From positions 17,320 through 49,089 of the forward strand of contig CAYRPF010000015.1 of the NCBI GenBank assembly GCA_964426185.1: 31,770 nucleotides of DNA. The letters are read 5' to 3'. The stretch comes from an uncultured archaeon. GTDB taxonomy: Archaea; Asgardarchaeota; Lokiarchaeia; Sigyniarchaeales; Promethearchaeaceae. This document shows positions 1-31,770 of the stretch, in pieces. Both the position numbers and the translations under genes were made by a program. Numbering within the stretch: the first letter of the stretch is position 1; each line of letters starts with the position of its first letter. The notes beneath the pieces are model-generated. The model was given only the letters and a program-made list of their open reading frames with translations, had not been told where the DNA came from and ran no database searches.

Positions 1-1439
1 TCTCTTTCTAAACGTTCACGTTCTAATCTCTCTCTTTCTAAGCGCTCTGCTTCATTAATTTCATCAATCCACTCTTTTAGTTTTAACTGTGTTCGTTCTT
101 TTTCTCTTAAGCTGAGTCCTAAACCGGAAGTTTCTTTACGAAATATATTTACCAATTTACTGAGCTCCCAAATATGTTTAGAATTGAAGGAAATTTTCTG
201 AATAGCATTTCTGGCTTCATCAAAACGATCACCAATAGAACGTGCTTCGTAATCTAAGTCTACAATATCATTTAAATGCTTTAATATATCTTTTATTGAA
301 GAAGTAGATGGTATTGGAGGAAGCGCTTTTCCTTCTTCTACTTTAGGTTTTTTCATTACATCAAGTTCAAAATTGGCAGCATGTTGAGTGGGACCTCTTT
401 GATAATTAGTTAAATCAACGGTATTTTGAATGGAATTCTTGTCCACATCTTGTTCAGTAAGGGCCATTGGACGAATATTAGAAAGCTTAGATTGAATTCC
501 CCATGATTCTAAGGTTTTCCGTGGATGTGATTTGTCCCATTGAATCTGATGAGAATATTCAGGAGCGGTTGCAAAAATACCTGGGATAATTTGAGAAGGA
601 TCCAATAGACCCTTTAAATCTGCATATTTTGTGTTCAATAATGTTTTCCATAGATTGAATCCATTTTCTAAATATTCTATTGGATAAGCCGGATTTAATG
701 AAATCTTCCTAAAAACCGATTCTATAGTGATTATTGATTTATTTATTGCTTGAATTTCTTGAGAAGTAAAAGTTTTAGATAAAATAAAATCTGCATTCGC
801 TGCAATGAAGGCGATTCCAGCAGTGGGATGAAGAAATTCTTGTTTAATTTCCGGAGAAAGAGATTCTGATAGATAAATTATGCTGAAATCGGTATGTGTG
901 GCCATTAAAAGAGCATGTTTGGCGCGATTAAATTGGAATGTAGGAACATTTTGAAGATGATCGATAAATTTCAAAAAAATTTCCTTAAATGGTATAAAAA
1001 TTTCGCGATTCAAAACACCATAAATAAAAGATAGTTGATTTTCAGTTTTATCACCTTGATCGATTGGAAATACCACACTAAATGCTAATTCTTTTAAAGT
1101 TATCTTTGGATCTTGAATTGCAGAGATTTTTGACGAATTTAATAAATACTGATACACAAAATCTGAGATAACCAACCCTGTTAATCTTCGATAGTCAATT
1201 ATATAATTCTCATCTCCAATTTGAAATTTAGTGTAATAAAATCCAATTCCAAAGAGATAATGTCGAATTTCGCCTTCTTCAATGAATGTACATTCAAAAT
1301 TGGACAGAAATATAACAGGATCATGCAAAAGATTCGTAACCTTACGATTTTTGTATGTTCCTAACACTGGATATCCCAATAATTTTCCCCAACTAGGAAT
1401 TAGTATTAATTTAGATTGCATGAAGATTCTCTTTTGCAT
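1..1439 (-). CDS. Hypothetical protein, truncated by window edge; globular N-terminal region followed by (ERLER)n charged repeats
   Basis: Not in the ORF track; read manually. ATG at 1439 (alternative 1421) after AAGGGG, with an in-frame stop upstream at 1476-1478. Open frame MQKRIFMQSKLILIPSWGKLLGYPVLG...KEWIDEINEAERLERERLERERLER to the window edge. Confidence 0.85.
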   Translation of the reverse strand, partial: MQKRIFMQSKLILIPSWGKLLGYPVLGTYKNRKVTNLLHDPVIFLSNFECTFIEEGEIRHYLFGIGFYYTKFQIGDENYIIDYRRLTGLVISDFVYQYLLNSSKISAIQDPKITLKELAFSVVFPIDQGDKTENQLSFIYGVLNREIFIPFKEIFLKFIDHLQNVPTFQFNRAKHALLMATHTDFSIIYLSESLSPEIKQEFLHPTAGIAFIAANADFILSKTFTSQEIQAINKSIITIESVFRKISLNPAYPIEYLENGFNLWKTLLNTKYADLKGLLDPSQIIPGIFATAPEYSHQIQWDKSHPRKTLESWGIQSKLSNIRPMALTEQDVDKNSIQNTVDLTNYQRGPTQHAANFELDVMKKPKVEEGKALPPIPSTSSIKDILKHLNDIVDLDYEARSIGDRFDEARNAIQKISFNSKHIWELSKLVNIFRKETSGLGLSLREKERTQLKLKEWIDEINEAERLERERLERERLER

Positions 1440-1632
1440 GGCAAACCCCTTGATATTGATGGAATTCTCTCTTTTTTAGATCACTGTCACTCTACATCAA
1501 ATTAAGGAAATTTCAATAGAATTAGTTGCATTTCCCATTTAGAATATAAAATACAGCTCCCGTTCGATTCACTTTATTATTTATTTGCAAAGGATGTATT
1601 TATTTGTATTCCCCGAATGAATCACATAACTG

Positions 1633-2919
1633 ATGCCTTCAAAAAAACCTGAATTACTAGTTCCTCTTAATGGATGGAAAACTCTTCACAATTCTTCCAC
1701 TGTTTTAGATTCAGCAGATGCATTTTATTTTGGCCTACAGACAAATTTCAGTATGCGTGCACGAGCAGATAATTTTCCCATTAAAGATCTTCTGAAACTG
1801 ATAGAAATGGTGCACGATCGCGGTAAGAAATGCTATTTAACCACAAATATTCTAATTTACAATACAGAAATGGTCGAACTATATCAAACAATTCAGTTAG
1901 CCCATGAATCCGGAGTAGATGCAATTATCTGCCACGATTTAGCCGCGATTCTTATTGCTAAAGAAGTTGGTATTCCATTCCATGTTTCTACTCAAGCTAA
2001 TATTTCTAATCTACTAAGTGCCAAATTTTATCAAGAATTGGGGGCAGATAGGTTGATTTTGGCTCGGGAACTTGATTTGAATGATATTAAGGAAATTGCA
2101 TCAAAATTAGATATCCCCATTGAAACATTTGTTCATGGTGCAATGTGTACGGCTGTAAGTGGGCGATGTTATCTATCGGCAGAATTAATGGGTTTCAATC
2201 CAGATTTTTCCGCAAACCGCGGTAAATGTGTTCAACCGTGTCGTCGAAATTATACCTTGGAATTTACCGGTGAAGAAAATGAAAAAATAGATTTTGAGCC
2301 TTATTCGGGAATGTTTTTTAATGCTAAAGATCTTTGCATGATTGGGCATATCTCTGAGCTAATTGAAGCTGGAATCAGTTCTTTCAAAGTTGAAGGTCGA
2401 ATGCGAGATCCTGAATATATCGAAACAACCGCTAAATGCTATCGAGAAGCTATTGATTCTTATTTTAATGGAACGTATTCCCAAAAACGGGTTGATGAAT
2501 GGTTATCCCGATTAAGTAAAGTGTTTAATCGTGGTTTTCACTTAGGATTTTATTTCTCAAAACCAGGTTCAGATGATATTGAGCGAACAATTCGAGGAAA
2601 TCAAGCCAAATTACGGAAAATCCAAATAGGAAAGGTTACTAATTATTATCCAGCAGCAAGTGCCGTAGAGGTGCAACTTTTCCAAAACCACCTTGAAATA
2701 GGCGATACGATCATTTTTGAGAATAAAAATGGTTTCTATCATAAACAGCAAGTAAAATCTCTTCAAATCGAAGGAGAATCAATAACAAATACCAAAAAAA
2801 TGAGCACAACTCAACCGATAATCGTGGGAATTAAAGTTTCAAAAAAAATACCAAATACCGCCGTGATTTATAAATTCATAAAAAAAACAACCTCGAAAAT
2901 GAAAAAAAAAATTGATTAA
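1633..2919 (+). CDS. Peptidase U32 family Fe-S protein (TrhP/YegQ-like, probable RNA hydroxylase)
   Basis: Motifs HVSTQAN, ILAREL, ETFVHGAMCTAVSGRCYLS, NRGKCVQPCR, KDLC and KVEGR; C-terminal beta-barrel region. Confidence 0.88.
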   Translation: MPSKKPELLVPLNGWKTLHNSSTVLDSADAFYFGLQTNFSMRARADNFPIKDLLKLIEMVHDRGKKCYLTTNILIYNTEMVELYQTIQLAHESGVDAIICHDLAAILIAKEVGIPFHVSTQANISNLLSAKFYQELGADRLILARELDLNDIKEIASKLDIPIETFVHGAMCTAVSGRCYLSAELMGFNPDFSANRGKCVQPCRRNYTLEFTGEENEKIDFEPYSGMFFNAKDLCMIGHISELIEAGISSFKVEGRMRDPEYIETTAKCYREAIDSYFNGTYSQKRVDEWLSRLSKVFNRGFHLGFYFSKPGSDDIERTIRGNQAKLRKIQIGKVTNYYPAASAVEVQLFQNHLEIGDTIIFENKNGFYHKQQVKSLQIEGESITNTKKMSTTQPIIVGIKVSKKIPNTAVIYKFIKKTTSKMKKKID

Positions 2920-3248
2920 TAGGTTTCTCTCAATATTTGGATTAATGGTTGAGATAAATTTCACGATGGTTTGATTTCTCTATTACTTTATTAATTTTTG
3001 GGAGCTTGCTTCTTAATTTTTTTTGATTTTCTTGCATTTGCTTGTAAAATTTTTCATATTTCATATATTTTATATGTAAAAAATTTGTCATGATTTTATC
3101 ACCTCATTTTCTATTAAATAGCTAATTATATCAATGTCGATTTTTCCGGATATGATGATCTATTTCAGCCTTGATATGATCATTTCAATAAGTTTTTTTA
3201 ACTGTTTTGCTTTAATCTTGATAACTACTTACGAGTGATGCAGACAAA

Positions 3249-3701
3249 ATGTCTTTCGAGAAACCCAACATTGATTCAATTGATCGTCATATTATTAAGT
3301 TATTGCAACAAGATGCAAGAACATCATATCGTAGCATTGCCGAGAAAATTGGAAAAACCGAAGCAACGGTTCGTAGAAGAGTAACCCGCTTATTGAAAGA
3401 TGGTATCATTAAAAGATTCACAATTGTGCTTGATGATCAGAAGCTTGATAATCCAACCAGAGCAACTATCAAAATACAGCCAGATCTTAATCAAATCAAA
3501 AAAATAACTCGTGAACTCGAAAATATACCAGAAATAACTGATATTTGGAGGTTATCAGGAGATTGTGGTATATTTGTTCGATGTGAACTTCCTTCCTTAG
3601 AATACTTGGATCCCTTAATTGAAGATAAGATCTCAAAAATATCTGGAATATCTATAAAAGAAACATGCTTTGTAACAAAAGAAGTTAAAACAAAATATTA
3701 G
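3249..3701 (+). CDS. Lrp/AsnC family transcriptional regulator
   Basis: IDSIDRHIIKLLQQDARTSYRSIAEKIGKTEATVRRRVTRL HTH followed by a RAM domain. Confidence 0.93.
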   Translation: MSFEKPNIDSIDRHIIKLLQQDARTSYRSIAEKIGKTEATVRRRVTRLLKDGIIKRFTIVLDDQKLDNPTRATIKIQPDLNQIKKITRELENIPEITDIWRLSGDCGIFVRCELPSLEYLDPLIEDKISKISGISIKETCFVTKEVKTKY

Positions 3702-3762
3702 TATAACTTTTTTTCTTCTTTAAATCGCAAAATTCATAATCAATCGAAGGCTTACAATCACA

Positions 3763-4593
3763 ATGCTGAATCGAAACCCTTTTCCAGAACCGGGTGAATT
3801 AGTAATATGTCGTGTTATTAATATTCAACGCGGTTATGTACAAGTAGAACTTGAAGATTATGCAGGGCTTCCACATGAAGAGCGAGCGCAAGGTATGGTT
3901 CACATTAGTGAATTAAGCAATCGTTGGGTCAAAAACATAAATTCATTGATCTCAATTGGTCAACGATTGGTCCTACAAGTTGTTCGGGTTAATAAAGATC
4001 GAGGATATTTAGATTTAAGTCTCCGCCGTGTAAATAAAATTCAGCGAACAACTGTGATGAATCAATGGCGTTACGCAATCAAATTGGAAGGATTACTGAA
4101 TTTCTTTGCAGAACAGCATAACATGACCCTTATGGAACTCTATGAGAAAGCAATTTGGGCATTAATTGATAATTATGGAGATATTCGTTCAGCATTTGAA
4201 GCAATCAAAGAAGATGGTATTGAAGCCTTAAGTTCCACACCTGGATTGGAAATTTCAGAAGAATTACAGAAAGAATTATACAAACTAATTGTTGAAAATA
4301 TCACAATTTCAAAGGTCAATCTGCAAGTTGAATTCGATATTCGTTCCTATCTTGGAAATGGGGTTGAAATAATAAAAGATGCGTTTAATGCGGTGAATAA
4401 GATACGGAAACCTAAAGGTGTAGAGATTTCATTTGCTTATATTGGAGCTCCTATTTATCGAATGAATTTAGAAGCAAAAGATTACATCACTGCAGAAAAA
4501 TTCCTTGAAAAAGTTCATACCAAATTCCAAGAAACTATCGGTAATGCAGGTACTGTACAATTATTAAGGGAAGATCTTTCAAACGAGCAATAA
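3763..4593 (+). CDS. eif2a: Translation initiation factor 2 subunit alpha (aIF-2alpha)
   Basis: PEPGELVIC S1 domain, HISELSNRWVKNI, GYLDLSLRRV, YIGAPIYR; adjacent to nop10. Confidence 0.96.
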   Translation: MLNRNPFPEPGELVICRVINIQRGYVQVELEDYAGLPHEERAQGMVHISELSNRWVKNINSLISIGQRLVLQVVRVNKDRGYLDLSLRRVNKIQRTTVMNQWRYAIKLEGLLNFFAEQHNMTLMELYEKAIWALIDNYGDIRSAFEAIKEDGIEALSSTPGLEISEELQKELYKLIVENITISKVNLQVEFDIRSYLGNGVEIIKDAFNAVNKIRKPKGVEISFAYIGAPIYRMNLEAKDYITAEKFLEKVHTKFQETIGNAGTVQLLREDLSNEQ

Positions 4594-4620
4594 GTAATAT
4601 ACAAGCAGAGAGCATAATAA

Positions 4621-4818
4621 ATGACACACCATCTACAAAAATGCCCGCATTGTCATAAATATACTTTAGACCACAAATGCCCTCAATGTAAATTACCTAC
4701 TGAAAATGTTCATCCTCCTAAATTTTCACTCCAAGATAAATATCAAAAATATAGGTTATCGTACTTTCGTGAAAAAATGAAAATCAAAATTCAAAATCTC
4801 TGCATGAAGCAAAATTAG
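4621..4818 (+). CDS. nop10: H/ACA RNP protein Nop10
   Basis: CxxC..YTL..CPxC Zn ribbon and HPPKFSLQDKYQKYR; conserved position after aIF-2alpha. Confidence 0.95.
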   Translation: MTHHLQKCPHCHKYTLDHKCPQCKLPTENVHPPKFSLQDKYQKYRLSYFREKMKIKIQNLCMKQN

Positions 4819-4822
4819 GAAA

Positions 4823-6034
4823 TCAAATTTCTTCAGGTGAGAATATTTTTTTTATTAAATTTTCTGCAGATGCAAAATACTCTGTATTTCCGGACCACTT
4901 TGCTAAATAATCAGCATATTTTTCTTCAAAACTTTGGCAAAATTCTCTTATTTTTTTCCGGATAGTTATACTGTCTTCTGTTACGAATAAAGCTATCGTG
5001 CAATTCTCTCCAAACTCAAAAATTATACTTGTTTCATCAGTATGTATTACATCTGTTTTCGATTCATTTGAAGCTGTAATTTCTTGAGTGATCATATTTA
5101 TTGTTAACAATAAACTTGTAGTTAGATCTTCATCTGTGACGGTTTTTGTCAAAGTCTTCTGTGTTTGGAATTCATATCCAAACAAGCAAAGTCCAGTTTG
5201 ATGTATTACCAAAAGTTTTTTCAGATAATTATACCAAGTGAATTCATTCAATGAAGGAAGGAAAAAAAAAGCAATAGCTAATAGAAAAATACCACTCATT
5301 TGAATTAAATCTCCTACTAACCGACCACTTAAATCGATATTGGGAATATCTGAAGTAGAAAAAAAGACTTGACTGATTAAAAACCCAAATATAAATAGAA
5401 AAAACCCCAAAAAAAGTCCAAAGAATGGATATCGAAATGTTCTAAATTTTTTTGTCTGTACGTATGTAACTAAACCATATTGAAACAATAGAATAAACGT
5501 TAATGGGATCACCAAAAATAGAAAAAACAAGGTTATTTGCGAATATACTAAAGTAAAAATTAAGATTACAACAGACAATAGCCCAAACCCATAAGAAAAT
5601 AAATAACGATTCGATTTCAATTCACTCGACTCCAGTGAATAGCTAAAAAGCGTAATGGAGAGAACAAATTCCAGATTACGCCCATAAATGAAAACTAGTC
5701 TGATATTTTCATTCTTTAAATAAAAATCTCCAATTATTTGAAAGATCATCATATTTCCTATTAAAAAAAACATTAATCCCCAGCTCAATTCACGAACTTG
5801 TAGCAAATGCAAAACATTATTGATTTTTTTGAAATATTTGCTTTTTTTTTTCCAGAATTTGGTAGAATATAGAAGAGAATTCGAATTATCTTTTAATGCA
5901 CGATTTTTTTGCGACTTTTTTTCAGAAAACTGGTGGAAAAAGAGCAAAAAAAATTCCAAACATAAAAAGGCAATTGCAATTTCAAGAGAAAGCGATAATA
6001 AAATAGAAAGTGAGTCAAATTCGATAAGGATCAT
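4823..6034 (-). CDS. Multi-pass (~7 TM) membrane protein with C-terminal longin-like domain
   Basis: About 7 hydrophobic segments, then LLVIHQTGLCLFGYEF..DEDLTTSLLLTINMITQEI..IIFEFGENCTIALFV..IREFCQSFEEKYADYLAKWSGNTEYF, a typical Asgard longin pattern. Confidence 0.8.
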   Translation of the reverse strand: MILIEFDSLSILLSLSLEIAIAFLCLEFFLLFFHQFSEKKSQKNRALKDNSNSLLYSTKFWKKKSKYFKKINNVLHLLQVRELSWGLMFFLIGNMMIFQIIGDFYLKNENIRLVFIYGRNLEFVLSITLFSYSLESSELKSNRYLFSYGFGLLSVVILIFTLVYSQITLFFLFLVIPLTFILLFQYGLVTYVQTKKFRTFRYPFFGLFLGFFLFIFGFLISQVFFSTSDIPNIDLSGRLVGDLIQMSGIFLLAIAFFFLPSLNEFTWYNYLKKLLVIHQTGLCLFGYEFQTQKTLTKTVTDEDLTTSLLLTINMITQEITASNESKTDVIHTDETSIIFEFGENCTIALFVTEDSITIRKKIREFCQSFEEKYADYLAKWSGNTEYFASAENLIKKIFSPEEI

Positions 6035-6090
6035 TTGGGGTTCATTTTTTTTTCATTTTTTATAGTTTTTTTTTGGAATAATTATCCATA

Positions 6091-7215
6091 TTATGAAAAT
6101 AAAATTTGATAAATTCTCGGTAAGAATAAATTGAAATTTTCATGGGATTCAACTAAATCCTTTTTTCTAGATAATAAATAGTAGTATTCGTAATAAAATT
6201 CAATCAGAATTCTCCAAAGGATTTTAGAATATATAGGAAAACTCTTTGACGCGCGTAATACTCCTATAAGATTTTTATAATATAAAACAATAAATTGGGA
6301 ATTCTCTCGCTTAATGTTAATGCTTTCGGTGAATTTCAATGGTTGATCTTCAATAAGTTGAAAAATATCTTCTAATGCACGAATTGATGAAGGTATTAGA
6401 GAATTTTTTTCAGTATTTTTCGGTGAAAATTGCCGATAAATTAAGATTTCACGCGTTTCCAAGTGAATAATTTCAATATCAAGAATAGAGGCACGCCAAT
6501 CGGCATCAGTTAGGGTTTTAATTTTAAATACGGCATGAAATTGAAGGAATGCACCCAAAAAGTGAGTAATATAAAGTAAGAAAAATGTTCCATCCCAATT
6601 TATTAATGGAATTATCAATTTGCTAAAAGTAATTATGTTTATCACTCCAAAAATAAAACCAAACATTAATTTAAGAAGTTCTGCTTTTAACTGGCGAGAA
6701 CTCTTTCTACATAACCAAAACCAATAATAAAAGATGAATAAATTAATGATATTAAAGAGAATGAGGGATAATAATCCCAAAGCAGTATTTTTCCAGCGAA
6801 TAATAGAAATAAAAATGAAAATGAATGAAATAGAAGAAAATATATAAGGAAAATTGGAAATAATTGTGAGATTTCGTTCAAAAATTAAACTTGCACCAAA
6901 ACCTCCAATACCTAATGAATACCAACCAATAATATAAAAATATTCATTGTCCCAACCTGGAAATAGATCCCATATTAAAAATCGATCTAATGAGAGAAAC
7001 ACAAATCCTAAAATATAAGCCAATTGAAGGAATCCATAAGCAAAAAGAATTTGACTGGTAAAGGGAGAACTTTTTTTATAAATAAAACTGCGATATAGAG
7101 CAATACCAGCAGCCTGTAGATATAAAATAATAATGAGAAAAGAAATTGGTATAAAAAAACCGAGATTTGGGGAAGTTGGAAAATATATTTCCAGAATCAT
7201 TGTCAACAATTCCAC
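6091..7215 (-). CDS. Multi-pass (~7 TM) membrane protein with divergent C-terminal longin-like domain
   Basis: Same architecture as the neighbouring gene: TM block, then W..SILDIEIIHLETREILIYRQF..LIPSSIRALEDIF..FIVLYYKNLIGVL. Confidence 0.65.
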   Translation of the reverse strand: MELLTMILEIYFPTSPNLGFFIPISFLIIILYLQAAGIALYRSFIYKKSSPFTSQILFAYGFLQLAYILGFVFLSLDRFLIWDLFPGWDNEYFYIIGWYSLGIGGFGASLIFERNLTIISNFPYIFSSISFIFIFISIIRWKNTALGLLSLILFNIINLFIFYYWFWLCRKSSRQLKAELLKLMFGFIFGVINIITFSKLIIPLINWDGTFFLLYITHFLGAFLQFHAVFKIKTLTDADWRASILDIEIIHLETREILIYRQFSPKNTEKNSLIPSSIRALEDIFQLIEDQPLKFTESINIKRENSQFIVLYYKNLIGVLRASKSFPIYSKILWRILIEFYYEYYYLLSRKKDLVESHENFNLFLPRIYQILFS

Positions 7216-7221
7216 ATTATT

Positions 7222-8082
7222 TTATGAACGTAAAAGTTCAACCATATTTTCTTCATGGAAAATCTCAGCATTTGTAATTGGTATAAACGCAATTTCTCCT
7301 TTTTTAATGGGCCCATAAACGGTGAAATCAATACCTACAAATGGTTCAATCTTTTTGGTTGCTAATATTCTTTGAAATTGGATATTATCCATAGAAATAG
7401 ATAATTTTCGATCTAAAGACGTAGAAATAGGTGAATCATCAGTTATAAAAATGGAATTTAAGGGTTCTTGACTAATTTTTTCAATTTCTATACTATCCGA
7501 ATTTAATTCTTCAGAATCGATGTCTGCAATAGATGTCATTTCGGAATTTTTTATGTTGAGTGAACTATCACTATGAATTTCGGTTTTATTATTTAAATCT
7601 TCTCCATCTAAGTTAGATTCTGGGAACGAAATAAAATTATTCGGACTTCGCAATGGTTGTAATATCTGTTGTTTAGCTTTGGAAATTCCTCTAAATGCAG
7701 GATGCAACTGTTGGTAAAACCTTTTTTCAAAGCTAAATAAGGTTTCTTCCTGAATTGGTTCATTATGTTGAGCAGCTTTAATTATTTTTTCTTCTCGAAT
7801 TGCTAAAAAATCTGAGATCATATATTGAATATTGGCAAGAGATTTCTGAATTATCAACTGAATAGTTAAATTCTCGGCTTCTTTCAGTTGTCGTCGGAGT
7901 TCATTGCCTAAAAGACGGATTTGGGGAAAAAATCTTTCTTGATCAATAAGTTTCTGCAATTTTTTGGATGAATGTGCTCGTTTCCAAGCTCGAAATAGTT
8001 GATTATATATTTTTTCTTGAGTTATTCCATCCATTTTTATTGCTTCCGATTCTGATTTAATCATTTGTGGTTGAATTATCAC
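7222..8082 (-). CDS. gins51: GINS complex subunit Gins51 (Gins15) with long acidic linker
   Basis: Helical A domain (AWKRA..LQKL..LAIREEKII..LFSFEKRFY) and C-terminal B domain (KIEPFVGIDFTVYGPIKKGEIAFIPITNAEIF); directly downstream of priS. Start may be a later ATG. Confidence 0.88.
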   Translation of the reverse strand: MIIQPQMIKSESEAIKMDGITQEKIYNQLFRAWKRAHSSKKLQKLIDQERFFPQIRLLGNELRRQLKEAENLTIQLIIQKSLANIQYMISDFLAIREEKIIKAAQHNEPIQEETLFSFEKRFYQQLHPAFRGISKAKQQILQPLRSPNNFISFPESNLDGEDLNNKTEIHSDSSLNIKNSEMTSIADIDSEELNSDSIEIEKISQEPLNSIFITDDSPISTSLDRKLSISMDNIQFQRILATKKIEPFVGIDFTVYGPIKKGEIAFIPITNAEIFHEENMVELLRS

Positions 8083-8119
8083 TTTTGCTTGCCAATGTTA
8101 TGTATGCATTCAATTTTTA

Positions 8120-9394
8120 TTAATTTTTTATTAATTCCGCGACATCTTTGCACAAAAGAAAAATTCCAACATTTAATGGAAGCGTATATTCTTGACCATG
8201 AATTAAATTATCATATATCTTATTTCCAATGCGTATTGGAGGGCAAATTGGCGCGGTAATCTTCAGAGTTAACCGATTGGGGCTATTTTGTGGAAATGTA
8301 AGAGCATCAACTAAGGGATCAAACTCATCCAATTTATCATAGGGAACATCCACCACTCTTAATCCTGCTTTTCCATGTATTGACCCTTCTAAGCGGATTA
8401 AACGATGAAGATCGATTGAAACCACCACATCTATGTCAGCTTTAATTCGATCCCGTAAAATCTCGAAAATACGATGCCAAGTAGCAAGACCTACATGGGG
8501 AATTCCCCAAATGCGATTCTTAGATTCGATTCGATGCATTAATTCTAATCTTTGGTCGATAATATGGTGTAAAACATTAGAGCGAATCGGAGTTCCATAT
8601 CGCGGCTTGGTAAAGACTTCTTGAATGGCATTTTTTCCTTTTGCCAAGACTTGATAGAATTCATACGCAATTTTTCCCGGCCATCCAGGTTGATCAATAG
8701 TAAATCCAACCATATTCGCTTGAATGGTTTTAAAATTCCAAACATTATAAGAAAAACCTTGGCCTGTAACATAATCTGCAATCTCTCTTCTTTCTTCTTG
8801 ATCTAAAGCACGAAAAACTTCCGATTCTATGCGAACATGATAACCACGGTGACCAGAAAAGTTGAGTTTAATCGCAGAAAGAGGAATATTAAAATCTTTT
8901 AGTAAAAATCCGTCAATCAAGTGATGAACTTGTTCTTTCGAAATATTTAGGCATTCATCACAGATCCAAACCACCTTTTTAAATTTCTTATTATGGCAAT
9001 CGGGACATTCTTCAGGTTTATCCCCTATCAGTAATTTACCACAATTTTTGCACATTACGTAATTGTGAGTATGCTGACAAGAAGTAGGAATATGATCTGA
9101 ATCAATATCTACCACGAAATCACAACCTAAATACCCTTTATTCTCCATTTTATCTGCAGATGGAATAGAATAAATACTGGCACTGCGGTAACTATGCCTT
9201 GGAGCATATTTTATCAAATAATTTAATAGAAAAGATTTATCAGGATAACCAATATGTCTTTGCATTCCCGGATAATCCCAGCGAATAAAGGCAAATTCTC
9301 TTTGATTTAAGTTGCTTATCGCTGGGTAATCGTTAAAATGCGACTTGTAATATGCTTGAAACAATTTTTGTAAGTATAATTGGGTTAAATTCAT
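8120..9394 (-). CDS. priS: DNA primase small (catalytic) subunit
   Basis: QREFAF, DFVVDID, FSGHRGYHV, DVVVSIDLHRLIRLEGSIHGK. Confidence 0.96.
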   Translation of the reverse strand: MNLTQLYLQKLFQAYYKSHFNDYPAISNLNQREFAFIRWDYPGMQRHIGYPDKSFLLNYLIKYAPRHSYRSASIYSIPSADKMENKGYLGCDFVVDIDSDHIPTSCQHTHNYVMCKNCGKLLIGDKPEECPDCHNKKFKKVVWICDECLNISKEQVHHLIDGFLLKDFNIPLSAIKLNFSGHRGYHVRIESEVFRALDQEERREIADYVTGQGFSYNVWNFKTIQANMVGFTIDQPGWPGKIAYEFYQVLAKGKNAIQEVFTKPRYGTPIRSNVLHHIIDQRLELMHRIESKNRIWGIPHVGLATWHRIFEILRDRIKADIDVVVSIDLHRLIRLEGSIHGKAGLRVVDVPYDKLDEFDPLVDALTFPQNSPNRLTLKITAPICPPIRIGNKIYDNLIHGQEYTLPLNVGIFLLCKDVAELIKN

Positions 9395-9400
9395 AACAGA

Positions 9401-10729
9401 TCACTTTTCTTTGGATGGATTGGTTGGCTTTGATGAAGATGATGAAGATGATGAAGTTTGAGAACATGGAAAAGATTGTGAAGAATGTGAAGTTGAAGAA
9501 GATGAAGTGTTTGAAGTATTTGAAGGAATTTGGGTCCTGTGAATTCTGTTTAATTCAACTTTTTTCCAGAAAATATAATCGTTAATGGGATTTTTTATTG
9601 GATGAATAGTTCCATCTTTCCATTTTGCACCTTGTACACAAAGTTTATCCCCAAATTGTGGATTATCTGCTTTGCATAAACGAAAACTTTTCAATTTCGC
9701 ACAGTTGTACATTTTATACTTCTTTCCTTTTCCCCCCGAACCAGCCGCAAATTCCACTTGATACCTCGCAATTGATTCATCGAAGTCAGGGATAGTTCTA
9801 AAAATATCCACAGTTTCTTCTATAGTATGGTTTGTATTCAGAAAATAAAAAGCAATGGCTAAGCGTTCATTATGAGATAAGTTTTCACCTTGTGAAGCAC
9901 GATATAGAATCATTTTCATACAAGGCGGGAATAAATCATATTCAATTTTTTCATCACTTAAAAAACCCGAAGAAGAAAACTTTTTTGTATTTTCCTCCAC
10001 AAATTTTTCTACAACATTTAAAATCCGTTTAATAGGCGGAATTTTTTCGATTTCTTCCTTAATATCTGCATCAATGATATTGTAATCAGGTTTAGTTTTA
10101 TTTCTAACCATTTCTCTTAATAATAAAATTACGTCATCACGGATTAGGTGTACTTTACCATTTTGGAAAATCCGATTAATTAATTTCCATCGATCCCCAG
10201 TTAATTTTGTTGCAACCTTCAGATACGAATGAAAATCCATTTGAAAAGGATATATTACATTATCAATTTGGTTTTTGGGAGTTACTTCACAAAGTAATCC
10301 AAGATTACGGCAGATACTTTGTAATTGAATATTATTATATTTAATACCAGACCGAGTACGGGTCGAAATTGTAGATTTTAATTCATTTTGACAATGCTTG
10401 GCATAGATATTAGCCATGGCATTTCCAAGTATACGATTTCCTAATAATGAAAGAAGCATTTGAATAACGGGATACATCGCTAAGTTTGTGACATCACCTG
10501 ATGAAAAGGGATAATTTTCCTTGGATTCTGCACAATAATTAAAAAATTTAATAATGCGAGATTCTAATTCAGGAAATTCGCTAAAAAGCTGTTGGATCAT
10601 GACGACTAAAGATATCTTCTCCGCATCTTCATCTGAAAATCCCAATTTTTCCATCAATATAGCACTACTGCCATTAAGCCATGGAAATTGGAGAAAATAT
10701 TGAGAAGGAAGAGAAGGTTTGGAACTCAT
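9401..10729 (-). CDS. priL: DNA primase large subunit with [4Fe-4S] C-terminal domain and Ser-rich tail
   Basis: WKLINR..NGKV, FPPCM, NLSHNERL, PDFDESIARYQVE, YNCAKLKSFRLC, LC..IKNP. Confidence 0.94.
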   Translation of the reverse strand: MSSKPSLPSQYFLQFPWLNGSSAILMEKLGFSDEDAEKISLVVMIQQLFSEFPELESRIIKFFNYCAESKENYPFSSGDVTNLAMYPVIQMLLSLLGNRILGNAMANIYAKHCQNELKSTISTRTRSGIKYNNIQLQSICRNLGLLCEVTPKNQIDNVIYPFQMDFHSYLKVATKLTGDRWKLINRIFQNGKVHLIRDDVILLLREMVRNKTKPDYNIIDADIKEEIEKIPPIKRILNVVEKFVEENTKKFSSSGFLSDEKIEYDLFPPCMKMILYRASQGENLSHNERLAIAFYFLNTNHTIEETVDIFRTIPDFDESIARYQVEFAAGSGGKGKKYKMYNCAKLKSFRLCKADNPQFGDKLCVQGAKWKDGTIHPIKNPINDYIFWKKVELNRIHRTQIPSNTSNTSSSSTSHSSQSFPCSQTSSSSSSSSKPTNPSKEK

Positions 10730-10873
10730 AATTACTCACTTCTGAGTATATATTTTATGATATATGGAGCTTCCGAAGAAAGTTCTGCCTTTATAAATTC
10801 ACTGTATTCAAATTTAATAATTTGATCAAATTTTTTAAATAGTAAAAAATTTGTTTTACAGAAGTGAAAAACT

Positions 10874-12307
10874 ATGAAGATTAATGAAATTATTGCTTCA
10901 TGGAAGCCTGTTAAACGTTGGGTTACCCTAATTAGCTTTCTATTATCTTTCTCGACATTAGCTTTGCTAATATGGGTAATTTCTTTGCCAAGAAATATGC
11001 AGTTGTTTAAGTGGAGCCCTCCACAAAGACAGATTTTTATTATAGTTTGCATCGTTGCAGCTATTGTGCCATTAGGATTTGTATTTGATTTCATTTTTCG
11101 AATGAAAAAAAATGTAATTTCAAAAAAAATCCCTGGAAAATATGTATATGCCTTAGTATTAATTGGAATAATACTACCAAGCGCATATTTGATTTATCTA
11201 TCTCCTTACCATCACGTGGGGGATAAAGCACCTGAACTCATGATTATTGATCAACCAGGTGTGAGTGGTTATCCAAATTTAGCCGTAATGTTTTATACTC
11301 AAAAGGCCACCACCGAATTCATTAATTATGGCACAAGTATGTCTGACATGGACACTCAAGTTCTTGATTCGAATCCGATCCATTCACATGTTTTTGTTTT
11401 AAAAGATCTAAATCCCGGTATACAATATTTTTACCAAATTAATGGAGAAGGAAAAATATATAATTTTACCTATTTTCCTGCATCTACCAATGATTTAAAA
11501 TTCGGAATTAGCTCCGATGTGCATATAGGAGCAGAAGATTGTAATTTAACGGCAGTTACTGGAATTTTGGAACAAATGGTTAATCCTACAAATTCATATA
11601 ATGCCTTTTTCTGTTTAGGAGATATTGTTGATATGGGAAATGATGACAGCATGTATCAAGAACAAATTGAATTATTCTCCCCATATACAACCGCAATTCC
11701 ATTTCGGAACATGATAGGTAATCACGATGGATGGTTCGGTGGAGTAGAATTTTGGAAGGACTATTTTTATCCTGTAAATGCACCAAGTAATTCCAGCGAT
11801 TCTCAGCTGTGGCATCAATATGATTTTGGTCCCAATATTCATGTTTTTAATTTAGACTTAGAATGGGGAATAGAATCATACACGGAAGCTCAAAAGGTTT
11901 GGTTTGAAGAAAAACTGCAAGCATTGGATCCCGATGACTGGATTATCGTTATGAACCATGCCTATTATTACGCTTCAAGCACAGAATATGATGGAATCCC
12001 TTGGTATGACAATCCTGATATGATTAACACTTTCCAACCATTATTTAAACAATATGGGGTGGATTTAGTGTTCGCAGGGCATGATCACCAAATGGAGCAC
12101 ATCGCCCAAGATGGTGTTGACTACTTCATTGTTGGTGCAATGGGCGGTTATCGTGATAAAGATCCAACTTTTTACTCGGAAAATTCGCAATTCTTTGATA
12201 ACACTCATTTTGGATTTGCAGATGTGCAATTTAATGGAGTTAATGTCACAGTTTCATTCAGAACTCCAGAAAATACTTTGCTTTATAATGTTACAATTAA
12301 TCAATAA
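10874..12307 (+). CDS. Membrane-anchored purple-acid-phosphatase-like metallophosphoesterase
   Basis: Three N-terminal TM helices, FN3-like region (LKDLNPGIQYFYQI), and motifs SDVH, GDIVD, GNHD, VMNH, GHDH. Confidence 0.88.
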   Translation: MKINEIIASWKPVKRWVTLISFLLSFSTLALLIWVISLPRNMQLFKWSPPQRQIFIIVCIVAAIVPLGFVFDFIFRMKKNVISKKIPGKYVYALVLIGIILPSAYLIYLSPYHHVGDKAPELMIIDQPGVSGYPNLAVMFYTQKATTEFINYGTSMSDMDTQVLDSNPIHSHVFVLKDLNPGIQYFYQINGEGKIYNFTYFPASTNDLKFGISSDVHIGAEDCNLTAVTGILEQMVNPTNSYNAFFCLGDIVDMGNDDSMYQEQIELFSPYTTAIPFRNMIGNHDGWFGGVEFWKDYFYPVNAPSNSSDSQLWHQYDFGPNIHVFNLDLEWGIESYTEAQKVWFEEKLQALDPDDWIIVMNHAYYYASSTEYDGIPWYDNPDMINTFQPLFKQYGVDLVFAGHDHQMEHIAQDGVDYFIVGAMGGYRDKDPTFYSENSQFFDNTHFGFADVQFNGVNVTVSFRTPENTLLYNVTINQ

Positions 12308-12385
12308 GAGAAATTTGCTATTTACCGTAGTTTTCTCTTCTTTTTTATATTATATTCATAGTTATTATGAGGTCCCAAAGAGTTG

Positions 12386-12437
12386 CACTCTTCTCCGATT
12401 ATCGCATCGTTTATCGATAATCATCATCGCGAACGAT
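12386..12437 (-). ncRNA. Eukaryote-type (Loki-type) SECIS element in the 3' UTR of the UU selenoprotein gene
   Basis: Minus strand: AUGA (12427-12424), UGAUUAUCG (12423-12415), loop AUAAACGAUG, CGAUAAUCG (12404-12396), GA (12395-12394). Nine contiguous base pairs (one U-G), an AAA in the loop and an AUGA/GA core, starting 15 nt after the TAA. Confidence 0.85.
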
Positions 12438-12442
12438 TAAAT

Positions 12443-12772
12443 TTAATGTAATATCTTTTTCAAAAAAAGTTCAGAGCGATTACTAAGAGAAATATACGCA
12501 TCTTGGTTATTTTCTAAGATGGAAGGCTCAATCCAAATTGGAATTTCTAAGTTTTTCATATACAGTTCAACAAGTTTTTTATGTAAACTTTGCTCCAATT
12601 GTACTCGATCTTCTGCGGAAAATTTCTGAGAATAATCGCAAATTCTCACATGATAGAAATCTATCAATCCTCATCATTGGCTGGTTTTTTCCAGAGTTAT
12701 TAATAACACTGGTGTTTTCATTTTCTTTGCTTCAGAATTCACATATTTCATAGCTTTCGTAGAAATTTTCAT
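12443..12772 (-). CDS. HesB-like / CC-Se-motif family selenoprotein with two adjacent Sec (U33-U34), 109 aa
   Basis: SD GGGTG 5 nt before ATG 12772 (alternative ATG 12784 overlaps the upstream TAA). Reads MKISTKAMKYVNSEAKKMKTPVLLITLEKTSQ-TGA(12676-74)-TGA(12673-71)-GLIDFYHVRICD..., in frame with track ORF 12443..12667. Aligns with the Cys-Cys paralog upstream; SECIS downstream. Confidence 0.85.
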
Positions 12773-12783
12773 CCCATCACCCA

Positions 12784-13074
12784 TTATGTATCCGATATTG
12801 ATTTTTCTAAAAAATTTAACGCTTTAATATTTCCAAAGGTTCTAATGTCAATTATTCCTGAATTCATATATTTTTCGGTATTTCGAGAGAAATATACTTT
12901 GATATCATCAAATTTTTTGATATCTACAATTTCTTCTTTACGAATCTTTTTTCCAAGGATAATACGCGGGATAAATTCAGTACTGCAACAAGATCTCATA
13001 GTGATTTCTACAATGGTTAATTCTTGTATGCTTTTTTCTTGAAGGTATTTTTTAGCTTTTTCGGTTATGTGCAT
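12784..13074 (-). CDS. HesB-like / CC-Se-motif family protein (Cys-Cys form)
   Basis: MHITEKAKKYL..TMRSCCSTEFIPRIILGK..DIKVYF; ATG 13074 follows GGGAG (track start 13104 is probably too long). Confidence 0.8.
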   Translation of the reverse strand: MHITEKAKKYLQEKSIQELTIVEITMRSCCSTEFIPRIILGKKIRKEEIVDIKKFDDIKVYFSRNTEKYMNSGIIDIRTFGNIKALNFLEKSISDT

Positions 13075-13109
13075 GATTTCTCCCTTGATGAAATATCCTT
13101 GCAAAAAAA

Positions 13110-13520
13110 TTAGGGATCTAAATATTTAACAGTTAAATTTGCAATATGTTCTGCCAATTTAGTGCAATATTCATGATTTTTCCATTTAAAGTCATTTAAA
13201 GGTCCTTTTTCAATTTCTTCATATTCTTGGGGGTTGAAAAATTCATTTAAGAATATACTTTCCACGGGTTTAACTCCTATACTTTCGACTCCCTTTTTGG
13301 CGCAGGCTTTATCGCATCCATCTATAGTAATACATGGAAATTTTTTCACAAAATTTTGTTCTTGTTCATCTCCCGCTAAAAAGAGGGGAACGCAAACCGT
13401 GGTTGTCATTCCTTTTAAGTATTCATCCAAAACTTTTCTTGTAGCAAGGCGCGAAATGGTTCCACACGGATATTCTTCCCCACTACATGAAAGTAGTCCA
13501 ACAAATTTTGGTTTAAACAT
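13110..13520 (-). CDS. DGC-domain putative Zn/metal-binding protein
   Basis: SCSG..GTISR, VC, ITIDGCDKACA. Confidence 0.9.
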   Translation of the reverse strand: MFKPKFVGLLSCSGEEYPCGTISRLATRKVLDEYLKGMTTTVCVPLFLAGDEQEQNFVKKFPCITIDGCDKACAKKGVESIGVKPVESIFLNEFFNPQEYEEIEKGPLNDFKWKNHEYCTKLAEHIANLTVKYLDP

Positions 13521-13940
13521 TTATGCTTCACCGTGTACACTAACTAATTCATCAATTAACTCTGAGATTTCGATTCCAATTCGTTTTGCGAGTTGCTGAC
13601 CATCTTGACCAGGATCAGAAACATTTCTGGTATTAACCTTCAAATCACGATTTTTTACCAAGAATTTCGCCACTAAAAAAGATTTAGAAACTTCTGCATC
13701 TTTTTCAAGTAAGTGTTTATAGGCACACCTTTTTGAGCAACCGTCAATAGTGATATTATAATTATGATGCACTTTTGCTACAGATTCATCATCACCAGTA
13801 ACCAATCGAGCCAAGCATAATAATTCCGCATTTTCGGGTTTTAAATTTTCCTTTATCTCAAAAGCAGCCCATCGGCTAATCGTACCGAATGCTTTTCCAA
13901 TACCACTACACGGTAATACATTTACTTTGGTTTTGTTCAA
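13521..13940 (-). CDS. DGC-domain putative Zn/metal-binding protein
   Basis: PCSG..GTISR, LCL, ITIDGCSKRCA; TTG start overlaps the upstream TGA. Confidence 0.9.
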   Translation of the reverse strand: MNKTKVNVLPCSGIGKAFGTISRWAAFEIKENLKPENAELLCLARLVTGDDESVAKVHHNYNITIDGCSKRCAYKHLLEKDAEVSKSFLVAKFLVKNRDLKVNTRNVSDPGQDGQQLAKRIGIEISELIDELVSVHGEA

Positions 13941-14833
13941 TATTGTAACCCCTCTTCTTTAATTTTTTCTTCTAAAAATTCAAAATACTGATATGGATTC
14001 ATCAAATCATCGATTTCTTCCTTATAATTAGGACATTTTACTAAAACAATCCATCCCTTCAAATATGGATCTTCATTAATCCATTCAGGATATTCTTCTA
14101 ATTCATGATTTACAGCCAGAACTTCCCCGCTGAATGGAGTTAATACTTCATTTACAGTTTTACTGGACTCGATATTTGCGACGGCTTCGAATTGATCGAT
14201 TTTATCTCCTATTTTAGGCAGTTCACATATTAAAATATCGGCCAATTTTGTTTGCAAATAATCGGTAATCCCAATGAAGAATTTCCCTTCCCCAATATGA
14301 TAAGCCCATGCTTCATTCCAATTAAAAAAGAGGTTTTTATCATTCACTGGAACTTTGAAATGAAATTTTGAAAACTCCGCTTCCAAAAACTGAGAGTATT
14401 CGGGATTAAATTCAACCTTATTTTCTGGTTTGGTTTCCATATTTTGACTTTTTTCTAAAAAAACCTCGATTTGGCTTAGAATCTGATTTGATATGGATTT
14501 AACGGCTTCATGATCTTGATAATCAAGGGTAGCCTGACCTTTCTGTGGAAGTTTTATATCTTTTATGATTTTAGGTATGCTTATAATTAAATTTGGTTTT
14601 ATTTTGCGCTGATTTAAGATTTTATTGACACATTGAATAGCACATCCATTTAAAGCAATAGTATTGTCACCCAAAATGCTTTCTTTGTATTCACCTGCGG
14701 CTATTTGAGATATGGAAGGCTCTAATGTTATTTTTGACGGATTTGCGCGTTTTAAATGTAAAATGGCTAAAGTGCAAAGTTGGCCTAATAATTTTTCACA
14801 TCCCATACAAGGTATAACAATGTTTTTCTTCAT
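13937..14833 (-). CDS. Fusion: N-terminal DGC-like domain + C-terminal GcvH-like lipoyl-carrier domain
   Basis: PCMG..IALNGCAIQCV (DGC variant), then NEAWA..IGITDYLQTKLADI..IESSKTVNEVLTPFSGEV..NEDPYLKGWI with the lipoyl Lys intact. Confidence 0.9.
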   Translation of the reverse strand: MKKNIVIPCMGCEKLLGQLCTLAILHLKRANPSKITLEPSISQIAAGEYKESILGDNTIALNGCAIQCVNKILNQRKIKPNLIISIPKIIKDIKLPQKGQATLDYQDHEAVKSISNQILSQIEVFLEKSQNMETKPENKVEFNPEYSQFLEAEFSKFHFKVPVNDKNLFFNWNEAWAYHIGEGKFFIGITDYLQTKLADILICELPKIGDKIDQFEAVANIESSKTVNEVLTPFSGEVLAVNHELEEYPEWINEDPYLKGWIVLVKCPNYKEEIDDLMNPYQYFEFLEEKIKEEGLQY

Positions 14834-14843
14834 GACTTGTACC

Positions 14844-15194
14844 TCACTTTGAATTTAAATCTTCGATTGAGTTGAGAACATCTTCAAGATACATTAAACC
14901 AGGTCCACCACTCATTACCACCGCAACTAAACTCGCTTCAAGAATCTCTTCTTTGGTTGCCCCAGCTTGCAATGCATTAGCCACATGCCAAGTAATGCAA
15001 CGATCGCATTGAGATTTGACGGACAATGCAACCGCAATCAATTCTTTAAATTTTTTAGATAAAGCTCCAGCTTTTTCAGTTTCAAATATAAATTTTTGAA
15101 AACTTTGCATCCATTTTGGATTAAATTCTCCTATTTCTTTCATACTTTCGTTAATTTTTGTTAATTTTTCTTTGACATTCACTTTGATATTCAC
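14844..15194 (-). CDS. Carboxymuconolactone decarboxylase / AhpD-core family protein
   Basis: GALSKKFKELIAVALSVKSQCDRCITWH..GATKEEILEA..MSGGPG with CxxC; start may be GTG 15182 after AGGTGA. Confidence 0.92.
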   Translation of the reverse strand: MNIKVNVKEKLTKINESMKEIGEFNPKWMQSFQKFIFETEKAGALSKKFKELIAVALSVKSQCDRCITWHVANALQAGATKEEILEASLVAVVMSGGPGLMYLEDVLNSIEDLNSK

Positions 15195-15207
15195 CTTTTT
15201 TAGAGAT

Positions 15208-15531
15208 TTATTTTGATTTTAAGCTTGCTTTGATTTGTTTAATTTGGGCTAAAACTTCCTTTTTGGGTTGAAAAATCATGGCATCTTTCGGGCACATTTT
15301 CAAACAAGCTTGGCAAAATACAACACAATTTTTAGGATTTACAACATGAACTTTCCCATCAACCATAGAATAAACCCCATGTGCGCAAAAATTAACACAA
15401 TCTCCGCAATCGTTACATTTGGAATAATCCAAAGTTGGGAACCAATCAATATCCTTTCGATCAACACCCATAAAGCGATGTACTTGTTTAGGAATATTAT
15501 TCGTTTGAATCCGCTCCTTGGTTAATAACAC
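15208..15531 (-). CDS. 2x[4Fe-4S] ferredoxin family protein
   Basis: CNDCGDCVNFCAHGV and CVVFCQACLKMCP; start codon uncertain. Confidence 0.92.
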   Translation of the reverse strand: MLLTKERIQTNNIPKQVHRFMGVDRKDIDWFPTLDYSKCNDCGDCVNFCAHGVYSMVDGKVHVVNPKNCVVFCQACLKMCPKDAMIFQPKKEVLAQIKQIKASLKSK

Positions 15532-15895
15532 CCCAATCCGATAGTTGAGATTCTATCGCTTCGAAAGCTTCATCTGTGGTCATATTTCTTACATCGAGAG
15601 GTCTGACCCATTCTTCAAAATCTAATCCCGCTTCTTTAAAACCATGTCCAATCAATTTTCTTTGCATATTAGGAGAACAGCCTGCTAAGAAGTATTTTAT
15701 GCCATTTTTTCTCACTAAATCAATCATATTCGCTATGAATCGATCTCCATCTACTTCACACATTTGAGGATGGACAATTGCCCATTCTACTGGTAATGCC
15801 AACCTAACTTGATTGATTAAGTCCCAAACATTCATGGTGGCAAATCCAGGGCAATCACCAGTACAAACGCAGAGTATAAAACCAACCTTTGACAT
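15497..15895 (-). CDS. Stand-alone heterodisulfide reductase subunit A N-terminal-like domain protein
   Basis: KVGFILCVC..HPQMC..LAGCSP..FKEAGL..LDVRN mirrors the HdrA N-terminal domain; no FAD domain. Confidence 0.8.
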   Translation of the reverse strand: MSKVGFILCVCTGDCPGFATMNVWDLINQVRLALPVEWAIVHPQMCEVDGDRFIANMIDLVRKNGIKYFLAGCSPNMQRKLIGHGFKEAGLDFEEWVRPLDVRNMTTDEAFEAIESQLSDWGVINQGADSNE

Positions 15896-15918
15896 GTGAA
15901 ATATAGGTTCTAATTAAA

Positions 15919-15942
15919 TTAAAATGTTTTGAAAAATTTTAA
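15919..15942 (-). promoter_or_regulatory. BRE/TATA promoter of the redox operon with overlapping imperfect palindrome (possible ArsR operator)
   Basis: TTAAAAT-GTTTTGAAAA-ATTTTAA; minus-strand TTTTAA box ~24 nt before ATG 15895. Confidence 0.45.
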
Positions 15943-15993
15943 ACTGGCTATGTAAATGTAATGGGATTTGAGTAAAGGAAAGAGCAAGGAGAT

Positions 15994-16341
15994 CTATAAG
16001 GTTTTTTTGAGATTTGCAGCAGTGTAGTATATAGTAAAATGACCCCGATTTCGTCCAACAATTAACCCCGCTTCTTCTAACTTTTTAATGTGATGCGTTA
16101 TAGAGCCTTCGGATAATCCGAGGATTTTTGACAGCGAACAATTGCACTGTTCACTTCTTTGAAGAAGATGGTATATCAATAATCGATGTTTGTTGGCCAA
16201 GGCACTGTATTGTTTTAATTCTTTTATGAAATCTTGAGATTGGATAATCTTTTCCTTAATATTTTGGTTTTTAGTCAAAAAATCGGTAGAATTTTGAGAA
16301 CTATCGCAAACTTTGAGAAAATCTTTGATTCTGGAATTCAC
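15994..16341 (-). CDS. ArsR/SmtB family transcriptional regulator with alpha3 CxC motif
   Basis: SALANKHRLLI..EQCNCSLSKILGLSEGSITHHIKKLEEAGLI..GHFTIYY (ELCVCDL-like). Confidence 0.92.
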   Translation of the reverse strand: MNSRIKDFLKVCDSSQNSTDFLTKNQNIKEKIIQSQDFIKELKQYSALANKHRLLIYHLLQRSEQCNCSLSKILGLSEGSITHHIKKLEEAGLIVGRNRGHFTIYYTAANLKKTL

Positions 16342-16364
16342 ACTAATATAAAAGTCTCCATTTA

Positions 16365-16400
16365 TTTAAATTGTTTTGATCATTGTAAAAATAATTTAAA
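16365..16400 (-). promoter_or_regulatory. arsR promoter with inverted repeat
   Basis: TTTAAATTGTTTT...AAAATAATTTAAA (12/13 inverted match); a 14-mer is nearly identical to the operon promoter. Confidence 0.4.
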
Positions 16401-16557
16401 AAATACACCAATTTGTTTATACTCCGCAACTTGGGCAGAATTGAAAGTGTCAAGTAAAATGATAAAAACAATTGATCTGCTTGTTGCTGGAATTAGATCA
16501 AAGAATCATTCCATTCGCTTTCATTTAATGTTTATCATTCCATATTTATCAAGCACT

Positions 16558-17343
16558 TTAGTCTTCGTACATTGAATCGTCGTCTTCTTCGACCCGCGGA
16601 GCCAGAAAATAAAGCACATGACTCGAATTTAATATATCAAAGTTAATTTTCAACGGAGCTTCCGTACGCAGTTCCGCGGTCAAATTTTGTGCAATAGAAC
16701 CCATTTTTAATATATTTTTCAGAAAAGCGATAGAGAAAACCCCCACACTTTGCTCTTTGAAGTCAGACGAAATCAGTTCCTCTTTTTCCAACACGTATTC
16801 CATATCTCCGATGCTCCCGTTGGTGGAAAAGGTTAAGTTTGGCATAGCTTGAATTTGCAAAACTTCGGCAAAGATTTCAGCATCTTTGATGGCTTCATCT
16901 AAATAGCCGATATTGAAGGTACATATATTATCAAATTCTAAATTGTTTAGAGCATTTACATCAATCTCTTCCCCATCATAATCGATCAAACTCATGGTAA
17001 ACCTTCGTGCTTTCTTGGCTTCTGGAGGTTTCATAGCAATAATCAGCTTTTTTGCTTCAGGATCGTGAGATAATGTAATCTCGTCATTGCTACCACTTCT
17101 TTTCAGGATTTTTACCATATCTTCTAAATTTATTCCTAATTCATAGAGTTGATCCGCTTGAAATTCATCCAGATCATCTTTATGTAAAACTAAGGAAACC
17201 AAACAGATGTGGGAAACATCCATGGCAGTCATTGAAATCCCTATTTCTGGATCTACTTTCAACACCGTTTCACTGATGATGGAAGAAATTGCATCAAATA
17301 TGCCACGAATCATTTTTGCATCTTTAATCTTCACGGTAAACAT
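16558..17343 (-). CDS. pcn: DNA polymerase sliding clamp PCNA
   Basis: AMDVSHICLV, GINLEDMVKILKR, YFLAPRVE. Confidence 0.97.
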   Translation of the reverse strand: MFTVKIKDAKMIRGIFDAISSIISETVLKVDPEIGISMTAMDVSHICLVSLVLHKDDLDEFQADQLYELGINLEDMVKILKRSGSNDEITLSHDPEAKKLIIAMKPPEAKKARRFTMSLIDYDGEEIDVNALNNLEFDNICTFNIGYLDEAIKDAEIFAEVLQIQAMPNLTFSTNGSIGDMEYVLEKEELISSDFKEQSVGVFSIAFLKNILKMGSIAQNLTAELRTEAPLKINFDILNSSHVLYFLAPRVEEDDDSMYED

Positions 17344-17509
17344 AGTATTCGCCTCGGGTATTAATCACCTTGTAATATGAATGTGTGTGTGGAACCTCAA
17401 ATAAATCAATATATTAACCTTACAATAATCATTCTCGATTTTTGATGTTTATTAATCTCTACCTCAGTGATTTTAAAAATAAAGAGAGGTATAATTTATT
17501 TGACTATCG

Positions 17510-17857
17510 ATGGCCGAACTATCTCCCGACGAACTACATCCGGCACAATTTTATGCCAAAAAACTAATTGGTGATCTGCAACCTGCAGATGGTTTAGTTC
17601 AATTAACCGGTTACGCCCGCAATAAAAACGCAAATGATGATTTCTACTTGGATGATACCACTGGTCAAATCCAAGCGCAGAATATCCCTGAAGAAAGCCC
17701 TCAGATTACCGAAGGAAATCTTTACCGGGTTTTTGGAAAATATGAAATTGACGGAACAGGGACTCCCATCATTACGGCTCACATTGTACAAGATATGCAG
17801 AATTTAGAGTTTGATTTGTTTTTAAAAACAATGAAGAAATGGAAAGAACTTCCATAA
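17510..17857 (+). CDS. Single OB-fold protein, RPA14/RPA3-like small subunit
   Basis: VQLTG..FYLDDTTG..EGNLYRVFG..AHIVQDMQNLEFDLF plus a C-terminal helix, resembling Thermococcales RPA14. Confidence 0.7.
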   Translation: MAELSPDELHPAQFYAKKLIGDLQPADGLVQLTGYARNKNANDDFYLDDTTGQIQAQNIPEESPQITEGNLYRVFGKYEIDGTGTPIITAHIVQDMQNLEFDLFLKTMKKWKELP

Positions 17858-17950
17858 CTCTGTTCTTCCAACTCTACTCTTCTATCTTTACACTTCTAAC
17901 CCCGCTTTTCTAACTCAGCTCTTCTATTTTTTTTCTTGAAATTCTACCGA

Positions 17951-19138
17951 TCAATCAACTAAAATCAAAGGAATCTCCATTTCATCCTTACTCCAACCCC
18001 CATGATTCCCAATCATCTTCTCTTTGCTTTCTCCCAATAACCTCTCTCTAAAAACGTAGTTGTCCTTCATGAAAAGCAGATAATCCCCTACTCTTTCAAT
18101 AAATCTCGGATGTGGTTCATATAATCCAAAAATACCCTCTTTTAAAGCGCGATCCAAGGACCAAAGTTCACCAAAATCGCTGAAATGTCTATTCATATAC
18201 TGTTCAAATGCCGAAATTGTTCGAGGTCGTACATACAAAAAGGGTACCCGCCCCTCCCCTACTATAGGTAATGTGAGCATGGATCTTAATTCAGGATAAT
18301 CATGTAGCCATAAGGTGCGATCGTCTGGAGTATCTACCAATCCATGATCAGCTGTCAGAATTATGCGGACAGCAGGAACCTTTTCCTTTACTTTATCTAC
18401 AAATCTCCCAAATTCAAAATCCAAGGCCTCAAACTGTTGTTGAGTTTTTTCGCTGTGAATTCCGTAAATATGCGAATGAGAGTCGAAATCCGGCCAGTAG
18501 GATAGAAGATAGGCGGGAGAATTTTTAGAAGTAAGGGTTTTCAACATAGTTTTAAAAAAATTCTTGATATTCTTAGACCGATATTTCAATTCACGCGATT
18601 TTCTCACAGCATATGAACTATATGGTGTTCGAAAAATAGGTTTAGGAAAAAGAGAAGCCGATGCACATGGAAGTTTGGCCGCAAATGATGGAAAATCAAA
18701 AATATCAGTGGTAACCAGATCATTATACAATAGTGGTGTTCGAAAACCTCTGATATTCATCAGAAGAATGGTACTAACAACACCCATTTCTCGCAGATAA
18801 GTAAACCAAGCGGGAACCCCGTGATTTAATGGCGCAACTCCTGAATAATACGAGGTCATAGCAGCGGCAGTGGTTGAAGGAAAAACAGAAGTCATAGACC
18901 CCCGCAAATAACGTCGAAAGTTAGAGTTCTTATCTTGTTTGAGGAGGTAATTGTATCCCAAACCGTCTATCACAATCAAAACCACAGGTGAAGAATCAGT
19001 TTTGCCTTCATGTGTTCTGTCGAGAAAATTGGGGGGAAAATCGCGTAAAGAAGGATATTTCATATTAATACCAAAATGATTACCGATGGTGCTCATTAAA
19101 TTTACCAAAGAGCCACCATTATAATCTGGAAAAAGCAT
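17951..19138 (-). CDS. Alkaline phosphatase superfamily / nucleotide pyrophosphatase-phosphodiesterase
   Basis: IDGLG, SVFPSTT, DSHSH, TADHG, GNHGG. Confidence 0.9.
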   Translation of the reverse strand: MLFPDYNGGSLVNLMSTIGNHFGINMKYPSLRDFPPNFLDRTHEGKTDSSPVVLIVIDGLGYNYLLKQDKNSNFRRYLRGSMTSVFPSTTAAAMTSYYSGVAPLNHGVPAWFTYLREMGVVSTILLMNIRGFRTPLLYNDLVTTDIFDFPSFAAKLPCASASLFPKPIFRTPYSSYAVRKSRELKYRSKNIKNFFKTMLKTLTSKNSPAYLLSYWPDFDSHSHIYGIHSEKTQQQFEALDFEFGRFVDKVKEKVPAVRIILTADHGLVDTPDDRTLWLHDYPELRSMLTLPIVGEGRVPFLYVRPRTISAFEQYMNRHFSDFGELWSLDRALKEGIFGLYEPHPRFIERVGDYLLFMKDNYVFRERLLGESKEKMIGNHGGWSKDEMEIPLILVD

Positions 19139-19301
19139 AAGAATATTACATGCTCATTCCTTTAAGAATTTAACAATTTTTTTCACTGGAATTTGGAAGT
19201 CTGGAATCTACAATTAGAAAAATAACTTATAAAAAAGATCTAGTCAAATGCAGTGATCGACTAGTCAAAGGTGGGATAGAATGACTATTAGTAACAATAT
19301 A

Positions 19302-19652
19302 TTAATACTCTCGCCAGCGATGTTTGCACCGTACGCATGAATAAAAAGTGGTTGCAGGTTCATCTGCTGAACGAGTCTGATATTGTTCATAATAGGCTTC
19401 AAAATAACCACATTCGGGGCATTCCACCCGAGTTTTCGGTTTCAACTCTAAATTATCAGATTTTTCATCCAAAACCCGGGTTTTGTTATCCGCAATCTTC
19501 TTCTCAATACGTTTTGATTTCTTTCCCTTGCGTTCCTTCTTCTTCTCAATGGGTTTTGAATAACCGCAAGCCAAACACATCATTACAAATTCGCCGTTCT
19601 CGTTTTTCTTCTTCCGAAGCAGCTTCTCACAATTTGGACAAAATTCAACCAT
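19302..19652 (-). CDS. tfs: Transcription factor S (TFS / RpoM-like)
   Basis: Two Zn ribbons and the QTRSADEP acidic hairpin. Confidence 0.96.
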   Translation of the reverse strand: MVEFCPNCEKLLRKKKNENGEFVMMCLACGYSKPIEKKKERKGKKSKRIEKKIADNKTRVLDEKSDNLELKPKTRVECPECGYFEAYYEQYQTRSADEPATTFYSCVRCKHRWREY

Positions 19653-19872
19653 ATAATCACCAAAATATTTTTCAAATGACGTTGTTAATAATTATCGCTT
19701 TATCATTTCATCGCTCTATCGACATTAGCGTCTTTATCACCAATAAGTCGAGTAAAATCAGATGCATTAGAAACTTGCTCCTATTATGGAAACAAGGTTA
19801 AAAAAGTTATCCCATAGATGTTAGGTCTTCCCGCTCTGCCAAGATTATTGAAGCAGAATGTATTCGGGCTAT

Positions 19873-20082
19873 TTAAGATAAGACTTCGGAAATTTTTGTC
19901 AAGATTCGAGCTTTTCCACCAGTAGATTGAACCAATTGTTTCTCACACACGAAACATTTCACTTCTACGGTTGCACAACCGAAAACTATTTGCTCTGCAC
20001 CGCAATTTAAACATTTGATGCGCAAAAATCGACTTTTGGGTTTAGGAATTATCTCATTCTTTTTTGCATTCATTATTATCAT
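19873..20082 (-). CDS. rps27e: 30S ribosomal protein eS27
   Basis: PKSRFLRIKCLNC..QIVF..VKCFVC..TGGKARI. Confidence 0.97.
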   Translation of the reverse strand: MIIMNAKKNEIIPKPKSRFLRIKCLNCGAEQIVFGCATVEVKCFVCEKQLVQSTGGKARILTKISEVLS

Positions 20083-20094
20083 CTTATAATTTGA

Positions 20095-20376
20095 TTATTT
20101 GTTTAAGATCTCGAATTTCTTCAAGCGTATAGCCTTCCCAATCACAATACGATTGCACTTTGTGCACTTGTAGGTTGGAGTTGTCTTCTTATTCACCTTA
20201 GCTTGATTATGTTGGATCGGCTTAGGTTGTGATCCGTAACCCTTTTTCTTTCTGGCATAACGTCGGTTGCCTTGGGCAGATTGGGTATCTTTTCCTTTTT
20301 TGTAGATCGACACTTTGTGAACGGTGTGTTCTTTGCATTTAGGGCAGTAAATCCGTTTTGATTTGGGAAATTTCAT
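20095..20376 (-). CDS. rpl44e: 50S ribosomal protein eL42 (L44e)
   Basis: YCPKCKEHTVHKV..GNRRYARKKKGYGSQPKP..CTKC. Confidence 0.97.
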   Translation of the reverse strand: MKFPKSKRIYCPKCKEHTVHKVSIYKKGKDTQSAQGNRRYARKKKGYGSQPKPIQHNQAKVNKKTTPTYKCTKCNRIVIGKAIRLKKFEILNK

Positions 20377-20577
20377 AATGATTCCTTCAACGAAATTCTA
20401 ATAAATTTGGAAGTTGCGCATGAATTTTTAATTTTTTGATTTGCAGATTTTCACAAATTGATAATTCTCTAGTTATTGAAAAGCATGGATTTTATAGAAA
20501 ATTTATTACATATTATTAAGTTGATAAAAAAAAACGAAAAATGATAAAAAAAGTGGCTCCTTTATAGGGATGGGAAA

Positions 20578-21507
20578 ATGGATTTTTATAATATGGATGT
20601 TATTTCCGCGAAACAATTTAATCGGGAAGATATTGAAGAGTTAATCCGACTTGCTAAAACAATAGAAAAGGATAAAGCCAATTATGCACAATTACTCCAA
20701 GGAAAAGTGATGGCAACGCTGTTTTTTGAACCATCTACCAGAACTAGACTTTCATTTGAAAGTGCTATGCTTCATTTGGGTGGCAGAGTATTGGGATTTT
20801 CAGAAGCAGGGACATCTTCTGTTAAAAAAGGAGAAACTTTGGCTGACACCATTCGAACAGTTGCGAATTACGCCGATACAATAGTTATCCGTCATAAAAA
20901 GGAGGGTGCTGCGAAATTAGCCCAGGAATTTTCGGAGATCCCCATTATAAACGCGGGAAACGGTTCACAAGAACATCCCACCCAAGCTTTGTTAGATATG
21001 CTTACCATTCAAGATTTAAAAGGTACTTTAGACAATTTGAAGGTGGGATTAATTGGTGATCTAAAATATGGCCGAACTGTGCATTCTCTGGCACATCTCT
21101 TTTCAAAATTTAATTCAGAACTCTATTTTATAAGTCCAGAACAGCTTAAGATGCAATATCGTGTGATAGATTCCCTTAAATTAAAGAAAGTTCAATTTAC
21201 CGAAACATCTAATTTTAAAGAAGCCCTGTCTAAGTTAGATGTAATTTACATGACTCGGATTCAAAAGGAACGTTTTGCCGACTTGGAAGAGTATGATAAA
21301 GTCAAGGATATGTTTATTTTAACCCATGATGATTTAAAACGAATTAAGAAAGATGCTATAATTTTGCATCCATTACCCCGTGTGAATGAGATTGATCCAA
21401 AAATTGATAAAGATCCTCGCGCGCAGTATTTCAAGCAGACTTACTATGGTTTGATGATGCGGAAGGCAATATTAGCCAGCATTCTGCTCAAGAATCCTTT
21501 GGATTAA
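20578..21507 (+). CDS. pyrB: Aspartate carbamoyltransferase catalytic subunit
   Basis: FFEPSTRTRLSF, KKGETLADT, HPTQ, GDLKYGRTVHS, HPLP. Confidence 0.98.
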   Translation: MDFYNMDVISAKQFNREDIEELIRLAKTIEKDKANYAQLLQGKVMATLFFEPSTRTRLSFESAMLHLGGRVLGFSEAGTSSVKKGETLADTIRTVANYADTIVIRHKKEGAAKLAQEFSEIPIINAGNGSQEHPTQALLDMLTIQDLKGTLDNLKVGLIGDLKYGRTVHSLAHLFSKFNSELYFISPEQLKMQYRVIDSLKLKKVQFTETSNFKEALSKLDVIYMTRIQKERFADLEEYDKVKDMFILTHDDLKRIKKDAIILHPLPRVNEIDPKIDKDPRAQYFKQTYYGLMMRKAILASILLKNPLD

Positions 21508-21580
21508 GTGATTATTTTTTCTTGATTGTTTTTTTTTTGATAATTTTTGTTTTGATAATTATTTTGTCGGTTTTTGTTGA
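21508..21580 (+). terminator. T-rich archaeal-type terminator region after pyrB
   Basis: Multiple T runs (up to ~10 T) immediately after the stop codon. Confidence 0.45.
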
Positions 21581-21667
21581 TGGTTTGATATTAAAGCATA
21601 GGTTTTATTGGAGATTGCCCCCCATATAAATATATTAACATTTCTCCCTTCAGCGCGTGATCCTCCA

Positions 21668-23944
21668 ATGTCAGATAAATCTAATGAAACCATTGAACCA
21701 CTGGTAAATTATCTAGGGGCGCTAAAAAACGAAACACGTATTGCTATCGTTCAAATTCTCAGCAAACACAAGACTTCCATCGAGTATAGTGAAATTCAAA
21801 AAGAATTGGGAGATAATTTTGGAATTTCTTCAAATTTATCCTATCATCTGAAAATTTTAAAAGCCCACATGATAATTAGCGGGGATGAAAACGGCTATAT
21901 ATTGACAGATATGGGGCAAAAAACCCGCACATTTCTACATTCTGTGGAAGAGGTGGTTACTCCAGAAACACCCATTCGAATTCGGACTTCTAAATATGCT
22001 ATAGAATTTTTCGATGAGTCGGTAATTGAACGTAAATTGCAAGAAGAAGCCGGGATGCCTGCAAATATCGCTAAAGAAATTGCCGGTGAAGCAAAAACTC
22101 GACTGAAAAAGGCGAAAGTAACTTATCTCACCGCCCCATTGGTTCGAGAATACATCAATGCTATTCTAATTGAACACCATTACGAATACTATCGGGCGAA
22201 ACTCACTCGGTTGGGAGTTCCACCATTTGATATCACAAAAATGCTGTCAACTCAGTGGTGTTCCACCCCAAAATACCTCCGAACTCAATTGGGAAAACAG
22301 GTAATGGAACAGTACGTATTGTTAAATATGTTGCAGCGAAAATATGCAGATGCCTTCCTCACGGGAGAATTTCTATTTGCCGACTTAGAGCGTTTTGGTA
22401 CGAGTCCTTTGGAGCTGGTGATAACTGGAGCGCAATTTGAAGTAATTCTTAACAGATTCTTAAACAATCGACAAAAAACAGTTTTCAATGAATTGAAATT
22501 ATCACAATTCCAAGGTGAACCATTGCCGAACTCGATATTTGATCTTCAGATGATAGATTTAGTCCATGTTATTCAGAATTTTTTCCAATTGATTGCCCCA
22601 TTCTTTCCAGAAGGTCTTAATATCTTGAGGTTCGACCTATTTTTAGAAAAATTTTTGACAAAACAATCTGAAGTTGAACCAAAGCAAGCCCTTAAATGGC
22701 TGCTGGATTATTGGAATCCTTTTTCTCAGCAAAATTGGAAAATTACCTTAGAAATTTCTTTAATTGCAAATTACACGGATTTATCGCCGCTATTAAAAAT
22801 TTACGGAGACGATTTGGGTAGATTAATGGAAAGTAAATTCAAACAAACAAATAACCAAGAGAAAGATAAAGCGCAGGCAAATTTTATCCAAAAAGAAAAT
22901 AAACAGAATCATGCTTGTTTTAATAATTATACCATATTACCTACGTTGATAATTCACGGACAAAAATCTGACATTAAACCTTTGGTAAACATGGAAGATT
23001 TCTCAAAATTGACCCATTTCCAACAATTACTTTTAATGGTTCTGCTACATCCCCAGGTTAAATTTGACCAATACACAAAATGGGGCTGGCCCTTCGTGGA
23101 CCATATTTACACCAACCTTCATATTCCGATAGCCATCGAAAAATACGCATTATTCAAGCCAGCGGTGGTATTAGAAAAGATTTCCATCAATTTACTAGCT
23201 CTGTATTTTGATTCCAACCGCGACTTATCAACATTCTGGAAAAAACTGGAAATTGCCTTATTCCAAGTTTTTGACTTTTTTGAACAAAAATACTCCCAAT
23301 TGAGCCGTCACCTTCCTCAATTCTCTAACTGGGTCGATATTCAATCATTGGTATTCCCTCAATCTGCATCTCAAGCCAAGTTCATTCCAAACGGCAGAAT
23401 GGTGGGAGCCGTGTCTTTCCATGGCTTAGAAGAAATGATCTTTATGCACACGGATTTATTCTTACGGATGCAGCCCAAAAACCGTCAGTTGGCGGTTAAA
23501 ATTATGGATTTCATGCAAAAATTGTTGGATAAACAGAATCTTGATGAAAAAAACCCCATACATTATGTCTTGGCAGAAATACACCCTCAGAAGGAATTAT
23601 TGCACCCTTCAAATGATATTTTAACGAAAGTTATACAAAAACAACAAAAATTATACGGCGAATCTACTTGTCGTAGTTCATTTTCATTGAACTTTGCCGA
23701 TCAAATCCCCACTTCCTCAATTGGTTTAATACTAAAGATTTTCAGAGATCTACAAGCATCATCCTTTAAAGAACTAACCTTGCGCTTCCAAATCCCGCTC
23801 CACTCACTTAATATAGAGAAATCAAACGCAACATCCTCAATTAATAAAGCACAAGTAATCTTTTCCCCCGAAACGCTCGAAAATATCCGACAACTCCTTT
23901 CTATCAAAAATTACTTGCTTGATATATCTTTTCTTTTTAGTTAA
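21668..23944 (+). CDS. ArsR-type wHTH + ATP-cone + degenerate class III ribonucleotide reductase (NrdD)-like domain fusion
   Basis: ALKNETRIAI..LSYHLKIL (wHTH); IRTS..FDESVI..LTAPLVREYINAIL..RLGVP (archaeal NrdD ATP cone); decayed NrdD motifs ADAFLTGE, ISINL, SFHGLEEM. No C-terminal Zn ribbon or RxxGY. ATG 21668 preferred over track TTG 21608. Confidence 0.78.
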   Translation: MSDKSNETIEPLVNYLGALKNETRIAIVQILSKHKTSIEYSEIQKELGDNFGISSNLSYHLKILKAHMIISGDENGYILTDMGQKTRTFLHSVEEVVTPETPIRIRTSKYAIEFFDESVIERKLQEEAGMPANIAKEIAGEAKTRLKKAKVTYLTAPLVREYINAILIEHHYEYYRAKLTRLGVPPFDITKMLSTQWCSTPKYLRTQLGKQVMEQYVLLNMLQRKYADAFLTGEFLFADLERFGTSPLELVITGAQFEVILNRFLNNRQKTVFNELKLSQFQGEPLPNSIFDLQMIDLVHVIQNFFQLIAPFFPEGLNILRFDLFLEKFLTKQSEVEPKQALKWLLDYWNPFSQQNWKITLEISLIANYTDLSPLLKIYGDDLGRLMESKFKQTNNQEKDKAQANFIQKENKQNHACFNNYTILPTLIIHGQKSDIKPLVNMEDFSKLTHFQQLLLMVLLHPQVKFDQYTKWGWPFVDHIYTNLHIPIAIEKYALFKPAVVLEKISINLLALYFDSNRDLSTFWKKLEIALFQVFDFFEQKYSQLSRHLPQFSNWVDIQSLVFPQSASQAKFIPNGRMVGAVSFHGLEEMIFMHTDLFLRMQPKNRQLAVKIMDFMQKLLDKQNLDEKNPIHYVLAEIHPQKELLHPSNDILTKVIQKQQKLYGESTCRSSFSLNFADQIPTSSIGLILKIFRDLQASSFKELTLRFQIPLHSLNIEKSNATSSINKAQVIFSPETLENIRQLLSIKNYLLDISFLFS

Positions 23945-24521
23945 GTATTTTTAAAATCAAATCAATGGTTTCCTGTTGGATAGTAGCCACCTCTTCTTTT
24001 TCATTTTGAATATCATGAATCAATGCAATGCTCTTTTTCACGATAGCTGTAATTGCTTCATAAGTTAAATCCAAATTATCAAAATGAAATTGATTTGCTT
24101 CTCTACCACGGCGCAAAAAACCTTTGATAGTATCACTTAATACATCAGCATATGCATTTCCCACAATTTGATTCTCAATTAGGTAATCTTCTCGGCTTTG
24201 GGCCTTATTTCCATAAACATAGGGAAGAACCAATTCAAAAATCTTCTGAAAAAGGTTTGAAAGATTTTTTGCAATGGTTTCACTACTAGTGATAACTTGT
24301 TCTATTTCTTTTTTTGATTGTTTAGCAATCTCAAAAAATATATAATATAAACACTCTTGCTTCCCACCGGGAAAATATTTGTAAAAAGTTTTTTTACTAA
24401 TATGCATATCTTGAGTGACATCGCTGATAATTGTATCGACCATGCCATAGTTGAAGAAATATTCTTTAAATTTCGCTGCAATAGCTTTTTTTTTCTCAAA
24501 TTGTCCCGATCGATCTACCAT
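23937..24521 (-). CDS. TetR/AcrR family transcriptional regulator
   Basis: FFNYGMVDTIISDVTQDMHISKKTFYKYFPGGKQE HTH. Confidence 0.88.
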   Translation of the reverse strand: MVDRSGQFEKKKAIAAKFKEYFFNYGMVDTIISDVTQDMHISKKTFYKYFPGGKQECLYYIFFEIAKQSKKEIEQVITSSETIAKNLSNLFQKIFELVLPYVYGNKAQSREDYLIENQIVGNAYADVLSDTIKGFLRRGREANQFHFDNLDLTYEAITAIVKKSIALIHDIQNEKEEVATIQQETIDLILKILN

Positions 24522-24643
24522 TTAATATCCCGAGAAAATTAACCCAATACATTATTTGAATGTTCACATCAGAAATCAAAGGATAGAATGATGTAATAAA
24601 TGAAATAATAAATAAAGAACGAAAAAAGAAGTGAAATTAGCAC

Positions 24644-25462
24644 TTAACGGGCAGAAATAGCCACTCGTTCCATTTCATCTTTCCGCTTGACTGCTGCAGA
24701 ATTAGTATCATTACGACTGGCCAAAATCAACTCATTTGCTAATAACTCATCAATGGTTTTAATATTATTATAGGCTTTACCAACAGTAGCCTGCACTAAC
24801 AATTTCAAAGATAAATCTACTCGCCTCTGAGGTGCAATGTCCACAGCTTGCTGATAGCTAATTCCACCTAATGAAATTCGAGTGGTTTCTTCTCGAGGTG
24901 CAACATTTTCAATGGCATTAATTAAAACTTGAATTGGATTCTCGCCAGTTTTTTGTTCTACAATTGCAAAAGCGTTGTAAACAATTCTGATAATTTTTTG
25001 CTTCTTACCCATGTTTTGAGATGACCCTCGACCTTTAATTCTTTTTTTAACCAAACCCGGTGTCATTATCTTGTTGATAAAACGCTCAATAATCGAGATA
25101 TGTTCGGTTTTCCAGAAGCGTTTGTGTTGATGTTTACCACCAGAGTGAGGAATGATGACGGGTTCGAGATTAATATAATTTTGCAGGCTGATATCATGAA
25201 CTTCCACACCTTCATAAGACCAACGATTGAATAATTTTATTTGAGCCTTCTGACGTCGGGTTCGTTTCTTTTTCGATTCTTCATCTGCTTCTTCTTCAGA
25301 TTCTTCCTCAGTTTCAATTTCATCGACAAGAACTTCAGAGGGATTTTCGTTTTCTTCATCTAAGTTCTCTAAAGCAGCTTCTTCTAATTCTTTTTCTTCA
25401 GAATCAGCTTTGTTAGATTCTTCTTCAGCCTTTTCTTCTTTTGATTTACGTTTTGCGACCAT
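24644..25462 (-). CDS. rps7: 30S ribosomal protein uS7 with acidic N-terminal extension
   Basis: IKLFNRW, ENVAPREET, AVDIAPQRRVD, ERVAISAR; ATG 25462 (MVAKRK) or track 25474. Confidence 0.97.
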   Translation of the reverse strand: MVAKRKSKEEKAEEESNKADSEEKELEEAALENLDEENENPSEVLVDEIETEEESEEEADEESKKKRTRRQKAQIKLFNRWSYEGVEVHDISLQNYINLEPVIIPHSGGKHQHKRFWKTEHISIIERFINKIMTPGLVKKRIKGRGSSQNMGKKQKIIRIVYNAFAIVEQKTGENPIQVLINAIENVAPREETTRISLGGISYQQAVDIAPQRRVDLSLKLLVQATVGKAYNNIKTIDELLANELILASRNDTNSAAVKRKDEMERVAISAR

Positions 25463-25482
25463 AATTATCCACATCCATTGTA

Positions 25483-25926
25483 TTAGCGAACTGCCCGCTC
25501 CTTTTTACCTTTAATCATGGCATCTAAGCTAACACCGTTAACTTTGATCACTTTCCAACGAACACCGGGTAAATCTCCAATGGCTCCACCCATAGCGCCA
25601 CCAATTCCTACTACTGTGACTGCATCGTGTTCTTCTACGAATGTAAGGGCCGAATCTCCTGGTAAGAAAGCGCTAACTTGTTTCCCATTTTTTCGTAATT
25701 GGACCCGCACACATTTTCTGATGGCTGAGTTGGGTTGTTTTGATTCTACTCCTACCTTTTCTAGGACGATACCTTCTGCCATAGGGGCAGCTTCAAGTGG
25801 GTCGGTTTTTTCTTTAATTCTTAAAGTGCGGCGTTTGTAAATTCTATCGCTCCAACGGAAACGTTGACGTTTTTTTTTCAAAGCGCGTGCTGCGAATTGT
25901 CCACGTGGACTTTTACTTTTTCCCAT
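25483..25926 (-). CDS. rps12: 30S ribosomal protein uS12
   Basis: [25 protein letters not shown]. Confidence 0.98.
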
Positions 25927-26234
25927 AGTAATAATAACTCCAATAATCGATAATCGTAATATGCGATAAGGAAATCAACCTTCCATATAAAATAAAATTT
26001 TGGGTTGTGTGAAAAAAAATGGCTTGTCACCGCACTACAGTAAAATTTAAAAAAGAGGATGAAGAATATACAGAGAATTTGAAACAATTTCATTCAAGAT
26101 AGCAGAATTTTAAGATAATATTTAAGAAAAATATCCAAGAAGATGCTAAGAAGATGGGATGAAATTATCTTCAATTAAATAATTTTAAAAGTAAAAAAAA
26201 GCAGTTAAATACAACTTGTTAGTTGAGCAAGAAC

Positions 26235-26615
26235 TTATTTTGATTGTGAAAGATATTCGGTAGCTTTCATAATGGATGAATCACCAGGATTGATGATACC
26301 CAATACAGAAACCCAATGTGGTCGAGCACACAGTGCACCTAATTCCCAACTTGAATTTTTAGAAGTATAAACGGGGATTGGTGCTTCTAAACAATTATTC
26401 AATAATTTAATTTGATTAACGACTTTTGCAGGGGCATTCCGAGCTACCACGATTAACTTCAATTCACCCATGGATAACTCACGGATAACCGAGCGCTGAC
26501 CAAGAAGAACTTCTCCAGTTTTTACGGCAACATTAATTTCTTTTCCCTCATCCCATAAGGATTTGGCACTCGATCGCTTTCGGCGTTTTAATTTTTGACC
26601 AGAACGGTAGGACAT
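26235..26615 (-). CDS. rpl30e: 50S ribosomal protein eL30 with basic N-terminal extension
   Basis: AVKTGEVLLG, IVVARNAP, ELGALCARPHWVSVLGIINPGDSSI; follows rpoA2. Confidence 0.93.
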   Translation of the reverse strand: MSYRSGQKLKRRKRSSAKSLWDEGKEINVAVKTGEVLLGQRSVIRELSMGELKLIVVARNAPAKVVNQIKLLNNCLEAPIPVYTSKNSSWELGALCARPHWVSVLGIINPGDSSIMKATEYLSQSK

Positions 26616-26753
26616 AGATTTATCAACTCTATTGATATTTTCGGTAATTCAGCATATTAAAAAAAATTTATGCTTAGATTCTTTTAAAATCTAGTAAAAG
26701 GAGAACAAATAGGAAAAAAAAAGATATATACGGTTGAAATGGAAATGTCTCGT

Positions 26754-31548
<4,795 letters not shown>

Positions 31549-31770
31549 AGTTGAACACCTTTTAATTGTGTTATTTAGGGATTAGAAAATTTTGTAAAAT
31601 AAGAAAGTAACAGAGGCTATTCCACTGTTCATGAACAAGAATAAAAGGAGGGCATTTGTAAAAAATTTTTCGAATAAATCAACAATTTCTTAAAATTTTC
31701 CATTTTGAAGGAAAAAAAATGTGGAAATAAATAAAAATTAGTAGTTGTAAAAATCAAACATCATTTCGCG

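Follow-up and report, generated by a model that had tools for sequence, protein, structure and literature searches.

The stretch of DNA analysed here, referred to as the window, comprises 31,770 nucleotides and contains a short gene with two directly consecutive in-frame UGA codons. A hairpin in the 3' untranslated region behind this gene resembles a SECIS, which raises the question whether it is one, whether a single element serves both UGA codons, and which parts of the surrounding RNA belong to it. Pattern searches, covariance models and a comparison with genes of the same family in related genomes indicate that the hairpin is very probably a genuine Loki-type SECIS belonging to the gene of 109 codons at 12772-12443. 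The element supports, independently and at the RNA level, the reading of the tandem UGA-UGA as Sec-Sec that the original prediction had put forward.

The hairpin behind the tandem UGA gene

The window lies on contig 15 of an assembly of 3.26 Mb with 34 % G+C. The organism is a Lokiarchaeial (Promethearchaeaceae-type) Asgard archaeon that shares its family, but not its genus, with Promethearchaeum syntrophicum MK-D1. In the order of transcription, the following features were located:

12784..13074, minus strand: Cys-Cys paralog upstream, a gene of the same family (NF041239, 33.7 bits, cut-off 40)
12443..12772, minus strand: CC/Se-motif (HesB/IscA-like) gene of 109 codons with U33 and U34, the UU gene, from translation and hhalign
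12671..12676, minus strand: UGA-UGA, two codons presumably recoded by the SECIS, in the column that holds UU, UC or CC in paralogs and orthologs
12431..12434, minus strand: GUUC, tentatively the 5' strand of helix I and separated by 3 nt from AUGA, from a constrained fold
12424..12427, minus strand: AUGA, 5' half of the kink-turn-type core; UGA is invariant in 33 sister elements
12415..12423, minus strand: 5' strand of helix II; its first position is the U of a U-G pair beside the core
12405..12414, minus strand: apical loop of 10 nt with AUAAAC at its 5' end, three unpaired A and a terminal G
12396..12404, minus strand: 3' strand of helix II
12394..12395, minus strand: GA, 3' half of the core; GA in 32 of the 33 sister elements, AA in one
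12377..12393, minus strand: hairpin 2, the side arm, with a stem of 6-7 bp and a GCA loop, abutting GA
12372..12375, minus strand: tentative and weak 3' strand of helix I (GGAC), 1 nt after hairpin 2

The AUGA lies 15 nt past the TAA stop codon (12445-12443, minus strand), and its distance from the UGA-UGA (12676-12671) is 244 nt. The original prediction had placed the core 15 nt from the stop and about 245 nt from the UGA codons, which proved correct, and the AUGA/GA core, the 9-bp helix and the unpaired AAA of the loop that it had described were all found. Helix II has nine pairs and no mismatch if the core-adjacent U-G is counted. In the sister elements this position is usually non-Watson-Crick (A-G, U-U), thus the helix is better described as 8 bp and one quartet position.

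Folding with RNAfold had been suggested as a check, and both hairpins were present in the MFE and centroid structures; a stability above that of shuffled sequences was not obtained. The fold energy is ordinary (MFE -15.5 kcal/mol, z = -0.52 versus shuffles), so the case for a SECIS rests on pattern and comparison and not on stability. An oligo-U run, present behind most sister elements, is absent after this SECIS on its own strand. The 135-nt spacer 12308-12442 is common to the UU gene and a convergent metallophosphatase-like gene (10874-12307, plus strand).

The AUGA...GA core could form the tandem sheared G-A pairs of a kink-turn. On the mRNA, the SECIS, on its own or with the help of an adaptor, would bring in SelB/EFSec loaded with Sec-tRNA(Sec), and both UGA codons 244 nt upstream would be read as Sec, yielding a Sec-Sec dipeptide where the paralogs have Cys-Cys or Sec-Cys. 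The GCA-loop hairpin after GA is very probably a third arm, as in the sister elements, where a closing helix I completes a three-way junction. That the RNA is transcribed across the element, bound by a factor and used for the insertion of Sec is inferred.

The Sec machinery is encoded in the assembly, with tRNA-Sec, a Sec-containing SelD, SepSecS and a SelB-like factor whose score exceeds the family cut-off. The selD gene of the host genome has one in-frame UGA and vhuD/FlpD has two, and both genes are trailed by elements of the same geometry, i.e., [A/G]UGA, nine positions, a loop, nine positions and GA. This geometry recurs after three further genes with in-frame UGA, one on contig 42 (Cys-Sec-Sec) and those of the CC/Se type on contigs 86 and 16, and in the element after the UU gene on contig 43, seven of eight positions pair. 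The loop [A/G]UAAAC...G, as in the candidate, recurs in the elements behind four selenoprotein genes of the host genome, selD, vhuD and two more.

Two observations concern individual elements of this genome. The tandem-Sec open reading frame on contig 42 (2045-2566, plus strand, about 173 codons), which encodes the Cys-Sec-Sec motif, has a SECIS (2550-2583) whose apical loop contains the TAA stop codon. On contig 88, a run of N at about 8290-8390 starts about 107 nt past the stop of vhuD, shortly after its SECIS; these bases, a gap or masked, hide the 3' end of the vhuD locus.

CC/Se-motif genes and their elements in related genomes

The UU gene belongs, as a divergent member, to the CC/Se-motif family (NCBIfam NF041239), which is weakly related to Fe-S_biosyn/HesB of Pfam. 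BLASTP of the UU protein against the adjacent CC paralog gave nothing, and profile methods alone connect the two. The alignment of the UU protein with six family members by hhalign had a probability of 97.2 % and an E-value of 4e-11, the UU being aligned to UC/CC; six of the seven aligned members matched NF041239. The Cys-Cys paralog (12784..13074) has no SECIS of its own, the sole SECIS-like match downstream being that of the UU gene.

A close ortholog of the UU gene was not found in 80 relatives, in a collection of genome contigs or in metagenome contigs. A search of 5.8 billion proteins with the UU gene retrieved only three near-identical fragments, all beginning after the UGA codons. The complete genome of a member of the same genus (G001) contains the syntenic operon DGC-GcvH/DGC/DGC without the CC and UU genes, hence the CC/UU pair was gained or lost here in a lineage-specific manner. 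No SECIS-like match was present in that syntenic operon. Comparison of the locus on contig 1 of G001 (1600900-1605000) with the window at 9401-14833 revealed that DGC-GcvH, both DGC genes and a PriL-like gene are kept; G001 has neither the CC gene nor the UU gene and its SECIS, the metallophosphatase is likewise missing, and a 226-aa membrane protein is encoded instead.

A profile search in 151 genomes of the order identified 41 copies of the CC/Se-motif gene, almost entirely within the window's own family, where 12 of 13 genomes have it. Most copies carry one UGA (Sec-Cys) or two (Sec-Sec), and a genome of this Promethearchaeaceae-type family can have as many as 4-5 copies, in both of these forms. 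The host genome has further CC/Se-motif genes on contig 86 (1066-1365, minus strand), contig 16 (15353-15655, minus strand) and contig 43 (5685-5999, plus strand); beyond these, 36 further places in 17 related genomes were obtained. P. syntrophicum MK-D1 carries an orthologous type of gene and element, a UU-type gene and a SECIS of this kind at about 2,058,777-2,059,082 of NZ_CP042905.2.

The decisive check, named already in the original prediction, was the comparison of UGA-containing with Cys-only copies. A SECIS of this geometry was present at or just after the stop codon in 30 of 35 UGA-containing copies, versus none of the six Cys-only copies. Nine genes of the UU type, distributed over six genomes, are each accompanied by only one such element, which supports the earlier proposal that one SECIS serves both UGA codons.

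Because the linkers vary in length, MAFFT misaligned the structural parts of whole elements, and a gap-free subset of 18 elements was used for the covariance model and for the pair counts. In this gap-free alignment, eight of eight pairs of the upper helix change on both sides. The proportion of paired upper-helix cells was 95 %, compared to 54 % after shuffling and 29-56 % with the partner strand slid, a figure inflated by ascertainment through the pairing filter. The diversity of pair types in the upper helix is not inflated by this filter.

Five UGA-containing genes of the family, among them G008_C49, G002_C144 and G014_C210, are without an element that passes the filter. These may have variant cores, or may reflect assembly or annotation problems. 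Behind one of the five, a gene of G001 (3231793-3232095, minus strand), a perfect 9-bp hairpin with AUGA is followed by UA in place of GA. One Sec-Cys gene of the family, in a single-contig genome of 6.0 Mb (G010; 1501-1797 of the locus), appears to end with a UGA only about 15 nt before the SECIS. In this gene UGA would be read as Sec early in the frame and probably as stop beside the SECIS, which could make it a natural case for the minimal distance between UGA and SECIS.

The side hairpin and the closing helix

The original prediction had noticed the second hairpin and had regarded it as a possible competitor of helix I, which was drawn as UC-UUC/GAAGA. For the analysis of this region, the 33 sister elements were lined up together with their flanks, and helix I and the side hairpin were analysed by custom parsing of the elements rather than from the MAFFT alignment. 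Nearly all 33 elements have a small hairpin 0-3 nt past GA. The loop of this hairpin, which sits at the same place as in the candidate, contains G-pyrimidine in 30 elements and GC[A/C] in 24 of 33, the latter compared to 8 % of shuffles; stems of at least 5 bp were found in 52 % of the elements versus 23 % of shuffles. Complementarity between the 5' flank, 2-6 nt ahead of AUGA, and the nucleotides immediately past the side hairpin was seen in most elements, and the sequence of this helix I is wholly different between paralog groups. The longest helix I had a mean length of 6.97 bp with the true partners and 5.47 bp with permuted partners, and none of 20000 permutations reached the observed mean. 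For two ortholog groups, RNAalifold arrived at the three-way junction de novo.

In the candidate itself, the closing helix has only 4 bp (12434-12431 with 12375-12372; GUUC/GGAC), a length at chance level, at a position that agrees with that in the sister elements. Constrained folds of the whole junction had weak z-scores against shuffles (mean -0.9) because AU-rich flanks pair anyway, and the comparison of true with permuted partners was more informative.

Judged by comparison of the sequences, the adjacent GCA-loop hairpin is very probably a conserved third arm of the SECIS and not a competitor; the hairpin itself (12393-12377) stands as originally described. Helix I normally closes behind this arm as a three-way junction, and is marginal in the candidate. 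Another reading takes the SECIS as real, yet as a plain eukaryote-like form of two helices with helix I UC-UUC/GAAGA, next to an unrelated hairpin that serves, e.g., in the protection of the 3' end. We consider it unlikely. A bulged helix I of 5 bp can indeed be drawn, and the shortness of the closing helix in the candidate speaks for it, but the side hairpin formed in the MFE and centroid structures excludes this pairing, and the conserved GC[A/C] loop, the pairing of the 5' flank past the side hairpin and the de novo junctions of RNAalifold argue against two helices. Since helix I UC-UUC/GAAGA must melt the conserved side hairpin, it was rejected on this comparative evidence.

Specificity and relation to known SECIS elements

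The preferred reading, a Loki-type SECIS with a side arm, was set against the background of the genome by descriptors of different stringency. An initial, much looser pattern had 6600 matches in the genome and was uninformative. A loose SECIS filter gave about 800 matches, with a chance rate of 0.03 per 260 nt. The strict descriptor demanded [AG]UGA, N and eight perfect pairs, a loop [AG]NAAA...G, and then GA; it had six matches in 6.5 Mb (both strands), all directly behind open reading frames with in-frame UGA, and no match in five random genomes of a first-order Markov model.

Two covariance models were applied. The model R1 was built from three other elements of the host genome, a test that the original prediction had proposed, and the candidate was the top non-training match genome-wide (27.8 bits, E-value 0.03). 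The model R2 was built from 18 elements with 11-nt loops, the candidate being left out, and was run without filters on the window and six other loci. The candidate scored 29.7 bits (E-value 2.4e-5), the next best match in the window 15.5 bits. R2 also recovered the non-training elements of contigs 16, 86, 26 (selD) and 42.

An AU-rich hairpin that arose by chance in a convergent spacer, with the UGA codons as real stops or the gene in decay, is very improbable. Such a hairpin would agree with the unexceptional fold energy and with the many matches of the loose filter, but not with the strict descriptor, whose matches were confined to places behind UGA-containing reading frames and absent from the random genomes, nor with the E-value of R2 for a candidate outside the training set. 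The protein is conserved on both sides of the UGA codons, its UU aligns to CC and UC, and the same arrangement recurs in eight further UU genes of related genomes and in one more of this genome. The least probable explanation, with hardly any weight, is that a box C/D small RNA of archaeal type, or some other kink-turn RNA bound by L7Ae, lies behind the gene by chance: on the 5' side a heptamer similar to box C can be read and Rfam snoZ7 matched weakly at 12385-12430 (21.3 bits, E-value 0.73), but this score is far under the gathering score of 43, a CUGA box D and C'/D' boxes are absent, the stretch expected to carry guide sequences forms a perfect self-complementary stem, a feature absent from guide RNAs, and sister elements without the box C heptamer keep AUGA, stem and GA.

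The type of element is already known. In the lokiSECIS, AUGA precedes and GA follows a 9-bp stem, the loop of 11 nt is A-rich at its start and has G as its last nucleotide, and the element is located near the stop codon (Mariotti et al. 2016, PMC4989117). One lokiSECIS can serve several UGA codons, even in two genes (PMC4989117). The lokiSECIS has been generalised as the Asgard eSECIS-like type I/II (Huang, Xiao, Zhang 2024, PMC11227280); the type I model has a stem of 7-15 bp with at most two mismatches and a loop of 8-20 nt (PMC11227280). Elements of this kind have AUGA or GUGA directly before the upper stem and GA, rarely AA, directly after it; the candidate agrees with lokiSECIS and type I in these flanks, in stem length, loop and position, and in scoring with covariance models trained on other elements. 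The candidate shares with the lokiSECIS the AUGA/GA flanks, the stem of nine positions, the A-rich start and terminal G of the loop, the location in the 3' untranslated region near the stop codon, a Lokiarchaeial genome with the full Sec machinery and the service of several UGA codons by one element. It differs in its loop of 10 nt, compared to 11 nt fixed in the 2016 set, a length within the 2024 model and found in nine sister elements. It also differs in that the recoded UGA codons are directly adjacent and in that it serves the CC/Se-motif family NF041239, outside the seven Asgard selenoprotein families of the 2024 survey, to which the supplementary sequence and alignment files of that survey refer (PMC11227280). 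A 2026 review lists NF041239 without an archaeal mark and with one Sec (PMC13188914).

The published core features of eukaryote-like elements in Lokiarchaeota, to which the original prediction had appealed, thus match the candidate. The designation as eukaryote-type holds for the resemblance and fails for membership in the eukaryotic SECIS of Rfam: a search of 11800-13200 at E-values up to 10 returned no SECIS family and only weak snoRNA-like noise. The candidate belongs to the lokiSECIS and not to the eukaryotic SECIS of Rfam (RF00031, SECIS_1), from which it differs by a shorter upper helix and by lacking a convincing helix I and an internal loop of the eukaryotic form. SBP2 has been reported absent from Asgard genomes (PMC11227280). 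With the euryarchaeal SECIS of Methanococcus and Methanopyrus the candidate has in common the position in the 3' untranslated region of an archaeon, and the vhuD elements of methanogens also have AUGA...GA (PMC4989117). It differs from the euryarchaeal elements by an uninterrupted stem, without a GAA/A bulge and without a G-C-rich upper stem.

The models of Mariotti 2016 and Huang 2024 consist of core, upper stem and loop, with no side hairpin or junction (PMC4989117, PMC11227280). Measured against the elements of this family, the published hairpin model is incomplete, as it has neither the side arm nor the closing helix. A kink-turn that has its canonical-helix side extended by a third helix into a three-way junction, the k-junction, is known from TPP riboswitches (Wang, Daldrop, Huang, Lilley 2014, PMC4005666). 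The sister elements would be analogous in topology, as far as it can be read from secondary structure; their third helix comes after GA and ahead of the 3' strand of helix I. We consider it possible, at a little less than even chances, that the functional Lokiarchaeial SECIS is a kink-turn-based, k-junction-like three-way junction, whose GC[A/C]-loop arm is a putative recognition site for a factor replacing SBP2 or for the Asgard SelB.

The survey adds a multi-copy HesB-like family, the CC/Se-motif genes, to the Asgard selenoproteome; in the 2024 survey and the 2026 review the family is confined to bacteria. It also provides a collection of about 30 SECIS elements specific to this family. If the junction reading is true, the CC/Se-motif family adds about 30 independent covarying examples, including those of Sec-Sec genes, and the cultured MK-D1 makes a direct test possible. 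The incompleteness of the hairpin model bears on the origin of the eukaryotic SECIS/SBP2 system from an archaeal one.

Follow-up and report, generated by a model that had tools for sequence, protein, structure and literature searches.

A CxC ArsR-fronted operon of lipoyl, Fe-S and selenocysteine-containing proteins in an Asgard archaeon, with a conserved core linked to arsenic-resistance genes

The window (the whole 31,770-nt stretch of Asgard archaeal DNA that was analysed) contains a minus-strand block of nine tightly packed genes at 16341-12386, all of whose products carry clustered Cys or Sec. On balance, we favor reading this block as a lipoyl/Fe-S/thiol-selenol relay, derepressed by As(III), that would act on arsenic or a similar metalloid through chemistry that we infer from the genes. 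Five of the genes form a core: an HdrA-N-like Fe-S protein, a 2x[4Fe-4S] ferredoxin, a DGC-GcvH fusion, and two free DGC proteins, usually accompanied by a CxC ArsR. This core recurs with arsenic-resistance genes around it in Bacteria as well as Archaea. No paper describing the operon or the core cassette was found, which agrees with the preliminary description of a candidate undescribed system, and the link to the CC/Se family and the selenoprotein extension of the cassette are new here.

Results

The features of the operon are listed below in the direction of transcription.

16367..16379, minus strand: variant TCAAAACAATTTA of the candidate operator, upstream of arsR and resembling the motif found between arsR and C132
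15994..16341, minus strand: ArsR/SmtB-family repressor (HTH_5 E 5e-12; NF033788 55.8 bits; Pfam, NCBIfam)
15920..15932, minus strand: candidate operator TCAAAACATTTTA, in the arsR-C132 spacer, ~25 nt ahead of the start of C132
15497..15895, minus strand: C132, a free HdrA-N-terminal-like Fe-S module of 132 aa (profile match to HdrA)
15208..15531, minus strand: 2x[4Fe-4S] ferredoxin whose N-terminal extension is conserved (Fer4_9 E 1e-8; Fer4_7)
14844..15194, minus strand: AhpD/CMD-family protein with C-D-R-C (CMD E 7e-19)
13937..14833, minus strand: DGC-GcvH lipoyl carrier fusion (DGC E 7e-11, GCV_H E 7e-32; lipoyl Lys in E-S-S-K)
13521..13940, minus strand: DGC2, a free DGC protein (PF08859 E 1e-15)
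13110..13520, minus strand: DGC3, a free DGC protein (PF08859 E 7e-17)
12784..13104, minus strand: CC/Se-motif protein, Cys-Cys form (S-C-C-S-T; precomputed PF28096; likely start ATG 13074)
12443..12772, minus strand: CC/Se-family selenoprotein with adjacent Sec-Sec (UU; TGA TGA at 12676-12671)
12386..12437, minus strand: eukaryote-like SECIS in the 3'UTR (AUGA 12427-12424, U.G plus 8-bp helix, loop AUAAACGAUG, GA 12395-12394)

Much of the preliminary description was borne out: a single packed, co-directional, ArsR-fronted unit of Cys/Sec proteins, including (by domain and profile matches) a lipoyl carrier, an HdrA-N-like module and a ferredoxin. arsR lies 98 nt from the next gene, and all later junctions are overlaps of 35, 4, or 1 nt or gaps of 0-13 nt. 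One ArsR-controlled operon is the best explanation for the nine genes. As had also been stated, no pump, arsC, gcvT/P, or CCG-type Hdr subunit (hdrB/C) was found across the operon and its ten flanking genes, which encode primase, GINS, PCNA, and phosphoesterases.

The window ArsR has C-N-C where the As(III)-binding C-V-C is expected. The two cysteines are kept in 88 and 86 of 91 cassette-linked ArsRs plus the window's own, and CxC is retained in about 95% of the cassette-linked regulators (consensus E-L-C-V-C-E/D-L). CxC ArsR/SmtB regulators can also sense other thiophilic species, a point against the arsenic reading. The candidate operator TCAAAACATTTTA occurs once in the 3.26-Mb genome and is the sole conserved island between the arsR-C132 spacer and its ortholog in the related genome G001, where the sequence is TCAAAACGTTTTA; the orthologous region upstream of arsR in G001 has two copies of CAAAACATTTTA. 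This pattern suggests that TCAAAACATTTTA may be bound by ArsR. A separate arsR-acr3 pair on contig C96 of the same genome does not have the candidate operator, and LMWP-type ArsC was not found in the genome with the queries used; both count against an arsenic role.

C132 had no match in Pfam or NCBIfam. Its profile matched ~90 residues of the HdrA N-terminal [4Fe-4S] domain (7bkb_A residues 7-93, E 6e-4), with C9, C11, C46, and C73 aligned to the HdrA cluster cysteines. Unlike HdrA, C132 is free-standing, without the FAD domain or ferredoxin domains, and its five invariant cysteines (alignment A1) include a fifth, C15, in C-V-C-T-G-D/K-C-P-G. The best NCBIfam matches of the ferredoxin were HgcB-like and far under cut-off. 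In the AlphaFold model of the fusion (pLDDT 87), the GcvH domain resembles H-proteins with TM 0.90-0.94, and the lipoyl lysine, K225, is kept in 77 of 78 fusions; the housekeeping gcvH-gcvT pair is located elsewhere, on contig C63. The DGC half of the fusion has just three conserved cysteines (C9, C64, and C68), and the free DGC proteins have four invariant ones (n = 43 sequences). DGC3 was modeled (pLDDT 94) as a flavodoxin-like alpha/beta sandwich, for which structure comparison found no close solved relative. The DGC fold offers no functional clue, and the four cysteines could simply bind Zn or an Fe-S cluster, which speaks against the arsenic reading.

Matches to the cassette or the C132 family were found at 343 places in species-representative genomes (genome_contigs), and the core was found in genomes G001, G010, G036, and G038, the last two of which have ACR3 and ArsR next to it. 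We fetched 80 loci and scored arsenic-resistance genes within 8 kb. The fusion was present in 77, C132 in 68, the ferredoxin in 64 (following C132), and ArsR in 63, while an Lpd-like reductase was found in 28 and LplA in 16. It was observed that 40 of the 80 loci had at least one arsenic-resistance gene: ArsC-LMWP in 19, ArsA in 16, ACR3 in 13, and ArsD in 8, with the ArsP-type permease also counted. The other half had no ars structural gene in that span; this and the lack of a pump or arsC in the window count against an arsenic reading. The fusion is present in 5 of 41 kin genomes, a patchy distribution that fits an accessory trait. The nine genes are not conserved as a set; what recurs is only the five-gene core plus ArsR. 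Of the gene combination initially proposed for a neighborhood search, DGC, GcvH, and HdrA-N co-occur, CMD was rare, and the CC/Se genes were restricted to a subclade, with another form in Clostridium.

The last two genes had been labeled HesB-like, a label that did not hold: both belong to the CC/Se-motif family, NF041239 / PF28096, which has been listed among the predicted selenoproteins of bacteria and was first noticed in Moorella (PMC13188914). Pfam places the CC gene in this family, and all neighbors of its protein in the atlas were CC_Se_fam, while PF01521 gave 23 bits, below cut-off. It scored 33.4 bits against the NF041239 cut-off of 40, and the UU protein is likewise under the NCBIfam cut-off. 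The UU gene, which does not align with CC by BLASTP, joins the family by profile only, in a single comparison with a CC-only profile (E 3e-5), and its similarity to bacterial U-U forms was undetectable except via the family profile. As in the rest of the family, the Sec/Cys pair lies at the family motif position, and U-containing forms are known in bacteria. The review gives one Sec for the family (PMC13188914), whereas the window and seven sampled Clostridia loci have two adjacent ones. Papers on the Asgard selenoproteome name five and seven families, CC/Se not among them (PMC4989117, PMC11227280). We found no report of this family in Archaea in the literature and, as far as it could be searched, no published function or arsenic link.

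Several observations bear on the Sec-Sec site. The CC-then-UU tandem is found again in contig L106, where both TGAs and the sequence on either side of them are conserved; genome G006 has a U-C form at the aligned site; and the window's genome encodes tRNA-Sec and has a SelD gene that contains one in-frame TGA. The 3' element (AUGA-U-8 bp-AUAAAC...GA), whose helix appears in both the MFE and centroid folds, parallels the SelD 3'UTR (GUGA-U-helix-UAAAC), with AAA at +12 to +14 in both. It is consistent with the published Asgard AUGA_GA model (PMC11227280), although Rfam returned no SECIS match for it, with weak C/D-box k-turn matches only. The conserved TGA TGA and flanks, the SelD-like SECIS spacing, and the tRNA-Sec support the UU gene as real and Sec-coding, as initially proposed. 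The same evidence bears on whether there is a system at all. Unrelated Cys-rich small genes could have been packed by chance, the double TGA being a genuine stop with a spurious ORF behind it; this genome is AT-rich and so has many short ORFs and weak motif matches, and the missing CC/UU BLASTP similarity and Rfam SECIS would suit this account. It is contradicted by the conservation data, since gene order is kept across two domains (77 of 80 loci), the reading frame is conserved on both sides of TGA TGA in L106, the SECIS and the SelD element match in geometry, and the genome has tRNA-Sec. We regard it as extremely improbable.

The DGC3-CC(-UU) order recurs in the Lokiarchaeia-like contigs L106-L109. 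A C-U selenoprotein gene of the CC/Se family lies immediately upstream of C132 in C. ljungdahlii and in two MAGs of Clostridium. Among seven U-U loci in Clostridia, four adjoin ArsR-ACR3 and two an ArsP-like permease fragment; the other 20 family loci in the Clostridia sample had no ars or cassette gene within the fetched ~1.5 kb per side. The CC branch has C-C-S-T, to which homologues P0002-P0004 add a C-terminal CC absent from the window protein; both features also occur in ArsD genes at the same loci, a resemblance at the motif level only.

The AhpD-like gene is a rare, lineage-specific insert, found in 2-3 of 81 cassette loci (outside the window in L066 and perhaps L088). Its nearest NCBIfam models, TIGR04169, MduS, ArsM_AhpD_UU, and GSU3128, were all below cut-off and are arsenic- or selenium-linked families. 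The electron order initially proposed, from ferredoxin/HdrA-N to the lipoyl domain, AhpD, and then CC/UU, stays hypothetical, and AhpD cannot be an essential link in it because almost every cassette does without this protein.

Discussion

In Mycobacterium tuberculosis, Lpd-DlaT-AhpD-AhpC forms a peroxidase relay, and the operon could be a similar general relay against thiol, disulfide, or peroxide stress, with no arsenic specificity. Like that relay, the window places a protein-bound lipoyl group beside an AhpD-family CxxC protein, the step before a terminal reductase, and many cassettes co-encode an Lpd-like reductase. Thioredoxin/CcdA genes lie near 12-14 of 80 cassettes, and thioredoxin adjoins CC/Se homologues in other Asgard genomes. 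However, the operon has no peroxiredoxin (AhpC), nearly all cassettes lack AhpD, their lipoyl domain is of H-protein rather than E2 type, and the mycobacterial relay has nothing that corresponds to the Fe-S proteins and DGC domains. With an As(III)-type CxC ArsR in place of a peroxide sensor and ars genes as the enriched neighbors, we judge this explanation unlikely.

A little less improbable, though still doubtful, is sulfur or selenium trafficking, in which persulfide or selenide would travel on the lipoyl arm and the Cys/Sec proteins, either to supply Fe-S or Se cofactors or to detoxify selenite. The model is sHdr-LbpA sulfur oxidation (Cao et al. 2018, PMC6067878), which shares with the cassette a GcvH-like lipoate-binding protein outside glycine cleavage, accompanied in many loci by a dedicated lipoate ligase, and an Fe-S component that derives from Hdr. 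The selenoproteins of this operon, the weak HesB/IscA-like signal of the CC protein, and NifS-like plus PF04060 Fe-S genes beside 18 of 80 cassettes also point this way. The NifS pair, however, is limited to a Firmicute subset and is divergently transcribed, and CC/UU add-ons are infrequent among cassettes. A search of the operon and the recurrent neighbor sets gave no HdrB/C (CCG), DsrE, or TusA, the full HdrA flavoprotein is missing, and the cassette's carrier is fused to DGC, a domain not known from LbpA systems, among arsenic rather than sulfur-oxidation neighbors.

Dihydrolipoyl groups are a classical target of arsenite. The fused GcvH might be a spare lipoyl relay, as in Bacillus lipoyl assembly, with the Fe-S and DGC proteins rebuilding or releasing arsenite-blocked lipoyl groups on metabolic enzymes. 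The dedicated LplA, the strictly conserved lipoyl lysine, and the arsenic context would fit, but no LipA, LipB, LipM, or LipL-type gene is a recurrent neighbor, and this account leaves the three DGC domains and both Fe-S proteins unexplained. Many cassette hosts belong to the acetogens or the Asgard archaea, which probably have few lipoylated enzymes. We consider such lipoyl upkeep very unlikely.

Our favored reading remains the arsenic-responsive relay. Like ars operons (with the ArsD-ArsA chaperone-pump pair, Trx-coupled LMWP ArsC, and ACR3), the cassette has a CxC ArsR first and clustered cysteines, and arsC, arsA, arsD, acr3, and arsP genes surround half of the sampled loci. Unlike them, the window operon has no known Ars protein among its nine products. 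To our knowledge, no described ars system has lipoate, DGC domains, an HdrA-N-like module, or selenocysteine. The redox-relay idea had initially been put forward for sulfur, selenium, arsenic, oxidative stress, or Fe-S clusters; we keep the relay and narrow the list to arsenic or a related metalloid, because ars genes lie around the core in both domains and U-U forms in Clostridia lie by ArsR-ACR3.

We infer the chemical steps from sequence as follows. As(III) binding to the ArsR C-x-C would derepress the operon at its private operator. The lipoyl arm of the GcvH domain would be held as a dithiol, by electrons passing in archaeal versions from reduced ferredoxin through the operon ferredoxin and the HdrA-N-like [4Fe-4S] module, and in many bacterial versions from NAD(P)H through the co-encoded Lpd-like reductase. 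As(III) would then be captured and handed on by the dihydrolipoyl arm together with the Cys clusters in the three DGC domains or, alternatively, these groups would supply reducing power for arsenic-thiol chemistry. In this genome, the relay would be extended by the AhpD-like CxxC protein and the Cys-Cys and Sec-Sec CC/Se members, whose vicinal pairs would be its likely ends, in metalloid binding or disulfide/diselenide exchange. More broadly, we read the core cassette as a putative accessory module with which anaerobes would defend themselves against arsenic or metalloids.

Results

Organisation and genomic setting of the operon

The best-supported explanation of the nine genes is a relay, derepressed by As(III), in which lipoyl, Fe-S and thiol groups, and here selenol groups as well, would serve arsenic or metalloid handling; we put it a little above an even chance. 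The preliminary description had proposed nine co-directional, closely packed genes, and the mapped positions (listed below) agree. Downstream of the 98-nt spacer that follows arsR, all junctions are overlaps or gaps of 0–13 nt, and co-transcription of the nine genes is therefore the simplest reading.

Features of the operon (window coordinates)
16341-15994, minus: arsR, matching HTH_5 and NF033788
15895-15497, minus: C132, Cys-rich protein of 132 aa, HdrA profile match
15531-15208, minus: 2x[4Fe-4S] ferredoxin, Pfam and NCBIfam matches
15194-14844, minus: CMD/AhpD gene, motif C-D-R-C, Pfam and NCBIfam matches
14833-13937, minus: DGC-GcvH fusion (DGC + GCV_H), Pfam and NCBIfam matches
13940-13521, minus: DGC2, Pfam and NCBIfam matches (DGC)
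13520-13110, minus: DGC3, Pfam and NCBIfam matches (DGC)
13104-12784, minus: CC gene, PF28096 in precomputed tables
12772-12443, minus: UU gene, TGA TGA at 12676-12671
12437-12386, minus: hairpin 3' of the UU gene, from sequence and fold

The host is an Asgard archaeon whose closest relative among the compared genomes is Candidatus Harpocratesius repetitus, and Lokiarchaeum ossiferum belongs to the same family. Its flanks are housekeeping genes: phosphoesterases as well as the replication genes for the large and small primase subunits, GINS and PCNA, among which the operon is inserted (window 6091-12307 and 16558-17343). In a sister species (G001), the five-gene cassette of C132, ferredoxin, fusion, DGC2 and DGC3 lies in a different neighbourhood, which suggests that it may move between genomic sites. 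The ferredoxin has an unusual spacing in its second cluster motif (C-x3-C-x2-C-x3-C-P), and its nearest curated families are HgcB-type ferredoxins, with scores far below the cut-off.

Regulator and candidate operator

By its HTH_5 and NF033788 matches ArsR belongs to the ArsR/SmtB repressors. In alignments its C66 and C68, which are predicted to bind As(III), occupy the C-V-C position. Among 91 cassette-linked ArsRs these two cysteines are kept in 88 and 86, and C-x-C in ~95%. As the preliminary description had noted, no arsenite pump is nearby: neither a pump (ACR3, ArsB) nor ArsA was found among the nine operon genes and ten flanking genes. The genome's ACR3 is encoded on contig C96 with its own ArsR paralogue, and no LMWP-type ArsC was found in the 92%-complete genome by tblastn with six LMWP-type query sequences.

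The candidate operator TCAAAACATTTTA occurs once genome-wide, ~25 nt upstream of C132, and a variant of it lies upstream of arsR. In the orthologous spacers of G001, three copies of the motif form the only conserved islands. An operator common to the operon and the arsenite pump was considered and rejected: on C96 (2336-4068), where the arsR paralogue and acr3 are divergent, the spacer lacks TCAAAACATTTTA and carries the perfect palindrome ATAATCTTTTAAAGATTAT instead. The operon thus appears to have a private candidate operator.

Lipoyl carrier, DGC proteins and C132

The GcvH half of the fusion matches GCV_H at E 7e-32, and its predicted structure (pLDDT 87 for the fusion model) contains a canonical H-protein domain that superposes on solved H-proteins with TM 0.90–0.94. 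The lipoyl lysine, K225, is conserved in 77 of 78 fusions. The fusion thus keeps the fold and lipoyl-lysine motif of the glycine-cleavage GcvH but lacks its linkage to GcvT and GcvP; the sole GCV_T gene of the genome (C63:4420-5202) adjoins a separate free gcvH (C63:3596-3955), forming a housekeeping gcvH-gcvT pair. One unlikely alternative for the operon is lipoyl maintenance. Lpd-like reductase and LplA genes accompany 28 and 16, respectively, of the best 80 related loci described below, and the host's own LplA (contig C8) and Lpd-like gene (contig C5) both lie outside the operon.

All three DGC domains of the genome fall within the operon. In alignments, three cysteines are retained in the fused DGC half versus four in the free DGC proteins, and the DGC3 model (pLDDT 94) folds as a flavodoxin-like sandwich in which the four cysteines lie at the ends of strands. 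No sequence relative of DGC was found in the PDB by single sequence or profile, Foldseek gave no match below E 0.03, and the best VIA-align hits (Z 8.5) were generic Rossmann or flavodoxin-like domains at background level. Assigning DGC a function from structure was therefore rejected, given that no solved relative rose above background.

C132 had no family hit, and a profile of five orthologues matched residues 7-93 of HdrA (7bkb_A) at E 6e-4. C9, C11, C46 and C73 are in register with HdrA cysteines, and a fifth cysteine is invariant. The earlier assignment of C132 as an HdrA-N-like protein stands on this match, with cluster binding predicted. A profile-profile comparison of DGC with C132 was not significant (probability 1.45%), though their Cys-bearing strand ends align.

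The hdrB and hdrC genes are absent, as had been described: no CCG or FAD domain was found in the nine products or in the recurrent neighbour clusters of the 80 loci. This bears on a second unlikely alternative, sulfur or selenium trafficking, for which the sHdr-LbpA system is the known comparison; the CCG-type HdrB/C and full HdrA of that system have no counterpart among the nine products.

The AhpD-like gene

A general thiol or peroxide relay is a third unlikely alternative. The operon shares a CxxC AhpD-type protein with the Lpd-DlaT-AhpD-AhpC relay but has no peroxiredoxin (AhpC). The CMD protein scored 18 bits against TIGR00777 (ahpD) versus a cut-off of 192, and its nearest curated families are arsenic- or selenium-linked AhpD domains, all below cut-off. 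Elsewhere, a CMD gene adjoins the cassette only in an Acetobacterium MAG (L066), where it immediately precedes C132, and perhaps in L088. With 2–3 of 81 loci, CMD was rejected as a conserved cassette member. A second CMD/AhpD paralogue (C-E-W-C) ends a cluster elsewhere in the genome (C48:20006-23833) that, judged by eye from the sequence, seems to include two YeeE/YedE-like membrane halves and small TusA-like proteins; it is possibly a sulfur or selenium uptake unit.

Conservation and arsenic context of the cassette

The fusion was found in only four of 40 relatives, all of which have the order C132-ferredoxin-fusion-DGC-DGC with an ArsR nearby. A pattern search built on the C132 alignment confirmed 343 places in species-representative genomes. 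Co-conservation of the operon across anaerobes, which had been proposed as a check, holds for the core, which recurs with ArsR in both sets, but not for CMD, CC and UU, which are absent from the four relatives.

Locus counts were taken from the best 80 of the 343 places. These span Asgard lineages and Bathyarchaeia among archaea, and many Firmicutes (Acetobacterium, Eubacterium, Clostridium ljungdahlii), Actinomycetes, Armatimonadota, Planctomycetes and Bacteroidales among bacteria. The fusion was present in 77, C132 in 68 (an undercount from ORF picking), the ferredoxin in 64 and ArsR in 63 of the 80. LMWP ArsC was found in 19 and ArsD in 8; an ars structural gene lay within 8 kb in 40 loci, and 69 had ArsR or an ars structural gene. 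Compared with a classical ars operon, the operon has the CxC-type ArsR but not the pump or ArsA, which are found in 13 (ACR3) and 16 (ArsA) of the 80. The ars link holds in each domain taken separately, through ACR3 at archaeal loci and through ArsC, ArsA and ArsD at bacterial ones. A fourth alternative, chance association, is very unlikely. ArsP-type permeases, thioredoxins and CcdA were further recurrent neighbours among the best 80. Four neighbour clusters (u198, c30, c26 and c58) were left uncounted because greedy ORF picking had produced them, at least in part, from the antisense strand; u198 lies antisense to DGC3.

In two Asgard genomes (G036, G038), the cassette lies within a larger island (L015:1201-6293 and L016) that also encodes ACR3, two ArsRs, a fourth DGC protein and a 94-aa Cys protein (cluster u97, 15 of the 80 loci); Trx and CcdA genes accompany a single-Cys CC/Se-like gene in the same island.

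Selenocysteine coding of the UU gene

The UU gene is real and encodes selenocysteine, as had been proposed together with its SECIS. In a microbial-mat contig (L106) a CC gene is again followed in tandem by a UU gene, and both TGAs are conserved along with the residues that flank them. A relative in G006 has U-C at the site aligned with UU. Sec machinery is present in the genome: one tRNA-Sec, and a SelD gene that itself contains an in-frame TGA. By sequence and fold, the element 3' of the UU gene consists of AUGA, U.G plus 8 bp, a loop with AUAAAC, and GA; the SelD 3'UTR has GUGA, U, a helix and UAAAC, and the spacing to the three unpaired A's (+12 to +14) is shared. This SelD-like geometry is a fourth line of evidence for Sec coding. 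The SelD locus (C26:1-1308; one in-frame TGA, GUGA...UAAAC...GA) provides an in-genome SECIS reference.

The UU element fits the Asgard AUGA_GA SECIS model (PMC11227280). At gathering and E-value thresholds no SECIS family of Rfam matched; its only hits were weak C/D-box snoRNA matches due to the k-turn motif. A C/D sRNA is unlikely because the D box is absent.

The CC/Se family and its link to the cassette

The CC and UU proteins, initially described as a HesB-like pair, are relabelled, the CC protein as a member and the UU protein as a putative member of the CC/Se-motif family. The CC gene carries PF28096 in precomputed tables, as do its homologues P0002-P0004; it matches NF041239 at E 3e-8 (33.4 bits versus a 40-bit cut-off), and PF01521 is below threshold. 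The UU protein did not match NF041239 at E 0.1, and BLASTP gave no alignment between CC and UU. A CC-only profile, in a single comparison, scored the UU protein at 10.4 bits (E 3e-5) with UU falling on the CC column, and its G006 relative at 29 bits.

Few Asgard archaea have the family: a profile search found it in 3 of 301 sampled genomes. A word-based homologue search with the CC protein returned only itself, an exhaustive one gave 3 representatives, and using the UU protein as query brought up the further U-C form in G006. The family is nonetheless repeatedly tied to the cassette. The DGC3-then-CC order recurs in L106 and L107-L109; in C. ljungdahlii and two Clostridium MAGs, a C-U selenoprotein gene lies 14–40 nt upstream of C132; and in G036 the single-Cys relative with Trx and CcdA lies 2–4 kb from ACR3. 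The C. ljungdahlii ERI-2 gene (L096:7658-7966; also L087, L067) has 102 codons with one in-frame TGA (T-C-U-S-G). Since standard ORF calling yields only a 64-codon fragment, public records probably lack this gene or carry it in pieces.

Among 301 genomes sampled across the class Clostridia, 21 have the family. Adjacent TGA pairs (G-U-U-S-V-F) occur at seven loci, of which four adjoin ArsR-ACR3 and two adjoin an ArsP_1-like permease fragment with a PadR regulator. The other 20 Clostridia family loci showed no ars or cassette gene within the ~1.5 kb fetched per side. Double-TGA genes of the form G-U-U-S/M-V/A-F beside ArsR-ACR3 or the ArsP-like fragment were seen at L138 and L140-L144 (genomes G384, G605, G579, G473, G348 and G527). 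The window's UU protein has no direct similarity to the bacterial U-U forms. A 2026 review lists the family with a single Sec (PMC13188914), and the Asgard selenoproteome papers (PMC4989117, PMC11227280) report five and seven families, CC/Se not among them. C-C-S-T is found in the CC branch, whose homologues also have a C-terminal CC. ArsD genes at the same loci contain both motifs; this resemblance to ArsD is one of motif, an analogy and not homology.

Discussion

Protein-bound lipoic acid is the classical target of arsenite poisoning. Few detoxification systems have been studied as thoroughly as arsenic resistance. We found no published description of the five-gene cassette in the searched full-text literature, which included a Fusibacter arsenate-respiration paper and lay outside subscription journals. 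A module with no assigned role nevertheless stands beside ars genes in hundreds of anaerobic species.

For the As(III)-derepressed relay, the analysis establishes the components, how they are conserved, their association with ars genes and the coding of Sec; we infer the electron input, the tasks of the lipoyl arm and of the DGC clusters, and the role of the CC and UU proteins. A wider proposition seems to us possible, though distinctly short of probable: in anaerobes of two domains, protein-bound lipoic acid may do the chemical work in a specialised defence module that As(III) induces and that is supplied either by an Lpd-like reductase or by ferredoxin, the latter via a free HdrA-type Fe-S domain. 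Vicinal Cys-Cys, Cys-Sec or Sec-Sec CC/Se proteins would be its ArsD-like metalloid-handling partners, the Sec-Sec partner here being decoded via a eukaryote-like SECIS; if so, that partner would bring the selenoprotein families of Asgard archaea to eight.

Use of the lipoyl dithiol would be a new chemical principle for arsenic biology and would assign roles to the DGC domain and to the free HdrA-N module, both of them orphan families. Because culturable hosts (Clostridium ljungdahlii, Acetobacterium, Eubacterium) carry the cassette, the idea is directly testable. The link to the cassette is the first functional context for the orphan CC/Se selenoprotein family. The Sec-Sec protein adds to the few listed Asgard selenoproteins, a group that matters for the question of how the eukaryotic Sec machinery arose.

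Follow-up and report, generated by a model that had tools for sequence, protein, structure and literature searches.

The window, meaning the whole stretch of 31,770 nucleotides that was analysed, carries on its minus strand a putative selenoprotein gene with two adjacent in-frame UGA codons, a SECIS element just past its stop codon and a cluster of genes in the same orientation on its upstream side. The features are listed below in window positions, together with the evidence used to call them.

12443..12772, minus strand: candidate selenoprotein coding sequence, 109 codons plus TAA, with Sec at positions 33 and 34 (U33 and U34; translated with TGA read as U).
12671..12676, minus strand: two adjacent in-frame UGA codons, putatively read as Sec-Sec (sequence and homologue column).
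12777..12781, minus strand: Shine-Dalgarno-like GGTGA, 4 nt before ATG 12772 (sequence).
12394..12427, minus strand: SECIS element of the Loki/eukaryote type, starting 15 nt past the stop (sequence, minimum-energy fold and covariation).
Parts of the SECIS, minus strand: AUGA 12427-12424; stem 12423-12415 / 12404-12396; loop AUAAACGAUG 12414-12405; GA 12395-12394 (sequence).
12784..13074, minus strand: upstream Cys-Cys paralogue (R-S-C-C-S; TGT TGC at 12990-12985), 11 nt from the Sec gene (NF041239, PF01521 and hhalign).
13110..16341, minus strand: rest of the same-strand cluster, from the ArsR to the DGC genes (Pfam and NCBIfam scans).

The frame opens at ATG 12772 with 32 sense codons, continues through TGA TGA (12676-12671), GGA and 74 further sense codons, and closes at TAA 12445-12443, which is exactly the layout claimed in a preliminary description of this DNA, as translation of the region confirmed. 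The same description held that ORF calling misses the full gene, and the ORF list indeed contains two fragments only, a 74-aa ORF with a TTG start (12443-12667) and a 36-aa N-terminal ORF (12674-12784). The Shine-Dalgarno sequence proposed for ATG 12772 is present as GGTGA (12781-12777). The TAA of the Cys-Cys paralogue overlaps an alternative ATG at 12784 as TAATG (12782-12786, minus strand), and this start would add M-G-D-G to the Sec protein; ATG 12772 is favoured because the homologues start with M-[KE]-I. Translational coupling of both genes through the TAATG overlap is possible.

Across the region of the Sec gene, the two other frames of the same strand contain 13 and 8 stops, and when its letters were shuffled, only 9 of 20000 shuffles were free of TAA and TAG with no more than two TGA. 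The codon-position GC downstream of the UGAs was 0.43/0.23/0.27, compared to 0.43/0.26/0.26 in a nearby real gene. An open frame of 109 codons is unlikely to have arisen by chance.

The Sec gene is the last one of the same-strand cluster, which beyond the Cys-Cys paralogue encodes an ArsR-type regulator, a 132-aa unknown protein, a 2x[4Fe-4S] ferredoxin, an AhpD/CMD-like protein with a C-x-x-C-x-x-x-H motif, a DGC-GcvH fusion and two DGC-domain proteins. In the fusion (13937-14833, minus strand), a DGC (four-Cys) domain is joined to a lipoyl domain of the GcvH type in which the lipoyl-lysine motif E-S-S-K is intact; its gene adjoins that of the AhpD-like CxxC protein, a pairing that recalls the lipoamide-dependent reduction of AhpD. 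The cluster and a convergent metallophosphatase gene make up an insertion of about 5.8 kb (window 10732-16341) between PriL (9401-10729) and PCNA (16558-17343). PCNA, PriL and PriS are adjacent at the same site in Ca. Lokiarchaeum ossiferum and in a Promethearchaeota MAG. Because it is inserted between two genes that are adjacent in relatives, the cluster was taken as a strain-specific island. With the PCNA of the window, the Ca. Harpocratesius repetitus protein shares 89% identity and the Ca. Lokiarchaeum ossiferum protein 69%, which makes the organism a Lokiarchaeial (Promethearchaeota) Asgard archaeon.

The Cys-Cys paralogue scored 33.7 bits with NF041239 (cut-off 40), 23.2 bits with PF01521, below the gathering score, and 27.6 bits with the family profile described below. 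The likeness that the preliminary description saw between both proteins did not appear as a pairwise BLASTP alignment, but it was recovered by profile comparison with hhalign (96%, E 4.8e-9), and this comparison sets the C-C of the paralogue on the U-U column, as had been proposed. Tandem pairs of a Cys and a Sec form of the same family were also detected in genomes G208 and G209, from another genus of the order (L047:888-1430 and L046:608-1100, both minus strand), in which the Cys form has A-C-A-G, the Sec form has R-S-U-S-G or G-S-U-T-M, and a SECIS follows each Sec form. The Cys-plus-Sec tandem of the window, as judged from sequence, recurs in another genus.

The preliminary description noted that Lokiarchaeota use Sec with a 3'-UTR SECIS, and a Loki-type element was found 15 nt past the stop of this gene. 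In the published lokiSECIS (PMC4989117), which lies near the stop, AUGA leads into a stem of 9 bp, GA closes the element, and the apical loop of 11 nt begins rich in A and finishes on G, mostly in the form AG; the AUGA before the stem, the GA after it and the 9-bp stem are all present in the window element. Its stem contains eight Watson-Crick pairs and one U-G pair, and the minimum-energy fold gives the same helix. The loop AUAAACGAUG has 10 nt, with A in four of its first five letters and a final G preceded by U, and across the family members the apical loop ranges from 9 to 17 nt.

The strict AUGA-stem-loop-GA pattern occurs 36 times genome-wide (6.5 Mb, both strands). Within 50 nt of the stop, it was found behind 30 of the 38 TGA forms of the family and behind none of the 11 Cys forms. 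A covariance model (R1) built from the family SECIS elements (alignment A2) added three elements behind TGA forms that the strict pattern had missed, raising the count to 33 of 38, and two further R1 matches corresponded to additional Sec-form genes in tandem with Cys forms. Across homologous 3' UTRs, compensatory changes were found at all eight of eight stem pairs; 88% of the cells were paired versus 52% in shuffles (0/500 reached 88%) and versus 34-55% when the pairs were slid, in an alignment that had been fitted to the R1 model, which biases this result somewhat in favour of pairing. The window element itself scored 24 bits with R1 (E 0.4 genome-wide), a low value because the unpaired base that follows AUGA in most copies is missing here. 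The folding energy of the 3' UTR hairpin was no lower than that of shuffled sequence (z -0.06), and therefore its stability alone is no evidence. An Rfam scan of the 3' UTR gave no match to a SECIS family, and sub-threshold matches to C/D-box snoRNAs over the AUGA region.

The source assembly of the window (3.26 Mb, 34% GC) was searched for the Sec machinery that the preliminary description had listed for confirmation, and all of its components were located: tRNA-Sec, SepSecS (439 bits), SelB (248 bits, above its cut-off), SelD, i.e. SPS, which carries its own in-frame TGA and so would itself contain Sec, and a PSTK-like gene whose 100 bits lie below the 290-bit cut-off of the family. TGA is an ordinary stop in this genome and not a codon reassigned genome-wide, because it terminates 252 of 1400 long open frames; these frames, together with several family genes that end in TGA, ruled out such a reassignment. 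A canonical comparison is offered by a VhuD/MvhD-type gene of the same genome (contig C88, around 7900-8440, minus strand), which has two in-frame TGA and the same Loki-type SECIS 25 nt past its stop.

The family to which the gene belongs was recovered by six-frame searches, with about 40 homologues of the Sec protein in related Lokiarchaeia. When the single Sec protein was the query, a scan of genome contigs returned no relative, and a six-frame search gave weak matches in relatives, each with one or two TGA. A profile (A1) made from the alignment of the first six sequences was then run in six frames, through stops, against 400 genomes of the phylum. The family was present in 12 of the 13 genomes of the same taxonomic family, with 1-5 copies each, and every one of the 33 matches at E <= 1e-9 contained one or two in-frame TGA.

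Among the 39 genes labelled for the tree, the dyad column reads U-C in 24, U-U in 9 and C-C in four distant ones; C-F and U-S also occur in distant forms. The nine U-U genes come from eight genomes of five genera, counting the window gene and a second copy of its genome, so that eight other genes have TGA-TGA at this column, besides the 24 with TGA-TGY. The UC group has the motif Y-R-G-U-C-G and the UU group K-G-U-U-G-I, and the distant Cys forms show S-C-C-G, T-C-C-G-G or D-C-F-G. Four copies are held by the genome of the window, on contigs C15 (the window gene, UU), C43 (UU), C86 and C16 (both UC), and the genome of the cultured Ca. Lokiarchaeum ossiferum Loki-B35 (G010) has three UC copies and one UU copy, the latter at C1:74841-75149. 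The in-frame UGA therefore aligns with Cys in homologues, both in the family alignment and in the hhalign comparison to the C-C of the neighbour. The preliminary description had named Cys or Sec at this column, together with conserved flanks, as support. Related genomes carry UC, UU or CC there, and the sequence to either side is conserved and under purifying selection.

In protein databases, a word-indexed search and an exhaustive HMMER protein search returned nothing except fragments of the window gene, because gene callers stop at TGA. The UU forms found in public databases (P0006-P0010) are either G-W-W-G proteins or C-terminal fragments of 63-66 aa. The G-W-W-G entries derive from short metagenome contigs in which TGA was called as Trp, and a 63-aa 'hypothetical protein' of Ca. 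Harpocratesius repetitus at NCBI is the C-terminal fragment of a UU form.

The structure of the Sec protein was modelled by AlphaFold2 with a 34-sequence alignment (A3), giving a pLDDT of 88.6 and a pTM of 0.80. In this model, U33-U34 occupy the turn of a beta-hairpin between strands 21-32 and 35-46. The top Foldseek matches were IscA (1r94, 1s98), AQ_1857 and SufA, with probability 1.0 and TM 0.56-0.64, and the predicted fold is thus that of the A-type carriers (IscA/HesB). The family profile, when run against PDB sequences, gave 0 matches.

At the sequence level, NCBIfam and Pfam scans of the window Sec protein alone gave no meaningful match, and none to NF041239 was found at E <= 1. When the family members were scanned singly, 29 of 34 matched NF041239 over nearly the full model length (best E 8.8e-12), each of those tested individually scoring below the curated 40-bit cut-off (16-34 bits; 16-30 for relatives other than the neighbour). 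PF01521 was matched weakly by 4 of 34 members. A further weak match to NF041239, on contig C104, was spurious and corresponds to a phosphoglycerate kinase. No family member matched TIGR01911, the HesB-like selenoprotein family of methanogens, at E <= 0.1, and the window motif is U-U-G-L instead of UxGP. Because the relatives lie below the NF041239 cut-off and the window gene does not match it, the name 'CC/Se-motif family' is valid at the superfamily level only. The HesB-like, CC/Se-motif membership that had been suggested thus stands for the superfamily and fails for the curated families, and the gene falls within the IscA/HesB-fold CC/Se superfamily, on a branch specific to Asgard archaea and outside curated NF041239.

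The family shares with IscA, SufA and HesB (PF01521) the fold and the position of the reactive residue in the first beta-hairpin, where Cys35 of IscA is located. IscA and SufA have three cluster-ligand cysteines, among them a C-terminal Cys pair. By contrast, the family alignment has no conserved C-terminal Cys, and a dyad stands where the A-type carriers have one hairpin Cys. This chalcogen dyad on the hairpin tip (G/Q-U-[U/C]-G) is the one reactive site that is invariant in the family. NF041239, the Moorella-type CC/Se motif, is described as bacterial, with one Sec (PMC13188914). The Loki proteins resemble it in their small size (around 90-110 residues) and domain, and their vicinal Cys/Sec dyad falls on the motif column of that family. 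They differ in their archaeal hosts (Lokiarchaeia), in the eukaryote-like SECIS in the 3' UTR versus the in-frame bacterial one, and in having a subfamily with two adjacent Sec.

In eight ortholog pairs of the family, dN/dS was 0.04-0.24 on either side of the dyad, at dS values from 0.4 to above 1. These ratios cover pairs of other family members; for the window copy, which has no close ortholog, profile scores were used instead. In the ortholog pairs, TGA TGA is invariant and the flanking Gly codons change synonymously. With a family profile built without the window gene, the read-through product scored 61.8 bits (E 1.7e-16 versus 60645 genome frames), its N-terminal part alone 28.2 bits and its C-terminal part alone a weak 17.3 bits (E 0.013). 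Conservation therefore continues past the UGAs in the family pairs and, more weakly, in the C-terminal part of the window copy, against the loss there that the preliminary description had linked to a pseudogene.

As the UC forms read TGA TGY, a UU form is one third-base change away from UC. The history of the dyad is likely to have run from CC to UC, with gain of the SECIS, and then to UU, when TGY became TGA through one substitution at the third base. The UU forms fall into two clades of the tree.

Taken together, these data support a real coding sequence in the family, with the right SECIS, in a genome able to insert Sec. From the comparative evidence, we infer that both UGAs are read as Sec, and that they would be decoded by tRNA-Sec and SelB with the help of one Loki-type SECIS in the 3' UTR. 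The sequence comparisons thus make it highly probable that 12443-12772 (minus strand) is a real, unannotated gene for a 109-residue Sec-Sec selenoprotein that belongs to a multi-copy Lokiarchaeial family.

The alternative that survives best accepts the family as real but takes the window copy, within the UU subfamily, for a pseudogene in decay that is no longer made or functional. Among the Sec forms, no branch is longer than that of this copy (1.32), and its position near the Cys forms is weak and not reliable; no close ortholog of it was found in two genomes of the same genus (G001 and G002), and it shows no individual match to NF041239 or Pfam. It has also lost two family motifs, Y-R/K-G ahead of the dyad and, close to the C-terminus, G-[WM]-x-[FY]-K, and it sits in the inserted, strain-specific island. 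The copy therefore appears to be a divergent, strain-specific member of the family. However, its frame of 109 codons is intact to a degree that shuffling rarely reaches, with a codon-position GC like that of a real gene, the SECIS keeps a perfect 9-bp stem and all the core features at the usual distance, and the Shine-Dalgarno sequence and the 11-nt gap to the upstream gene are kept. In addition, the profile built without this copy scores both of its halves, and the model folds confidently. Decay is thus unlikely, and the small room that is left for it reflects that this copy is divergent, lacks close orthologs and lies in an ArsR-linked redox island specific to the strain.

Even less probable is that the UGA pair works as a tandem stop, so that a peptide of 32-36 residues and a 74-residue protein starting at TTG 12667 are produced, or that it is read through with Cys or Trp. 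Gene callers yield exactly these two ORFs, every UU form in the databases is either a G-W-W-G translation or a C-terminal fragment, and TGA ordinarily acts as a stop here; but TTG 12667 has no Shine-Dalgarno sequence, the homologues keep one continuous domain over the dyad, and their TGAs are restricted to the column that aligns with Cys. A SECIS follows the TGA forms and not the Cys forms, in a genome with a complete Sec machinery (the PSTK-like gene scoring below its cut-off), which argues against a stop as well as against another amino acid, and according to the model, a beta-hairpin cut at its tip would probably leave neither half foldable. An assembly or sequencing artefact hiding TGT or TGC has a negligible probability, since, even though the window genome is a metagenome assembly and the depth in the public runs is low (2.3-2.6), the read check advised for 12671-12676 gave contigs from two independent public runs of different studies that cover these positions with zero differences, i.e. 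with the same TGA TGA, and a double TGA is also found in eight other genes from seven other genomes and in four metagenome proteins.

With Sec-Sec as the preferred reading of the dyad, its role can be approached by analogy. The exposed vicinal Se-Se pair may cycle between a diselenol and a diselenide closed in an eight-membered ring and, alternatively or additionally, it could clamp a soft metal or metalloid. The genes of the ArsR-headed cluster would together encode a thiol/selenol relay with the UU protein as its last member, running from the ferredoxin to the lipoyl GcvH-DGC fusion, from this to the AhpD-like CxxC protein, and finally to the CC and UU proteins. In mammalian thioredoxin reductase, a C-terminal Gly-Cys-Sec-Gly forms a selenenylsulfide ring, and mycobacterial AhpD is reduced by lipoamide; both precedents make such a relay plausible. 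The Cys-Cys paralogue could be a heterodimer partner, as in hetero-dimeric A-type carriers, or else a selenium-independent stand-in similar to the Cys isoenzymes of methanococci.

The dyad of the family resembles the GCUG of thioredoxin reductase in being vicinal, placed between Gly residues in most members (G-U-C-G and G-U-U-G) and carried by an exposed flexible element, so that an eight-membered ring is plausible. It differs in the unrelated fold, in its location at a hairpin tip and not in a C-terminal tail, and in its Se-Se or reversed Se-S order. We know of no flavoprotein partner of the Loki dyad proteins. When the proteins of the window cluster were searched for around other family genes, none was shared. 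As the neighbourhood is not common to the other members, the relay drawn from the window cannot be extended to the family as a whole. A thioredoxin gene is divergently adjacent to the UC paralogue on contig C16.

The selenoproteins known from Lokiarchaeota and other Asgard archaea are SPS, VhuU/FrhA, VhuD/FrhD, HdrA, PrxL, AhpF-N and DsbA-like proteins (PMC4989117, PMC11227280). The window gene would share with them the recoding system and the grammar of a SECIS just past the stop, and the use of one SECIS for several UGAs has precedents in VhuD, HdrA and the UxxU of PrxL.1. In contrast to these proteins, its two Sec are adjacent and not separated, and its apical loop has 10 nt versus 11. The family is absent from the seven selenoprotein families reported for more than 400 Asgard genomes (PMC11227280), and a 2026 table of prokaryotic selenoproteins, with its 119 families and subfamilies, lists no U-U motif (PMC13188914). 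Nothing relevant on an adjacent or vicinal Sec pair was found in the literature, which was covered in part. The presence of the family in Lokiarchaeia, its eukaryote-like SECIS and its conserved U-U subfamily look unreported in the literature searched.

We tentatively put forward the wider proposal, plausible though short of probable as a whole, that a conserved Sec-Sec dyad on an IscA-type scaffold acts as an eight-membered-ring diselenide or as a clamp of two selenolates for a metal(loid) or cluster, being made by the recoding of two successive UGAs from one eukaryote-like SECIS, and that the UC/UU family is Lokiarchaeia-wide and was missed by published surveys. With as many as five copies in a genome, the family would noticeably enlarge the selenoproteomes of Lokiarchaeia, and it shows that short proteins escape homology-seeded searches, as well as that annotation pipelines cut these genes short or translate the dyad as Trp-Trp. 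A Sec-Sec dyad conserved across genera also raises questions on the redox potential of a vicinal diselenide and on ligation by Se only.

The same genome looks to encode another protein, unrelated to the first, in which two Sec are adjacent, judging from an ORF of around 170 codons on contig C42 (around 2100-2600, plus strand). No family was assigned to this ORF, which has TGA TGA directly after a Cys (D-A-Q-C-U-U-N-A-V) and is followed by a Loki-type SECIS whose apical loop contains the TAA stop of the gene itself.
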